Shown here in pieces: positions 1 to 51,543 of a DNA stretch of 51,543 nt; position 1 is the stretch's first letter, and each line of letters opens with the position of its first letter. The notes under the pieces are model-generated. The model ran no database searches and was not told the origin of the DNA. It worked only from the letters and a program-made list of their open reading frames with translations. Source of the stretch: a virus; the IMG/VR virus record IMGVR_UViG_3300025881_000006, positions 143,324 to 194,866 of that record; one strand, 5' to 3'. The translations under genes and the position numbers were made by a program.

Positions 1-2
1 AA

Positions 3-854
3 ATGTCTGGTGCCACTCAAGAAGAAGCTAAGTTTAAAATCGGTAGTGAAGCTCAAACGCTTTCTGTTGATTATAAAACTCCTTCATCTGGTTCAGATAT
101 CACTGAAAGCCTAAACGTGCTTGGCGCGCTTATGGACAGCTTCTTTGGTAAGCAAGCTAAATCGTTAATTGCTGCTGGTAAAGACATCGCTGATAAAATC
201 GGTTCGTTTGATGTTTCTACAGTAGACGCTGCGGATAGTTCACTTGCTGCTGTTAGTGCTGCCACTAAAGGTATTGACTTTAACGAAGTATCTAAGTTGG
301 CTAAAACTAAAGTTGCTACTAATGACAAACGCTTCCCTAAAGATGCCGCTGTTAAATCTCTTTCGTTGGTAGGTAATAAGTCTTTATTCTTTACTGAAGA
401 AATGGCTGAAGACTCAACTGATACAACTTTACGTCTTGCTGAGAAGCATCGTGCCTTGCGTGTTGAAATTCGTGAAACTGATTTCAATCCTAAAGAAGTG
501 AAGAAAGGTGATGTAGAAATCTCTACTATCTCTCCAGAAGATGTTGTAACTATCTGTGATGTGGTAATTAAAGTATGTGATTCTATTCTTGACTACGATG
601 CAAAAGGCCTTGAGTCTACTGCTGATGTTATCAAGAAAGCAACCAGTGACCTACAGAAGAAGCATGATGCCGCAGCTAAAGCTGAAGATTTCTCTACCGA
701 GATTCGTCAGTATGTGCTAAGTGCAGCTAACTTCAACGTAGCGTACACTCGTTGGTCTACTAAGACAAGTGCTACTTTAACTAGCCTGTCTGTAGCATCT
801 TGTCGTGCAGCAATTACTGTCGCACGTAAAAGTTTGTCTAACTATAAAAAGTAG
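3..854 (+). CDS. phiKZ-like internal head (inner body) protein, probably 5'-truncated by the window edge
   Basis: Ala/Lys/Ser-rich helical protein ending RKSLSNYKK; highly-expressed codon style; lies just upstream of the gp98-101-like block as the gp93-97 paralogs do in phiKZ (recalled synteny). Confidence 0.65.
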   Translation: MSGATQEEAKFKIGSEAQTLSVDYKTPSSGSDITESLNVLGALMDSFFGKQAKSLIAAGKDIADKIGSFDVSTVDAADSSLAAVSAATKGIDFNEVSKLAKTKVATNDKRFPKDAAVKSLSLVGNKSLFFTEEMAEDSTDTTLRLAEKHRALRVEIRETDFNPKEVKKGDVEISTISPEDVVTICDVVIKVCDSILDYDAKGLESTADVIKKATSDLQKKHDAAAKAEDFSTEIRQYVLSAANFNVAYTRWSTKTSATLTSLSVASCRAAITVARKSLSNYKK

Positions 855-881
855 ACATTTCGCTTTAGCTAAGTGATTTAG

Positions 882-917
882 TAAAGGTCTGGGGTAATAC
901 CTAGACCTTTATGCCGT
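882..917 (+). terminator. Hairpin + TATGCCGT gene-end element
   Basis: taaaggtctggg-gtaata-cctagaccttta, with TATGCCGT at 910-917. Confidence 0.7.
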
Positions 918-996
918 TAATCTATGTAGGTTGTCTGTAGCTTAGTCTGAGGGTGTGGTATTTGTTTGTGTGTTTTCCTGGGTATCACTAAACCAT

Positions 997-1205
997 TGCG
1001 GACGTAAGGGGGGTTAATAGCCCTCCTTATTTTTTACTGTACATCCGCATTAGTATGAGCAAAAGGTTCTCAACCACCTTAGCTCTTTTTTGGGTGACGC
1101 GGGCGGGTTTTGTAGGTTCCATAGCCTGCCTTTTGACCGCCTCTTTAATTCGCGTCTACCTCGCTAGCGGGGGAGTGTAAGTCTCTTATCGGACTTACAC
1201 TCCCC
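997..1205 (+). ncRNA. Candidate structured non-coding RNA
   Basis: ORF-free, locally GC-rich intergenic stretch with four successive stem-loops; several pairings need G-U and so favour the + strand. Confidence 0.4.
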
Positions 1206-1217
1206 TGTCTATGCCGT
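1170..1217 (+). terminator. 14-bp perfect hairpin + TATGCCGT
   Basis: ggggagtgtaagtc / gacttacactcccc, then TATGCCGT at 1210-1217. Confidence 0.7.
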
Positions 1218-1263
1218 TAATCTCCAATTTTATGTAAACAACTTTAATAATAGGAACGTAATC

Positions 1264-2814
1264 ATGCCCCGCATCGCAATAGATTTAGGAGATACCTACG
1301 AAAGCGTAGTACGGCCGTGTGCCCGTCAGGCATTATCTGATGTCATGCGGGTGACTGGTATCGACAGTGGTACTCGTGTTGTATTTCCCGGTAACGTTGA
1401 CCGTAGGGTTAACACAGGTAGTACATTAGATGATAAAGGTAGTGAAGTAGCATTCCATGAAGACGAAACGTTATTTGTAGAATTACAAGTGCGCTACTTA
1501 GATGAAGGGATGTTAACCTCCTCTACTTTTCGTAATGACACTTTACGTATATTCACTGACCATGACCTAGGTGTTTATATGTCACCTATAAAGGGACAGG
1601 CTGAGATAGTTATCTCTGTTCGTTATAAGTCACAGTCTCGCTCTGAAGCAGAACGTTGGATATCTGAAGTCAAACGTCGTACCGCTCAGGGGTTTAAAGA
1701 ATTAACACATGACGTAGAGTACCACTACCTTGTCCCTAGAGAGATGATAGTGATACTAGACGGTATTCATCAGTGTCGTGAAGCAGTAGAAGGATACGGT
1801 GAAACCTTAGGTGTTTATCTTAAGGATAAGTTTGCTAGTGCCATGACGTGGTTAAGTAATATCAGTGGTGCACAAAAGGCCATGGCTATCCGTGAGAAGC
1901 AGACGGGGATATTAGGACACTTTAACTTTGAGGGTGTTGCTGAGAAGGAAAAAGAGGAAGGTGATACGTGGGTTATTGCATTTGATTACACTATCAGAAT
2001 GGATAGACCTTATGGCGTGACCATGGAATATCCGTTAGTTGTACATAACCAACTGTTACCTGCCCACCTTTACGATACTACATTAGATTTCAATGAACCA
2101 TTGACGTTGTATCTATCTGATGTATCAAGAGCAGCTATGGACACGATTGCTAACCTACCTAATACTCATGCTGGTAGTCAAATAAGTGGATGGAGTATTC
2201 CTGCGTTTGATGATTGGTTACCTGACAAAGTAGTAACAGGCACTACAACCATTGCAAGGGTAATGTTAGCAGTTGATGCAGATAACCCTGCTCAGTTATT
2301 AAACTTAAGTGATTTAGGGGACTATCAGCTAATAGACATATTAGAAGATTACCTTAGACTCTACCCGGTAGAAGCTACGACTAATCGCATGACACCTATC
2401 TTATTTACGCTATATCAAGACGGTGAGATAATGTCTGACACGGTATTGACAATGGATACAGATGGTAATATTACCACTACCGTACCTTTATCACTTCGTC
2501 GTCGTTATCATTTGCGAATGAGTATGTATAATGACCTAACCTTATTATCTGACCGTGCTCTGGATAGATTACGTTCTACTGGTGATGTGGCGCTTACTAT
2601 CCTATACGCTCTAGAACCGTCTCTAAGGGACGATAAGGAACTTAAGGTGCTATCGGGTAACTATTTACCTAAAGTACCGTTCTGGAAGGCTGTGCGTCGT
2701 ATTAGAAGTACTAACAGTATATACAAGAATACGATTGAAGTGTCTAGGCAGACTGTAGCGACATGTACCGTAGTGTCACAACGAGGAGAATACCATGCCA
2801 GTAATGGGCAGTAA
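1264..2814 (+). CDS. phiKZ-like virion structural protein (gp98-like position)
   Basis: 516-aa ORF with SD agga; first gene of an overlapping 4-gene block; synteny. Confidence 0.55.
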   Translation: MPRIAIDLGDTYESVVRPCARQALSDVMRVTGIDSGTRVVFPGNVDRRVNTGSTLDDKGSEVAFHEDETLFVELQVRYLDEGMLTSSTFRNDTLRIFTDHDLGVYMSPIKGQAEIVISVRYKSQSRSEAERWISEVKRRTAQGFKELTHDVEYHYLVPREMIVILDGIHQCREAVEGYGETLGVYLKDKFASAMTWLSNISGAQKAMAIREKQTGILGHFNFEGVAEKEKEEGDTWVIAFDYTIRMDRPYGVTMEYPLVVHNQLLPAHLYDTTLDFNEPLTLYLSDVSRAAMDTIANLPNTHAGSQISGWSIPAFDDWLPDKVVTGTTTIARVMLAVDADNPAQLLNLSDLGDYQLIDILEDYLRLYPVEATTNRMTPILFTLYQDGEIMSDTVLTMDTDGNITTTVPLSLRRRYHLRMSMYNDLTLLSDRALDRLRSTGDVALTILYALEPSLRDDKELKVLSGNYLPKVPFWKAVRRIRSTNSIYKNTIEVSRQTVATCTVVSQRGEYHASNGQ

Positions 2815-4159
2815 TACCACAACTAAACCAAATAAGACGGTTGTAAAGAAAGCAGCGGATATGAAAGCGCTGATTACTTCAACGTCTACTCCCGATGCGG
2901 CCAAGCGTTCACACCTATCTGAGGTAGTGGATACTGAGGTCATTAATGCAAATGCCCTACTAACCATGGTAGAAGGTAGTAAGTGGACGGTTAACTACTA
3001 TTCACAAGTACTAACTAGTGAGAGTGCGGGTAATAACCAATCGTTCGACCAAGACCCTGTACATCAACAGTATCGTTTTATAGTGGGGATGGAGTTTAAA
3101 GTATCTACCCCATTAGACCAGTCTGAAAATGGCGAGACGGGAGAGTTCCAAGTAACAGGCACCGCACTTACTTATCCCGGCTGGATACCTAACGAAGGTG
3201 ATATGTTTATTGCCGATGTAGGTGATGGACGCTCTGGTGTATTTGGCGTTACTAATACAAATCGTAAGTCGATGTTTAAAGATGCTGTATTTGAAATTGA
3301 ATACACTATGGTATCGTACTTAACGGTAGAGCGTGAATCTGACCTTTCTAACAAGGTAGTAAAGACTGAATACTTCAATAAGGAGTTTTTAGTTGCCGGT
3401 GAGAATCCGTTCTTAGATACGGAACAGCATAAGTGGGAAAAGGATTTAAAGACTGAGTACCAACGTTTAGTACTTGTTTACCACAAGTCATTCTACTCTA
3501 GGGAGAATAAAACTATTACCTCTCCTTGTGATTGTGTCTTTTATGATTACTTCTTATCTAACATGTTTTCTAAAGTAATATCTCGTAACGACCTTGCCGG
3601 TCTACCTGAGCCTACCTTGAAAGCATTAGGTGGAGATATCAATAAAGATGTATTTACACTTTGGGATATGTTGATTCGTCGTGATAAAAGCCTGATGTTT
3701 ATTCTTGCTACTCGTTTTAGAAAGGTTAAAACTACTGAGTTTGCAATGCAACCGTACTTTAGTTCCATTGCGATGAGTGATATTAACTTTGCCATTTGGC
3801 CAATGAGTGAGCTTACACATGCGGAAAAAGTATGCCACAAGTCTAGAGATAGTTTGTTGGATGACATTGCTAACAGTACTGATAATCCACTGGTTATCTA
3901 TTCTAGTCCGGACAATATCGACATTTACGATCCTGACCATGACCCGTTTTATGTTTTCAGTAAAGCGTTTTATGAAGAAGATAACACGAAGATGAGTGCG
4001 TTAGAAAGTCTAACCTACGATTATCTACAACACGAAGCTTTGAGTTTAGATACGTTGTTACGTTTAGCCAAGGCCAGTGATGAATGGACGCCTCTCCAAC
4101 GATTTTATTTTATACCAGTAATGCTCATCTTAATAAAGGTGTCTATTAAAGGAGTGTAA
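2795..4159 (+). CDS. phiKZ-like virion structural protein (gp99-like)
   Basis: 454 aa; motifs VEGSKWTVNYYSQ and PNEGDMFIADVGDGR recalled from this jumbo-phage family; SD gaggag. Confidence 0.6.
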   Translation: MPVMGSNTTTKPNKTVVKKAADMKALITSTSTPDAAKRSHLSEVVDTEVINANALLTMVEGSKWTVNYYSQVLTSESAGNNQSFDQDPVHQQYRFIVGMEFKVSTPLDQSENGETGEFQVTGTALTYPGWIPNEGDMFIADVGDGRSGVFGVTNTNRKSMFKDAVFEIEYTMVSYLTVERESDLSNKVVKTEYFNKEFLVAGENPFLDTEQHKWEKDLKTEYQRLVLVYHKSFYSRENKTITSPCDCVFYDYFLSNMFSKVISRNDLAGLPEPTLKALGGDINKDVFTLWDMLIRRDKSLMFILATRFRKVKTTEFAMQPYFSSIAMSDINFAIWPMSELTHAEKVCHKSRDSLLDDIANSTDNPLVIYSSPDNIDIYDPDHDPFYVFSKAFYEEDNTKMSALESLTYDYLQHEALSLDTLLRLAKASDEWTPLQRFYFIPVMLILIKVSIKGV

Positions 4160-4163
4160 ACTC

Positions 4164-4727
4164 ATGGCAAAGGTAAAGCAGCCCCACACGTGGGCATTTA
4201 AGTTATTTCACTATCCATTTCAGTGTATGATTCCTAACATGTTTATTTTCAGTGAACGTGAACAGCAGACCGTTGGGGTGTTTTCTACTGGTACTGTGGA
4301 TGGTGATGAGGAGTGGGCTAACCGTTTGTCTCCTTACATGACAACGATTGCTAAGTTGGCTGAGATATACGACGAGGATGGGATGTTTGAGTTTATTCAA
4401 CCTACCGACTCACTCAAGGCATACAACATTATCCATGGACACTTAAGTGATTGTGTGGAAAGAGCAAAGACCCGTATCAACGGTACTGCTCCTCCTATCG
4501 ATGATTTGAAACTATTGGATAGGTTAGCTGCTGAGATTTATCGCAGTGCTAAAGTGGAAATGGCTGTTAACTACGAAACACCAGACTTGATTAAGAAGTT
4601 AGAAATGATGAGTCCGTTTGCTGCACCTTCTAAAGAGAAGTTAAACAAAGTAGCAGACAAGCATGACCCCATCACTAATCTCATTATAGGTCAGGATGTT
4701 GAGGATATGAACAAATGGCGACAATAG
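4164..4727 (+). CDS. Conserved jumbo-phage hypothetical protein (gp100-like position)
   Basis: 187-aa ORF, SD aaggag, tightly packed in operon. Confidence 0.5.
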   Translation: MAKVKQPHTWAFKLFHYPFQCMIPNMFIFSEREQQTVGVFSTGTVDGDEEWANRLSPYMTTIAKLAEIYDEDGMFEFIQPTDSLKAYNIIHGHLSDCVERAKTRINGTAPPIDDLKLLDRLAAEIYRSAKVEMAVNYETPDLIKKLEMMSPFAAPSKEKLNKVADKHDPITNLIIGQDVEDMNKWRQ

Positions 4728-6118
4728 ACAATACGTCTATCTATCAAGATATCATTGAGATAGCTTCACAACCAGCTCTAGATACTCACTATCGTTACGA
4801 AGTTGAGTTTTGGATTGGGGATGAAAAGATAAAAGCTATTAAGGTGATATCGCTAGATAGAGTGCGTAACTACTCACAAGACCACAGTGACGTAATTATG
4901 TTACGAGTAGCGGTTGGGTTAGGTACGTACACACATCGCCTATATCCGTTTAAGCAATCTCTTAGCGTTAAACTGTATCAAAAGGAAGTCCTACCAGCAG
5001 GTGGTGGTAAAGACTTAGATAGTGTACCTATCGTTAGTGAAGACTACGAGGCAATATTAGTAGATGCTGTGTCGCCTAGTCTAGTTAACGGTACTCAGGC
5101 AGCGGATGATGAGGAAACTGGAGACAGGTCTGACATTGTCACATTAGATGTACAATTGATTGAAAAGGTAGCCAACGTCCAACGGGGTGTTGAAGTAGGA
5201 GGTGTATTTAGAAATACAACAGTGCAGAAGGTAATTAAGTTACTGTTCTCTGCTGAAGTAGATGTAGATAAACCACCTATCCTACCTTTCATCAGTCAAG
5301 AGTATATTGATGACCAAATCCGAGAGGCTGTAGTTGGATGTGATATTGTGGACTGTGACAATACAACCGTCTATGACCACATCGTTATCCCTCACGGTAC
5401 ACGCTTAGTTGACGTACCACTATATTTACAACGTGTGTATGGTGTGTATAATAGCGGTATAGGTTACTACTATCAGCATGGCATTTGGTTTGTATATCCG
5501 CTCTTTAATCCCATGAGATTTAATGACGAGACTAATCATCTTATCATTGCTAATGTGGCTGCTAATAGAATGCCCGGTATAGAGAAATCGTATCGTATAG
5601 AGGAACCTATCTTCTACGGCAAGACATTTATCATCGCCACAGGAGATGTAGTGCATCAGGATACGACCGAAACCTTACAGTTAAATCAAGGTAACGGTTA
5701 TGTCATGGGACGCACCTCTGGGATGTTAGACCGCTTTAGCGATGCCACTGCAAACGTAGTCACTGTCAAGGGTGATGATACTACACTAGAAGGTTTAGTC
5801 GAAAGTCGTAGTGGCCACAACTTTATACGCACAGCTAAAGAACATATATCCGATAACACTTATTTACAAAACAGTAGACTTGCCAAACAGGTAGGTGCGC
5901 TGGTTCAACTTAGGTGGGATAATTCTAAAGCTAAAGTACTTTACCCCGGTATGCCTTTACGGTTACTTTACATAAAGGGTGGAGAAGTCGTATCTCTAAA
6001 TGGTTGTGTGTTTCAGGTAGAAGAACAATCCTCTGTGGTTGAATCTTCACCTAGCGAACATCGACATGCCCGCAATGCAGCAATTACTATCTTTGTACAA
6101 AGGGATAAGTTGGATTAA
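4715..6118 (+). CDS. Putative baseplate hub/tail structural protein (gp101-like)
   Basis: 467 aa, beta-rich; YLQRVYGVYNSGIGYYYQ and LYPGMP motifs; synteny. Confidence 0.55.
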   Translation: MATIDNTSIYQDIIEIASQPALDTHYRYEVEFWIGDEKIKAIKVISLDRVRNYSQDHSDVIMLRVAVGLGTYTHRLYPFKQSLSVKLYQKEVLPAGGGKDLDSVPIVSEDYEAILVDAVSPSLVNGTQAADDEETGDRSDIVTLDVQLIEKVANVQRGVEVGGVFRNTTVQKVIKLLFSAEVDVDKPPILPFISQEYIDDQIREAVVGCDIVDCDNTTVYDHIVIPHGTRLVDVPLYLQRVYGVYNSGIGYYYQHGIWFVYPLFNPMRFNDETNHLIIANVAANRMPGIEKSYRIEEPIFYGKTFIIATGDVVHQDTTETLQLNQGNGYVMGRTSGMLDRFSDATANVVTVKGDDTTLEGLVESRSGHNFIRTAKEHISDNTYLQNSRLAKQVGALVQLRWDNSKAKVLYPGMPLRLLYIKGGEVVSLNGCVFQVEEQSSVVESSPSEHRHARNAAITIFVQRDKLD

Positions 6119-6133
6119 TACTCCAGCTTATCT

Positions 6134-6147
6134 CAAACCTACATTAC
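6134..6147 (+). promoter_or_regulatory. Candidate phage early-promoter motif copy 1 (caaacctacattac)
   Basis: Variant of the YAGACCTAYATCA motif found at three other intergenic sites. Confidence 0.5.
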
Positions 6148-6193
6148 CCGAATGAATACAATAAACCTTACTACTATAATAAAGGATACTACC

Positions 6194-6703
6194 ATGCTTA
6201 CTTCAAATACTTTAATCACTACCGCGCTTATGGCTAGAGTTAGCCAATACTCTTCATCTGTAAAACGTTTACATGCGCTACTGCAAGACGTTAACAGTAA
6301 CGAAGAGATAGACATGTATTATAATAACTTTATTATCACGTCACAAGTCCCTCCTGCACTCTTAGAGACATGCATGGATTGGGTAGCTAGTGTAAATGAA
6401 TTATCGCCAGATAGATTACGAATGTTAGCTGTTATTAATCTGATTATCAATACCATGTCCAAGTTAAACTTACTAGACGAACATTTCGTTGAGGAAGGTG
6501 CGGCATTCTCTAGAGACATTAGTAAATTAGATTTTACTAAGTTTGAGTATGTGTTTGAAAGTATTACTGAAGATAACTGGGACGACAAGAACATTACCCC
6601 ACAGGAGTTAACTGTGGTTTACGAATATGCTCCGCTATTGGCAGAGTGTTACAGCATTCTAATTGAAAGGGTGCGCAAAGATGATGCCAGACAACTCAAT
6701 TAG
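6194..6703 (+). CDS. Hypothetical protein
   Basis: ORF track 6152-6703; ATG 6194 preferred because SD aagga precedes it. Confidence 0.55.
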   Translation: MLTSNTLITTALMARVSQYSSSVKRLHALLQDVNSNEEIDMYYNNFIITSQVPPALLETCMDWVASVNELSPDRLRMLAVINLIINTMSKLNLLDEHFVEEGAAFSRDISKLDFTKFEYVFESITEDNWDDKNITPQELTVVYEYAPLLAECYSILIERVRKDDARQLN

Positions 6704-6712
6704 GGGTACGTT

Positions 6713-7537
6713 ATGAATCGTGTAAGTAAAGATCGTTTGTATAAGAAAGTGATGTTCAACCTGTACGCATTTAGAGTGTTTCGCATTGCGTTTATAGGCG
6801 TAGTGTTATACGGTATACATATGGGATTAAATGCTCAGGAGATACCCCGCTCATTCTCCACGTCCGTTAAGTGGATGATAGAGGATGTATACAAAGATAA
6901 CCATAAGTCGTTCTACTGCGGCTGTGCCTTTGATGATAAACAACTCACAGGCACTAGTTGTGGGTATATACCAAAAGACGCATACACGTCTAGCGGTAGT
7001 GTTAATACCAGAGCCTTTAGTATTGAAGGGGAGCACGTAGTCCCTGTTTCTCGATTAGCTACTAACTTAATGTGTTGGGGAGATGAACGAAAGGACATAG
7101 AGGCTTGTTATACAGGTTCTGGTTCTTTACTCTCTGGCAGAGCATGTTGCGCTAGGGTAAATGATGATTACCTTTATGCTCAGAATGATTTAGTTAATCT
7201 AGTACCTGCAATAGGACAAGTCAATAACCAACGCAGTGATAAACTCTTTGGGGAAGTGACAGGTGAACCTAGGGACTTTGGTATGTGTGATGTAGAAATT
7301 ACAGACACCATCATAGAACCTGATGAACCTATCCGTGGTGACATAGCCAGAATTCATTTCTATATGGTTGAAACTTACGGACCTGCCCTAGGTATAGGCA
7401 TAGAAGATTTTCCAATGGACGTTCTACGGTACTGGGATTTAAAAGACCCTGTTAGTGCTGAAGAAATAGAGCGTAATAAACGAATCTGCACCCTGCAAGG
7501 TAAAGGTAATCGCTACGTTGGAACGTGCGATAACTAG
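6713..7537 (+). CDS. endA: Endonuclease I (EndA/Dns family), exported or membrane-anchored
   Basis: FYCGC, EGEHVVP, DLVNLVPAIGQVNNQRS, RGDIARIHFYM, DPVSAEEIERN..QG.GN motifs; N-terminal hydrophobic segment. Confidence 0.9.
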   Translation: MNRVSKDRLYKKVMFNLYAFRVFRIAFIGVVLYGIHMGLNAQEIPRSFSTSVKWMIEDVYKDNHKSFYCGCAFDDKQLTGTSCGYIPKDAYTSSGSVNTRAFSIEGEHVVPVSRLATNLMCWGDERKDIEACYTGSGSLLSGRACCARVNDDYLYAQNDLVNLVPAIGQVNNQRSDKLFGEVTGEPRDFGMCDVEITDTIIEPDEPIRGDIARIHFYMVETYGPALGIGIEDFPMDVLRYWDLKDPVSAEEIERNKRICTLQGKGNRYVGTCDN

Positions 7538-7545
7538 TAAGGACT

Positions 7546-7587
7546 AGGGCGGGCTTTGTGCCTGCCCTGCTTTATATTCTTTTTTTT
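7546..7587 (+). terminator. Intrinsic-type terminator
   Basis: agggcgggc-tttgt-gcctgccct followed by a T-rich tail. Confidence 0.6.
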
Positions 7588-7607
7588 AGTGATATTGGAT
7601 AGTTGTG

Positions 7608-7736
7608 ATGAATAAGGTTGGGAGTAATTCTACTGGGGATGCAGTAGAAGAGATGGAAGAGTTTTGTACTAAAGGTGTACGTAGGTTGGTTATTGTGTCG
7701 GTGACTATCGCTTTATTAATTTTATGTGGATTGTAA
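7608..7736 (+). CDS. 42-aa small protein with C-terminal hydrophobic segment (not in ORF track)
   Basis: Manual translation MNKVGSNSTGDAVEEMEEFCTKGVRRLVIVSVTIALLILCGL; stop lies 1 nt before the next ATG. Confidence 0.5.
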   Translation: MNKVGSNSTGDAVEEMEEFCTKGVRRLVIVSVTIALLILCGL

Positions 7737-7737
7737 T

Positions 7738-7893
7738 ATGAGTTTAGATTTTGATGATTTTGAATTGCCCGATATGGACGAAGAAGCATTAGAGCGGACA
7801 CATGCTGCTAGAATAAAAGAGCAGGATGAAGAAGCAAAGGCTTTGACTGAAGGTGACACTGATGAGTGTGAAGGTGGGGCTTGTAAGATATAA
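7738..7893 (+). CDS. 51-aa acidic peptide with NrdA-like C-terminal redox tail (CEGGACKI); not in ORF track
   Basis: Manual translation MSLDFDDFELPDMDEEALERTHAARIKEQDEEAKALTEGDTDECEGGACKI; followed directly by a hairpin. Confidence 0.8.
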   Translation: MSLDFDDFELPDMDEEALERTHAARIKEQDEEAKALTEGDTDECEGGACKI

Positions 7894-7896
7894 TTA

Positions 7897-7928
7897 GAGG
7901 AGACCGCAATGGTCTCCTCGTTATGCGT
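7897..7928 (+). terminator. Hairpin + TATGCGT between convergent genes
   Basis: gaggagacc-gcaat-ggtctcctc, then ttatgcgtttt. Confidence 0.7.
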
Positions 7929-7931
7929 TTT

Positions 7932-8519
7932 TTATTTGTAATAATACTCTATTAACTTTACTCTGTTGACACGGCAAACCATTAGTGCTCCAGCGGCTAA
8001 TATTCCTACTAGCAATACACTAACAGAGAAGTACAGAAATAAACCACCAACGATAGCACCTGCTGCAATGTAGGTAGAGTTTAATTTAGTATCCAGAAGT
8101 GCATATTCATCATCCCCATTTACTACTTTAGATTCAACGGTGGAACCTATAGAGCGCATTAGTACATTGGTAGTGATTATCATCCAAATGCTTAAGATGA
8201 TAATAGGCTCACTGTAATAACCCAAAGCTGCTATCGTTGCTAGTGATATAGCCACAAAGTCTGTTATAATAGTCGTCTTCATACACTTCAGTGCGTGCTT
8301 AGGCGGATAACTAGACAAAGGCCCTATCGCTAATATCAATAAGGTGTAAAGTGAATAGACGTATTCTTTATAAATGGCACCATCAGCTCCCCATAACCCT
8401 ATTATAGTTTTGGTAGTGAGTACGACCGTAAGTGCACCGGCTACCATAACGCAGCACTTTGCCATCTGTTGTTGTTTCCGTTGTGGAGAAAGTGATGTAA
8501 TATCAGCTATAGTGAACAT
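7932..8519 (-). CDS. Multi-pass membrane protein, unknown function
   Basis: 195 aa with about 5-6 hydrophobic stretches. Confidence 0.65.
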   Translation of the reverse strand: MFTIADITSLSPQRKQQQMAKCCVMVAGALTVVLTTKTIIGLWGADGAIYKEYVYSLYTLLILAIGPLSSYPPKHALKCMKTTIITDFVAISLATIAALGYYSEPIIILSIWMIITTNVLMRSIGSTVESKVVNGDDEYALLDTKLNSTYIAAGAIVGGLFLYFSVSVLLVGILAAGALMVCRVNRVKLIEYYYK

Positions 8520-8627
8520 GGTATTTCCCGTTGTGTTTAATTAATCTATAGTTTACATTTAGTTATTTATTACGCACAGTACCCTTCTATGCTACGATAA
8601 AGTATATATTAAATTAGGAAGTAGTGT

Positions 8628-9212
8628 ATGTTATTCACTGTAAATAAAAATACCAATAGACTCCAGTTGTCACAGTTATTAGAAAACGTTCAAATGTTAC
8701 AAGCTGAGTTTAATAAATCAATGAACGGTGCGAGTTATCAAGAGTACTTCTTATTTATTATTGGGCTAGGTAAACAGCTTAGTAGAGGTAGTAAGGTTAT
8801 AGAAAGTAAAGAAATGACTACCCTGTGGCATAAAGGTGTTGTAGTAGCAGATAATGATACCTGTACCATTCATGTATCGCTAGTGCCTGAAGGTAAAGAT
8901 GCTGTACTTGATATAAAGAAGCGTAACAAAGACATATTAAAGAACGAAACCTCCATCACCTACTACGGTCAATATCTTAAAGGTAGAAAGTGGGCATGGG
9001 TACCTTTTATCCATAATGAATACCGATGGCGTTTCCAAGTCAGCTTTAAAGACCACGTGGTGGGAAGGAAGATGTATATTCATCATCTACTAACTCATCT
9101 GAAGATAGGTCTTAAGGTATCGATGAACGATAAAGGTAATCCAAAGATAAGTGAACACGAAGCAATACGTATCAACCCTATTGTTAATGAAATAACAAGG
9201 ATAACACAATGA
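8628..9212 (+). CDS. Hypothetical protein
   Basis: 194-aa ORF, SD agga, ATGA overlap with thyA. Confidence 0.6.
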   Translation: MLFTVNKNTNRLQLSQLLENVQMLQAEFNKSMNGASYQEYFLFIIGLGKQLSRGSKVIESKEMTTLWHKGVVVADNDTCTIHVSLVPEGKDAVLDIKKRNKDILKNETSITYYGQYLKGRKWAWVPFIHNEYRWRFQVSFKDHVVGRKMYIHHLLTHLKIGLKVSMNDKGNPKISEHEAIRINPIVNEITRITQ

Positions 9213-10099
9213 GCATTCCATTTAACATGTCACCCAAAAGCGGTGAGCACCAATACCTTGCATTCTTAGAGTATGTCTATAATGAAGGTAAAGACATCGT
9301 CAATGACCGCACCGGTGAGATATGTCGTACGGCCACTGGTGGTACATTACATTACGACTGTAGACGTAACGGTTTCCCTATGGTTACTACCCGTAAAGCT
9401 TACTATCGTAAAGCCATCAATGAGATGTGTGGTTACTTTCAAGGATTTAATAATGCTGCACAGTTCAGACAGTTAGGTACTGACACGTGGGATGCTAATG
9501 GAAATGGAACACCTGCATGGTTAGCTAACCGTCATCGTAAAGGTACAGACGACTTAGGTCACGTCTATGGATACGTTGCTCGCAACTGGCCTACTTTTGA
9601 TGGACAGGTAATGGACTTAGTCAAAGACGTATTAGCTAAGGTCATGAAACATGAAGATGACCGTGGTTTAACGATTACCTTTTGGAATCCAGGCGTATTC
9701 TCGCGTGCTGCATTAAGACCTTGTTTACGTCAACACACGTTTACTATCATCGACGGTATGCTACACCTAACCTCAGAGCAGCGGTCTACGGACATGGCAC
9801 TTGGCATGGTATTCAACATGATGCAGTGTGCATGGTTATTAATGACAGTGGCTCATCTTGCTGGATTAAAGCCGGGTATCGCTACTCACAATATCATCAA
9901 TGCCCATATTTACGAAAAGCACTTTGAAGGCGTGAGTGAACAATTAACTAGGTCTCCATTTGCACAACCTAAGTTAATCATTGACCCCTCAGTAAATGAT
10001 GTCAATCAACTTACCACCCCGTTTGCATTAGACGCGTCTTCATTTAAAGTAGATGGTTATCAATCGCACGAGGCTATTAAGTTCCCCATGGCCGTATAA
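9209..10099 (+). CDS. thyA: Thymidylate synthase
   Basis: DRTG, FPMVTTRK, DDLGHVYG, DDRG, WNPG, LRPC (catalytic Cys), QRSTD..LG..FN, NAHIY, C-terminal IKFPMAV. Confidence 0.95.
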   Translation: MSIPFNMSPKSGEHQYLAFLEYVYNEGKDIVNDRTGEICRTATGGTLHYDCRRNGFPMVTTRKAYYRKAINEMCGYFQGFNNAAQFRQLGTDTWDANGNGTPAWLANRHRKGTDDLGHVYGYVARNWPTFDGQVMDLVKDVLAKVMKHEDDRGLTITFWNPGVFSRAALRPCLRQHTFTIIDGMLHLTSEQRSTDMALGMVFNMMQCAWLLMTVAHLAGLKPGIATHNIINAHIYEKHFEGVSEQLTRSPFAQPKLIIDPSVNDVNQLTTPFALDASSFKVDGYQSHEAIKFPMAV

Positions 10100-10108
10100 G
10101 GATTCACT

Positions 10109-10501
10109 ATGATAACAAAACGCCCACAACAAGTATTAGAACTACCTCAGTTGTCTTTATTGATGTCCATAGCTGAAGCTGAGGTAATCGCTGAAGCGGT
10201 TCTAAACTTTATCAAGCGCAGTTATCCTGATGAGTTATTAGAGAGATTATCTGCTCTAGGTCTTAAAACGACTAATGTTCACGATATAAAAGAAGGATGG
10301 CCTGACTTGTATCTGCCTTTTCTGTATTTCTGCTATTGGTATAAGTTAAATAACTTTGTCATTACCAACGGTAAGGATGCAGGACCTTCTGGATTTCCTA
10401 CCGACCTTAATACTTTAGGGACCGTTATTCATAACGAGTCTTTGAAATTAAAGAACGTAGAGCATATCACTATCAGTAACTCTTCAATAAAGAAAGGATA
10501 A
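10109..10501 (+). CDS. Hypothetical protein
   Basis: 130-aa ORF, SD aagga. Confidence 0.55.
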   Translation: MITKRPQQVLELPQLSLLMSIAEAEVIAEAVLNFIKRSYPDELLERLSALGLKTTNVHDIKEGWPDLYLPFLYFCYWYKLNNFVITNGKDAGPSGFPTDLNTLGTVIHNESLKLKNVEHITISNSSIKKG

Positions 10502-10505
10502 AGAC

Positions 10506-10727
10506 ATGGAACATCAATATTGGTGGAGTTGGTATGTTATTGTAAGTTTTGTATTTACGATGTGGGTTTCATTACAGGTTCCTACAAAGATGAGTAGAGG
10601 TGGTAGTATAACTGGCTCGTTTATGGTAGGCTTGTTTGGCTTCATGTTGTGGCCACTACTACTAATAGCCCTTATCATTATGAAACGTAAACACAAGGCA
10701 GTCACTACTCACGTTGAGTATAAGTGA
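10506..10727 (+). CDS. Small membrane protein (2 TM)
   Basis: Two hydrophobic segments and a basic tail. Confidence 0.55.
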   Translation: MEHQYWWSWYVIVSFVFTMWVSLQVPTKMSRGGSITGSFMVGLFGFMLWPLLLIALIIMKRKHKAVTTHVEYK

Positions 10728-10740
10728 CGCATAACTGATA

Positions 10741-11325
10741 ATGATGGAGGGTGTGATGTCAGCAGTAATATGGCACGAGCAATTTGGCCCTTCTTATTCG
10801 CCTATGCAGATGATAGAAAAGGGTGTCTTTATGGATTGTCACTATAACGTGGCGATTGAAGGTATGTCTAAAGATTGGTATAAGCACCCAAAAGTATACC
10901 CGCGTAGTAAAGAACCTGATGAGACTAAAAACTTTTATGGGGTTAAATCTAGACAATCTCTATCTGTATGGAAAGAGAACGGATGGACTACCAAACATTC
11001 CCCGTTGGGTTGGTGGCAGTGGTATTGTCTTTACTTTCAAGGTAGGCGACTTGAAAAAGAAGATGAGTGGCAGATTAAAAGGTGGCGTAGTTTTGTAGCA
11101 CGTCATCAAGGTCAGATTAACAGCAACTGTACATTAGGTGATAAATCATGCAGGCCTAAACAACGTCAAGGTTTATTACAGTGGGGTTGGGATAGTAGTA
11201 GTAAAATCAGTGAGTTACAGATAAAGAATAATGCTCGTAAATTAGCAGCACTTAGTGGCGTCTCGCTTGAGTCCCATTATATCTGTCAACCATCGGATGC
11301 GTGGATGTATTTGTGTGAGGATTAA
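10741..11325 (+). CDS. Conserved Trp-rich protein of unknown function
   Basis: GWWQWYCLYFQGRR..D.WQIKRW and CRPKQRQGLLQW motifs recalled from a widespread uncharacterised family in large viruses and bacteria. Confidence 0.65.
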   Translation: MMEGVMSAVIWHEQFGPSYSPMQMIEKGVFMDCHYNVAIEGMSKDWYKHPKVYPRSKEPDETKNFYGVKSRQSLSVWKENGWTTKHSPLGWWQWYCLYFQGRRLEKEDEWQIKRWRSFVARHQGQINSNCTLGDKSCRPKQRQGLLQWGWDSSSKISELQIKNNARKLAALSGVSLESHYICQPSDAWMYLCED

Positions 11326-11427
11326 TCCTCACACTGTCTATGCCGTATACCTGATAATATGCACCCAATAATGACATAGACCCAGCAGGGACTTTGTAGT
11401 TTCTTAAGTCTACTGAGGAGGATAGTA

Positions 11428-12231
11428 ATGAGAATAGGAGCAGTAAGGGTAAAGCCAGAAGAGGTCGGCGAATGGATCACACTATTCACCAATGCTAGGG
11501 CTACGCTAAACGATACACTTACCCAGTGTACGACCCTAAAAACATCATTAACCAATTTAATATTATTCAAAGATGGCCCCACTTCCGGTGATATCGAAGG
11601 GAAGATGACTGTCAAAGTTGATGAGTTTATTAAGTTATACATTCAAGACAAACGCTTTGTTTCTGAGCGCGGAAATTGTAAAGACACCATAGGTCAAGGT
11701 AGTTACTATAATACGTACATGAAGATTTTTGATGTACTCATGGATGCGTTGCGCGCTGAAGAGGTACCTAATAAGTTGTTGCACTCGCTTGACGTTACGG
11801 TTAAAAGTAAACAACTTGAATCTATAGACGATCACTTCTCTACGGCGTATATGGCTGAAAATAACATTACTCCAGATGATGTTAAATATACCCTATACGG
11901 CAACGAACATTATTGTAATTACTACATTGCACAGTCTAAGGTTCCTACTAACGGTAAGATACGTTGGAGTGTGGGACTTTACTACTTCATGGGTAAAGAG
12001 CAAAGACGTGTGGGCGATATCAATATCATGATAGCTAAGATACGTTTAGAACTAAAAAGCCTAGACTCTCTACTTGCTAGATTATATAAATTAAACGACG
12101 ATAAACAACCTAAACGTTTTTATCATCTTAGAAATAGATATTTATTGTTAAGCGTCTTAGAGAAGCGTAGTGCAGCTGTTAAAGAAATAACGGAAACGTT
12201 ACATACAGGCATTATAATAAATTTAGAGTAA
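11428..12231 (+). CDS. Hypothetical protein
   Basis: 267-aa ORF, strong SD gaggagg. Confidence 0.65.
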   Translation: MRIGAVRVKPEEVGEWITLFTNARATLNDTLTQCTTLKTSLTNLILFKDGPTSGDIEGKMTVKVDEFIKLYIQDKRFVSERGNCKDTIGQGSYYNTYMKIFDVLMDALRAEEVPNKLLHSLDVTVKSKQLESIDDHFSTAYMAENNITPDDVKYTLYGNEHYCNYYIAQSKVPTNGKIRWSVGLYYFMGKEQRRVGDINIMIAKIRLELKSLDSLLARLYKLNDDKQPKRFYHLRNRYLLLSVLEKRSAAVKEITETLHTGIIINLE

Positions 12232-12283
12232 CAAACAGGAGGAGAGGTGATACTCTCCTCCGCTATGCCCGTAGGGAAACCAC

Positions 12284-13459
12284 ATGTTAGAAAAAGAACG
12301 TTTATTGCAAAAGAAATACTATCAGTATTTAATCAATCCAACCGTGGCTAAAGACCTTATCTCGCCAATGGGGATGGATGCAATCACCGAAGCAAGTTTA
12401 ACACACCAATATCAAACGGACGAACGTCGGGTATTGTTAGATGTAGAACAGAAGCGCGCTAAACAGATACAAGCAATATTTGAAGCGGATGGCTTACAGC
12501 GCTATAGGGTCTCAGTAACCTACCATAGTGAACTACTTGCAAGAGTACTACAGGACCTATCTCAGCCTCAATATATACTAAACACTGTCTTAAACTTACC
12601 TGATACGTTTAGTGATATTATTGATTGCCTATATGACCCTAGGTTGAACTTTGTAAGGTTGGAAAGGTTAATCAGTGAGGATACACAACTAGTAAGGGAT
12701 GTATTAGGGGTTGTTAATAGTAAGGAGTTCTGGGATTCTATAGAGAGGCCATCTAAGTCCATTCGTGACCTAAAGGGTGCATTTGGTATATTAGGAGTGA
12801 AGGGACTGCAATATCTTATCCCGTTGTATATAATGAAATCTCGTATTCCATTAGAGCGTGGTTTGGGACGTAGGGGTACTGAAGATAGATTGTGGGAAGG
12901 GTTGGTAAGTACAGTAAATGCACATATCGCACTGTTAAAGGTGAGTGAGCCTGAAGATAATGTGTGTATGGAAGGAATAATGTTAGGACTATTGGAAGGT
13001 ATAGCCCCTATTGTTATTTATAAATTGTACTTTAAACACGCCTCATCTGTACGTTCTTCAGTGTTGGCAGGGTTTGAGAGGAGTGCTGAACCTAAATTGT
13101 ATGAACTAATGGTGAAGTTAAAACTGAATCTAGATGTTCTGCCCGGTATCATGAATGACCATGGACGTAAGGTTTTTAATAACCTAGGTACGTGTTTAAA
13201 ATGGACCCATACGCCAAGGATAAGAAGGGCATTTGAGGAAGAGAATGAATACCTTCCTACAACCGTGTGCTCTAAACACACCGTCATTCACCGCCGTGCG
13301 ACTCAATTCAATCATTACAATACCTTAAAGGATATTGAACTGATGACCGAAGAGGAGTCGTTATCGTACTTACAAGAAATAGGTATTGAAAGTAAAGATA
13401 CAGATTACCTTAAAACACATAACATCGACGAATTCTCATTGCACCAGTATGTAGGGTAG
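12284..13459 (+). CDS. HDOD-domain protein (long form, degenerate HD site)
   Basis: LERLISEDTQLVRDVLGVVNS..F..SIRDLKGAFGILG matches the HDOD core pattern; GLLEGI at the HD position. Confidence 0.7.
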   Translation: MLEKERLLQKKYYQYLINPTVAKDLISPMGMDAITEASLTHQYQTDERRVLLDVEQKRAKQIQAIFEADGLQRYRVSVTYHSELLARVLQDLSQPQYILNTVLNLPDTFSDIIDCLYDPRLNFVRLERLISEDTQLVRDVLGVVNSKEFWDSIERPSKSIRDLKGAFGILGVKGLQYLIPLYIMKSRIPLERGLGRRGTEDRLWEGLVSTVNAHIALLKVSEPEDNVCMEGIMLGLLEGIAPIVIYKLYFKHASSVRSSVLAGFERSAEPKLYELMVKLKLNLDVLPGIMNDHGRKVFNNLGTCLKWTHTPRIRRAFEEENEYLPTTVCSKHTVIHRRATQFNHYNTLKDIELMTEEESLSYLQEIGIESKDTDYLKTHNIDEFSLHQYVG

Positions 13460-13489
13460 TCGGGTCGCTTTTAAAAGAGGATTAGTACA

Positions 13490-14314
13490 ATGAAAGATAA
13501 TGCTTTAACGCTCATTATATTGGAAAAGCTAGATAATAACACACTAGTACTTCCAACGCTGCCAGATATAGCCCTACGGGTTAGAGAAGCAGCCGAAGAC
13601 CCAGAAGTGGACATTGCAGGACTTGCTGACATTATAACCACTGACCCCGCTCTAGCCAGCCGTATTATCACTTTTAGTAATAGTGCTATGTTAAGAGGGA
13701 CTAAAGCCGTCACGGACGTTAAGGAAGCGTGTATGCGTATGGGACTGTCTAAGGTAAAGACTATCTCTACTGCACTAGCGTTAGAACAACTTTTCGTTAC
13801 TGACAGTGAAGTAATCAAAGTGCAGATGCATAAAGCGTGGATGGATAGCGTTACCATTACCTCAAATGCAGTTGCTGCGTTTTCAGTCTGTAGAAAGATT
13901 GCTAGATTAGATATCGACACACTCTTTCTCACGGCGTTAGTACATCGCATCGGTATGATTGCAGTTATCAATGAAGCAGGTAATAGTCCTGATAAATATG
14001 GCAGTGAAGCATATTTAAAGAATACAGCTAATCGTGTTTGTCCTATCCTTGGTGGACAGATATTGAAGAAGTGGGGATTCGATCAGGATATCATTCATGC
14101 AGTAGAGAATTGGTCTACACTTAAGAACGATACACCTAGCGTAACGTATACGGACTACTTACGATTATCCGGTGCACTTATTGGTATCTTTGGTCGTAAT
14201 CAGGCTAAGGTGATTAAGTTGTGTCAAGGTAAGAAGATGTTTGAAGATATAGAAGTATTTGACGGTGATGACTTCCTAGAAGTACAGAACGCTGTATTAG
14301 CTTCCTTCCTATAA
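13490..14314 (+). CDS. Stand-alone HDOD-domain protein
   Basis: LPTLPDIALRVR, DPALASRIITFSNS, EACMRMG, ALVHRIG, GGQILKKWGF are typical HDOD motifs. Confidence 0.9.
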   Translation: MKDNALTLIILEKLDNNTLVLPTLPDIALRVREAAEDPEVDIAGLADIITTDPALASRIITFSNSAMLRGTKAVTDVKEACMRMGLSKVKTISTALALEQLFVTDSEVIKVQMHKAWMDSVTITSNAVAAFSVCRKIARLDIDTLFLTALVHRIGMIAVINEAGNSPDKYGSEAYLKNTANRVCPILGGQILKKWGFDQDIIHAVENWSTLKNDTPSVTYTDYLRLSGALIGIFGRNQAKVIKLCQGKKMFEDIEVFDGDDFLEVQNAVLASFL

Positions 14315-14358
14315 ACGCATAATTAGAGAGTAGGGTTGCCCCTACTCTCCTATGCCGT
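14315..14358. terminator. Bidirectional hairpin with TATGC(C)GT on both strands
   Basis: acgcataa...gagagtaggg-ttgc-ccctactctc-ctatgccgt between convergent HDOD and helicase genes. Confidence 0.75.
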
Positions 14359-14360
14359 CT

Positions 14361-15908
14361 TTATACCTTAGCAGTATCCCACCAAGCTGTTTCATCTGCA
14401 TTACCCGAACCACGAGTAGCAGCACCCACACGCTTACGTGACAGGTCATTACCGTTTACATCGTCAGGTATATCCCCGATAGGTTCAAATCTATATACAC
14501 AGTACAAGTCATTCTCAGGAGTAATCTTACCAGACTTACGATGCTTACCTCGCATCATGGTTAGGTAACTTCTATCATCCCCAGGTTTCTCAATGTGTAT
14601 ACTAACTTCAACATCTACCTCTTGGTCAATACCTTTAGCACTATCGTAATAGCCTTTGTTAGCTATCTCTTTAACAAAGTCTTCTGCGCCTTGACGGATT
14701 AGATACTTAGCGTCTGAAGATAATTGGTGAGCTGTTAGGCAGGTAATGTGCTTAGGGTTACAGTAACTACGTACACGCCTAAATAAATCACGTATACGGC
14801 CAGCATCGTTAGCCCCTTGACAACCTTCCTTACTCATCATGTTTAAGTAATCAATAGAAACTAAGTGTATTTCATATCCGTCAGCTAAGAAACCATCTAG
14901 TAAAGATATCAATCTTCTAAATGTAAACTCAGTAGGGTCATAACGCAACAACCGATAGTGGTATCCGTTAATACCTAATTGAGAAGAGATGTAATCGGCA
15001 GCCTCTTGAATATCCAACGAAGTGATGTCACACTCAACACCCGTTTCATTCTCTTTAAGGTTCTTATACAGAATCAATATATTATCCTGTACTTTGTTCT
15101 CTAGAGAGATGTTGATAATTAAAGGCTTCTTAGTTGGGTCAATCATGTACGGTTTGTTATACAACGCTACATGCTTTGGTATCTGCATTAACATACCTGA
15201 TTTGTAATTATGTTGCAATGCACCGATTAGAATCATATCCCCTCGACGCATTCCATTATAATCACCCATCATGCGATTGAAACCCTGCCAACCGGTTTTC
15301 ATGATACCTTCAATGGAGTTACTTTCCTGCCCTTCTTTTATTACCGCTTTCAATGCTTCTGTATCAGAGATATCTAAGTTAGTTACCTGACCGGCAGTAT
15401 CGGTAATGGCACCAGAGACATAAGGTTCTAGTTTCTGTATGACATCAGCAGTGAAGTTTCTCCAGTCCACATTTTCTTCATCAAACAGAACATCCCGAGA
15501 TGCATCTTTTATTACCTTCTTTATTTTGTTACGGTTTAAATACTGTAACAAGGTATTGCGATGCTCATTACATATTCTCAGAATTCTATCTTGTTCTACA
15601 ATGGTATTCATTCCACTTTCTACAGCAGAGAATAGTACATTGTCTTCACCTATGTTCACCCTAAGACGTTGTAATATCATCTCAGCATCGTATTTGGTTT
15701 CAGGTGGTTCTTCTGCCATCCAGATAGCGGTAGAGCGAAGTGCTATCAAGGCCTCTCTACTGTCACCAGATTGTATTGAGCTATCATTTAACTTGACACC
15801 ATCGATGATTTCTCTGACCAGTTCATTAGAGTTAACCATGTTATTATCTAGCTCACTTTCTCGATAAAGCAGCATGATAGATTTTATCAAGAGTAGTTTA
15901 GAATCCAT
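14361..15908 (-). CDS. DnaB-like replicative helicase (phiKZ gp118-like)
   Basis: MKTGWQGFNRM, variant Walker A GALQHNYKS, ISLEN, Walker B IDYLN, TAHQLS, RGKHR. Confidence 0.9.
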   Translation of the reverse strand: MDSKLLLIKSIMLLYRESELDNNMVNSNELVREIIDGVKLNDSSIQSGDSREALIALRSTAIWMAEEPPETKYDAEMILQRLRVNIGEDNVLFSAVESGMNTIVEQDRILRICNEHRNTLLQYLNRNKIKKVIKDASRDVLFDEENVDWRNFTADVIQKLEPYVSGAITDTAGQVTNLDISDTEALKAVIKEGQESNSIEGIMKTGWQGFNRMMGDYNGMRRGDMILIGALQHNYKSGMLMQIPKHVALYNKPYMIDPTKKPLIINISLENKVQDNILILYKNLKENETGVECDITSLDIQEAADYISSQLGINGYHYRLLRYDPTEFTFRRLISLLDGFLADGYEIHLVSIDYLNMMSKEGCQGANDAGRIRDLFRRVRSYCNPKHITCLTAHQLSSDAKYLIRQGAEDFVKEIANKGYYDSAKGIDQEVDVEVSIHIEKPGDDRSYLTMMRGKHRKSGKITPENDLYCVYRFEPIGDIPDDVNGNDLSRKRVGAATRGSGNADETAWWDTAKV

Positions 15909-15956
15909 GTGCGTTCCTATTCTATAGACGATTTACACAAAGTGATAAGGGTATTT

Positions 15957-16496
15957 ATGAATTTCATTATCTTACCAAAATGGCTATGTGAGACGTTAAC
16001 ACGATTAGGGAAACCTTTAGAGACTGCTCTCGACTTGGATGCCCTTCGTACTATACTATCTCCCGAAGACGTTTTGATTTACAGCCTTAGCCAACATCTA
16101 ATAACAATGACAGGTCATCGTCATCCTCTTATTAAAGGGTTAAGTAATACGTACCAGTACCAAACTATTAAGGGAATGCCGGAAGGGCTTACACAAGAGC
16201 AGCATGTTCAAATGAAACTCACGTGTAATGACATGGATGAGCACGACAGTATTGCTTACTTATTAATACATGGAGCAGGTCCAGGTGAAGCGTTAGTGAA
16301 ACCTGAATTTAAACCTTGTTTGGTAGGTAAGGATGTTCTGGGACTAGTTCCAGAGATTAAAGATACAGAGAATAATGTGGTTTTATATGAGGATGTATTC
16401 AACATACTTCAGCAACGCTCCGACTACAGCGCGATAACTAAAACCCCACTGTATGAAAGTTATGTCAATATGTTGTGCAATCAATCGGTTGCGTAG
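15957..16496 (+). CDS. Protein between helicase and capsid (phiKZ gp119-like position)
   Basis: ORF track 15909-16496; ATG 15957 has SD aaggg; synteny. Confidence 0.55.
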   Translation: MNFIILPKWLCETLTRLGKPLETALDLDALRTILSPEDVLIYSLSQHLITMTGHRHPLIKGLSNTYQYQTIKGMPEGLTQEQHVQMKLTCNDMDEHDSIAYLLIHGAGPGEALVKPEFKPCLVGKDVLGLVPEIKDTENNVVLYEDVFNILQQRSDYSAITKTPLYESYVNMLCNQSVA

Positions 16497-16595
16497 CAGT
16501 ATATCTTATGAAGTCACGGTAGCGGTAAACTAGTTACCGTCTACTAAACACCAAAGACTTCTTTTAATAACGTTATTAAGGAAAAGGTAAATTCA

Positions 16596-18755
16596 ATGTC
16601 TCGATTTAAAAGTAAACAAGTTGCTCCCGGTTTAGCCGGTGCACGTTCAAATATCAGTACTTTGCTTAAGAGCCAAGGTACCGAGTTAACTAACGAAGCT
16701 ATAGCTGGCGGTATGATTTCATTGGAATCTTCTTCTCCTGAAATGTTATCCAACATTCAGCATAGTTTTGAATCAATGGAAATCGCACTTAAAGGTGAAA
16801 TGGCCGAAGCGTTCGGCGATGATTTCGTAATGAGCGATGTAGGTCTTGAAGCTGCTACTATCGTAGCTCTTGGTATGGGTAACCCTACTGCGTATGCTCG
16901 TCAAGCATTACAAACTATTGGTATGGAAGGCGCAATTGAGCCTATCAGTGTTGGTGTTGCAGGTTCTCTTGATTTCAGAATGACTCCGTCAACTGAAGCA
17001 TTTGACGAATCTTCTTTAAACAACTACGCTCCAATGTCAATCGTTTACAACGCGTTGTCTGCACAACAAGACGAATTTGGTGAAGCTTTCTTCCCAACTT
17101 ACGTAATGTCTGCTGACCAAACTGGTCTTACAGTTTCTGTTCAACGTACTATGGTATTTAACGAAGTACGTCGTGACGGTAAAGGTAACGCTACTGACTT
17201 TAATAAAGTTAACTTGGTTGATGCTCTACAAGATGCTTCTATCCTTGAGAACGATACTACTAAAGTTATCCCAATTTATTTAGCCGATGATTCTCGTGCC
17301 GAATTCTTCTTAGATACTGATCTATTAGCTGTTCGCGATATCGAAATTGATGGCGTTGCACAGAAGACATCTGCTCTTGCAATCAATACTACTATGGACG
17401 TGCTTGCACTTTCTGTTGGTACTGGTGGTGTTAACTCACAAATCCTTGATAGCACTGACGCTCTTGATGCGCGTATCGGTCTATCTAACTTGTACTTACG
17501 TTTACGTAATGCTGCTGCCGTTGCTGATCCAGCTGCTGCCGGTAGTGAAACTAACATCGTTAAAGTACCAGTTGAAGGTTTACCTCGTGCAAACTTCAAT
17601 GCTTCTGCTGAAGGCGAACATCGTGAGATGACTTTGACTTTCCGCAACAACACTCTTGTTCTTGATGGAAGTGTTAAAGATGTTGAAGGTACTGATGCAA
17701 GCGTACTAGCACAACTTAAAGCTGATGGCACTAGTGCTCTTCTTAATGTTGGTGTTACTGGTACAGTTAACATTGAAACTGCTTCTTTAGAAGTTAATGC
17801 CAATGCTGTTAAAGTTCACAAGCTTATTAATGCTGATGGTGAATCTGTTCCAGTTGGCTCTGGTGCCGGTGCTGCAATCGTTGATGAAATTGTTGTCGAT
17901 ATCGTTGGTTACGACTTGTCTGCGTATAAGTCTAACGCTAACCGTCGTACACGTGGTCTATTAATAGACCGCACTGAAATCAATGAAAACTACACCATTC
18001 CATTAGGTGCTCCAATCTCTGCTCCTGCTCCTGTACATAACGCTACAGACGGTGCTTCAGATTTACGTGCATTGATTACTACTTCACGTACTCGTACTGC
18101 TAACAATGCGGTAACTACTCTTCTTAACTACGCGTCTAGCCTTAGTGCAACAGTGCGTCGTCAGAACGAAAGTGGTTTCACTCCAGCAGTAGCCGGTATT
18201 GCTCGTTACTTGGTTAAGCCTTTCTTCTTAGAAATCGAAATCGATGTTGAAACTGAAATCGCCAATGCTCGTACACACGAAGCAGCTGATGATGTTTCTG
18301 CTCTATTAGTAGATGCTATCCGTGACATTGCTTACCGCATGAACCGTGATTCAAACTACCAGGCCGCTCTTGATATGGAAACTGCCGGTACTCAGTCTAA
18401 GCCAAAACTAGTTATTGGTACAGACAGCGTATTAGCACGCCACATCTTGGTATCTGGTGATGACCGTACTGCTTCAATTGGTATGGACTTCCAAGTAGTA
18501 ACCAGCCCTGATAGTCGTATGACTGATAAAATCGTATTGACGTTCAGCCGTGGTGGTCAAGGTAAGCCTGACGCATTGTCATTTGGTACTCACGCTTACA
18601 TGCCTGAGCTTACAAGTGCAGTGACTGTTTCTCGTGACAACGCCACGACTAAAGAAACTCAGGTCCAGCCTCGTGACTTGCACATCCCACACTTGCCTAT
18701 CATGGCAGTGATCAACGTTAAGAACTTGGATAAGGTTCTTAAAACTCGTAAGTAA
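16596..18755 (+). CDS. Major capsid protein precursor (phiKZ gp120-like)
   Basis: 719 aa; STEAFDE, QQDEFGEAFFPT, NANRRTRG, VIGTD, VQPR motifs; N-terminal S/A/G-x-E sites; strong codon bias. Confidence 0.92.
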   Translation: MSRFKSKQVAPGLAGARSNISTLLKSQGTELTNEAIAGGMISLESSSPEMLSNIQHSFESMEIALKGEMAEAFGDDFVMSDVGLEAATIVALGMGNPTAYARQALQTIGMEGAIEPISVGVAGSLDFRMTPSTEAFDESSLNNYAPMSIVYNALSAQQDEFGEAFFPTYVMSADQTGLTVSVQRTMVFNEVRRDGKGNATDFNKVNLVDALQDASILENDTTKVIPIYLADDSRAEFFLDTDLLAVRDIEIDGVAQKTSALAINTTMDVLALSVGTGGVNSQILDSTDALDARIGLSNLYLRLRNAAAVADPAAAGSETNIVKVPVEGLPRANFNASAEGEHREMTLTFRNNTLVLDGSVKDVEGTDASVLAQLKADGTSALLNVGVTGTVNIETASLEVNANAVKVHKLINADGESVPVGSGAGAAIVDEIVVDIVGYDLSAYKSNANRRTRGLLIDRTEINENYTIPLGAPISAPAPVHNATDGASDLRALITTSRTRTANNAVTTLLNYASSLSATVRRQNESGFTPAVAGIARYLVKPFFLEIEIDVETEIANARTHEAADDVSALLVDAIRDIAYRMNRDSNYQAALDMETAGTQSKPKLVIGTDSVLARHILVSGDDRTASIGMDFQVVTSPDSRMTDKIVLTFSRGGQGKPDALSFGTHAYMPELTSAVTVSRDNATTKETQVQPRDLHIPHLPIMAVINVKNLDKVLKTRK

Positions 18756-18943
18756 TTACTGGTTTAGTTGATTTAGGATTAACACCCTACCCCTAACAAT
18801 AGAGGTAGGGTTTGCTCCTTAACAATTTAAGTGCATCGACAGTCTTAATACACTAAGCACAACACCCAAGCAATACACTTAACTGTGTAATTAGAAGAAT
18901 AACTACTTCTTGTTGTATGCTAATACATATAACGTATATAAAA

Positions 18944-18997
18944 CATAAGAAAGAGAACCCTATATGGAGATTCTCTTTCTTATGCCGTCTATGCCGT
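18944..18997 (+). terminator. Hairpin + doubled TATGCCGT after the capsid gene
   Basis: cataagaaagagaa...ttctctttcttatg; TATGCCGT at 18981 and 18990. Confidence 0.7.
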
Positions 18998-19012
18998 TAA
19001 TGCACGTTATTT

Positions 19013-19025
19013 CAGACCTACATCA
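19013..19025 (+). promoter_or_regulatory. Candidate early-promoter motif copy 2 (cagacctacatca)
   Basis: Identical to 41058-41070; about 40 nt upstream of an ATG. Confidence 0.6.
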
Positions 19026-19062
19026 TAATGGTAGACCGAGCAATCTAAAATAATAACAAGGG

Positions 19063-20244
19063 ATGAGTGCTATGCCAGAGCATCAAGTTAATAGTACCTT
19101 ATATTACGAAGTATCAACCATTAATGTCGCAGACGACACGTCGCATAAGGAGAAAGACGAACATAACCAAATAGCATGTCACAGCGTAGAACAAGAGATA
19201 TTAAACTATACCGGTGAGGTGATTGTCCTTACTACTCGAAACGGTCTTAAAGTACCCACGTTACCTATACCCAATACTGGTAGGGTAGGACATTCGTCTA
19301 AACGTGAATTCATTATACGGTATACGTATCGAATAAAGAACATGGAACAGCTGGAGAAAGTACGTAAGTATTTAATCTCAGGTGACCTTAACCTTAGACC
19401 CTTAGAACGAAAGAAATTATTGGAGGCAATAGATAAACCTAACCGTGCATTGTTTAATACTGATAACTCTAAGATAGATTACGAGTACGTTATACCCTAT
19501 CAAGATATCATCGATAGAGCCGGAGTGGTATACGTTAGTGAGGCAGATGTGTTACTGTCACTTGAAAGACTAGCAGACCAGTGTTTTCACCCACATAGTC
19601 AAGATGCGTTACAGCGAAAGGTACTTAGCGAAGAGGAGCAAGGTAGAAACATTGACCGCTTCTTCTGTAGGGTTAGTATCGTTGATAATCACAACAAACA
19701 TTCTGACAAGTACATTAACATAGCAGGACACGTGTATAAGGTCCCTGTTATTTCAGCTAGTGATATGCGAGAGGGTGTTTATGTCACAACCTCAGGTGCA
19801 CTTAAGAATGGAATAGTAGAAGGTAAGGGTGCGTGTACACACTACACGATGGAGGACTGTATGGTAGATGGACAGACCCCTATCCTACTTTACAATACCA
19901 TAGAAGCAGCTTTAACATTAGGTGGCTCTAGTGCAGTAGAGGAGCGTATTAAGTTACAAGAGAAGATACGTTTAGAGGAAGTGAAACGTATTACTGATGA
20001 GGCTAAGGCTAGACAGGATGAGGCTAAGCATTTACGTGAGGAGAAAAGATTAAGGCGTGAGGAGGATAGACTGGCACGTGAGGAAAAGAAGTTGGAGCGT
20101 GAGGAGAAAGCAGCAGACCGTAAAGACCTGTATGACCAGAGGAAGTCAGAACAGTCTATGGTGATAGAAGTAGTTAAGTTTGGAACTACTGCTATAGCGG
20201 GTATCTTGACAGGAATAGCACTTTTCAAGAAGTTCTCAAGTTAA
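19063..20244 (+). CDS. Jumbo-phage protein with C-terminal coiled coil and membrane anchor
   Basis: REE(K/D) heptad-like repeats, then a hydrophobic tail; precedes the nvRNAP subunit gene. Confidence 0.7.
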   Translation: MSAMPEHQVNSTLYYEVSTINVADDTSHKEKDEHNQIACHSVEQEILNYTGEVIVLTTRNGLKVPTLPIPNTGRVGHSSKREFIIRYTYRIKNMEQLEKVRKYLISGDLNLRPLERKKLLEAIDKPNRALFNTDNSKIDYEYVIPYQDIIDRAGVVYVSEADVLLSLERLADQCFHPHSQDALQRKVLSEEEQGRNIDRFFCRVSIVDNHNKHSDKYINIAGHVYKVPVISASDMREGVYVTTSGALKNGIVEGKGACTHYTMEDCMVDGQTPILLYNTIEAALTLGGSSAVEERIKLQEKIRLEEVKRITDEAKARQDEAKHLREEKRLRREEDRLAREEKKLEREEKAADRKDLYDQRKSEQSMVIEVVKFGTTAIAGILTGIALFKKFSS

Positions 20245-20387
20245 AAATAACAGTAAACTGTCTTATTATGACAAATGTATTACTAACGGTTAGTATTTAT
20301 ATTTTTATTCCAGATACAACACCATAACTACCTTGCGGTTATGTATGTATTTTTATATCTATAAAAACAAGAAACGAGGAAGGATAC

Positions 20388-21998
20388 GTGGATAAAATAC
20401 TCTTTGATGCTATAAACAAGAGCGTACCCAAGATTAATCCCTTACTGGCAAACGGTATTGTTACAGAACAACTTAAGGAGGTAGAACATTATATTGATAC
20501 GGTGTTTAAATGTGCTTCATTATCATTTCCCGAAGGTTTGAATTACGTAGGTTATAAGCGCTGTACTCCCAAGGAGGAATATGCTGAGATAACTCGTAAA
20601 CGTTGGAATAATACAGTCTTTGAATTGGCGGTCACAGACGTGTATATGTTAAAGTATTACTTTAGCTACAATGGTACCCAATTACCCCCTCGATATCTTT
20701 TCCTTCCCTTTGTACGTAAAGGTGGAACGATTTATATCAGAGGTAGTCTGTTTGTTATCAATCCGGTAATGACAGATAGATTGTTCTCTGTTGACGGCGA
20801 TAGTCTTTTTATGCCGCTTACTAGAGACAAGCTAACGTTTGATAGAATCAACCATAACTTCTATGCTAACGGTCAACGTCGTTCTGTATCTGTTGTGTGG
20901 AGTCATATCTACCACAGTCCTAAGAATAGCCGAGCTCGTAACATTGTAATGGGGTCTAAGCGTATAGACGCACAGACTACGTTAGGACATTACCTATTTT
21001 CTAAGTATGGCGTAACCGAAGCATTTAAGAGGTTTGCTAATACGGAAGTAATATTAGGTGATAGTGAAATTGATGCTGAGAAATATCCACCAGAAGAATG
21101 GATAATTTGTCAATCAACTGGCATTAAGCCCGCAACTGTTAAAGATAAAGCATATCAGAAAACCACAGTTAGATTAGCTATTCGTGAAAAGGATTATAAC
21201 TTTGTTACTGAGTCACTAGTGGCAGCGTTGTTCTACCTTACTGACCACTTCTCTGAGAGAGTGTTAAGTGAATACCTAGACCAAACTAGATTGTGGCGTA
21301 CACTGATGGGCCATATTATCTTTAAGAGTAATGCTAACGAAGGAAAGTTAGTAGAAGATGTAGATGCACACCTAATCTCCCTAGATGATTACCTAGATGG
21401 GATGGTAACTGAGCAACTTCGTGAAGAAGGGGTTTACTGTGAGTCTATATACGAGTTATTTATCCACATAATCGAAACCATGACTGAACGTATAGTACAT
21501 ACAGACGTCAGTAGTCTCTACGATAAGAGGCTAACAGTTTTGAGATATATATTATCAGATGTGGTAAACGCTATCTTTAGATTAACGTTTAAGTTAAACA
21601 GCAATCAAAAGAAAGTCTTAACTGATAAGGACATCATTAAGATAATGGAAAAGATGTTACGCGTCGATGCTGTCATGAAAATCAACACTGGTCATGGCGA
21701 AGTAAGTTCGGTAAGTAACTCTGGTGATAACATGCTCTTTAAACTAACCAGTAAGACGGTGCCTCAAACTGATGCAACGGGTAATGGTAAGCGAAAAGGT
21801 AGTAACACCGGTCCATCCCGGTTCCTTCATACGTCTCTGGCGGAAGTATGTAGTTATGGGAACCAACCTAAGTTCTGTCCCACAGGTCATTCACGCATAA
21901 ACCCTTACTTACAAATAGGCGTGGATGGTACCATTACTCAGAACGAGGAATTTAAACCATTACTAGACCATGTGCAGGCGAGAATAGCACGAGTATAG
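20388..21998 (+). CDS. Non-virion RNA polymerase beta-type subunit (phiKZ gp123-like)
   Basis: 536 aa, GTG start with SD gagga; RYLFLPFV, FLHTSLAE, PTGHSRINPY motifs; downstream of the capsid gene as in phiKZ. Confidence 0.8.
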   Translation: MDKILFDAINKSVPKINPLLANGIVTEQLKEVEHYIDTVFKCASLSFPEGLNYVGYKRCTPKEEYAEITRKRWNNTVFELAVTDVYMLKYYFSYNGTQLPPRYLFLPFVRKGGTIYIRGSLFVINPVMTDRLFSVDGDSLFMPLTRDKLTFDRINHNFYANGQRRSVSVVWSHIYHSPKNSRARNIVMGSKRIDAQTTLGHYLFSKYGVTEAFKRFANTEVILGDSEIDAEKYPPEEWIICQSTGIKPATVKDKAYQKTTVRLAIREKDYNFVTESLVAALFYLTDHFSERVLSEYLDQTRLWRTLMGHIIFKSNANEGKLVEDVDAHLISLDDYLDGMVTEQLREEGVYCESIYELFIHIIETMTERIVHTDVSSLYDKRLTVLRYILSDVVNAIFRLTFKLNSNQKKVLTDKDIIKIMEKMLRVDAVMKINTGHGEVSSVSNSGDNMLFKLTSKTVPQTDATGNGKRKGSNTGPSRFLHTSLAEVCSYGNQPKFCPTGHSRINPYLQIGVDGTITQNEEFKPLLDHVQARIARV

Positions 21999-22031
21999 TA
22001 ACGCAACGTACGCAAATATAGAGGTGCAAGT

Positions 22032-24095
22032 ATGTATAATCAATCGGCATTACCATTTGACCCGATAAATTTGGACCCCGCTCCAAGTAATCAAGGGACA
22101 TTTAACATGACGTCACCTATGCCACACAACTTTAATCCGAACATGCGGGAACTATTTCCTAATATCGATGGACAGATTAAAGCGATTGTGGACGATAAGG
22201 CTGACCTCAATCCATTACGAGGATTTCTGTATAATCAGTTATCCAGTAATGGCTTTAACAATCCAGCATACAGTCAATTACTTTGCATGGTGGCTGACTG
22301 TGCAGAACTGTATTTCGCAACTAGAAAGTTCGGTACAGACCCAGGAACAGTTATATGGAATGCAGCAGAGAATCTTGTTGGAATAGCAGCTTCTGCTAAC
22401 CTGTTTGAATTCCCTGAGTTGGCAAACTTTATAGAACCCTCCCTAGGGACAGGTGCTGAAAGAAACATGGCAATCTTTAATTCCTTAAAAGGCGAGATTG
22501 CACAGTTCCAACAAAGTCGTGGTGCTCCACCACAACATCAGCAGAACAGTCAGTATAGTACGTCATCGTATCAACCTACTAGACAACCTCAAGGTCAACA
22601 CTTTCAAGGTGGCGGTCAAGGATATGGTCAACCTCAACAACCTGTACGGCAAGTACAACGTGCCGGTGGTCCTAATCCTAATGGCGTATCTAGTAATAAT
22701 GGAATGTTTAAAGCTAATAGTGGACATGCCCCTAATAACAATGTGGGTGTACGTACACGCGGTGGCGTTCATGAGTACGATGATGACGAAGAAATATTTG
22801 AAGCGCCTACGAGAGTAGTTCGTGGTGCACCAGTAGAAGTAGAAGATACTCCAGCAGAAACACCTGCTCCATTACAACAGAGAAATAAGTTAACTGGTCC
22901 TGTTATCATGGACGAAGTACCTGAAGGCTTCACAGTCAAACCAGGCACATTAACTAACCTTCTTTACAATAAACAAATGCAACGTAAACTTTACATAGTA
23001 ACCCCTACTAACAGGTATGTAGAAGTAATAGTTGCGCTAGGAGATGACATGGATTACAACGAACACGAATTAGACGCAGCACAAGTATCACAAACTCTTC
23101 CACCTCACAAAGCTAAAGTGGCTAAAGATGAAGAGGGTGATGTGAATACCGTATGGAACAACTATCAGTTTGACGGTGAAACACTTGCTATCAATCCTAA
23201 CATGCAAGGTGGTTCTACTTCTATACAAGTACATTCAACCATTGATGCGCATAGCAAAGAAGAAGCAGAACTGATACTGCGTCAATCTTTACAACGCCAA
23301 GGTGTAAAAGTGAACGATGGGACTATCCTTGAATATCACTATCGTCACCTTAAACCTATTTCATTTGCTAAGGGCTATGATGGCGAACAAGTACTTCTTC
23401 GTTGTGAAACGTTAGAAGAGTTCCTATATGAATTACCTCGTGCAAATATGCCTGCTCGCATCATTGGCCTATTGAGTACCAGAGCAATTGCGATTATTAA
23501 TGAAGTGCTTAACCACTCTCTCTCTATTCCATGGACTATCAGTGAACTGTCTGATTACGATGAGTTGATTGTTTCTCTAGCAGAAGAGAAAGGTAAAGTG
23601 GCGCATGATTTATTCGTAGCTAAATCTGGTGAGCTAGTACCATTAATGTTCAATGCCTTACCTGCCCCTGAAGCGGCTGAGTATTTATCTAAGTGTTATC
23701 CACTAGACCTAGTTGAAGGACATGTGTTAGAAATTCGCGATGGTGTGAATGCTGACTCTTATGCTATTGAACGTGTGGATGGCGAAGAAGGTGATGACTT
23801 TAAACCCGTTGAAGAGTTTGACGATGTGTTTGAAGTGATGGTAACGTACGATACTGTATCCGTTACTTTATTACCTTGGACACTTGATGATATGGGTATG
23901 GCTGCAAGTCAAACCGAAGGTGTGATTACTGAATCAGCTAACCCTGTTGAATTCAATACACTTAAAGAATTATTCAACCGTACTAAAGAATCTAATGTAA
24001 GACATTACTACATTGATACTGAAGATGGCAAACGTCTTTCTGTACATCGGGGTTGGTTAAACAAGAACTACTACAAAGTAGTAACTGTTAAATAG
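22032..24095 (+). CDS. Conserved jumbo-phage protein with central Gln/Gly/Pro-rich low-complexity linker
   Basis: 687 aa, SD gagg; follows the nvRNAP subunit. Confidence 0.7.
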   Translation: MYNQSALPFDPINLDPAPSNQGTFNMTSPMPHNFNPNMRELFPNIDGQIKAIVDDKADLNPLRGFLYNQLSSNGFNNPAYSQLLCMVADCAELYFATRKFGTDPGTVIWNAAENLVGIAASANLFEFPELANFIEPSLGTGAERNMAIFNSLKGEIAQFQQSRGAPPQHQQNSQYSTSSYQPTRQPQGQHFQGGGQGYGQPQQPVRQVQRAGGPNPNGVSSNNGMFKANSGHAPNNNVGVRTRGGVHEYDDDEEIFEAPTRVVRGAPVEVEDTPAETPAPLQQRNKLTGPVIMDEVPEGFTVKPGTLTNLLYNKQMQRKLYIVTPTNRYVEVIVALGDDMDYNEHELDAAQVSQTLPPHKAKVAKDEEGDVNTVWNNYQFDGETLAINPNMQGGSTSIQVHSTIDAHSKEEAELILRQSLQRQGVKVNDGTILEYHYRHLKPISFAKGYDGEQVLLRCETLEEFLYELPRANMPARIIGLLSTRAIAIINEVLNHSLSIPWTISELSDYDELIVSLAEEKGKVAHDLFVAKSGELVPLMFNALPAPEAAEYLSKCYPLDLVEGHVLEIRDGVNADSYAIERVDGEEGDDFKPVEEFDDVFEVMVTYDTVSVTLLPWTLDDMGMAASQTEGVITESANPVEFNTLKELFNRTKESNVRHYYIDTEDGKRLSVHRGWLNKNYYKVVTVK

Positions 24096-24134
24096 TTTGA
24101 AGTAAGGGTAGCACGTAGCGTACGTGCATTTTTG

Positions 24135-24167
24135 GAGGAGGGGTTTTATTACCCTCCTCTTTTTTTT
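24135..24167 (+). terminator. Intrinsic terminator
   Basis: gaggaggg...ccctcctc followed by a T run. Confidence 0.7.
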
Positions 24168-24188
24168 GTCTTATTAAGGATTGGGAAT

Positions 24189-24410
24189 ATGATAGGTAGC
24201 AAGTCTAGTAGGGTAAGGGGGCAGGCAGCCACTATGATTGCATTAGCTGCATCTATGGAAGCGGATATGGCGATGAACCATGCAGTACGTGCAAGTAGTT
24301 ATCTAAGTGGCAACCAACAGCGCCATAGTACACCCTTAGATAAAAGTGGTAAAAAGAAACGTGCAGCTGCTAAGCGTGCAAGTAAGGCTCGTAAGAAACA
24401 TAGGAAGTAA
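24189..24410 (+). CDS. Small basic protein
   Basis: ATG 24189 preferred over TTG 24132, which lies before the terminator; C-terminus KKKRAAAKRASKARKKHRK. Confidence 0.6.
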   Translation: MIGSKSSRVRGQAATMIALAASMEADMAMNHAVRASSYLSGNQQRHSTPLDKSGKKKRAAAKRASKARKKHRK

Positions 24411-24413
24411 AAC

Positions 24414-24602
24414 ATGTTTAAACAGAATATACTACCTACTGTCATATCAGCCGCGTTATCACGATATCCAACTGAGGAAGAACTCAACGATTATACGACA
24501 CCTCTTCCTTGGGAGACGTCCTATTACTTAATACCCTTCCCTGACTTCATGGAACCTTGGAAAACACACTATGGGAACATTGATAGTGAGACTGTTGGTT
24601 AA
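24414..24602 (+). CDS. Hypothetical protein
   Basis: 62-aa ORF, SD agga. Confidence 0.45.
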   Translation: MFKQNILPTVISAALSRYPTEEELNDYTTPLPWETSYYLIPFPDFMEPWKTHYGNIDSETVG

Positions 24603-24653
24603 AGTATAGCTGATAGTACACTAGAGCTCCTGTAAGCCACGCTATGACCATTT

Positions 24654-24697
24654 ACGGCATAAAGAAAGGGCATTACACCCTTTCTTTTTTTATGCGT
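24654..24697. terminator. Bidirectional hairpin with TATGC(C)GT on both strands
   Basis: acggcataaagaaaggg-cattaca-ccctttctttttttatgcgt. Confidence 0.75.
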
Positions 24698-24702
24698 CTA
24701 TA

Positions 24703-27414
24703 CTAAGACTCAGGGATATCTACAGCAAAGTCATCGTCAGGTAAATCATCACCCGGAACATCTTCTTCATCTGTTGGTGGAGCTATCTCCTCCTCTTCCC
24801 CTGGCGGCGTTTCTTCTTCATCGCTCGCTGGCGGTTCCTGACCATCCAATTTCGCTTGAAGTTCAGCCACTTGTGCTTCAAGTTCAGCCACCCTTCCCGC
24901 TTCTTCTTCTGCATCAGCAGCCTCCTTCTCTTCATCAGCAGCCAGTTCGGCGTCAGTCTTACGACCTTTCTTACGAAGATTACGTAATAACTCTGTCATG
25001 GAATCGAGTATTGCTTTGGTATGTTCAGTATGTACGGTATTGATATCGAAACCAAATACTTCATCCTTAACATTAAGCATACCTTCCAATTCAGGCATGA
25101 TGTTATTCTTACGTAACCACTGACGTTGAAAGTAAGCCTTAAGTGCGGCTATCGTAGGTTCAATACCTTCTTCCAACTCAGAGCCACCTAACATCCCATC
25201 AAACATATCAGGATTGATATAAGCTATCAGTGCTTCGTCTAGTAATTCATTAAATTGACCAAACGCTTCACCCTGATTAGAAAGTTTAGCAGTATCTGGT
25301 GTAGGTAGAGATACAATGATACTTTCCACTAACTTACGCGTTAATGTGAATATATTATCTTTCTCACCATCGCCGTCTACATCTACTTCATCTTTACTAA
25401 CCTTCTTACCTGTTTTTGTCTTCTTCACTTCTTCACGTATCTCATCCATTAGATAGCCGCTGTTTAAAGTGTACTTCTTAACAAACTCTGCAAGGAAGTA
25501 ACAAAACGCTTCTTGATAAATAATAACACGCTTAGCAAGTAATAGGTTAGACCCTACCAAGTTAGTAGCAAACTCTACATCCAACGTTGCATCTATAGTC
25601 TCGGGTGCAATACCCATGGCCATGAAGTGACGATTACGTAAACTTTCTTCTAATTCACTATCTACCTTTTGTACGTTTCGAGTACTATCTTCAATACTTG
25701 TCTTCGTTTCTGGATAAGCAGGGTTACCTTCCACGTTAACATCCACTGAAGAACGTTGTAAGAATCCAGTGATATCAGAAGGGTCCATAATGCCTAACGG
25801 ATAAGCAGTTTGATGGTTACGCGTAAAGTCGTGTAATATCTTTTCTACTGTAGACGTTGGGTCTGGATCGTCTGGGTCAAGTGTTACGTTAACCTTAGTA
25901 CGTCCTACTGAGTTCTTAATTGAAGCCATGGTGTTAGCGAATAACATCATTGCACGCAAAGAGGCAATAATCTTAGAGCCTTCTAATAGTGAGCGACCTG
26001 TTCCGTTTTCATTGTAACTAAATGCAATGTACGTTAACAGTTCAGAAGGTACGAATAACATCTGGGTATGCTTCTTAGATAAAGCACGAGCAAACATAAT
26101 ACGACCTACTTCTTCAGGACAACTTAAGGTAGCCCCTTCACCATACACACCGTGCTGTAAACGTTTGACTAAGTCACCCTCTACCATTTCAGTATAGGCT
26201 CTAACCATATCCCCTTCAGTATCTTTAGAGTTATTAGTACTGTCACCATACATCGCTTCTTTAGTACGACTTAGTAACTCACTAATCCCTGCTTTATCCC
26301 CAGCCATCTTGGTACGTAATACGTCAAAATACTTAGAGTCTTTAGCTTTACTGATTGGATTGCCATTCTTATCAAGTAGTAAGAAGTAACCCACATGTTG
26401 ACTAACGTCAGAAGGTACGTGTACAGGAATGACCGATTCAGAAGGTAACTTCATTACTAACGGATTACCCACAGAGCCTTTCTCTAGTGTCTCATCTGTT
26501 TGTAACTGAACGACATTTTCAACACGATACTGGCGAGGTCGGTAAGCTGATTTTAAATCTTTCTCTTCTTTAGTTAGTCTCTCATCATTACCATATGCCT
26601 CTTTACCAATAGAAGAAATACCGGCAGCATCAAGTTTATGAGCGATAGCATCTTGTGTTAACTTATCAATTATCATTGGTAGTTTAACAAGGTTGATATT
26701 ATCAGTAACTGTGGTGAATTTATTAATACCACTATACGACATACCGTTGGCAGGGCGATTACGTCTACCGAAACTCTCTAAGCTAAAGGCATCTTCACTA
26801 TTGGCGGATTTGACCTTACCATCTTTATCATAGGGGTCACCTAGAATACCTACAGTTTTAATAGCACCAGTTGGGTTAAAGAAGCCAGCTACACTTTCTT
26901 TACTGACTTGGTTTTCCGAATTAATGACGGCATCCATGGTGTTTTCAGGGATAACCATAATAGGATAACTACCTGTTTTAAACAGGGCATCGTTTAACAT
27001 TTCAGTTACACGCTTCTTAAGCGGGAATGTATTTTGAAAATGGTTACTCACTATTTTTATGACCGCAGCAACTGCTTCGCCCACATCACCGGTTTGGGTA
27101 GAAGTAAACTTAATCTCTGTGGAAATCATGTCTTTAGGAGAAAGAATAGACGATACCAACACCTGCATGGCAAGTTCTGTATCGGGCAGTATTTCAAATA
27201 TTGCCTTACTATCCGTAATACTACCGGCGACTCTACTGGAGATATCTTCCAGTGTACTTTTATTAGGACCCTTAATGTTGCTAGGCGGTTTACCCGGTTG
27301 GGCATCTCTAGCAGGTACTAGTTTACTGAATATAGCAGCAACTTCAGGCGATAGGCTACGTGTACTCTCAAAGCGAGGTACGTTACCCTTGCGCAGTTCT
27401 TTGGTGCTCTTCAT
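24703..27414 (-). CDS. Portal protein (phiKZ gp129-like)
   Basis: 903 aa; LVSSILSPKDM, KLPSESVIPVHVP, NGTGRSLLE motifs; acidic tail; divergent from the structural genes. Confidence 0.8.
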   Translation of the reverse strand: MKSTKELRKGNVPRFESTRSLSPEVAAIFSKLVPARDAQPGKPPSNIKGPNKSTLEDISSRVAGSITDSKAIFEILPDTELAMQVLVSSILSPKDMISTEIKFTSTQTGDVGEAVAAVIKIVSNHFQNTFPLKKRVTEMLNDALFKTGSYPIMVIPENTMDAVINSENQVSKESVAGFFNPTGAIKTVGILGDPYDKDGKVKSANSEDAFSLESFGRRNRPANGMSYSGINKFTTVTDNINLVKLPMIIDKLTQDAIAHKLDAAGISSIGKEAYGNDERLTKEEKDLKSAYRPRQYRVENVVQLQTDETLEKGSVGNPLVMKLPSESVIPVHVPSDVSQHVGYFLLLDKNGNPISKAKDSKYFDVLRTKMAGDKAGISELLSRTKEAMYGDSTNNSKDTEGDMVRAYTEMVEGDLVKRLQHGVYGEGATLSCPEEVGRIMFARALSKKHTQMLFVPSELLTYIAFSYNENGTGRSLLEGSKIIASLRAMMLFANTMASIKNSVGRTKVNVTLDPDDPDPTSTVEKILHDFTRNHQTAYPLGIMDPSDITGFLQRSSVDVNVEGNPAYPETKTSIEDSTRNVQKVDSELEESLRNRHFMAMGIAPETIDATLDVEFATNLVGSNLLLAKRVIIYQEAFCYFLAEFVKKYTLNSGYLMDEIREEVKKTKTGKKVSKDEVDVDGDGEKDNIFTLTRKLVESIIVSLPTPDTAKLSNQGEAFGQFNELLDEALIAYINPDMFDGMLGGSELEEGIEPTIAALKAYFQRQWLRKNNIMPELEGMLNVKDEVFGFDINTVHTEHTKAILDSMTELLRNLRKKGRKTDAELAADEEKEAADAEEEAGRVAELEAQVAELQAKLDGQEPPASDEEETPPGEEEEIAPPTDEEDVPGDDLPDDDFAVDIPES

Positions 27415-27459
27415 TGTCTACTCCATTCATTTATTATTTTGTAAAGAGGATTAAATTCC

Positions 27460-29541
27460 ATGTCAGATTCAATATACCTACTCTATCAAGAGGCTACAAT
27501 CAATCTGGCGCGTTCGCTGGTCATTAAATCCACATCGGTTGCCAATGCAATTAATCGAGAATTAACACTATTAGGCGAAGACGTCGATGTAAGTCTGCCA
27601 CATAGTTGGAAGTACTATCTTAATTTAAACGGACAGTATCATGAAACAGATACACCTATGGAGGTAGTATCCCTCGATACGTTAGAAATCATACCATTTA
27701 CCCGCGAATCTTTAGATATACACCGCAGTACTAGAAAGGCCTATGCCTTTAACAGCAGTCAGTACATTTCACTATTAGATAAATTCCCTGAACAGGAATT
27801 ACTTATTAAAGGTATAGTCGACCCCGTTGATATAGATGAAGCTATCAATGCGAAAGACTTTACCATTATACATTACGAACCTAGTCTGGTTGAAAGTAAT
27901 GAAATAGATTTAATAACGCGTTTACAGGATTGGTTGTATGGGTTCATGGCACGCTGGCATGTCAGTGCATATGAATTTACTGATGACCTTTATATGGCAT
28001 CTGCTTGGGCTACGATGATAGTTAATGTTCCTAATACGATATTAAATATCCGTTTAGACAACTGTCGTACTCCACGCGTACATAGCTACCATATCTGGAC
28101 GTACCTACGTTCTAATGCAGCACTAGCACAGTACCGCTCAACCCTTACCACTACTCAAGCTTTATTCTTGTATCGTAACATCAGATATATCCTTAACAAC
28201 TCAGGTAAGACTGAGACGTTTGAACTATTAATTAAACGTATGTTAACAGATAGAGGGTTTGCCATTTACGGCTACGACCTAAGGCACGGGTTGGAACGTC
28301 AGCCTGATGAGACTCGTCCTGATATTGAGATGCTTAGATATCCCTTAGATACGGCATTGGTGGATGTAAGGGTAAACCGTATCAGAGAAGTAGAAGAAGT
28401 CTTACGAGACACCGCTACTTTAGCTAAGGATAATGGACAGTATATTCCTGAGATTGCCCAGCAGATTATAGAAGATACTCAGCGCTCTGGTAAGAACAAC
28501 ATTCAAACCAAAGTAGTAGAGAGCATTGTATCGTCTAATAAAGACTTATCCGATATTACCTTGGAAGAGTTGTTGGTTGAGCACTGGGCTTACTTAAGTT
28601 CTATTAACGTGTACGTGGCTAACCTTAATGTGTTAAACCCTGTAACGGGTGAAGTGTTACAGCTTAATCCAAACGATGCTTTTATTTTGTACCTTTATGT
28701 ATTCAATGCATCCTTTGGTGTGATACTCGAAGATATCCCTACCTTTACTACACAGCGTATAGTTCGCGATACTAACGTGTCATTTAAAGACATCACCTCA
28801 GGATTGGATTACGAGGTAGTAGGACCATTTAAGGAGTTATATGAATCTATACCGGGCGTTGGTACTATCATTAACCCCGATAGCTTTTACGAGCACGTTG
28901 AAATCATTCATCATGTAGTATCTACTCTAGTCAACTCTGCGAAACATGCCGAGACGATGGAAGGTAGAGCTCATATACGTGAACTACTTCATCGTATTAC
29001 TCAAACCCACGACTTCTCACTATCTCCTACTGTTAAGTATAGCGACTGGTTCTTATCAAACGATATTGACATAGCGAATATATCAACAGTAGATGCAGCT
29101 GAGTTGTATGTATTGCTTTATAAAACTGCAACAGGTTTACTTGGTAGACTATCAATTTCACCAGAAGAGATTCAACGTGACTTGATTGCTATCATGGATG
29201 CACTAACGAGTTATGATGTTCAGTTTATCAAAACCCTAGTAGGTGAAAATGCATTTATATTAGATGCAAATAAAGCACGTGTTGGGAAGACATGGGGCAA
29301 GTTAAAACAGGATGCGGGTGGACTTGATACGACACTACGAATCCAAAGACAGTTTACCTCTATCAATGCAGGTAGAGAGAACGGTCAAATTGGTACGTTA
29401 AAGCTGACGGATAACACCAAATCCTATGAAAAACTTACACTCGTTAATGCTAGTCCTATCGTAACGCAATCTGGCATAAGACAAAATATAGGGTCAGTGC
29501 GAATCCCTAGCATTACTCTCGTTCAAAAGGAAACTATTTAA
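27460..29541 (+). CDS. Virion structural, putative baseplate protein (gp128-like)
   Basis: 693 aa; SWKYYLNLNGQYH, VHSYHIWTYL, LFLYRNIRY motifs; adjacent to portal. Confidence 0.65.
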   Translation: MSDSIYLLYQEATINLARSLVIKSTSVANAINRELTLLGEDVDVSLPHSWKYYLNLNGQYHETDTPMEVVSLDTLEIIPFTRESLDIHRSTRKAYAFNSSQYISLLDKFPEQELLIKGIVDPVDIDEAINAKDFTIIHYEPSLVESNEIDLITRLQDWLYGFMARWHVSAYEFTDDLYMASAWATMIVNVPNTILNIRLDNCRTPRVHSYHIWTYLRSNAALAQYRSTLTTTQALFLYRNIRYILNNSGKTETFELLIKRMLTDRGFAIYGYDLRHGLERQPDETRPDIEMLRYPLDTALVDVRVNRIREVEEVLRDTATLAKDNGQYIPEIAQQIIEDTQRSGKNNIQTKVVESIVSSNKDLSDITLEELLVEHWAYLSSINVYVANLNVLNPVTGEVLQLNPNDAFILYLYVFNASFGVILEDIPTFTTQRIVRDTNVSFKDITSGLDYEVVGPFKELYESIPGVGTIINPDSFYEHVEIIHHVVSTLVNSAKHAETMEGRAHIRELLHRITQTHDFSLSPTVKYSDWFLSNDIDIANISTVDAAELYVLLYKTATGLLGRLSISPEEIQRDLIAIMDALTSYDVQFIKTLVGENAFILDANKARVGKTWGKLKQDAGGLDTTLRIQRQFTSINAGRENGQIGTLKLTDNTKSYEKLTLVNASPIVTQSGIRQNIGSVRIPSITLVQKETI

Positions 29542-30374
29542 TGACAAATATTACACGTACTATCTACTCTAGTGCATTGCAGACTGCGCAAGTACTTGGA
29601 ATAGATTACGCCATACCAGACAATACTACCTTAAACGAGAAGTTTGACGTATTGCCAATTGCTACTATTGAAGATGAATATCCTCAGATGAAGTATTGGG
29701 CGATGGGTCGTGGTGGTCATCGTAATGCTTCAGGTCCTGATGGACAGTCGATTACACGTTTAAACTTTCATAGAGCTTCTGATGCTGCCTGTTTCCAACA
29801 CATGCCGTTTATCTTACGTAAGGCCGATAACGATATCAGTGCCGCTGCACGTGCTAACTATGCTCTACGTGTTGAAGAAGTTCATGGTGGTGTGCCGTAC
29901 ATCGCATATTACCTTAAACGTCTAGACCATAGTAACCTAGAAATAGGTTTCAATCGTTTAACCGTAACGGAAGGTAATCAAACATTACTTCCATATATCC
30001 CAAGTAGTAGTGACCTTAGTCCTGCACCGTTAACCGTATCGCCCATTGAAGTGAATGTTACTGATGGCGAATATCTTTCTGCTTCCACTTTAGTACAGTT
30101 GTTATTAACTGAAGATGAAATAGCTGAAGCTGTAGCCGCTGCTAAGATTATATACGGTGAAGAAGAATACGCTACCTTATCTGAAGTAGCATTGTGTTCT
30201 GGTGTGGATAGGGTACAGTCCGCTACTTCATCTGAAGGGTTAGCCTTTAACTATACAGAAGCAGTTGGTGTGCAGGTTAATACCCACATTATCACACACC
30301 ATCAATTATGGTTGGCTAATCGTGAACTATTAATTGAGTTTGACCTAGGTGGTACAGAAAGTCTAACGCTCTAA
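29541..30374 (+). CDS. Virion structural protein (gp127-like)
   Basis: 277 aa; NTTLNEKF, GRGGH, IAYYLKR, SEVALCSGVD motifs. Confidence 0.6.
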   Translation: MTNITRTIYSSALQTAQVLGIDYAIPDNTTLNEKFDVLPIATIEDEYPQMKYWAMGRGGHRNASGPDGQSITRLNFHRASDAACFQHMPFILRKADNDISAAARANYALRVEEVHGGVPYIAYYLKRLDHSNLEIGFNRLTVTEGNQTLLPYIPSSSDLSPAPLTVSPIEVNVTDGEYLSASTLVQLLLTEDEIAEAVAAAKIIYGEEEYATLSEVALCSGVDRVQSATSSEGLAFNYTEAVGVQVNTHIITHHQLWLANRELLIEFDLGGTESLTL

Positions 30375-30384
30375 GGTTTATTGC

Positions 30385-30648
30385 ATGGCTATAAAAGTCA
30401 GAAAAGTCACCCTACAGTGGATTAATTGGCATTGCGACGTGGATGGTTGTAATGGTAAATTAAAAGCTGTGGATATGTCAGAGAAGACCCGTGTATTGAT
30501 GTACGGGTCACGTGACTATCCTAACATCTGTGATACGTGTAATACTAGTTATAGCGCTAGATGTACATTTCCTCTATACGAAAGAGATGCCCCTGCTAAT
30601 GTAGAGGAGTTTGCTAATTCGTTAAAGGTGAGAAGGGTTAATAACTAG
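30385..30648 (+). CDS. Small putative Zn-binding protein
   Basis: CDVDGC ... CDTC. Confidence 0.55.
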   Translation: MAIKVRKVTLQWINWHCDVDGCNGKLKAVDMSEKTRVLMYGSRDYPNICDTCNTSYSARCTFPLYERDAPANVEEFANSLKVRRVNN

Positions 30649-30660
30649 GAGGTATACTGC

Positions 30661-31287
30661 ATGAAAGGTTGTAATATATACCGCATAATAGGTATCGACC
30701 CTAGTTCCCAACATATGGGAATGGCAGTCATTGACGTAGACGTTGATACCTATAGGGCAGTAGTGGTACATTCTGAAACCTTGCACGGTAGTAAGTTGAT
30801 GTTACAATATCCTCACATTATCGAAACGCACGGTGAAAAGGAAGCAAGGATGTTTGCTCAGCGTATTGCGTTTGAAAAGACATTCGATAGGTGGGAACCT
30901 AATGGGGTGGCAATTGAGTCTCCTTTCTTAGGTAGATTCCCTGCCGCATTTGCCTCACTTACGTTATGTGTTGAGGCTGTACGTAATGCCTTGATAGCCC
31001 ATAACTATCTATTACCCTTAAACCAAGTCGATCCACCTACTGTTAAGAACGCTGTGGGCGTCATAGGACGTTCTAAAGAAAAAGAAGATATTCGAAAAGC
31101 CTTAGCTGAGTTAGAACATCTAACCTTTAGTAATGCCGTTGACCTCAGCTTACTCGATGAGCATAGTTGCGATGCTACTGCGGTGGCATATTGGTTATTT
31201 CTTAAAACGTTTAATATTGAGTGGAAAGTCATAAAGGAGGAGAAACGTGTTAAAGTACGTAAAAGGAAACGTTCACGACGTTCCTGA
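30661..31287 (+). CDS. ruvC: RuvC-like Holliday junction resolvase
   Basis: IIGIDP, VAIESPF, VKNAVG, EHSCDATAVA catalytic motifs; basic C-terminal tail. Confidence 0.88.
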   Translation: MKGCNIYRIIGIDPSSQHMGMAVIDVDVDTYRAVVVHSETLHGSKLMLQYPHIIETHGEKEARMFAQRIAFEKTFDRWEPNGVAIESPFLGRFPAAFASLTLCVEAVRNALIAHNYLLPLNQVDPPTVKNAVGVIGRSKEKEDIRKALAELEHLTFSNAVDLSLLDEHSCDATAVAYWLFLKTFNIEWKVIKEEKRVKVRKRKRSRRS

Positions 31288-31726
31288 ATCTATTATTAGA
31301 GCGTTAGGTAGTATGGTTTCTAAAAACCCTGATAACGTACCTTTAATACTGACAGTGAATTGTCAATTAGATGCAGATAAGCTGACAAAGCTTCGACACC
31401 TGACCAGCCCTTCTGCCGATACAGTGGTGGTAGAAACTAAGGGGACAGTAGATATGGAAGGTGCCATTATCATGTCTCGTAACAACCCTTCTGGTTTTCC
31501 ATTAGAGTACTTAGTGAATCAAGTCACTAAAGACTTAGATGAGAAAAGTGGGATGATTGATAGTGACCATTCGATGATGGCAGAGGTGGTGAGAAGTAAT
31601 AATGCTAAAATACTTGACCACCTACATGCAATCCAAGCACTACACAGTGAGACACGTACAACCTTAGAATGCATTGCTAAGGACAGTGGCGTATCGGGTA
31701 AACCTAGATTAGGAGACGGGCAGTAG
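31247..31726 (+). CDS. Hypothetical protein
   Basis: GTG start with SD aggagg; overlaps the ruvC 3' end. Confidence 0.55.
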   Translation: MLKYVKGNVHDVPESIIRALGSMVSKNPDNVPLILTVNCQLDADKLTKLRHLTSPSADTVVVETKGTVDMEGAIIMSRNNPSGFPLEYLVNQVTKDLDEKSGMIDSDHSMMAEVVRSNNAKILDHLHAIQALHSETRTTLECIAKDSGVSGKPRLGDGQ

Positions 31727-31814
31727 CCTGTCTCTTATGCCGTCAAGTCGTGTATAATAATACTAAGTTTTGTTATCCCTTTGAGTATAATAACTAAATA
31801 TCAAAGGAAACACA

Positions 31815-32543
31815 ATGTTAACCAAAGCCATGTTAGTAGATATGTTAGAAAAACAAGAAGCCGTTAATAACGTCATGACCGGTAATGGCGATAAATGGCG
31901 TGACCTTAATCGTCCGTGGTACCGAGCCATTTGGCGTGAACTATCCGAATGTACTGACCATATTAGTTGGGAATGGTGGAAGTCTTCTAAGGTGGATTGG
32001 CCGCAGCTACACTTAGAGATAGTGGATGTATTCCACTTTATCTTATCCAGTGAGTTAAATAGCACTGAAGTAAGTGAAACATACCTGCCCATTCATGAAA
32101 TCGCCGAACATCTTGAAGTAGCGTTTAATATGGAAGGTGATTGTGACGTAAGTTACGTAGACGAACAAGAGCGTATGGAAAAGACAATGGAACTACTAGA
32201 GGGGATGGTTGCAGGTGTCATCTTAAACCGTAGGGCACCTTATGTTTCATTTAGTGCGCTGATGAATATATCAGGTTTTTCTTGGACCGAACTCCATGCG
32301 TGGTATGTAGGTAAGAACCGTCTTAATCACTTTAGACAAGCCAATGGTGATAAGAAGGGTAGCTACACTCGTACTTGGAAAAGTGCAGGTGGTGCTGCAT
32401 CTAGAGCCGATAATGAGGTATTGGAAGAGATTATCTCTTTAAGACTACCTATGCAAATTGCCAAAATTGATAATTTAAACGTCCAAGATTACATTGATGG
32501 TGAGTTGCAAAATGCATACGACTATCACTTAAGCTTACGTTAA
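31815..32543 (+). CDS. Dimeric (all-alpha, Campylobacter-type) dUTPase
   Basis: WEWWK, LEIVDVFHFILS, YVGKNRLNHFRQANG, DNE motifs. Confidence 0.9.
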   Translation: MLTKAMLVDMLEKQEAVNNVMTGNGDKWRDLNRPWYRAIWRELSECTDHISWEWWKSSKVDWPQLHLEIVDVFHFILSSELNSTEVSETYLPIHEIAEHLEVAFNMEGDCDVSYVDEQERMEKTMELLEGMVAGVILNRRAPYVSFSALMNISGFSWTELHAWYVGKNRLNHFRQANGDKKGSYTRTWKSAGGAASRADNEVLEEIISLRLPMQIAKIDNLNVQDYIDGELQNAYDYHLSLR

Positions 32544-32639
32544 CATACTGTTGGTTAGGAGAAATCCTAACCACTTATGCCGTCTGCGTTTATTTAAACA
32601 GGAGGTTGGTAGGTTATGAACTATCGTTAGGAGGGACAT

Positions 32640-33023
32640 ATGAATCACGACGATTTAATCATCGCACAATACTTTTGTGGCAGGTGTAATAAAAACACAC
32701 ATGTATTAGCACAGGTTAACGATAAAGAGCTGTTACCTTCCCCTTTAAAAGCAAGCTTTGGCTGCTTAGAACATAACGCTGCCTTAATGACGGTACAGCC
32801 AGCGGGAGCTAGTGTTACCACGTTAGATTTAGTATTAGCTAGAATTACACCACAGCTTTTAAAAAGCATGGCTGACAGTGACATGGTAGAGACTGATGTT
32901 GACACTATCCATAAAGAAGAACAGATTGAAAGACTTTACAACGATTACAAATCCAAAGGAATAGTAACCATACTACTTCCTGTCGATGCATTCAATCGGT
33001 TCTTACAACAAACTAACAAATAG
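32640..33023 (+). CDS. Hypothetical protein, possible Zn site
   Basis: CGRC ... CLEH; SD gaggg. Confidence 0.55.
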   Translation: MNHDDLIIAQYFCGRCNKNTHVLAQVNDKELLPSPLKASFGCLEHNAALMTVQPAGASVTTLDLVLARITPQLLKSMADSDMVETDVDTIHKEEQIERLYNDYKSKGIVTILLPVDAFNRFLQQTNK

Positions 33024-33032
33024 AGAGTAGGT

Positions 33033-33647
33033 ATGCGTGGTAAATTAATAGTATTGGAAGGCATCCATGGGTCAGGTAAAACAGCTGTGGCTAAAGAAAT
33101 TCAATCGTGGCTACAAGACAAGATAGGGGTATCGTGCAGTATCCTATCTGAGATGACTGACTTTCTTGATAACGAATTGGTGGCAAAGGTATTTCTATCT
33201 AAAAAGAAACCATCAAATAAAGCAATTACCGATCTGGCTAAGCATTATAAGAAAAGTATCTATAAGGCAATCAGAGATGACCGTAGTAATGAACAGTGGA
33301 TAATCGCTGACAGGTATGACTTATCATTACTAGTATACCTTAATAATGGAGTTGGTCTAGATAGTCCCCTAATGCGTCTCAACGAAGAGTTTAAATGGCC
33401 CCTTGCAGATTACTCTTATATTCTAGATTGTCCAGTACAGACCGCTATGGCTCGTTGTACGACCAAGTTTGTTACTGAACATCCTGAAACTTACTGGAAT
33501 GGTATATTAAACAGGTATAGGTTGGTAACTGAAGGCTTTACGGAATACGAGTTAATCGATAATAGTGGAGAGTTATCTGATATTGTTACCATTATAACTA
33601 GTCAGATTGGTATGGGCATAGACGAGGAGATAGAACGTGACTACTAG
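33033..33647 (+). CDS. Divergent thymidylate/dNMP kinase paralog
   Basis: LIVLEGIHGSGKT P-loop and IADRY; lacks REPGG. Confidence 0.75.
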   Translation: MRGKLIVLEGIHGSGKTAVAKEIQSWLQDKIGVSCSILSEMTDFLDNELVAKVFLSKKKPSNKAITDLAKHYKKSIYKAIRDDRSNEQWIIADRYDLSLLVYLNNGVGLDSPLMRLNEEFKWPLADYSYILDCPVQTAMARCTTKFVTEHPETYWNGILNRYRLVTEGFTEYELIDNSGELSDIVTIITSQIGMGIDEEIERDY

Positions 33648-34263
33648 AGGTAAGTTTATAGTAATCGATGGATTGGATGGTAGTGGAAAGACAACCGTTA
33701 ATAGAAAGGTATCGCAGTGGTTAGAACAGTTACTATGTATAAATATAGTAAACGTTAGAGAGCCAGGCGGGACTATAGTTGGTGAGAAGATACGTGGTAT
33801 ATTCAAAGACGGTAGTATCGAACGTGAACCTACCACTGAACTATATCTACTAATGGGTGCACGACATGAGTTATGTGCAACTGTAATCGAAAAGGCGTTA
33901 GCTGCTGGTCACTGGGTAATTGCCGATAGATATTGGTACAGTACATACGCGTATCAGGGATTTGGTGGTGGGTTAAAACTAGCATCTACTATACCCTTTA
34001 TTTCCAAAGGTTTACCTAAGCCTGATTTATCTATATGGCTTGATGTATCCATAGAAGAATGTATTAAGCGACGAGAAGCTGATGAAACTCGTGTAGGGGT
34101 AGTAGTAGATGCCATTGAAGGTCGTGGCGATGACTACTTCACTAAAGCACGTAGTGGATATGAGAGTCTTGTTATGAAGGGTATCATGAAGCGGGTTGAT
34201 GCCAATCAGGACCCTAAAGGTGTCATGGAAGATGTTTCATTTCTTATTAACGAATTAATTTAG
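33637..34263 (+). CDS. tmk: Thymidylate kinase
   Basis: FIVIDGLDGSGKTT, REPGGT, DRYWYSTYAYQG, PDLSIWLD. Confidence 0.92.
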   Translation: MTTRGKFIVIDGLDGSGKTTVNRKVSQWLEQLLCINIVNVREPGGTIVGEKIRGIFKDGSIEREPTTELYLLMGARHELCATVIEKALAAGHWVIADRYWYSTYAYQGFGGGLKLASTIPFISKGLPKPDLSIWLDVSIEECIKRREADETRVGVVVDAIEGRGDDYFTKARSGYESLVMKGIMKRVDANQDPKGVMEDVSFLINELI

Positions 34264-34273
34264 GGGTAAGTAG

Positions 34274-34855
34274 ATGTCGAGAATCAGTACACTGATAAAT
34301 CATGCAGGTAGTTCTAAACTAGTAGAGGTTTACGAGGGCGGTAGTATGATTATCGCTGCGGTAAACGAACACCTTACTGAATCTAAGCGTTTAACAAACG
34401 ATGCGACTGGTGACGAAGTAAAGAGTAGACTTCAAGACTTATCGCTAGAAAAGCAAACCACACTCTACACAAAGCAGTTAGATGTGGAAATAGCACAAGA
34501 AGCCAGTTGGGCTCAAATACAACAGGCAATGAACGAAGCGGATGCTAGGGGCGAAACAACCCGTCCAAGAATTGCATGGATGATGGCCATCGTAGTAACG
34601 ATATTCATATTTGGATATACGGTTGGTATGGTGATGGTTATTCATGGTTCTTTAAAGGCAGATGCATTACCCAGTTGGGAACAGATACTTGTCATCCTAG
34701 CAGTACCAACAGCATTATTACGTAGCTACTTTGGCTTGCGTGAATTAGGGAAGCAGAATAGAGCACGAGTTGCTTTAGGTGCACTTCCTATTGGTAAGTC
34801 TTCCATGACTGAATCTATCTCTACTTGGTTAAACAATCGAAATACTAAGCAGTAG
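34274..34855 (+). CDS. 3TM-holin-like (DUF3154-type) membrane protein
   Basis: TRPRIAW + TM, second TM ending LLRSYFGLR. Confidence 0.5.
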   Translation: MSRISTLINHAGSSKLVEVYEGGSMIIAAVNEHLTESKRLTNDATGDEVKSRLQDLSLEKQTTLYTKQLDVEIAQEASWAQIQQAMNEADARGETTRPRIAWMMAIVVTIFIFGYTVGMVMVIHGSLKADALPSWEQILVILAVPTALLRSYFGLRELGKQNRARVALGALPIGKSSMTESISTWLNNRNTKQ

Positions 34856-34864
34856 GAGATTTGT

Positions 34865-35314
34865 ATGTCTACAGAAATAGACGGTGTTAAATTAAATAAT
34901 GTTGGTGGTAACGAAGGTTTTATTAGTAAATACTTTAAAGTGTGGATGGATAAGATTAATAAACTTCACAATAGTGAAAATACAATTACTTTAAAGACGT
35001 CCCCAGCGTGGGATTGTAGGTATAGTATTGTTGAAATCATTTCCATGGCTAAAAGGTGTATGATACATAGACACTATCATGAACGTGGTAGTGGTGTAAG
35101 TACTGGGTATGCTACTGATAATACTGAAGGTAATAGAGTCATCTCTGTCAAAATCACAGATGATGAAAATGACCTATGGTTACTGTTAGGTATTAGCGAT
35201 GAGGGTTGGGTGTACGTAGCTGACAATCGTCCTGATAATGAAAACCCAGATTGGGAAGAAATAGATATCTTACCCGGTGTACTGGAAGTGAACGGTCAAC
35301 TAGTAGAACATTAA
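34865..35314 (+). CDS. Hypothetical protein
   Basis: 149-aa ORF, SD aggag. Confidence 0.6.
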   Translation: MSTEIDGVKLNNVGGNEGFISKYFKVWMDKINKLHNSENTITLKTSPAWDCRYSIVEIISMAKRCMIHRHYHERGSGVSTGYATDNTEGNRVISVKITDDENDLWLLLGISDEGWVYVADNRPDNENPDWEEIDILPGVLEVNGQLVEH

Positions 35315-35419
35315 ATTTTGAGATAGGGGCCAGTTCCCTATCTCACTTATGCCGTATGTCGAGCTTTACACGACTTGCACATTACATGTATAAAACTAAT
35401 AACACTAAGGTTGAAGAAG

Positions 35420-36472
35420 ATGGTTACTATAAAGGATGTTTATACTTTCGCCAAATCCCAAAAGACAGAGATGACTCTATCGGTTCGTGGATATAAGCCG
35501 TTAAGTACACTATTAGCACTACGTACCACCATTGCCAGTCATTGCAAGATATGGAAACATGAAGAGTTACTACTTAATACGTCTAAGATAGACGATGACA
35601 TTTTGAACATGGATTTATTACGTGGCCTTATGAAAGCCGGTCTGGTTTATATGGAAGAGGATAAACTTCGTACCACCATTGAAGAAGACCTAGAAACCTT
35701 ATCTTCTTACGATACTGAAACTGTCATGTTAATTGCAGCTAACGAGTTATTAGGTATCGGGGTTAACCATCCTCCTGTAATAAAGAAAGCTGCTATCGTA
35801 GTAAAGGATAACCTTTGCCCTATCTTCAGTATAGAAGGCCTTATCAACGCACTATCGTTCTTTAACTACCATGACGACAATACCTTTACCGATTACTTTA
35901 AAAGCGTTGCTTATACCAAAGAAGAAATGTTAGCGATGTTTGAACCTATCGTGAAGGATGTACGTACCCTACCTACTCCCAGTATCTGGTTAGAGTGTAT
36001 TACGCCTAGCTTAGCTATCGATGCTATTATGGAATACCATAACCTCCAAGAGGACTATGGTCGTGCCGAAGAGTATCGCTCTTATGTACATGATTTATCG
36101 CACGGTAACCTAGAAGCAGAACCGAAACATTCAGTACACGCCGTATGCATGAAACAACATCGAACGCATATTGATTTAAAAGACTACCTAGTAGATTCAA
36201 TTCAAAACTTACCACTACTAGTCGTTCATCCTGCACAGTGCATTAGAGATATTACTTCTAAACGTAAAGTGATATTCAATCGGGCAAGGTGGCACGGGGT
36301 GAGTAGTTTCTTATTACTATCTCAAATACATTACTACACCGTTATTCACAGTAAGAAAAACCCAGTGACTATTGATAACACACTGATGGAAACGTGGGGT
36401 GACTTGTATGGAGATATTGTTTCAATTGAAAATGCATTACTTGATGCTATAGAACTTATTAAGGTGGAATAA
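35420..36472 (+). CDS. Hypothetical protein
   Basis: Long ORF; ATG 35420 preferred over TTG 35375. Confidence 0.6.
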   Translation: MVTIKDVYTFAKSQKTEMTLSVRGYKPLSTLLALRTTIASHCKIWKHEELLLNTSKIDDDILNMDLLRGLMKAGLVYMEEDKLRTTIEEDLETLSSYDTETVMLIAANELLGIGVNHPPVIKKAAIVVKDNLCPIFSIEGLINALSFFNYHDDNTFTDYFKSVAYTKEEMLAMFEPIVKDVRTLPTPSIWLECITPSLAIDAIMEYHNLQEDYGRAEEYRSYVHDLSHGNLEAEPKHSVHAVCMKQHRTHIDLKDYLVDSIQNLPLLVVHPAQCIRDITSKRKVIFNRARWHGVSSFLLLSQIHYYTVIHSKKNPVTIDNTLMETWGDLYGDIVSIENALLDAIELIKVE

Positions 36473-36837
36473 TGGACGGGATTAAACGTGATAAGATATT
36501 AGCGATAATCGAAAGTATTAGAACGTCTCACTGTGACATTGAGTATATGTATCTCATGGGGCAGTGTTATAACTTCACCTTGATAATGAAGGCTATATTC
36601 CCTGAAACTCAAACGTGGTATTGTCAACTAGAAGGTCACGCGTATGCTAAAATAGATGGAGAGTATTTCGATATACGTGGGCATCATGAGACGGTACCTA
36701 GTACTATTTGTAAGTTAGATGAGATGGGCGGTGACCCTCCAGAGAACTGGGGACCAAGGGACACTAGAAGGTTATTAGATGTAACTATAGATTGTACCTG
36801 CAATAACAATGGAGCCATTGTAAGGTCGATGTCATGA
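36472..36837 (+). CDS. Hypothetical protein (GQCYNF...EGH...IDGEYFDIRG)
   Basis: TAATG-coupled; Cys-His-Asp order suggests a papain/transglutaminase-like triad (inference). Confidence 0.55.
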   Translation: MDGIKRDKILAIIESIRTSHCDIEYMYLMGQCYNFTLIMKAIFPETQTWYCQLEGHAYAKIDGEYFDIRGHHETVPSTICKLDEMGGDPPENWGPRDTRRLLDVTIDCTCNNNGAIVRSMS

Positions 36838-37187
36838 CTACCGTCCAGATTAACTTCATTTGGATATTATTACTTAGCACTATGGTGATGCATGGATTAA
36901 ACATGTACATATCTAAACGTATGGGATTAATAGCCTCGGCACAATACACCTTCAAGGTACATGCACCTATGTACACTATAGTGTGGTTAGTTGAGCCGTA
37001 TAACATTTTCTTATTGTTAATGGCCACCCTGTCTATGTGTATGTCTATATTACAATTTATGGAAGTGACTAAAGTACCTATCGTAGTCAAGATAGGCCTA
37101 CCTACCTTAAAACGATTTAGTACTCAGTCAGGTTTCGTAGCAATTATGTTAGTTACATTGGCAATCATTACACGGTATGTGGGATAA
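36834..37187 (+). CDS. Membrane protein
   Basis: About 3 hydrophobic segments; ATGA overlap. Confidence 0.55.
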   Translation: MTTVQINFIWILLLSTMVMHGLNMYISKRMGLIASAQYTFKVHAPMYTIVWLVEPYNIFLLLMATLSMCMSILQFMEVTKVPIVVKIGLPTLKRFSTQSGFVAIMLVTLAIITRYVG

Positions 37188-37237
37188 TACAAGGGTGGGT
37201 AATTCCACCCTTGCCTATGCCGTATCCTAGACCTTTA

Positions 37238-37250
37238 TAGACCTATATCA
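37238..37250 (+). promoter_or_regulatory. Candidate early-promoter motif copy 3 (tagacctatatca)
   Basis: Follows a hairpin/TATGCCGT element and precedes small ORFs. Confidence 0.55.
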
Positions 37251-37302
37251 CCTTGGTGAATGCGTACAATAAAGTACTGTTCTATAACTAAGTAGGTATC
37301 AC

Positions 37303-37686
37303 ATGTTTAAATTACATATTGCAATGGGCACAAGTAAGTCCAATGAAGAAAGTATTACTATCTCTACAGCTGAAGATACGGTGGTAGAGACCGCATCTAG
37401 ATTTCACATTAATAAACAAGCCCATAGGGTTTTAGATGGACTATCCTCCTCTAAGGATATTGCAAATATATCGGAGGAAGCTATAGCTAGACTTGTATCT
37501 ACTATACTTGACATAGCAGAAGAACGTATCGGTGTAACATTTAAAGAGATTCGTCAAACACGCTGTGAGATTTGTGACTACGCCTTTAAATTTGACGTAG
37601 TGGTCGACGGTGATGGTGTCATGATTAGCGTTGATGCTAAACGTGATACTAACATTTACTGCACTGTTAAGATAGTGCAGTCTTAA
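37303..37686 (+). CDS. Hypothetical protein
   Basis: 127-aa ORF, SD aggt. Confidence 0.55.
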   Translation: MFKLHIAMGTSKSNEESITISTAEDTVVETASRFHINKQAHRVLDGLSSSKDIANISEEAIARLVSTILDIAEERIGVTFKEIRQTRCEICDYAFKFDVVVDGDGVMISVDAKRDTNIYCTVKIVQS

Positions 37687-37760
37687 TATAGTAAACGAAA
37701 CGAGGGGTTACTATGTAACCCCTGTACCCGATATATAAATCCATGCAATAAGGGTTCACA

Positions 37761-38141
37761 ATGAATACCAATAACTTAACCATAGCTAAAATGATAGCGG
37801 ATGCTATTAGTATCAATCAACACGATTCACTGTATCTATTTACAATCCAAGATATGGCAAGTGTAGTCACTAAAGTCGAAGATAAATATACAATTGTTGA
37901 AGGGGTTGATATGGTTACAGATACAGATTTAATAAAGTTAATAGACGAAGAAATTAACAATACTTGTAATAGTAAAGCTAACGCCATACAAGTGTCAACC
38001 TTACAGTTACCTAGACCACTTATTGACTCTATGTCACGTATTAACGAATTGGATCGAATGGACAAAGAACTTGAAGATAACTTTCAAAGATACATAGTCG
38101 GCGAAGGTCAATCTAAAACATTAACAAGTAACGAGGTGTGA
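37761..38141 (+). CDS. Hypothetical protein
   Basis: 126-aa ORF, SD aaggg. Confidence 0.55.
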   Translation: MNTNNLTIAKMIADAISINQHDSLYLFTIQDMASVVTKVEDKYTIVEGVDMVTDTDLIKLIDEEINNTCNSKANAIQVSTLQLPRPLIDSMSRINELDRMDKELEDNFQRYIVGEGQSKTLTSNEV

Positions 38142-38142
38142 T

Positions 38143-38901
38143 ATGAAAACATTATTATTTAGTATTTTATTAACAGTAAGTACACTTACTCAGGCCAGCC
38201 TTATCAGTAGTACTGACGACTGGCGTGGTAAATGGGGTGAACAAACAGTAGGTGTTGGCGCTACCATCACTTATAGTCTTATGGAAACAGGTACTTCATG
38301 TGAACGTCTAAGAACTGACTGTACCTTTACCCACTTTGACGATTTCCTACCAACGGGTTGGAATGATATATTAACAGGTGCATTTAGTGCTTGGTCTGCT
38401 GTAGCTGATGTTACATTCGTTGAAGTAGCAGATGAAGGGGAGCAGTTTAACGATGGGTCTAATTCAGGTACTATTCGAATCGGTGGTCGTGAGTTTGACG
38501 GGATTAATGGCACTATCGCTACTGCTTACTATCCGGGTGAGGGTGGTGCTGCAATGGGTGGTGACTTACATCTTGATACTGCTGAACTATGGGACATGGA
38601 TATATATGGAGACGGGTTTGACTTGTTCACTATCCTTACTCACGAAATTGGACACAACATCGGTTTAAAACATAGTGACAATAGAGACTCGTTGCTGTTC
38701 GGTCTTTACCATAATAGAACGTATGGCATACAGGACCATGAGGCTGACCTTGCTGCTGCACTATATGGTAGTTCAAAGTTATCACAACGTGCTAATCAAA
38801 CTACAGAGGTTTCTGAACCTACAACATTATTACTATTTGCCATCGCATTTCTAGCATTATTTAGAATACGCAATGCGCCATTTAGATTAATTAAATGTTA
38901 A
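38143..38901 (+). CDS. Secreted matrixin (M10-like) Zn metalloprotease with PEP-CTERM-like sorting tail
   Basis: Signal peptide; AFSAWSAVADVTFVEV, FDG..GTIATAYYP, GGDLHLD..E.W, HEIGHNIGLKHS; tail VSEPTTLLLFAIAFLALFRIR. Confidence 0.88.
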   Translation: MKTLLFSILLTVSTLTQASLISSTDDWRGKWGEQTVGVGATITYSLMETGTSCERLRTDCTFTHFDDFLPTGWNDILTGAFSAWSAVADVTFVEVADEGEQFNDGSNSGTIRIGGREFDGINGTIATAYYPGEGGAAMGGDLHLDTAELWDMDIYGDGFDLFTILTHEIGHNIGLKHSDNRDSLLFGLYHNRTYGIQDHEADLAAALYGSSKLSQRANQTTEVSEPTTLLLFAIAFLALFRIRNAPFRLIKC

Positions 38902-38958
38902 TAATAACAAGGAGGGTCTTTCATATGACCTTCTTTTTTTGTCATCAGGGGAACTATT

Positions 38959-39426
38959 ATGTTACTGGGTTATAAGCTAGCGGGAGGTATTTCAGTAGTT
39001 GCATTAATTGCAGTGGGATATTTAAGCTATCAGGTAGTATTAGGTGAAAAGACTATCGCACAACAAGAGACAACGATTGCTAAGTTACAGGCCAGTGTAG
39101 ATACATTGACTACCTCTAACGAACAAAATCAATCTACAATCGATGCCATACTAACTATCAATGAAGCCAGTGGGGAGAGAATCAGTGAGCTTACTCAAGA
39201 ATATAATCAAGCGTATAGGGCTGCTAGTACCTACGAAAGGGAAATCAATGTACTACGTCAGACAGAAGCCATTAGGATGCTACAGGAACCTTACGAGCGT
39301 GGTAACTACGCTACTACTCGTGTTAACGATGTCCTCTTGCGCATTGCTGGAAGGCCAGCAGGTTCAACAGGTGAAAGTAAGGATAATACCGACGATTCCA
39401 AAGGTAGCTATACCAGCTCCAATTGA
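38959..39426 (+). CDS. Putative i-spanin (Rz-like)
   Basis: N-terminal TM plus coiled coil; overlapped by a lipoprotein ORF in another frame. Confidence 0.65.
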   Translation: MLLGYKLAGGISVVALIAVGYLSYQVVLGEKTIAQQETTIAKLQASVDTLTTSNEQNQSTIDAILTINEASGERISELTQEYNQAYRAASTYEREINVLRQTEAIRMLQEPYERGNYATTRVNDVLLRIAGRPAGSTGESKDNTDDSKGSYTSSN

Positions 39427-39772
39427 ACGCCCTGAGATACTTAAACCTCAAGGGGTAACCGTTACTGCTGAGACTGCTGCATACTACGCTGAAGCTTGTG
39501 AGGCGTTTAGGTCGGTAGGGCAAGAAGATAGTTACGACTTAGATGAAGTGCAGTTACAGTATCCCGGACTGACTCGTTCTAATTCCTGTGAGTGGTCTAT
39601 TTATGGTTTAACGGTACAAGGACAGTTAACGTTTGAAAGTCAGTTAAACGTACTGGCCAATTACGCGGATAACCTACGGGCTAGGATAGTATATCTAGAA
39701 TCTATCATAGCAGACATTCAAGCAGCTGCTACTAAACAACAAGAAGCGGTAGAAGACATCGGTAAGGATTAA
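39248..39772 (+). CDS. Putative o-spanin (Rz1-like lipoprotein)
   Basis: ATG 39248 with SD aaggg; hydrophobic signal and lipobox-like MSSC; Pro-rich linker; 179-nt overlap with the i-spanin. Confidence 0.6.
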   Translation: MYYVRQKPLGCYRNLTSVVTTLLLVLTMSSCALLEGQQVQQVKVRIIPTIPKVAIPAPIERPEILKPQGVTVTAETAAYYAEACEAFRSVGQEDSYDLDEVQLQYPGLTRSNSCEWSIYGLTVQGQLTFESQLNVLANYADNLRARIVYLESIIADIQAAATKQQEAVEDIGKD

Positions 39773-39774
39773 CC

Positions 39775-40092
39775 ATGGGGTTTAAAACGATAGTACTCAA
39801 ACCAATGTTAATAGAGTATCACTGCGATAAGTGTAACACGTTAATGACACTGGATGAATATAGTACCAATGCCCACATTAAACTATCACGTGGGTTAGGT
39901 GTACGGCATAAGTGTAATGACAGTGCTTGTAATACAGTTATGTACTTCAGTGCTATCATGCCTGCTACCGTTCAGGTTAAACCTAACCAAAGGTTTACTA
40001 AGGACATGTTGAAAATGTTTATTGCAACAGAACCTACTCCAGATGAACTGCTAACTGTGGAGTTGATAGATAAACCGTCCCCTAGAGAGTAA
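39775..40092 (+). CDS. Small putative Zn-binding protein
   Basis: YHCDKC ... HKCNDSAC. Confidence 0.55.
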   Translation: MGFKTIVLKPMLIEYHCDKCNTLMTLDEYSTNAHIKLSRGLGVRHKCNDSACNTVMYFSAIMPATVQVKPNQRFTKDMLKMFIATEPTPDELLTVELIDKPSPRE

Positions 40093-40096
40093 TCGT

Positions 40097-40459
40097 ATGG
40101 AAGTATATACATACCAGATAGGTAAGGTGCCCGATATGGGCAATAGTAGCATTGTACAGTACGATGTGACTGTCATGTCAGGAGATAAGACATTCGCTCC
40201 TACGTGGCATTTATTATCAGCTTATAAAGCCGGTACTATAACAGCTGAACAGTACACTACTACTTTTATAAATATCATGCGTGAACGATATCTAGATGCA
40301 CCCCATGAGTTTGCTACTTTAGCAGAACATGAATGCATTGCTTTTGGCTGCTACTGTAAACCAAAAGACTTTTGTCATCGCCATCTCTTGGTTGATATAT
40401 TCTCCGATTATTGCCACAACAAAGGCATCGATTTTCATTATAGCGGGGAGTTAACCTAA
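40097..40459 (+). CDS. DUF488/YeaO-like protein
   Basis: FAPTWHLL ... GCYCKPKDFCHRHLL motif. Confidence 0.6.
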   Translation: MEVYTYQIGKVPDMGNSSIVQYDVTVMSGDKTFAPTWHLLSAYKAGTITAEQYTTTFINIMRERYLDAPHEFATLAEHECIAFGCYCKPKDFCHRHLLVDIFSDYCHNKGIDFHYSGELT

Positions 40460-40758
40460 TGGGTAAGCCTGAAATAAAAGATAGTGTCGAGGGACACGAG
40501 TTCGTTGAGAAGAGAAGTACTGACCACGTCATTCATGAATTGGTATACATATTAATGAAGTTACGCCTAGCGCAGTTGACCGTAATGTTCTTTATGTGTT
40601 ACCTACTGTATGATTTTCATATATTCTATAAAGCCAACTTCCACGACTTAGTAGAATGGCAAATGATATCAGTGGTGGCGTACATAGGCGGTTTTCTAAC
40701 CGCAGTGAAATTCATGTTCGAACAATTCACTACACCTGTAAAACGTGAACACTTATAA
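40459..40758 (+). CDS. Small 2-TM membrane protein (holin candidate)
   Basis: Two TM segments; near the spanin genes. Confidence 0.45.
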   Translation: MGKPEIKDSVEGHEFVEKRSTDHVIHELVYILMKLRLAQLTVMFFMCYLLYDFHIFYKANFHDLVEWQMISVVAYIGGFLTAVKFMFEQFTTPVKREHL

Positions 40759-40790
40759 CTAAATTTACAATAACACAAAAAGGAAACACA

Positions 40791-40991
40791 ATGGACCAAG
40801 CTACAGGTTTAGAAGCAATGCAACAACAGTTTATGAATAGACTACATGTCAATCCTAAATTATTAGCCAATTCAGTTACCTATGCAATGACAGGACACAC
40901 GATACCACCCGTGCCTCGTCGTAACGCAGGTGACATCATGCAGCAGATCAATGCCGACCTTGCAGAACACGGTATCTCAGTTAAACAGTAA
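40791..40991 (+). CDS. Hypothetical protein
   Basis: 66 aa, SD aagga, followed by hairpin/TATGCCGT. Confidence 0.6.
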   Translation: MDQATGLEAMQQQFMNRLHVNPKLLANSVTYAMTGHTIPPVPRRNAGDIMQQINADLAEHGISVKQ

Positions 40992-41057
40992 CGTGGGGAA
41001 AGTAAAGGGAGAGTAGGGGTAGCGCCCTACTCTCTTATGCCGTAACGTATTAAAACA

Positions 41058-41070
41058 CAGACCTACATCA
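41058..41070 (+). promoter_or_regulatory. Candidate early-promoter motif copy 4 (cagacctacatca)
   Basis: Identical to 19013-19025. Confidence 0.6.
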
Positions 41071-41148
41071 TTTCTATGTTAAAGAATAGACGCTTTAACC
41101 GCTGATAAAACAGTGTCTTATTAAACTACTTAAAATTAGGATATAGTA

Positions 41149-41739
41149 ATGAATAAACAATTTATTGTGAAGATAAAAGATTGTGGTAACTTTTGGTTTG
41201 ATACCTGTGATACTATAGGTATATGGGCTGAACCTGAAGTTGAGGAGGGGAAAGGCAGCAGTCTTTGTATCTCTTTGGATGATGGTAAAGAATATAAATG
41301 CTATGCTGATGACTTTGGAATGATTATCATTGAAACATTCACTGGTCAAACTGTTGAGGTAATAAAAGCAAAGGCTTACATTGACAAGCTTATTACTGCT
41401 GGTAAGTATGATGAGAACGACTCCAGAATGTCGATATTAGCCATGCAAGAACGTCAGCGTAACCGTCCAGTAGGAACCGTGTCACCACCCCTTGGTTGGA
41501 GTACCATAAAGAATCGTAATCTACCTACCACCTATGATGAGGCGATGAATAGCATTCAACTATATATGGGGGTTGGTTTGAATCTTCCTGATGAAACTCT
41601 ACACCTGACTAACGATAACGGTTGGACTATTGCACACGAGATGGCAAGTAGAGGATTTGTCTTTCCAAAAGACAGTAAACTACTTACACTGGCAGATAGC
41701 AACGGTGTCACGGTTGAATCGGTTATCATCACCCGGTAA
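41149..41739 (+). CDS. Hypothetical protein with ankyrin-like C-terminus
   Basis: NDNGWTIAHEMASRG ... ADSNGVTV. Confidence 0.55.
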   Translation: MNKQFIVKIKDCGNFWFDTCDTIGIWAEPEVEEGKGSSLCISLDDGKEYKCYADDFGMIIIETFTGQTVEVIKAKAYIDKLITAGKYDENDSRMSILAMQERQRNRPVGTVSPPLGWSTIKNRNLPTTYDEAMNSIQLYMGVGLNLPDETLHLTNDNGWTIAHEMASRGFVFPKDSKLLTLADSNGVTVESVIITR

Positions 41740-41862
41740 ACAATACTGGTAGGGTACTATCGTATCCTACCTTCTATCTTTAATACTATCCCTTACTAAA
41801 GAGAGATTAAGAAATGAAAACAACTATAATAAAAGAGAATGTTTTTAACGTGGAGGTAGAGT

Positions 41863-42282
41863 ATGTTTGATATACTATTACTTCCTGCATCGTTTGTATT
41901 TATCCCTATAGTACTTGCTGCTGTATTTGGTACCATGGTAGGTGCTGAAGAATCAGTAGTACTTACCGTTCCTAAGTGGCGTAGAATGAAAGAGGCTGTA
42001 TCGCAGGGGTATAGGTTACCCGCACGAGCAGTGATTGAACAGTTCTGTTATAACGCAGTTATATGGGCGGTGATAGTAGTAGCAGTTGTCAATACAGAGG
42101 CATTTAACCTGTTTACATTTACCTTTTCTATAATGAGTATTATCAGTAGTTGGTTTAAGTATAAACATCGTCATAAATTCTCATTTCTACCTAACTGGAC
42201 AGTCTACCACAGTATTCGCTATTGTACCTTAATAATGGGTATCTTAATTGGAATTGTTGTCACTACACAAGGCATGTCGTAA
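41863..42282 (+). CDS. Membrane protein
   Basis: 3-4 hydrophobic segments, SD ggagg. Confidence 0.6.
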   Translation: MFDILLLPASFVFIPIVLAAVFGTMVGAEESVVLTVPKWRRMKEAVSQGYRLPARAVIEQFCYNAVIWAVIVVAVVNTEAFNLFTFTFSIMSIISSWFKYKHRHKFSFLPNWTVYHSIRYCTLIMGILIGIVVTTQGMS

Positions 42283-42617
42283 TGAACGTTATTATACCTG
42301 AAACTCTTATTAAGAAACATTTAATTCCTGCTTTAAAAGAAATGGATGTATTTAATAGGCAAGGAAATACAAACCCAGTCGAACTATTAAAGCTAGAAGC
42401 TGGAGGTAGGTACACCGAGGTAGTTAAGAAAGTAAGCCTATGTTTAAACTCTGAACATTATAAATCTAAAGGTAGTACATTAAACATCAGTAAAGAAGAT
42501 GTCTACTATGCTCAGATAGAGGAAGGGTTAGAACCATACATCGGTACACTAACATCTATAACGGTATCACACCGTCGTACGGTATTCTTTGTTGACTGTT
42601 GGGTAAAGCTAACTTAG
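42282..42617 (+). CDS. Hypothetical protein
   Basis: TAATG-coupled ATG at 42282. Confidence 0.5.
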   Translation: MNVIIPETLIKKHLIPALKEMDVFNRQGNTNPVELLKLEAGGRYTEVVKKVSLCLNSEHYKSKGSTLNISKEDVYYAQIEEGLEPYIGTLTSITVSHRRTVFFVDCWVKLT

Positions 42618-42623
42618 TAAAGG

Positions 42624-42667
42624 CGGCATAAAAGAAAGGGCTTCCACCCTTTCTTTTTTTTATGCGT
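42624..42667. terminator. Bidirectional hairpin, near copy of 24654-24697
   Basis: cggcataaaagaaaggg-cttcca-ccctttcttttttttatgcgt. Confidence 0.75.
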
Positions 42668-42668
42668 T

Positions 42669-43517
42669 TTATGACTCTACGGGCTCTTTGTCTACTTTAT
42701 CCAGATGTATATAGCGATACAGATTAGACTGACCACTACAATACTCCCCTCGATATATCCCTTCCAAATAATGCATGTTCATTAAATGCCCAGTAGCATC
42801 TCTAGTAAACATAGGTCCGGCATTATACTTCTCATAATGCTTAGCCCCTACCCTAAATACATAATCCTTCATATTACCAAAATGTTCTACTACTACACCA
42901 TCAGGAAATTCATCCTGAGCACCTGCAATAGTAAAGAACTCCACCTTAGATAAATCCAAGTTAGCTTTAAGTAATACTTTAGCAACATTAGACAATATGA
43001 TACCACCTTGAGAGTGGGCAATTATCTTAATGGTCTTACCATCCATAATAGGCATTGTAAGATACGCAGCCATCACTTTAGCAATAGATTGAATCTTATC
43101 AGAGCTTCTACCTATCATGGCCTCACAGAGGTCCCTGTAGACTCCTTCAGTGGGATTATAGATACCGGTGATAGGACGATTCAATAATTTACTTAAACCC
43201 TTTAGATTGATGTTAAGGACACGCTCATCTGTCTTGATACCATTAATGAAGAACCATAGTTCGTCTTGCTCCCCCATCACTACATCTGAACTACGAAAGA
43301 TATCTCCTTCCTTTATATAAGTAGGATCTTTTGGTTTCATTAAAGACGTGAGTATACCGGTTACTCTAACAGGGTCAGGTGGTCTATTGAGACGACGCTC
43401 CTCCATACCAAATCTACCACTATCCTCAGGATTAACGGTGTAGATATATTTAATAAGTCTTACGTACTTGAATAGTACAAATACTTCCTTGGATAGCCTA
43501 ATGATAAATTTAAACAT
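42669..43517 (-). CDS. Alpha/beta-hydrolase (lipase/esterase-like)
   Basis: FFINGI, nucleophile elbow IIAHSQGG, N..DYV, GHLMNMHY. Confidence 0.75.
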   Translation of the reverse strand: MFKFIIRLSKEVFVLFKYVRLIKYIYTVNPEDSGRFGMEERRLNRPPDPVRVTGILTSLMKPKDPTYIKEGDIFRSSDVVMGEQDELWFFINGIKTDERVLNINLKGLSKLLNRPITGIYNPTEGVYRDLCEAMIGRSSDKIQSIAKVMAAYLTMPIMDGKTIKIIAHSQGGIILSNVAKVLLKANLDLSKVEFFTIAGAQDEFPDGVVVEHFGNMKDYVFRVGAKHYEKYNAGPMFTRDATGHLMNMHYLEGIYRGEYCSGQSNLYRYIHLDKVDKEPVES

Positions 43518-43608
43518 AATACAGCCTTTAATTACAATTAATGTATTTTATTACATAAGATTAACGGCATAAGAAAGAGGAAGGTTTCCCCTCCTCTTTA
43601 GTAAGGTA

Positions 43609-44334
43609 CTATGCCGGTATATACCGTTCGTTGCTGGTACCAAATGCAAGTAACGTAGAGGTACGTTCTTCTACATCTGTTACTAACATTGTCCCTGGAT
43701 TTTCAGGGTCATCGATTGTCGCTAAGAAAGCTACAATACCAGCTACGCCATCTTTGACTTCCTGTAGTTCTAAATCTACATAGGTAGCATTGAATAAACG
43801 TTCTCTGATAACCGTCAGTGTTTCATCACCTTGTGTTCTAATCGCCACTTCTTCATTCAAAGTCAAACGACGTTGTAACGCAGAGGTAGTAATGATTTTA
43901 ACAACAGGCATGTTAACTGTAGTGTAGTCAAAAGTAAACGTTACTCTTTCCAACTCCGCAATCGTCATGTCAGGCACTGATGCTTCTAATGCATTACCAG
44001 CTGAACGAATGGCTGACTTTTGAGCATACAGTAGTATCAATGAATCATGGTCTTGATTACTGACCGAGCGCTCTTTAGCACGTTGTAATCTCCAACCACC
44101 CACACCTTCCACTTCAACCATCAGTGCAGCAACTTGACTTTTAATTCTAGCAACTGCTTCAGTCTGTAAAGACTCATCGACGGCTAGTTCCCACACACTA
44201 CCGTTAAAACGTGGCTTGTGAGTATCGGTAGCATCCATAGGGGCGACTTTAGTATAAAGACCCCTTGCCATCCCCGGTTTAGAAACTATTGTACCGGTTA
44301 AGAAACCTAGTTGATTATAGGTATATAACTTCAT
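43609..44334 (-). CDS. Tail-fibre assembly/chaperone protein, long form
   Basis: PRFNGSVW (tfa-like); C-terminal half homologous to the three short chaperones (ITTSALQRRLT..ERLFNATYVDLEL). Confidence 0.65.
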   Translation of the reverse strand: MKLYTYNQLGFLTGTIVSKPGMARGLYTKVAPMDATDTHKPRFNGSVWELAVDESLQTEAVARIKSQVAALMVEVEGVGGWRLQRAKERSVSNQDHDSLILLYAQKSAIRSAGNALEASVPDMTIAELERVTFTFDYTTVNMPVVKIITTSALQRRLTLNEEVAIRTQGDETLTVIRERLFNATYVDLELQEVKDGVAGIVAFLATIDDPENPGTMLVTDVEERTSTLLAFGTSNERYIPA

Positions 44335-45614
44335 GGTTGTTCATCTCCTACAATGTACAGGAATTTATTAAACGTCATGTCCAATTCAGTTTGATTACTA
44401 CCTTCAAACCAAATTTCAGGAGCAATGAAGCTGTAAGGGACTGTTGCACCTACAGAGTATGTCTCATCAGTAGTGAGAATATGTAACTGTCCAGTTAACT
44501 CGCTAACGAAACCTTCACCACCTACGGCCTGAAATAGTACATCTGTACCGTAAACGTCTACAGGAGATTCACCAGGTCTAATTAACTGAGACCTTGTCGC
44601 ATTATTAAATAGCATGTCTCCAGTATCTGAAACAATAATCCTACTATTACGATCATTGTTACTTACCAAGCCCGAACAGTTACCTATAACTTCACCGTTA
44701 CTATTGGACGTCCATTTAGTAATAAGTCCATTAGTAGGATTAGCTATTAATAGGCCACTTCCATCTGGTAAATTAGTAAACCATGATTGAGCGTGGGTAC
44801 CAGAACTAATGGTATTAAAATAAGCGCTATTACTAATAGCACCACTAGAGATACTACGACTATAGAGACCGAAGCTAGCAGATACTTGGGTAAATATAGT
44901 AAGGGTATCTCCCACAAAGTGATTAGAACCTTCGTACGGTATCATTGAAACGTCTATACCGGCGGCGTTGGTACCTCCAAATGTAACCCCCCCATCGGTA
45001 CTTCTACACGCTACTACTGTCGTATTTGATCTAGGGTAATCATCGCCAAATAAAACTACATTCAAACCGTCGCGGGCTACTATTAGATCTCTATAGTTAT
45101 GGCTGACACCACCTGTTTGTACGGTAACGTTAGTCCACGTTAACCCGAAATCATCGGAACGTGATACAGATACTACGGAAGTAGCCGACTCGGCAGTTTC
45201 AACAACTAACATTCTATCAGTCAACGCTGCCTTTACTGGTATCGTGTGAGACGTACCTATAGGAACGTTAAAGTCACGTTCGCCTGACCACGTTACACCA
45301 TGGTCTACAGATTCGGCAATCTTAGTACGGTTCCAAGCGTATAGTTTAGTTTTATCCGCACTATATTCCACCTTCTCAGGAGTGAACGTCAGTGCTCCAC
45401 CCGCACGTGAACCTATCAACGGTATACCTAACTTAGTATACTCACTCTTAATACGTGCCATCAGTAAGGGATAGTCGCTAGCTAAGTACTCACTACCATC
45501 ACACGGTAATAACGTAGCCGCTGCCTCAGTCACCGTAGTAACAGCTGCTACTATAGCCCCTATCTGAAACCCACCTCCACCGCCATTCGGTAGAAAATCG
45601 TTTAAATCTGCCAT
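44331..45614 (-). CDS. Tail fibre/receptor-binding protein with collar-like domain and Asp-box repeats
   Basis: LPCDGSEYLASDYPLL; SVDHGVTW, SDDFGLTW, STDGGVTF. Confidence 0.7.
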   Translation of the reverse strand: MADLNDFLPNGGGGGFQIGAIVAAVTTVTEAAATLLPCDGSEYLASDYPLLMARIKSEYTKLGIPLIGSRAGGALTFTPEKVEYSADKTKLYAWNRTKIAESVDHGVTWSGERDFNVPIGTSHTIPVKAALTDRMLVVETAESATSVVSVSRSDDFGLTWTNVTVQTGGVSHNYRDLIVARDGLNVVLFGDDYPRSNTTVVACRSTDGGVTFGGTNAAGIDVSMIPYEGSNHFVGDTLTIFTQVSASFGLYSRSISSGAISNSAYFNTISSGTHAQSWFTNLPDGSGLLIANPTNGLITKWTSNSNGEVIGNCSGLVSNNDRNSRIIVSDTGDMLFNNATRSQLIRPGESPVDVYGTDVLFQAVGGEGFVSELTGQLHILTTDETYSVGATVPYSFIAPEIWFEGSNQTELDMTFNKFLYIVGDEQP

Positions 45615-45697
45615 GGAAAAAATACTCCAAATTAATAAATGTTAACAAAACTTGTATAAAGGGAGGGACTTACGTCCCTCCCTAGTTTATACCGTTA

Positions 45698-46051
45698 CTA
45701 CGCTTCTGTAGTTACACCGTTAGTGAGTAACTGTGCGATGCGATTATCTACATCAGTCACTACCATAACCTCTGCATCTTCTTCAGAAGGGATAGTGGCA
45801 AGGAAGTTAACAATAGCATTGATACCGTCTGATACTTCAGCTAAGTCTAAGTCAACATATTCAGCATTTAACATACGTTCACGGGCTAACTTTAACTTAG
45901 TGGGCCCATGGTCTATTAATGCCGTTTCCTCTTCGATAGTAAAACGTCGTTGCATTGCGCTGGGCGTAATGTGACGGATTACCTGTGTAGTACCAGATTC
46001 GACTCCAACTGGGAGGATGGCACCTATTGTACCTTGTCTAACTTTTAACAT
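45698..46051 (-). CDS. Fibre chaperone-like paralog
   Basis: RHITPSAMQRRFT ... KLARERMLNA.YVDLDL. Confidence 0.65.
   Translation of the reverse strand: MLKVRQGTIGAILPVGVESGTTQVIRHITPSAMQRRFTIEEETALIDHGPTKLKLARERMLNAEYVDLDLAEVSDGINAIVNFLATIPSEEDAEVMVVTDVDNRIAQLLTNGVTTEA
45945..45976. repeat. 32-bp exact dispersed repeat, copy 1 of 3
   Basis: cgtcgttgcattgcgctgggcgtaatgtgacg. Confidence 0.95.
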
Positions 46052-47902
46052 TTACACAATCTCCAAATCGTAAGTGAATTGACCGCCGTTACCACTGTGG
46101 AATGAAACAGCACCGATTAACATGGGTCCAAAGCTACGCATGAAACCTTGAGCTGAGACAGGATCGCCAGGAACACTACGGCCGTTGAGTGTACCTAATA
46201 GTACTACACCATCGCCGACCATAGCCATCACGCCTTCACAATCCGTTACGTTATTACCGAAGTAATTAGTAAACGTAGTAGAAGTACAACTTAAGGCAGC
46301 ACTAACTTCCAACTGTGCGTTAATAGGAGACTGTATCTCTACTACTACACCGTTGTTGTTAACATTACCAATAGTGTACTTACTCGTCACCGGATCGAAT
46401 ACGCTGGTGATACTATAGCCTACCGTGTTTAACCCATCAAAGTAAGGAGTTCTAATACCACTTTTCTGAATCCACACGTCACCAACACTAATCCACTCTG
46501 AACCAACAGGAGCAGGTTCTGAACTTACTACGACGTCGTCAATGCCAGTACCGCTTTTAAGAGACACTTCAGCAATACCGTTTTCAACCGACTGTACAAT
46601 ACCTACATATACAGGAGGATTGTTAAGCGTAGCAATCAAACTAGTAATAGAACAACCATTCACCTTAGCCTGACCATGGATGGTACCCACTACACGCTGT
46701 TTAGCAATACTAAAAGTTTTACCCTGTACACCAACAACATTTGCTACGGTACCCGATACCACTAATGAACCAGCAGGTCCAGTGATTTCAATGGCAGCCT
46801 GTACTTTATTGTTATTAACAATCCAAGTTAACGTATCAGTGGTATTGTCGTAATGAAGATCGCCGTCTTGAACGTACAGGTTAAAGTTATTATCATCATC
46901 GTCATGACCATGTACATCAGAGAAGTCTAATATACCGTTTAACTGATAACTAGCAGTGCTGTTATCTGCATCCCAACTAATCTGCGCGTAATGAAGACCA
47001 CCACGTGAAGCGTTATAAAATACACAACCTTTAGTAGTAGGGTTGATGGTAAACCAACGAACGAAGTTATTACCTTCAGATTTATCACCTAATGCATTGA
47101 CAGTAGCTAACTCATTAGCGTTTGGACTAGTGATACCAAGTATGTAAAACTCGTTTTCTGTATAGTCGTAAAGTGGGATAACACCGCCTGTAAGGGGCTC
47201 GTAATTTAATTCCTTACAAAGGTTATACAAATACGAGGGATTATTACTTACCCCTGCTGTACGACCGCTATCACCAGCGTTACCCAATCCAGACCTTACT
47301 AACGATCTAAAGTCGTCATCGTTAGTGATGGTCCATATACGCTGCGTACCCTCCACTAACGTGTATCCGCGACAGACGTAACTATCACTTTTACCATTAC
47401 TTTGAAGTGCACCGGTGGTGGAACTAAAGTTAATGTATAGTAGGTGATTAGCACCGTTATTCTGGGTGTACTGAAAGACCATAGAAGTCATTTGGTCGTT
47501 AACGGCGATTAACTGATATCCACTTCCTAGTAGATTTTCAATACTACTATTATCGTTAGAACTTCTAACAAGTTCGCCCTCTGGACTATATTCAAAATAA
47601 TACAATCTCTGCGAGTCATTTCTATTAGTACTACCACCATTGATAACAATGAAGTTACCATTAGGTAAGAAGCCAAAAGCACCACCACCATCAAAGAAAT
47701 CATTATCGTCATTATCATGCATGACTAAATGGTTAATAAAGGTTTGTTCGGTAAGAGAGGTTAGTTCACCATTTAACTGGTAAACCCTATCGCCCTGTTT
47801 TAACTGCGAACCGACGGGTAGTTCTAACGGCAATACCGCAGTAGAAATTGCACCACCAGCGCCACCAACGGACCGTGATGAAAATTGATTAAGTTCTGCC
47901 AT
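46052..47902 (-). CDS. Putative tail fibre/adhesin paralog
   Basis: ATG 47902 (MAELNQF) with SD aggag; beta-rich, G/N/S-rich; shares GFLPNGNFIV, GGVIPLYD, PP.YVGIV with its neighbour. Confidence 0.65.
   Translation of the reverse strand: MAELNQFSSRSVGGAGGAISTAVLPLELPVGSQLKQGDRVYQLNGELTSLTEQTFINHLVMHDNDDNDFFDGGGAFGFLPNGNFIVINGGSTNRNDSQRLYYFEYSPEGELVRSSNDNSSIENLLGSGYQLIAVNDQMTSMVFQYTQNNGANHLLYINFSSTTGALQSNGKSDSYVCRGYTLVEGTQRIWTITNDDDFRSLVRSGLGNAGDSGRTAGVSNNPSYLYNLCKELNYEPLTGGVIPLYDYTENEFYILGITSPNANELATVNALGDKSEGNNFVRWFTINPTTKGCVFYNASRGGLHYAQISWDADNSTASYQLNGILDFSDVHGHDDDDNNFNLYVQDGDLHYDNTTDTLTWIVNNNKVQAAIEITGPAGSLVVSGTVANVVGVQGKTFSIAKQRVVGTIHGQAKVNGCSITSLIATLNNPPVYVGIVQSVENGIAEVSLKSGTGIDDVVVSSEPAPVGSEWISVGDVWIQKSGIRTPYFDGLNTVGYSITSVFDPVTSKYTIGNVNNNGVVVEIQSPINAQLEVSAALSCTSTTFTNYFGNNVTDCEGVMAMVGDGVVLLGTLNGRSVPGDPVSAQGFMRSFGPMLIGAVSFHSGNGGQFTYDLEIV
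47646..47675. repeat. 30-bp exact repeat shared by two fibre genes (other copy 50120-50149)
   Basis: acaatgaagttaccattaggtaagaagcca. Confidence 0.9.
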
Positions 47903-48055
47903 TTTAGACAAACTCCTGTATGTGTTTACATTAAAACGATTGGGATAGAGTTACCGCTATCCTGCATGATAGAAATTAAATTACTTAGTCAAACTGGTGG
48001 GACGTTACCATCCCACCAGACTTGATAGAAGTTATCCTCATAAATGAGGAATTAA

Positions 48056-48400
48056 TTAAACTTCTGTAGACTCGCCATTGCGCAGTTTATCTGCCACCCA
48101 AGCTGGTACATCCGTCACTAACTTCTCAGCTGGTACTTCAGGGTTGTCTATTCCAGAAAGGAAGGTACCCAAAGCATTAACACCTTCAACCACTTCATCT
48201 AGGTCTAGGTCCACGTACGATGCATTCAACATACGGTCTCTAGCTAGTTTCAGTTTAGTTGGAGCCTGGTCTACTATAGCAGTCTCTTCATCCAACGTGA
48301 AACGTCGTTGCATTGCGCTGGGCGTAATGTGACGTACGACAACCGTTTCTGGGTCAATAACTTCTGGAGCTGTAATGATTTTAACTTTAATCGGCTTCAT
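48056..48400 (-). CDS. Fibre chaperone-like paralog
   Basis: Homologous to 45698-46051 and 50433-50774. Confidence 0.65.
   Translation of the reverse strand: MKPIKVKIITAPEVIDPETVVVRHITPSAMQRRFTLDEETAIVDQAPTKLKLARDRMLNASYVDLDLDEVVEGVNALGTFLSGIDNPEVPAEKLVTDVPAWVADKLRNGESTEV
48303..48334. repeat. 32-bp exact dispersed repeat, copy 2 of 3
   Basis: Identical to 45945-45976. Confidence 0.95.
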
Positions 48401-50358
48401 TATTTCACCTCCACGTTATAACTAATGGGAACGTCACTCGATCTACCAGCGTCTGTATGTAAACCAGCAAATAAAGCACTGGAGAATGTAGATACTGTCA
48501 TGTTGAGCGTTTCAAATTTAGTAGTGTTACTATTCCAAGCATTTGCATGACTACCAATGATTAATCCATCAGCTGCGCCAATAAGGCAACGATACGCATT
48601 ACTCGCCGCCGTGTACGGATAGGTCATTCTAATCTGATGTTCTACCAGTCCCTGAACGTCAACGTCGCTTTCAAACTTAATGGTCTGATTATTACCATTG
48701 GTTCTCATTACACCTACTTGTAGCTTTAACGTTTCTGGGTCAATAGATGAATCGTTAAAGCTATTACCACCTATGCCGCCCTCTAAGAGGTAAGCCTCAA
48801 CGGTAGTAGATTTCTGGAACCACGTTCCATCTAACTTCATCCATTCAGAGTCCCTAGTAGGTGTATCATCAGATACGAAGTATTCTGAGATACCGCCACC
48901 TGACTTCAGTTTTACTGAAGCTTCATTACCGTTTACTTCGGTAACGATACCTACGTAACTAGGGGGGTTGATGCGTTGACCTATTTTCTTAGTAAGTGAT
49001 AACGCAGCAAAGTACTGATAATGACCCCCGCCTAACCCAAATATACCGTCTTTAGCAAAGCAATAACCACCGAGTTGACGATTATTTATACTATCGACAT
49101 CCGCTATGGTCTCCACGTCCCCTTCAAACACACCCATGCTTACTGACGGTATGTAATCTGAAACCATTGATACTCGTGAGATGTTAACGTTATTACCAGT
49201 ATCAACATCCTGCATGGCGATAGTTAACTTATTGTTAACACTGTCGAAATAGAAATCTAGATACAAATTGTCATTGTTAAAATCTATAACCATAGGTTTA
49301 TCTAAGAACGTATCGACGAACGACAACGTACCCATAGGTACGAAGGTAGAGGTACGAGCAACGTTATCCCAATGTACTTCACCTAGACGCCATGTAAACT
49401 GGTTACCAGACTCAACGTCACGGGCTAGGTATATCACGCCTTTAATAGTATCTGATATTGTAAACCACGTAACGTCAGTATAACGATTAATATACAGATT
49501 AGTAGCATTAGGGTCTACATCGAAGTCTATTACTTCTAAACCATACGCATTAGGAGCAGCTAAATCTGCCATGAAGAACGTAGCGTTAACGGCATCGTAA
49601 AGTGGAATAACGCCACCTTCTAACGCAGAATAGTTCATCTCCCAGTTTTTATTATAGGTAAGATTCATAGCGGTGGTATTACCCGGCGCTGCGTAGTAGA
49701 AGTGTTCACCTAGACGTGTAGGATTACCATGTCTAAATCGGTGAAATCTAGCTACATCATCGTCGCTCGGTGTAAACCATTCATCGTCGTTGATAGGTGA
49801 GAGTACCATAAAGTGATAGTGTGAATCCGCACCATTAGTATTAGATGAAACACCACCACTTACATGTTCACCGTCTACATTGTAGTTCAATTGTAGATGA
49901 AGGTAATTGTCATTATAACCACTACGGTTACGGCCAAATGCTATTTTAGTGCCATCGCTATTAGCGTAACGTAGTCTCAATCCGTACTGAAATTGGTTCC
50001 ATACTTGAGCATAACTACCACCATTTGTTGAAACTTCAGATAACAACTCTCCAATAGGTGAATATATCTTTGTTTGAATATAATAACTATCTGCGGTACT
50101 AGTACCTGTAGCCCACACTACAATGAAGTTACCATTAGGTAAGAAGCCACACCCCATACCGTACGATATACGAGTAGAGGTTAATTTCTCTGCAATTTCG
50201 ACTTCATTAATAAATGAATTGTCTTTTAATTCAATTAACTGAGTACCGTCTGTATAAGCACGTTGCCCTACTACGACATTGGCATCGGGTGCTATTGGAA
50301 CTGTTAATACTGGGCGACTACCGCCTCCAGCGTCTAAGCGTTTACTAAGATCGGCCAT
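48400..50358 (-). CDS. Putative tail fibre/adhesin paralog
   Basis: ATG 50358 (MADLSKRL..GGG) with SD aggag; paralog of the flanking fibres. Confidence 0.65.
   Translation of the reverse strand: MADLSKRLDAGGGSRPVLTVPIAPDANVVVGQRAYTDGTQLIELKDNSFINEVEIAEKLTSTRISYGMGCGFLPNGNFIVVWATGTSTADSYYIQTKIYSPIGELLSEVSTNGGSYAQVWNQFQYGLRLRYANSDGTKIAFGRNRSGYNDNYLHLQLNYNVDGEHVSGGVSSNTNGADSHYHFMVLSPINDDEWFTPSDDDVARFHRFRHGNPTRLGEHFYYAAPGNTTAMNLTYNKNWEMNYSALEGGVIPLYDAVNATFFMADLAAPNAYGLEVIDFDVDPNATNLYINRYTDVTWFTISDTIKGVIYLARDVESGNQFTWRLGEVHWDNVARTSTFVPMGTLSFVDTFLDKPMVIDFNNDNLYLDFYFDSVNNKLTIAMQDVDTGNNVNISRVSMVSDYIPSVSMGVFEGDVETIADVDSINNRQLGGYCFAKDGIFGLGGGHYQYFAALSLTKKIGQRINPPSYVGIVTEVNGNEASVKLKSGGGISEYFVSDDTPTRDSEWMKLDGTWFQKSTTVEAYLLEGGIGGNSFNDSSIDPETLKLQVGVMRTNGNNQTIKFESDVDVQGLVEHQIRMTYPYTAASNAYRCLIGAADGLIIGSHANAWNSNTTKFETLNMTVSTFSSALFAGLHTDAGRSSDVPISYNVEVK
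48865..48957. repeat. 93-bp near-identical repeat (89/93) with 51242-51334
   Basis: Both encode YVGIVTEVNGNEASVKLKSGGGISEYFVSDD; 4 synonymous differences. Confidence 0.9.
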
Positions 50359-50432
50359 TGTAGGCAACTCCTTATTTAACTTAACTATTTAGTGGGAAGA
50401 GAGTGCCTCTTCCCACCACTATACTACTACCG

Positions 50433-50774
50433 TTAGGTTTCTGAACCTACACCGTCACGTAGCTTATCAGCTACCCAAGCAGCTTCATCGGTTACTAACT
50501 TAGTACCTTCAACATCAGGATTATCAACTGTTGCAAGGAATGTAGCAATAGCCGTCACACCTTCAATTACCTCATCTAAATCCAAGTCAATGAATGAAGC
50601 ATTAAATAAACGCTCCCTAGCTAACTTTAATTCAGTAGGTGCTAGGTCTACCACCGCAGCTTCTTCTTTAATGGTGAATCGTCGTTGCATTGCGCTGGGC
50701 GTAATGTGACGGATTACTTCATCTTCAGACTCTTCCTGTGGCGCAGACAGTAATGTAATGGATACATTCTTCAT
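50433..50774 (-). CDS. Fibre chaperone-like paralog
   Basis: RHITPSAMQRRFT ... WVADKLR. Confidence 0.65.
   Translation of the reverse strand: MKNVSITLLSAPQEESEDEVIRHITPSAMQRRFTIKEEAAVVDLAPTELKLARERLFNASFIDLDLDEVIEGVTAIATFLATVDNPDVEGTKLVTDEAAWVADKLRDGVGSET
50680..50711. repeat. 32-bp exact dispersed repeat, copy 3 of 3
   Basis: Identical to copies 1 and 2; the match to copy 1 extends a further 6 bp (gattac). Confidence 0.95.
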
Positions 50775-51543
50775 TATTTAATCTCCACATCGTAACTAAC
50801 CGGTATTTTAACAGAGGAACTATCGGACTTGTATACAGCTCCAAATATAGCACTGGAGAATGTATTAACGTACAAATCTATCGTAGGTGCGGAGGGTGAA
50901 GTGTTATACAACGCACCTGCATCGCCACCTGAAACTATCCCATCCGAACAACCAACTAAAGCTCTCCTTACACTACCAAAGCCAGTATCGAGCGGTAAAG
51001 TCATGCGTACGTGGTGACTACCTAAACCTTGGATATCTAATTTAGCTTCCCACATCAGCGCCTTAGAGGCTAGGTTAGCCTGTATGACACCTATTGACTT
51101 AGTTAAAGATTCATCACTAAAACTAGTATTAGTAATGCGATTACCCTCAATACCACCTGCAATTGCATACGACTCAGTAGTAGAGGATTTCTGGAACCAT
51201 GTTCCATCAATCTTCATCCACTCCCCACCTACAACTGGCTCATCATCAGATACGAAGTATTCTGAAATACCACCACCTGACTTCAGTTTCACTGAAGCTT
51301 CGTTACCGTTTACTTCGGTAACGATACCTACGTACGTTGGTGGTGCCTGACGGTTACCTATTTTCTTAGTAAGTGACAAACCGGCGTATAAACGATCAGA
51401 GCCACCTGACATGCCCACAAATGCATTTCTTGCACAAACAATACCATATTTGTAGCTATTGATAACCGAGTCGGTCTCGTATAATACTTCTATGTTACCT
51501 TCAAACTCACCTAGTGAAACGCCCGGAGTGAAGTCGGCTACTA
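50774..51543 (-). CDS. Putative tail fibre/adhesin paralog, 5' part outside the window
   Basis: Frame stays open to the window edge (VADFTPGVSLGEFEGN...) and aligns with the C-terminal part of 48400-50358. Confidence 0.7.
   Translation of the reverse strand, partial: VADFTPGVSLGEFEGNIEVLYETDSVINSYKYGIVCARNAFVGMSGGSDRLYAGLSLTKKIGNRQAPPTYVGIVTEVNGNEASVKLKSGGGISEYFVSDDEPVVGGEWMKIDGTWFQKSSTTESYAIAGGIEGNRITNTSFSDESLTKSIGVIQANLASKALMWEAKLDIQGLGSHHVRMTLPLDTGFGSVRRALVGCSDGIVSGGDAGALYNTSPSAPTIDLYVNTFSSAIFGAVYKSDSSSVKIPVSYDVEIK

Follow-up and report, generated by a model that had tools for sequence, protein, structure and literature searches.

A 51-residue peptide encoded by a marine giant phage resembles both tails of class Ia ribonucleotide reductase (RNR). 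Near its N-terminus it carries a motif like the C-terminal tail of the beta subunit, NrdB, and at its free C-terminus it resembles the redox tail of the alpha subunit, NrdA. We consider it quite probable that the peptide binds the NrdA of the host. Its action there is judged with less confidence: in the leading reading, for which the balance appears even, it would dock in the cleft that takes the beta tail on host NrdA and recharge the enzyme in trans by re-reducing its active site.

Locus and neighbours of the peptide gene

The peptide is the translation of an ORF at 7738-7893 on the + strand of the window, as we call the whole 51,543-nucleotide stretch of DNA that was analysed, and it begins with ATG. 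An alternative in-frame start, GTG at 7726, is less probable because the relatives of the peptide start at Met. The virus record that contains the gene is 194,866 bp long and has direct terminal repeats, and its completeness was estimated at 71% by CheckV. Its putative major capsid protein matched 216 phage records; those listed are phiKZ-like jumbo phages, at 36% identity or less. Two adjoining HDOD-domain phage genes were also seen at 12284-13459 and 13490-14314 of the window. The best matches of the second among 32 genomes were from Alteromonadaceae (35-41% identity), a weak hint at the host.

An earlier account made from the letters of the DNA (the sequence-only reading) had described a short ORF closed by its own hairpin. 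The 51 residues were confirmed, and so was the hairpin: a 9-bp stem lies 3' of the peptide stop at 7897-7919 (+), with z = -4.27 and none of 200 shuffles equally stable. It is likely a terminator between convergent genes; it is absent from the list of the terminator scan, and the T run starts about 8 nt past the stem. The ORF had also been described as uncalled, which held for the gene track of that account only: JGI/IMG, Logan and ENA list the identical protein as a called gene, on 10 contigs. Its placement between endA and thyA, names that come from Pfam matches, is roughly right. A 43-aa candidate ORF (7605..7736, +), taken from the ORF list and without a Pfam match, separates endA from the peptide gene, and two ORFs of about 195 aa separate the peptide gene from thyA. 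The stop of the 43-aa ORF lies 1 nt ahead of the peptide ATG, and translational coupling of this ORF to the peptide is possible.

A promoter-like intergenic motif, ACCTACATTAC, is recurrent. It lies directly ahead of the peptide gene in two relatives (L002 and L006). In the window it lies at 6137..6147 (+), and a 183-aa ORF, endA and a hairpin at 7545-7569 stand between it and the peptide gene. A sigma-70 promoter scan returned 13 sites against 14.5 expected, none of them immediately 5' of the peptide ORF, and a guessed 13-nt promoter sequence returned 17 matches against 24 expected, which is chance level. A second motif, TTATGCC/TATGCCG, is enriched intergenically throughout the genome and is possibly a late-promoter element. 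A similar motif lies 3' of the hairpin at 7920-7927 of the window, and likewise in L002 and L006.

Conservation and distribution of the family

Close relatives of the peptide, at 73-78% identity, were found at seven loci on related phage contigs. Over the last 38 codons, 75-92% of the synonymous sites differ between the window and these relatives, compared with 13% of the non-synonymous sites. Synonymous sites are saturated and the amino acids are retained. This pattern indicates that the ORF is a real gene under purifying selection. A look-up of RNA runs covering 6700-8600 of the window listed none, which counts neither for nor against expression. Both ends of the peptide are conserved in the wider family. 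Cys44, Cys49 and the final Ile51 are invariant across 31 diverse members; the beta-like motif, in a looser form, was found in 98 of 107 tail-bearing members, whereas 1000 shuffles gave 13.3 on average and never more than 24.

Most members of the family are peptides of 45-60 residues, and its phage carriers are jumbo phages, Chaseviridae and Arno162-like phages. By tblastn, pattern and profile searches, the family was traced to Kp24/KpLz, SNUABM_7, Y3, JA29, Miami, PCH45, phiR1-37 (g117), Kwan, Arno162/Wc4 and Chaseviridae, and additional members are those of PhiEaH1, SNUABM_54, AH06, Ea35-70, Proteus phage 10, Moabite, SPN3US and EarlPhillipIV. A profile built from 18 members returned 113 proteins of 24-105 residues in 33 clusters at 50% identity, and 107 of these proteins end in the Cys pair plus two residues. 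The window peptide had no significant match in PHROG, Pfam (E up to 1) or NCBIfam. When 12 stand-alone members from cultured phages were scanned, 7 were taken by PHROG 10239, 14561, 38753 and 24014, which are of unknown function. The ESM Atlas gave unnamed clusters and one automatic name, 'putative FxLD lantipeptide', at 0.88. A 407-aa protein (P0014, cluster 3) was dropped as a relative since no likeness was visible, and a loose Cys-pair DNA pattern gave chance-level matches only, in five phages without a profile match, where a divergent peptide may therefore still be present.

The tail is not confined to small peptides. We read 16 of the 36 viral loci with the tail pattern as NrdA ends; 13 others encode stand-alone peptides, and in the remaining 7 a longer protein ends in the tail. 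The longer phage proteins are unrelated to one another and often have the beta-like motif as well; they include a 282-aa SPLA10 protein, a zinc-ribbon protein and others (L052:778-1626; L020, L025, L026, L035, L045 and L037; P0144). These endings suggest that the tail is a portable module. No nrdA was found in the tested records with tail-ended longer proteins. The 299-aa protein encoded upstream in PCH45 showed no likeness to the SPLA10 fusion protein (E 6.3; one pair compared). In another phage protein (L048:41-430), which belongs to PF13876 (N4 gp49/Sf6 gp66), the end runs directly from the beta-like motif into the Cx4C tail. PF13876 presumably includes anti-defence sponge proteins.

Likeness to the NrdA and NrdB tails

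The alpha-like part comprises residues 41-51 (7858..7890, +), with Cys44, Cys49 and a free C-terminus. Across all six reading frames of the genome, the ending C-x-x-G-A-C-x-I-stop appears a single time, and it is absent from 20 shuffled genomes. As for bacteria, 120 loci with the tail pattern were drawn from 7 of the 64 parts of the collection; 101 were NrdA ends, 1 was a frameshifted nrdA end, 13 were stand-alone peptides and 5 were other proteins. When the family profile was compared with the PDB, all 15 matches were RNR tails, at weak E-values of 0.07-9. The peptide has the acidic run and the Cys pair at a free C-terminus that mark an NrdA tail. These results indicate that its C-terminus is a copy of the gammaproteobacterial NrdA tail, and the resemblance proposed earlier for this end is borne out. 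The tail of E. coli-type class Ia NrdA (residues 737-761; PDB 1QFN chain B, 1RLR and 7MDI) shares with it the acidic run, the Cx4C pair and the free end G-A-C-K-I. The peptide differs from NrdA in that it has no catalytic barrel and bears the beta-like motif and a helix instead. According to PMC9669993, class I enzymes with Cx4C are the minority. In some phage members, Cx2C or Cx3C takes the place of the Cx4C of host-type NrdA.

The beta-like motif, DFDDFEL, occupies residues 4-10 of 51 (7747..7767, +). It was compared with 52 NrdB tails from the bacterial tail-pattern loci, all of which end hydrophobic-x-x-hydrophobic-x-hydrophobic, with the consensus D[FL]xDF[ED]L. DFDDFEL fits this consensus at 7 of 7 positions. 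It scored 23.8 bits on the matrix of the 52 tails, above the median of the real tails (22.6), and none of the 53,077 7-mers in the longer ORFs of the phage scored as high. With the strict matrix, only 62 of the 107 tail-bearing members exceeded the 99.9th percentile of the background. The sequence-only reading had regarded the beta-like half as the weaker one; by these measures, it is stronger than was feared. Passages of PMC11447812 describe residues 364-375 of the E. coli NrdB tail bound to alpha. The motif of the peptide is internal, near the N-terminus, and thus differs from a true beta tail in having no free C-terminal carboxylate; the peptide also lacks the ferritin domain and the radical-transfer tyrosine of NrdB.

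The distance between the two parts varies within narrow limits. In 93 of the 98 motif-bearing members, 27-34 residues separate the beta-like motif from the first Cys. AlphaFold2 predicted a helical spacer at residues 15-40 of the window peptide (7780..7857, +), with a mean pLDDT of 63 and disordered ends.

RNR genes in carrier phages

No nrdA, nrdB, nrdD, thioredoxin or glutaredoxin gene was found in the genome of the window. A tblastn search of this genome for a remnant of nrdA found none; the best match (E 0.009) contains a stop, lies over an HDOD gene and looks like chance. The suggestion that the upstream DNA is a decayed nrdA is therefore not borne out, and the question of whether the nrdA of this genome lacks its terminal Cx4C falls away because no such gene was found in the record. 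The survey was extended to 39 virus records with the tail outside NrdA (the genome of the window plus 11, 19 and 8 others), some of which are fragments or near relatives and 7 of which have the tail on a longer protein. None of the 39 has nrdA, which leaves the idea of a missing tail of a split phage NrdA without its partner. A split RNR large subunit, either NrdJa/NrdJb-like or a phage nrdA, was rejected, as no truncated catalytic subunit was present in these records. Five carriers, SA91KD, GJ1, PCH45, AH06 and Ea35-70, which represent three lineages, have nrdB without nrdA, and in each the nrdB has an intact host-type tail.

We also compared a panel of 15 phages, relatives picked by capsid search, one of which was a carrier already known. 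Eight had the peptide without nrdA, three had nrdAB without the peptide, and four had neither. Thus none of the 8 carriers had nrdA, compared with 3 of the 7 phages without the peptide; the Fisher test gave p = 0.077, and the comparison is confounded by host. With this p value and this confounding, mutual exclusion of the peptide and nrdA is suggestive only.

Copies of the peptide gene in bacteria

The peptide gene is single-copy and chromosomal in 45 of 45 genomes of the free-living Rheinheimera/Alishewanella genus, and it was present in 13 of 201 genomes sampled from the family of that genus. The bacterial copies sit among housekeeping-type genes. We checked the RNR of 10 bacterial carriers, and all 10 had full tails on both NrdA and NrdB. 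A tail-less NrdA in Rheinheimera/Alishewanella is ruled out in these 10, and the peptide is therefore an addition to an intact enzyme.

A conserved upstream -10-like box, either TGCTACACT-like or CTATACT, was found at 14 of 22 bacterial copies; it resembles sigma-S promoters. In one bacterial lineage (L086, L095, L260, L261, L263 and L264), the peptide gene lies directly ahead of a gene for a protein of about 503 aa, presumably catalase-like from its sequence. The upstream box and this neighbour may reflect expression of the bacterial copies in stationary phase or under stress.

Co-folding of the peptide with NrdA

Since the HDOD matches hint at Alteromonadaceae, Alteromonas NrdA was chosen as the partner for co-folding. 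The peptide with tail-less Alteromonas NrdA gave 0.37, compared with 0.00 for the best control, which is weak support for the docking on NrdA that the sequence-only reading had proposed; the model reports no interface. Contacts agreed by at least 53%, and the partner had a pLDDT of 57 or more. Of 157 solved pairs, 116 reached the mark, as did 2 of 215 mismatched pairs; however, only 18 of the 157 solved pairs, but both mismatches, reached it at 0.60 or under. The pass may come from memorised solved complexes of alpha with the beta tail.

Discussion

The phage has no RNR gene of its own and its peptide matches both tails; therefore, the peptide likely plugs into the RNR of the host. Passages of PMC11903788 describe how the tails work in the E. 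coli enzyme. The C-terminus of beta tethers beta to a cleft on alpha, and the alpha tail moves between the active site and thioredoxin; binding of the alpha tail and binding of substrate exclude each other. In the trapped complex, density for the beta tail was seen on one side only, and re-reduction was confined to the side unable to do radical transfer. From this one-sided density and segregated re-reduction, as given in those passages, we infer that the cleft left free would be the docking site of the peptide. DFDDFEL would bind the beta-tail cleft of the alpha protomer not engaged in radical transfer, and the spacer of about 30 residues would bring Cys44 and Cys49 to the oxidised active site of the same protomer, where re-reduction would take place. 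Host thioredoxin or glutaredoxin would then re-reduce the peptide. As a result, the dNTP output of the host would rise during infection without a phage nrdA.

Whether the net effect of the peptide on host RNR is stimulation is, in our estimate, evenly poised. The carriers with nrdB only would supply extra beta for host alpha, which fits boosting and not blocking, and gene context leans to an activator over an inhibitor or decoy. Three things make us place stimulation ahead of inhibition: these nrdB-only carriers, the invariance of the Cys pair and the presence of a copy in every genome of the bacterial genus. However, host NrdA carries a tail of its own, and it is not evident why it should need another. 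Synthetic beta-tail peptides are RNR inhibitors, and in E. coli the free peptides compete with beta and thereby inhibit RNR, which also speaks against a recharger.

The strongest alternative is a two-site inhibitor or dormancy factor, in which the motif displaces beta from the cleft and the Cys tail occupies or cross-links the active site. We regard this mode of action as rather unlikely, and equally so the purposes that go with it, namely that phages keep dNTP synthesis in the host low, for instance to counter defences triggered by dNTPs, and that bacteria park RNR in stationary phase. The anatomy of the peptide and the co-fold model would serve this reading equally well, and yeast Sml1 is a precedent. 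However, an inhibitor of alpha would waste the host-type nrdB of the five carriers that lack nrdA, and the invariant Cys pair would be superfluous for blocking. The proximity of endA, and the promoter-like box and catalase-like neighbour of the bacterial copies, are consistent with inhibition. So are the mutual exclusion of tail and substrate in the passages of PMC11903788 and, according to a review, the activation of the DRT9 defence by phage NrdAB expression (PMC13434031). Against this, a 195-kb phage with thyA and without RNR needs dNTPs.

It is improbable that the peptide addresses the readers of the tails instead. These would be thioredoxin or glutaredoxin, with the peptide as a redox shuttle or as a decoy, or else a sensor of a defence system or a protease that recognises the C-terminus of NrdA. 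This reading leaves the NrdB-like motif and the narrow range of spacer lengths unexplained; the phage has no thioredoxin or glutaredoxin, and no obvious client for a shuttle was found. It would accommodate the variable cysteine spacing and the tail on unrelated phage proteins, some of which have no clear beta-like motif. In PDB 1QFN, presumably a glutaredoxin complex, the family profile also hits the chain that is an NrdA peptide (E 0.37). A peptide that is the cut-off tail of a phage nrdA which was split or has decayed, or a remnant without function, would account for the tail likeness alone. This reading is very hard to credit in a genome with direct terminal repeats (CheckV 71%) and no nrdA, nrdB or nrdD, given that the only tblastn candidate (E 0.009) is apparently chance, that amino acids are kept at saturated synonymous sites and that bacterial carriers retain a tailed NrdA; it would require a tail-less nrdA in some part of the genome that this record lacks.

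Recharging of host NrdA by the docked peptide, the reading we prefer, may have a wider meaning. The peptide could be a free-standing third component of class Ia RNR, one that fills the vacant cleft of alpha2beta2 and recharges the enzyme in trans; we hold this to be slightly less probable than not. It is with similar reserve, a shade below an even balance, that we suggest that many phages use the peptide instead of a reductase of their own and that it belongs to the core genes of one bacterial genus.

We compared the peptide with known systems. In split class II RNR, NrdJb supplies reducing cysteines in trans. Passages of PMC9669993 describe NrdJb as a separate chain with the C-terminal part of the large subunit, and the peptide is likewise a separate chain of this kind. 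NrdJb is a folded protein with an IscU-like domain and a zinc finger that completes a truncated partner, whereas the peptide has one helix, disordered ends, no Pfam match and neither of these domains. It also has no truncated partner, and its likely target is the intact class Ia enzyme of another genome. The yeast proteins Sml1, Spd1, Dif1 and Hug1 are small, largely disordered RNR regulators, of which Sml1 attaches to the large subunit. All four are eukaryotic, serve as inhibitors or localisation factors and are not known to carry a redox cysteine pair. As for sequence homology to Sml1, Dif1 or Spd1, no Pfam family matched the peptide at E up to 1. No known family appears to fit: split RNR failed, and the likeness to Sml1 is functional at most.

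The peptide family is undescribed in the literature searched, which was mostly without subscription papers. Few enzymes have been studied as thoroughly as RNR, but no account was found there of a microprotein, from bacteria or phages, that regulates RNR by copying the tails of both subunits. If the peptide stimulates RNR, it would show the dNTP source of large phages without nrdA, explain the nrdB-only phages and offer a natural tool for studying the coordination of re-reduction with subunit exchange. If it is a third RNR component, the re-reduction half-cycle would become directly testable. If it inhibits, it would be the prokaryotic equivalent of Sml1, and RNR inhibitors could be developed from it as a natural lead. 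Phages in culture that have a member include those of E. coli (GJ1, ST32), Serratia (PCH45) and Salmonella (SPN3US); therefore, functional tests are within reach.

The bacterial loci gave some further observations on the tail. In Psychrosphaera algicola (L104, near 2560-2630), the nrdA tail is out of frame with the body of the gene, owing to an assembly error or a frameshift. A glutaredoxin-domain protein (L116:2142-2630) terminates in a C-x-x-G-A-C-K-I tail, and a similar protein end with this tail was seen in Candidatus Peregrinibacteria (L178). In Achromobacter (L132 and L137), a protein of about 370 aa without a Pfam match ends in an NrdA-like acidic Cx4C tail.
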